Positions 1 to 24,000 of a stretch of 24,000 nt of DNA are shown here, piece after piece. Numbering within the stretch: position 1 is the stretch's first letter; the number at the start of each line of letters is the position of its first letter. Origin of the DNA: Alkalihalobacillus sp. BA299 (GTDB lineage: Bacteria; Bacillota; Bacilli; Bacillales; Bacillaceae_F); assembly GCF_017745675.1 (NCBI RefSeq), contig NZ_JAFLJM010000005.1, positions 265,324 to 289,323 of the forward strand, given 5' to 3'. The position numbers and the translations under genes were made by a program. The notes beneath the pieces are model-generated. The model was not told the origin of the DNA. It saw nothing but the letters and a program-made list of their open reading frames with translations, and did no database searches.

Positions 1-332
1 CCCGTTTATTAGTTTACCGTGCAGGGTACTTGAAAAACGAAGGGATTAGAAATACGAGAGAAACGTCATTAGCGAAATGGCAATCATGTGACTTCGCCTT
101 AGAAGCGGCCAATGATGCCGTACAAATTCACGGAGCCTACGGTTTTTCAAATGAATATCCAGTCGAGCGCTTTTTGCGAAATGCGAAAGCTCCTGTAATA
201 TATGAAGGAACGAGAGAGATCCATACGGTAATGCAAGGAGAATATGTGCTTGGCTACCGAGAAGATAAGCCTCTTTCCAAAACGTTACCAGCTTGGCCAT
301 TTGAAAATCAACGAGAAGCGGCTATAAAATAA
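1..332 (+). CDS. Acyl-CoA dehydrogenase, C-terminal fragment (5' end outside window)
   Basis: The frame is open from nt 3 ([14 protein letters not shown]...), so the TTG at 30 in the ORF track is not the true start. The translation ...RETSLAKW...[36 protein letters not shown]... matches the conserved C-terminal helical domain of acyl-CoA dehydrogenases (YEGT.EI region). Confidence 0.85.
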
Positions 333-523
333 TAAATTTATAACTGACCCTAGTTCCGTTGTGAAAATCGTGAAAAAAGAAATACTTTTATATGAGGTTA
401 ACGAACCAGGGTCTACTGTCATCAATAAATATCGCTATTTTACATGTATAGGGTAGTCCGCTTCAATTATTAGAAATTTAAACTCAAACTCTTTTTCTAT
501 GTAGGATGCTTCACTAGGTTATT

Positions 524-557
524 AGAATTCCTAAATGTAAAGGGATTCTTTTTTTTG
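524..557 (+). terminator. Rho-independent terminator candidate downstream of the acyl-CoA dehydrogenase gene
   Basis: AGAATTCC (524-531) pairs with GGGATTCT (542-549), 8 bp including one G-U. It is followed by a run of 8-9 T. Confidence 0.6.
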
Positions 558-633
558 ATTTATTCTACAGAATCGCTACGCTTGTAAGCAGGGAAACGAC
601 AGTTGGAAAGGGAATACATTTTTATCCCGCTTA

Positions 634-703
634 ACTGGCGCTAAGATTCCCACTTCAAGGTTTTAAGGAAACAAGAAAAGCTAAGTGGGATATAAGCGCC
701 AGT
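634..703 (+). other. Long two-helix hairpin in the leader of the DUF3870 gene (function unknown)
   Basis: ACTGGCGCT/AGCGCCAGT (9 bp) and TCCCACTT/AAGTGGGA (8 bp) are nested around an internal loop and a roughly 27-nt apical loop. No coding potential. Confidence 0.45.
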
Positions 704-726
704 AACAACCCGATTGGTTCAACTAA

Positions 727-763
727 CATTCAGTGGGGGGGAAGGAAACCCCCCCACTGAATG
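727..763. other. Perfect 15-bp hairpin containing G7 and C7 tracts
   Basis: CATTCAGTGGGGGGG-AAGGAAA-CCCCCCCACTGAATG. No U-tract follows on either strand, so it is not a canonical intrinsic terminator. It lies 44 nt upstream of the 807 start codon. Confidence 0.5.
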
Positions 764-806
764 AAGTTTCACTTTATAAGATATTCGTTTTGAGAGGAGT
801 AAGGTA

Positions 807-1133
807 ATGTATCGTCCAAAAATTATTTTTATAGCAGGTCATTCTCGTCTGCCACAAGGAATGGCTGCCAAAAGTGTATTTGAAACACTAACAGTTACTG
901 CTGAAATAGAGTCAAAATATGGTGTTATTCTTGATGCTTCTTGCACCTTGGCTACTGAACATGGTCGGCAGTACATCGGTAATCTATTAAAAGGGTTTAG
1001 CTTAAAAGATGGTATCGAAGAGCCAATTAAAAGTATACAGCTACAATATCGGGGGAAAGCGGCCAATGCAATAGTAGCAGCATTAAAGGACTTACATATA
1101 CAATTTAAACAATTAGAAGAAGAGACATTTTAA
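807..1133 (+). CDS. DUF3870-like small protein
   Basis: 108-aa ORF with SD GAGAGGAG upstream. The pattern MY.P..I.I.G......, internal D.SC....T..FI..L..G and C-terminal KA..A.VAALKD resembles my recollection of the DUF3870 family. The family assignment is from memory, not from a search. Confidence 0.6.
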   Translation: MYRPKIIFIAGHSRLPQGMAAKSVFETLTVTAEIESKYGVILDASCTLATEHGRQYIGNLLKGFSLKDGIEEPIKSIQLQYRGKAANAIVAALKDLHIQFKQLEEETF

Positions 1134-1298
1134 GAAAAAATTAAAAGTTGAAATAGGGGAAACAGGTGCTTCGGTATCAATTCTTCCCATAACGATGAAG
1201 TAACGATTGTAGTTATTTTGATTATTTGCCATAATGGATAATGAATATGTTAATACTCGTTTTTTACATGAAATAGAACTCTAGAAGGTAGGTAGTTT

Positions 1299-2474
1299 AT
1301 GTCGGAGCAAAATATTACGAGAATAGATTTAAATGGGAAGGAACTCATCTTAATAGGAACTGCCCATGTTTCCAAACAAAGTGCAGAACAAGTAAAAGAA
1401 GTGATCGAGGCGGAGCAGCCTGATTCAGTATGTGTTGAACTCGATGAACAGCGCTATCAGTCGATTGTCGATAGTAATAAATGGAAAGATATGGACATCT
1501 TTAAAGTGATTAAAGAAAAGAAAGCATCCTTACTTTTAATGAATTTAGTGATATCCTCTTTTCAAAAGCGCATGGCGAAGCAGTTTGGTATCAAGCCTGG
1601 TCAAGAAATGATCCAAGGGATTGAATCAGCAAAGGAAATCGATGCGGAACTCGTATTAGCAGATCGCAATATACAAATCACCTTCGCCCGCATTTGGCAT
1701 AATATTGGCTTTTGGGGAAAGGCCAAGCTTCTAATGGAGATTTTTGGTAGTATTTTCAATAAAGAAGACATCTCAGAAGCGGATTTAGAAAAAATGAAAT
1801 CACAGGATATGCTCGACTCGATGCTTCATGAGTTCACCGTGTCCTTTCCAAAATTAAAGGTGCCGTTAATTGATGAGCGTGATCAATATTTAGCGCAAAA
1901 AATTAAAGAAGCTCCTGGCAATAAGGTTGTTGCTGTTTTAGGTGCGGCACATGTTCCTGGTATAAAAGAAGAGATATATAAAGATCATGACTTAGATGCG
2001 ATTTCGCAGCGCCCACCAAAATCAAATGCACCGAAAGTCATTGCTTGGATGATTCCAATATTTATTCTAAGTATTATTGGGTATACATTTTATGCAAATC
2101 CTTCCATAGGAGTGGATCTGACGGTAAGTTGGATTCTTTGGAATGGAGGCTTTGCTGCGCTTGGAGCTGCGATTGCCTTTGGGCATCCTTTGAGTATTCT
2201 TACTGCTTTTATAGTCGCTCCGATAAGCTCATTAAACCCGTTACTTGCTGCTGGATGGTTTGCTGGGTTTGTTGAAGCTTATATCCGAAAACCGAAAGTA
2301 GGAGATTTTGAAAACTTGTCCGACGATGTTTTTACGGTTAAAGGCTTTTGGAGCAATATGGTAACACGCATTCTTTTGGTCGTTGTCTTGACGAACTTAG
2401 GAAGTGCGTTAGGGACGTTTATTGGTGGAGCCGATGTCATTCGTATGTTTATACAGAACATCTTAGGAGCTTAA
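1299..2474 (+). CDS. TraB/GumN-family protein with C-terminal membrane domain
   Basis: The N-terminal ELILIGTAHVSKQSAEQVKEVIEAEQPDSVCVELDEQRYQ and later VLGAAHVPGI are hallmarks of the TraB (pheromone-shutdown-like) family. The C-terminal third is hydrophobic. Confidence 0.85.
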   Translation: MSEQNITRIDLNGKELILIGTAHVSKQSAEQVKEVIEAEQPDSVCVELDEQRYQSIVDSNKWKDMDIFKVIKEKKASLLLMNLVISSFQKRMAKQFGIKPGQEMIQGIESAKEIDAELVLADRNIQITFARIWHNIGFWGKAKLLMEIFGSIFNKEDISEADLEKMKSQDMLDSMLHEFTVSFPKLKVPLIDERDQYLAQKIKEAPGNKVVAVLGAAHVPGIKEEIYKDHDLDAISQRPPKSNAPKVIAWMIPIFILSIIGYTFYANPSIGVDLTVSWILWNGGFAALGAAIAFGHPLSILTAFIVAPISSLNPLLAAGWFAGFVEAYIRKPKVGDFENLSDDVFTVKGFWSNMVTRILLVVVLTNLGSALGTFIGGADVIRMFIQNILGA

Positions 2475-2531
2475 TTTTAAAATATTGCATTATATTAGGA
2501 AGTGGAACGTGATTGCAGTGTCTTTCCTAAA

Positions 2532-2717
2532 GGCTCTTTTTTCAAAGATTGTTGCTCTTTGCTTTTGGACCGTAAGCCAAGCGGATGCTTGGCTCTTCAC
2601 GCTACGCGTGAAGCTTTTGAAAATAAAATAGCCGTTCAGACAAATAAATTTGTCTTGAAAAGACTATTTTATTTTCAAAAAAACGGTCCAAAAGCAACAA
2701 AGTTTACGAAAACAGCC
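2532..2717 (+). mobile_element. MITE-like non-autonomous element, copy 1 (186 bp)
   Basis: It begins GGCTCTTTT... and ends ...AAAACAGCC, which are imperfect terminal inverted repeats. It is flanked by the identical 8-bp direct repeat TTCCTAAA (2524-2531 and 2718-2725). Homologous copies lie at 15499-15683 and 23439-23623. The interior has nested hairpins. The 77-aa ORF 2502..2735 is an artefact of this element. Confidence 0.85.
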
Positions 2718-2731
2718 TTCCTAAAACACGA

Positions 2732-2764
2732 GTAGCATCTGTTACAGGTGCTACTTATTTTTTC
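2732..2764 (+). terminator. Rho-independent terminator (probably the original traB-family gene terminator, displaced by the MITE)
   Basis: GTAGCATCTG-TTA-CAGGTGCTAC forms a 10-bp stem with one G-U, followed by TTATTTTTT. Confidence 0.6.
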
Positions 2765-2772
2765 TAAAAAAG

Positions 2773-2781
2773 TGCTATAAT
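2773..2781 (+). promoter_or_regulatory. Extended -10 promoter element (TGcTATAAT) upstream of the methyltransferase gene
   Basis: TG at 2773-2774 and TATAAT at 2776-2781, about 35 nt upstream of the TTG start and its AGGAGG SD. The -35 is weak. Confidence 0.4.
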
Positions 2782-2814
2782 ATAAACTAGATTACTAGCA
2801 GGAGGAAGTTTAAC

Positions 2815-3942
2815 TTGGTAAAGCCGTTTGTAAAGTGGCCAGGAGGCAAGTCTGCCGAACTGGAAATCATCCATCAATATATGCCGAAAACAATGAACAA
2901 TTATATCGAGCCCTTTTTAGGTGGGGGAGCATGCTTTCTCTCGATTAAAAAAGAACGATATCATCAAGCTTATGTTAATGATTTTTCAAGTGAGCTGATT
3001 GCATTATATACATTGACAAAAGAAAAAAATGAGTTGTTTCAGCAATATTTACAGGAAATATGGGAAGTATGGAGTTTTTTTGGAATGTTGTCCAATGATT
3101 ATTATGAAACACTCCGACGCTTCTATCAGCAATTTAAAAGTAACGAAATTGATAAAGAACAATTAAAACAAATTATTAATGAAATGATTGAAATTAAGCG
3201 AAATGAAATTGCATTAGGAGTACAAAATAGTTTGAATATCAATTTTGAAAGGTTAATAACGGAGCTAAAAAAATCACTCCTATCAAAATTCGGTAACACT
3301 AAGAATAACGAATTAAAAAAAGGCGACCTGCCAGAAGAAGATTATCGAAAGAACTTTGAATCCAGTATCAGGGCAAGTGTTTATACGTATTATCGCTATC
3401 TTTATAATGAGAGGGTAAAATATAATCTTAATCAAGAAATGCATATTGCTTTATTTTTCTACTTACGTGAATTTTGTTATTCGTCAATGTTTAGATATAA
3501 TAAGAGCGGTGGTTTTAATGTTCCTTATGGTGGAACTTCGTATAATAGTAAAGCATTTCATCATAAAATCGAGTACTTATGGAATGACGAACTGCAGGAA
3601 ATTTTAAGTCGTACGAATATATATAATGTCGACTTTGAGAAATTTTTACAGGGAATTCCTATTCATGAAGAGGACTTTATCTTCTTAGATCCGCCATATG
3701 ATAGTGATTTTTCGACGTATGCTAATCATTCGTTTGCAAGTCATGATCAAGAGCGGCTCGCGGAGTACTTATTAAACGAGTGCAAGTGCCGTTTCATGCT
3801 AATTATTAAAAATACCGACTTTATTTTTAATCTTTATAATCAGCCTGGTATCAATATTATTGGCTTTAACAAAGAGTATAGCGTAAGTTTTATGGATCGA
3901 AATGATCGTAAGGTAGAACATATCTTAATAACGAATTATTAA
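2815..3942 (+). CDS. Dam-family (D12 class, alpha group) N6-adenine DNA methyltransferase
   Basis: TTG start preceded by AGGAGG. It has the FVKWPGGKS motif (KW.GGK), the EPFLGGGA AdoMet motif (F.G.G) and the catalytic DPPY near the C-terminus. This is the order found in Dam/DpnM. At 375 aa it is roughly 100 aa longer than E. coli Dam. Confidence 0.9.
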   Translation: MVKPFVKWPGGKSAELEIIHQYMPKTMNNYIEPFLGGGACFLSIKKERYHQAYVNDFSSELIALYTLTKEKNELFQQYLQEIWEVWSFFGMLSNDYYETLRRFYQQFKSNEIDKEQLKQIINEMIEIKRNEIALGVQNSLNINFERLITELKKSLLSKFGNTKNNELKKGDLPEEDYRKNFESSIRASVYTYYRYLYNERVKYNLNQEMHIALFFYLREFCYSSMFRYNKSGGFNVPYGGTSYNSKAFHHKIEYLWNDELQEILSRTNIYNVDFEKFLQGIPIHEEDFIFLDPPYDSDFSTYANHSFASHDQERLAEYLLNECKCRFMLIIKNTDFIFNLYNQPGINIIGFNKEYSVSFMDRNDRKVEHILITNY

Positions 3943-3976
3943 AAGGTAGAGCAGCTTAGTCTCTACCTTTTTTATT
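3942..3976. terminator. Bidirectional terminator between convergent methyltransferase and MarR-GNAT genes
   Basis: AAAGGTAGAG-loop-CTCTACCTTT forms a 10-bp stem, with an A-run before it and a T-run after it. Confidence 0.7.
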
Positions 3977-4041
3977 GGTAATGAATCCAATATCCCTTGT
4001 TTCCAATTTTGATTTTTCGTTTTACTTTGTTTAGTATTCAT

Positions 4042-4959
4042 CTAAAGGTCGAGATCCCATCGTTCTTCGATTAATTTCGTTCCGGTCCATTCTTCATTTG
4101 GTTTTTCTTCAGTTAGTTTAAAATTATATTTTTGGTAAAGATAGCGAGCCGTGTGCAATGTGCTTACTGTCCATAAAAATACATGCTGATATTTTAGTTC
4201 TTCACAGAAATTAAGGGCAGTCTCCATGAGTTTTTTCCCAATGCCCATGCCCTGATAATTTTCATCCAAAACAAACCATCTTAGCTGTGCTACTGTATCA
4301 CTGGACTTCGTAATTGCAATCGAACCGACGATTTCACCATTCACTTCAGCAACCCAAAGCTCTCCTCTATCGGTATTAATCATAAATTCTGTTAAACCTT
4401 TCATGACGTAATATTCAAACATCCGACCGAACTTATATGTCTTATCATATAACTTTCCATGAAGATAGGCGACGTATCCAATATCACCGGGTTGACATGG
4501 TCGAATGACGACTTCTGATTGGGAAGAATGTTCTTTCGAGTAAATTGATTCGATTGTTTCCATCGCTATGACTAGCTTAGATAGATCATTTTTTGATAAG
4601 TTTTCAATCATCTTATTTACCCCACGATTAGCATTTTCAACTAAGTCTTGGAAAATTTCTTTGCCATATTCAGTTAGATAGAGAGAATGCTGACGTTTAT
4701 CCACTTTTGACTGTTCTTTTATGATGATATTTTCATCCTCGAAACGTTGGATAATTCGACTCATATAGCCTCGGTCAATACCAAGATTTTCTCTGACTTC
4801 AGTTGCAGTACAACCATTTCTGTAATTGATTTCAGTAATAACCCGTGCCTCCGTTAATGGAAAAGGTTGATTATAGATTGCTTGATCGATTTTGCCTAGA
4901 ACATTTGCATAATACCTGTTGAATTTTCGGATTTTCTCTACATATTGGGTTGATTTCAT
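4042..4959 (-). CDS. Bifunctional MarR-family HTH regulator / GNAT N-acetyltransferase fusion
   Basis: The N-terminus LTEARVITEINYRNGCTATEVRENLGIDRGYMSRIIQRFEDENII...DKRQHSLYLTEYG is a MarR winged helix. The C-terminus ...LRWFVLDENYQGMGIGKKLMETALNF... is the GNAT acetyl-CoA motif (Q/R..G.G). Confidence 0.85.
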   Translation of the reverse strand: MKSTQYVEKIRKFNRYYANVLGKIDQAIYNQPFPLTEARVITEINYRNGCTATEVRENLGIDRGYMSRIIQRFEDENIIIKEQSKVDKRQHSLYLTEYGKEIFQDLVENANRGVNKMIENLSKNDLSKLVIAMETIESIYSKEHSSQSEVVIRPCQPGDIGYVAYLHGKLYDKTYKFGRMFEYYVMKGLTEFMINTDRGELWVAEVNGEIVGSIAITKSSDTVAQLRWFVLDENYQGMGIGKKLMETALNFCEELKYQHVFLWTVSTLHTARYLYQKYNFKLTEEKPNEEWTGTKLIEERWDLDL

Positions 4960-5009
4960 GGATAATTCTCCTTATTATTCAGTAAATTAACACTAACTAT
5001 ATTCTATCC

Positions 5010-5038
5010 TTTTATAGTTGACTCAGTCAACTATAAAA
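5010..5038. promoter_or_regulatory. Perfect 13-3-13 palindrome, candidate MarR-type operator
   Basis: TTTTATAGTTGAC-TCA-GTCAACTATAAAA lies 50-80 nt upstream of the MarR-GNAT start, in the divergent intergenic region shared with the DUF3883 gene. Confidence 0.5.
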
Positions 5039-5175
5039 CAAATACCATATACAGTTTGTAAATCAAAGGGAGTGAGTCAATAATCTTTTTATTGAATCTG
5101 AAATAGCGAGGAAACATAAAACATCGATGGTATGGTACGCTAGCATTAATAGAGTGGACTAAAGGAGGAGTAAAA

Positions 5176-5940
5176 GTGAGTAATTATACCGAAAGAGAAA
5201 TACTTGCTGTTGCTATAAAAATTTTAGAAGAATCGGGGGAAATGACGACGACAGAGTTAAAAGAAGCCCTTATGTTCGATATGAAGCCAGATGGTAACGA
5301 TTTAGAAATCAACATGAATCGCAATGACACGAAATTTGAGCAAAAAGTAAGAAATATGATCTCTCACCGAGAAAACAATGAATTGTTGAAGTACTGTGAA
5401 TATCGAAGAGTAGGCCGAAATGGCATTTTAAGATCTAGGTCTTTACCAAAATTAGAACGAGAAGGAAATGATAAAAAGGAAATTGCTGAACGAAAGGAAA
5501 AGAAGCGACGGTTTCAGGCAAGAAAAGTGAACTTTGATGAGCTTAATATGAGAAATAAAAAGATTGGGTTAATGGGGGAGGAGTTTGTTCTTAAAATTGA
5601 AAAAGAAAGACTCAGTCAAGAGCTAAATGAAAAAGTGATTCATATTTCCCTTGAAGAGGGGGACGGGGCAGGCTACGATATTTTATCTTATGAAGAATCA
5701 GGAAAACCAAAATTTTTAGAAGTAAAAACAACAACAGGTCAGAGGGAAACACCGTTTTACTTAACGGAAAATGAAAAAGCATTTATTGAAGAGTTTGGAA
5801 ATGAGGCTGAAATCGTAAGGGTTTACGAGTTTGATCTAGAGACAGGTACCGGCAAAATTTTTAGGATGAATGGAGAAAATTTTCTCGCAAGCGTAAATTT
5901 GCAATCAGTCGCTTATAAAGTTACATTAAAGAAAAACTGA
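5176..5940 (+). CDS. Winged-helix (Mrr_N-like) + DUF3883 PD-(D/E)xK nuclease-like protein
   Basis: GTG start with SD AAAGGAGGAG. The C-terminal GLMGEEFV...GAGYDILSYEE.GKPKFLEVKTTTG...FYLTENE gives an E...D...E.K arrangement typical of the DUF3883 / restriction-endonuclease-like fold. The N-terminal 80 aa resemble the small wHTH found at the N-terminus of Mrr. A K/R/E-rich linker joins the two parts. Confidence 0.7.
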   Translation: MSNYTEREILAVAIKILEESGEMTTTELKEALMFDMKPDGNDLEINMNRNDTKFEQKVRNMISHRENNELLKYCEYRRVGRNGILRSRSLPKLEREGNDKKEIAERKEKKRRFQARKVNFDELNMRNKKIGLMGEEFVLKIEKERLSQELNEKVIHISLEEGDGAGYDILSYEESGKPKFLEVKTTTGQRETPFYLTENEKAFIEEFGNEAEIVRVYEFDLETGTGKIFRMNGENFLASVNLQSVAYKVTLKKN

Positions 5941-5973
5941 GCACAGTGGTAAAAAGTTACAATCAAAAGGAAA

Positions 5974-5993
5974 GAGAGCCCCAAAAGGCTCTT
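5974..5993. terminator. Hairpin terminator between the DUF3883 gene and the convergent YjcZ-like micro-gene
   Basis: GAGAGCC-CCAAAA-GGCTCTT. The T-rich tail is better on the minus strand (TTTCCTTTTGATT). Confidence 0.45.
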
Positions 5994-6040
5994 CTTGTGA
6001 GTGTTTAAGGAGAAAGGATGCAGGTGGACTTTCGTGCTAA

Positions 6041-6142
6041 TTAGTAATAAGGTTTAACAAAAGCTGTCCCAACAATGATTAATAAAATGAACAGAACAAC
6101 GATTAACTCAAAATTATTATCTTTTTTGTGTTCATGACTCAT
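6041..6142 (-). CDS. YjcZ-like small hydrophobic (sporulation-type) protein, 33 aa; absent from the ORF track
   Basis: The minus-strand ATG is preceded by GGAGGTGAAACCTTC. The translation is MSHEHKKDNNFELIVVLFILLIIVGTAFVKPYY. The core F.LIVVLFILLIIVG is the signature I associate with the YjcZ family. A CATAaaaTA (SigK-like -10) lies upstream on the minus strand. Confidence 0.55.
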   Translation of the reverse strand: MSHEHKKDNNFELIVVLFILLIIVGTAFVKPYY

Positions 6143-6339
6143 GAAGGTTTCACCTCCTAAATACACAGGATTACTATATTTTATGCCTTGTCTTTATGAA
6201 TGTGTAGACGAACTTCATCCGGTAAAAAACCATTTTACGAAAGGATATGTTGACCGTGTATTAAAAGAAAAATTGATGATAATTTTAAAACAGAGATAAA
6301 GGTTATTTAACGATCGAAACAGAATATTTGAATTTAAGG

Positions 6340-7061
6340 TTAGTGTTTTATCTGTGGAATAATTACATTATGTTCATCCTTTAAAGAAACATGTAATTCC
6401 AGATCACGATTTATCGAGGCAAAAAAGACATTCTTTAGTTCATTTACTCCTTGATTAGATAATTGTTCCTCTAACCATGTTTGACTCAGTTTAAAATCCC
6501 TTAAGATATCCGAATAAATGGTTCCCTCTACGATGATTGGAAGAGCAACCATAGATGTTGGCTTTATAATCTTCATATCTTCTAAACGGGATGTTTTTCA
6601 GTTTTCTTTAATACGCTCAAAGCTCCATTTGCTTCAATAATTGCTGTTTCAACTTCGCTGATGTCAAATACGTTTTTTTCTCTAAGCATTTGAAGTATGT
6701 TATCGATAGAATAACGAATTTTTTTTAGGTTTTTATCGAGAAACTTCCCATTCTGAATTACAACAGTGGGCTCAAAGGTAAGTAATCTCCCTATTTTACG
6801 ATTGGTTATTTTCCAGTTGGTAATGACCCTTTGAAAAAGAGCAATAATAATAATAGCTACTGCGGTGGGGAAATGTTTTATACTAGGGTCTGCGATGTCA
6901 GCACCAACAACAGCTCCCAATGTGATAATAATTAAATAATCAAATATTGGCAACTCACCAATTGCACGTTTTCCCATATAAAGGGTCATAAACAAAAGTA
7001 AAGGTAAAATCGTAACGATTCTTCCTAAAACCAAAAGTGAGTCTGACAGAAATTCAAACAT
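6340..7061 (-). pseudogene. DUF421 (YetF-like) membrane protein split into 159-aa and 78-aa ORFs by a frameshift
   Basis: The two ORFs cover the N-terminal membrane plus first soluble part (...ANGALSVLKKTEKHPV*) and the C-terminal part (..IIKPTSMVALPIIVEGTIYSDIL..SQTWLEEQLSNQGV...) of a single YetF-like protein. Reading HP-R-LEDMKIIKPTS across plus-strand GGG 6588-6590 would restore one ORF, which implies a 1-nt loss in a C/G run. Confidence 0.6.
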
Positions 7062-7162
7062 TGTTTGTACCGCCTTTTTTCTATAAATTTTATGCTAATT
7101 ATTTGAAGTAACATTTGTTTCGAAATTTCTTATGCTATAGTTGGAAATATTTATGTGTTTAG

Positions 7163-24000: not shown

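Follow-up and report, generated by a model that had tools for sequence, protein, structure and literature searches.

Three Copies of a Highly Structured MITE of Very Probable IS1595 Parentage in Alkalihalobacillus sp. BA299

Organization of the Locus

The window, i.e., the whole stretch of DNA analyzed here, comprises 24,000 nucleotides of Alkalihalobacillus sp. BA299 (contig NZ_JAFLJM010000005.1). It contains three copies of a short repeat, all of them intergenic and with co-oriented neighboring genes. Copy 1 (2532-2717, + strand, 186 bp) lies 57 nt 3' of the stop codon (stop at 2474) of a TraB/PrgY/GumN-family gene. Just 3' of this copy, the host sequence forms an intrinsic-terminator-like hairpin with a T-run (2730-2765, + strand). 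This hairpin shows that copy 1 is inserted between the gene and its terminator; the copy is probably part of the 3' UTR of the TraB/PrgY/GumN-family gene.

Copy 2 (15499-15683, + strand, 185 bp) is preceded by a frameshifted HPP-family gene (stop codon at 15490-15492) and followed by a gene for a WYL/YafY-type regulator, which starts with a GTG at 15708. The 8-mer to its left overlaps the HPP gene stop codon, and only 24 nt separate its right end from the GTG start. Without copy 2 and one 8-mer, the HPP-WYL spacing would be about 22 nt. Copy 3 is inverted (23439-23623, - strand, 185 bp) and sits between a nupC-type nucleoside transporter gene, which ends at 23378, and an XapX-domain gene (23697-23858).

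No sigma-70-like promoter consensus was found inside the element in the three copies scanned, and none of the three contains an intrinsic terminator (a G+C-rich hairpin followed by a T-run). Because all copies are placed between co-oriented genes, they are probably transcribed within the neighboring mRNAs. The positions of the copies are such that host expression can change, with copy 1 in the gap between a gene and its terminator and copy 2 ending 24 nt ahead of a regulator start.

Ends and Coding Content of the Repeat

The ends of the element were set by a three-way alignment, including 32 nt of flanking sequence per side. The similarity of the copies starts exactly at GGCT and stops exactly at AGCC, with pairwise identities of 93% (copies 1 and 2), 93% (copies 1 and 3) and 95% (copies 2 and 3). 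The flanks of the three copies are unrelated, and each copy is bracketed by its own 8-mer direct repeat. Copy 1 has the target-site duplication TTCCTAAA (left 2524-2531, right 2718-2725; 8/8 identical). The 8-mers of copy 2 match in 7/8 positions (AAATAGAA at 15491-15498 on the left, AATTAGAA at 15684-15691 on the right), and copy 3 is flanked by TATTCATA on both sides (23431-23438 and 23624-23631; 8/8).

The terminal inverted repeats (TIRs) are 28-nt-long and imperfect, with 82% complementarity between GGCTCTTTTCTCAAAGATTGTTGCTTTT and the reverse complement of AAAAGCAACAAAGTTTACGAAAACAGCC. In copy 2, the left TIR occupies 15499-15526 (+ strand, GGCTCTTTTCTCAAAGATTGTTGCTTTT) with a C at position 5, while the right TIR at 15656-15683, read on the - strand as GGCTGTTTTCGTAAACTTTGTTGCTTTT, has a G at that position. 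A few bases inward of the 28-nt TIR, GGACCG pairs with CGGTCC. A sequence-only reading of the window had described three copies at these coordinates and orientations, imperfect TIRs and 8-mers differing between loci, and the alignment bears out all three of these points, with sharp GGCT...AGCC ends.

The element is short and non-coding, without a usable reading frame. A 77-aa ORF with a GTG start does run over copy 1 (2502-2735), but its frame is not retained in the other copies; it had been taken for an artefact. The copies carry no cargo genes. When the 24-kb window was searched by tblastn with six IS1595 transposases, no match had an E-value below 0.1, and Pfam scans found no transposase domain in the window ORFs. 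[quoted passage not shown]

A Superfamily Defined by a Common TIR

A degenerate TIR pattern was scanned against one genome per species. It was found in at least 116 stretches, nearly all of which belong to genera of Bacillaceae; among the matches listed are Neobacillus, Cytobacillus, Mesobacillus, Rossellomorea, Pseudalkalibacillus, Fictibacillus, Metabacillus, Lysinibacillus, Virgibacillus and others. Inward-facing TIR pairs delimit at least 87 elements of 70-1118 bp in these other genomes. Among the 87 pairs listed, 45 are flanked by a perfect 8-bp duplication, where shuffled pairing expects 0.7, and 63 have flanks matching in at least 7/8 positions, where 3.0 are expected. For these 87 pairs, no fit is obtained with duplications of 5-7, 9 or 10 bp. 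MITEs and full-length elements alike are inserted at AT-rich sites of a TTTnnAAA type, in which T prevails on the left and A on the right.

Only the ends are held in common. After removal of the TIRs, 76 elements among the matches listed fall into at least 29 interior clusters and, outside Alkalihalobacterium loci, the likeness of the listed matches to the window element is limited to the ~28-nt ends. Cargo is present in two sister elements that share the TIR and are flanked by a perfect 8-bp duplication: one encodes a GNAT acetyltransferase (L055, 3162-4206), the other a zf_CopZ protein together with a transposase N-terminal remnant (L066, 2582-3699). The ORFs beside unpaired TIRs are ordinary host genes, and no transposases were found among them. 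Viral contigs contain five matches to the TIR pattern, all of them weak and uninformative.

One 28-nt TIR thus unites a very widespread Bacillaceae set of MITEs and cargo cassettes. Knowledge of this superfamily helps genome annotation, the explanation of assembly breaks and the reading of rearrangements. No description of the superfamily or of the insertion sequence ISBsm2 (see below) was found in the open-access literature; prior curation in ISfinder is possible.

Full-Length Relatives and Family Assignment

A blastn search of plasmids with the whole MITE gave no match. A 33-nt consensus-TIR query, run against plasmids at a relaxed E-value, did yield matches, one of them on a plasmid of Priestia flexa, which carries a 1303-bp TIR-bounded element. 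Its transposase gene is frameshifted and matches PF12762 (DDE_Tnp_IS1595) with E = 1e-10. When the pseudo-protein was stitched together and used as a query, 762 matches were obtained at E <= 1e-10. The best of these are intact proteins of about 335 aa, called "IS1595 family transposase" where they are named, and include the transposases of ISBsm2 (Bacillus smithii) and ISAlis1. Among the 120 listed of the 762 matches, all have PF12762 and/or the name "IS1595 family transposase", except for one fragment without a Pfam entry.

Full-length elements of 1.3-1.8 kb with the TIR of the window repeats and 8-bp duplications are present in Sporosarcina, Bacillus smithii, Priestia and others, and code for a transposase of about 335-340 aa. 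In the three elements detailed next, the ends agree with the window TIRs in 24-26 of the 28 positions, and the 8-bp duplications are perfect. The Sporosarcina psychrophila insertion sequence (IS) is 1565-bp-long, with the ends GGCTGTTTTCGCATAGATTGTTGCTTTT and GGCTCTTTTCGTAAAGATTGTTGCTAAT and the duplication TTAATTAA. ISBsm2, with the same type of TIR, measures 1497 bp and is flanked by TTTTTATA. A third IS with this TIR type (1765 bp; L130 and L132) was found at separate sites with the duplications TTTTTAAA and TTATAAAA. The IS of L130-L133 carries a DinB gene as a passenger.

A PF12762 transposase, with no other domain reported, is encoded by all four independent full-length elements sharing the TIR. 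For the transposase of ISBsm2, the PF12762 match has E = 6e-16 and is accompanied by a sub-threshold match to the IS1595 zinc ribbon; no ISL3-type domain was reported for it in the Pfam scan. In about 1 Mb of TIR-bearing loci, none of the TIRs has an ISL3-type gene as a neighbor.

These data bear on the sequence-only reading, which had linked the repeats to the ISL3 family. It would make them ISL3-derived MITEs, mobilized by an ISL3 transposase recognizing the GGCTCTT... ends and producing 8-bp duplications. Many ISL3 ends begin with GGCTCTT, and the 8-bp duplications are indeed present. The duplication, however, cannot separate ISL3 from IS1595, because both families make one of this length. 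The ISL3 link is not borne out, as every full-length TIR-sharing element found encodes an IS1595-family transposase, and with the lack of ISL3-type genes along the TIR-bearing loci it has become very improbable. The family label of the repeats is corrected to IS1595, a family that is frequent among relatives of Bacillus. A match in an Enterococcus faecium plasmid, looked at as a possible ISL3 end, was uninformative. An IS6/IS26 parentage, with its 8-bp duplication and a GG..T..TTGCAAAG-like terminus, was dropped, since it is the IS1595-type full-length elements that have the exact TIR.

The two ends of the MITE can also be related to the two ends of an IS. In the full-length elements, position 5 of the TIR is a C at the transposase-distal end and a G at the transposase-proximal end. 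The left end of the window MITE is of the distal type and its right end is of the proximal type. The right end moreover aligns with the first nucleotides of the L130 IS on its transposase-proximal side, namely with 40 nt at 80% identity in copies 2 and 3 and with 64 nt at 75% identity in copy 1. One end of each type is as expected from the internal deletion of an IS.

Judged from the DNA sequence, the window repeats are very probably non-autonomous MITEs of IS1595-family (ISBsm2-like) parentage. It is assumed that they would be cut and inserted in trans by an IS1595-type transposase, which would recognize the TIRs and cut the target with an 8-bp stagger. Such a transposase may be encoded elsewhere in the BA299 genome or may formerly have been present there.

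The Window Subfamily, Empty Sites and Mobility

Among the matches listed, the subfamily to which the window element belongs is restricted to BA299, Alkalihalobacterium and one metagenome contig; its members are the three BA299 copies, L097, L068, L135 and the metagenome contig L138. The window interior is shared, among these matches, only with Alkalihalobacterium loci, at 83% identity over the full length in L097 and partially in L068 and L074. The metagenome contig L138 contains a 184-bp subfamily copy with 70% identity. L068 and L135 are short variants, devoid of the long hairpin H3 described below. A full-length IS with the subterminal GGACCG of the subfamily was not found, and a metagenome scan with the extended TIR gave one further MITE only.

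An empty site could be identified for one subfamily member, a 123-bp MITE of Alkalihalobacterium sp. APHAB7. It lacks the long hairpin and lies 8 bp past the nupC stop codon, in the arrangement TAA-TTTTATAA-(123-bp MITE)-TTTTTTAA-ACAGGGACAAAAACC. In two contigs of a relative with a 95% identical NupC, the site is empty and reads TAA-TTATATAA-ACAAGAAAAAACC, with a single 8-mer. A. elongatum, with a 92% identical NupC, is also without a MITE there, and its gene order coatX-nupC-lytS is unchanged. The loci with which the APHAB7 site was compared are L140, L141 and L142.

For the three window copies, the in silico search found no strict empty site among all the loci compared. Eight window proteins of BA299 are singletons at 90% clustering, and relatives with more than 90% protein identity are missing from the collection. 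Gene order around copies 2 and 3 differs in relatives, where the neighborhoods are rearranged. Desertibacillus has no MITE downstream of nupC; there, pdp and deoC stand between nupC and xapX, which precludes a direct comparison of the sites. In A. elongatum and a Logan contig, the region upstream of the WYL gene contains a divergent S58 peptidase gene and no MITE. Their homology to the right flank of copy 2 starts at about the right 8-mer, and the left flank is non-homologous.

These comparisons can be set against the reading that the repeat is immobile and occupies fixed positions, either as a conserved, structured module for regulation or termination or as a palindromic repeat of the REP/BIME type. 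Its strong structure and its invariably intergenic location would suit such a role. On the other hand, the flanks are unrelated and bordered by differing 8-bp direct repeats, a subfamily member has an empty site (APHAB7), and the element is missing downstream of nupC in Desertibacillus and upstream of the WYL gene in A. elongatum and the Logan contig. Moreover, IS elements that carry a transposase gene have identical termini.

A known structured RNA family or a conserved terminator module had been named beforehand as what would speak against transposition. Over the whole window, no Rfam model was matched at its gathering score, and the copies contain no terminator consensus. A permissive Rfam search by E-value returned only miRNA-precursor-like and sRNA matches, 50-120 bits under their gathering scores. 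An immobile module has, with all this, a practically negligible probability. The sequence-only interpretation of the 8-mers as a footprint of transposition, not of a conserved regulatory site, agrees with the 45 perfect duplications among the 87 listed pairs, with the APHAB7 empty site and with the absence of an Rfam match.

Fold of the Element and Its Conservation

The interior of the element contains three hairpins, whose coordinates are given here for copy 2 (+ strand). Hairpin H1 (15542-15561) consists of GCCAAGC-GGAT-GCTTGGC plus one closing pair, and H2 (15562-15580) of CTTCACG-TATAG-CGTGAAG. The long hairpin H3 (15582-15647) has the lower stem GAAAATAAAATAGCC/GGCTATTTTATTTTC, and its apical palindrome GACAAAT-N4-ATTTGTC is invariant in a five-sequence alignment of the subfamily. 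The nested palindromes had been described correctly from the sequence; the 15-bp stem, said to be perfect, is so in copies 2 and 3 but not in copy 1, where 14/15 positions pair (GACTATTTTATTTTC).

The fold of copy 2 has a predicted energy of -87.9 kcal/mol, compared with -39.1 +/- 3.9 kcal/mol for shuffled sequences (z -12.7), and the opposite strand gives z -14.2. Folding thus confirms that the element is highly structured, as had been claimed. Every full-length subfamily member adopts a common shape, made of the TIR stem, the GGACCG stem and the three hairpins. This shape is retained in the A. elongatum copy (83% identity) and in the metagenome copy L138 (70% identity), although the H3 lower stem of the latter is wholly different (CAGACAGGGAAACGC/GCGTTCCCCTGTCTG versus GAAAATAAAATAGCC/GGCTATTTTATTTTC).

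In the five-sequence alignment, 95% of the pairing cells can pair. Both sides have changed in 13 of the 75 pairs, compared with 4.1 +/- 1.6 in column shuffles (none of 500 reaching the observed number) and 1-7 in slid controls. The sample for this covariation amounts to about three independent lineages, and across these the structure-preserving divergence of the window subfamily is suggestive.

The fold is not a general property of elements with this TIR. Without the TIRs, the interior of the window subfamily folds with z -7.6 to -13.7, whereas 70 sister elements sharing the TIR have a median z of -1.6. As many of these sister MITEs have unstructured interiors, the interior fold seems dispensable for the transposase and for mobility. 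Its maintenance would then reflect either selection on other grounds or correction templated by the hairpins as the DNA is replicated. This strong and conserved fold is the sole feature of the window subfamily that is mildly unusual.

The former alternative would mean that the MITE has been exapted, with selection keeping the four-way-junction fold (the TIR stem and three hairpins) for a function at the RNA or DNA level. It could act, for example, as a 3'-UTR stabilizer, an RNase target or an intergenic insulator, or its GACAAAT-N4-ATTTGTC palindrome could be bound by a protein. The strength of the fold, with whole-element z-scores of -12 to -14 and an interior far below the sister median, is in line with this proposal, as are an architecture kept down to 70% identity and an excess of both-sided pair changes that no shuffle equaled. 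The position of copy 1 between a stop codon and a terminator and that of copy 2 just ahead of a start codon would also suit a function in the host.

Several points weaken the case for exaptation. The lineages are few, and H3-less short variants exist (L068 and L135). The element has neither an internal promoter nor a terminator consensus, and no Rfam model matches it. In addition, template switching within a hairpin during replication is an established mutational mechanism for compensatory change in DNA palindromes, by which the both-sided changes could have arisen without selection. Exaptation, including any of the roles given as examples, is therefore considered unlikely, although it keeps an appreciable probability. 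If true, the exapted MITE would not be a passive relic: it would shape the stability, processing or coupling of host transcripts, or bind a protein. The structure-preserving evolution of the window subfamily is a small lead on MITE exaptation.

Comparison with Known Systems

With an IS1595-family parentage as the preferred reading, the nearest known systems are the ISBsm2-like IS elements of Bacillus smithii and their kin in Sporosarcina, Priestia, Cytobacillus and others. NCBI annotation gives the B. smithii protein the name "IS1595-like element ISBsm2 family transposase". They share the TIR (24-26/28 positions), the 8-bp duplication and the AT-rich targets with the window MITE. The MITE differs from them by its size of 185 bp, by the lack of a transposase and by its interior, which is unrelated save for ~40-64 nt at one end. 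The ISL3 family resembles the window repeats in its 8-bp duplication and a GGCTCTT-type terminus, but the transposase of the TIR-sharing IS elements is of the PF12762 type instead.

Passenger genes are a recognized trait of the IS1595 family, and cargo is also known from mobile insertion cassettes (MICs) such as MIC231 of Bacillus cereus. The cargo-bearing sisters with the same TIR (GNAT, zf_CopZ and DinB; L055, L066 and L130-L133) are similar to MICs and passenger-carrying IS1595 members, and they fit the IS1595 picture because this family is known for its passengers. The window copies, in comparison, are without cargo.

The structured bacterial MITEs Correia/NEMIS, RUP, BOX and ERIC are small intergenic elements with TIRs at their ends; they are transcribed together with adjacent genes and form long stem-loops. 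The target duplication of Correia elements is TA. The window MITE is like these families in its small size, TIRs, intergenic placing and stem-loops, and it differs in its parent and duplication. They have been reviewed as a group (PMC3184786).

IS1595-derived MITEs are themselves already known. In the archaeon Haloquadratum walsbyi, a MITE related to ISHwa6 is 165-bp-long, with a 25-bp inverted repeat, an 8-bp direct repeat and an IS1595-family parent (PMC3852290, Table 4). The window MITE is close to it in size, TIR length, duplication and parentage, whereas the host domain (archaeon versus Bacillaceae), the TIR sequence and the interior differ. What goes beyond routine here is the breadth of the TIR superfamily and the structure-preserving divergence of the subfamily. 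The window element itself is a real mobile element, though a rather ordinary one, and leaves the current view of bacterial transposons unchallenged.

Genomic surroundings of the MITE copies

A D12-class N6-adenine DNA methyltransferase is encoded directly downstream of MITE copy 1 (2815-3942). In Alkalihalobacterium elongatum, the D12 gene is separated by 134 bp (L136 147-281) from a 128-aa gene, the homologue of 13658-14053 in the window, whereas in BA299 the two are ~9.7 kb apart (3943-13656). This extra DNA, with its MarR-GNAT, NOV_C, YetF, DMT transporter, DUF3231, PLD-like and PLA2-like genes, is situated between MITE copies 1 and 2, but these do not form its boundaries.

MITE copy 2 is located at a rearranged junction that involves an S58 peptidase gene and an HPP-family gene (14378-15492). 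Only the C-terminal ~200 aa of the S58 peptidase are left, compared with the 354-aa gene of A. elongatum, and a frameshift breaks the adjoining HPP-family gene into two parts, 15006-15275 and 15301-15492. The rearrangement of this junction may explain the 7/8 duplication of copy 2.

Around copy 3 (23379-23696), the gene order is nupC-[MITE copy 3]-xapX, without the pdp and deoC genes that complete the order nupC-pdp-deoC-xapX in Desertibacillus haloalkaliphilus (L134 4222-6501). The absence of both genes in BA299 may result from a deletion located at the MITE or close to it.

Related elements in other genomes

Alkalihalobacterium sp. APHAB7 has a truncated member of the window subfamily (L074 ~1290-1552). 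The left terminal inverted repeat (TIR) of this copy is intact, as are its first two interior hairpins, H1 and H2; beyond them the sequence is unrelated, and the right end was not found.

When the superfamily elements were grouped by their interior, after removal of the TIR, one cluster comprised 28 members (e.g., L031 4865-5088, L038 7769-7992, L040 1170-1393 and L099 6897-7124), although this group may be a chain because it was built by single linkage. The type is ~195-460 bp long and occurs in several genera, among them Pseudalkalibacillus, Fictibacillus, Rossellomorea and Alkalihalobacillus, a distribution that suggests either an ancient subfamily or horizontal spread. A 183-bp MITE of the Bacillaceae superfamily, flanked by a perfect duplication of TTAGCTAA, was also found under a Bacteroidota label (L051; Chryseobacterium sp. 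ISL-80, JAGGQZ010000007.1). Mislabelling or contamination seems more likely here than transfer, as other "ISL-" records are Bacillus.

Several elements with the same TIR carry cargo and are flanked by perfect 8-bp duplications. A GNAT acetyltransferase is enclosed in Lysinibacillus (L055 3162-4206), and a zf_CopZ protein, beside the remnant of a transposase N-terminus, in Paenibacillus tyrfis (L066 2582-3699). A 1765-bp IS (L130-L133 1420-3184), present at several distinct sites, combines an intact transposase with a DinB-family passenger gene.

In Bacillus yunxiaonensis (L075), a 419-aa ORF is located ~333 nt inside an unpaired TIR (4074-4101); it starts with MRVFVKNLRGEPLMPCSPRKARILLKQGKA and bears an HNH-like CxxC...H motif. 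This ORF looks like an RNA-guided nuclease of the IscB/RRXRR type.
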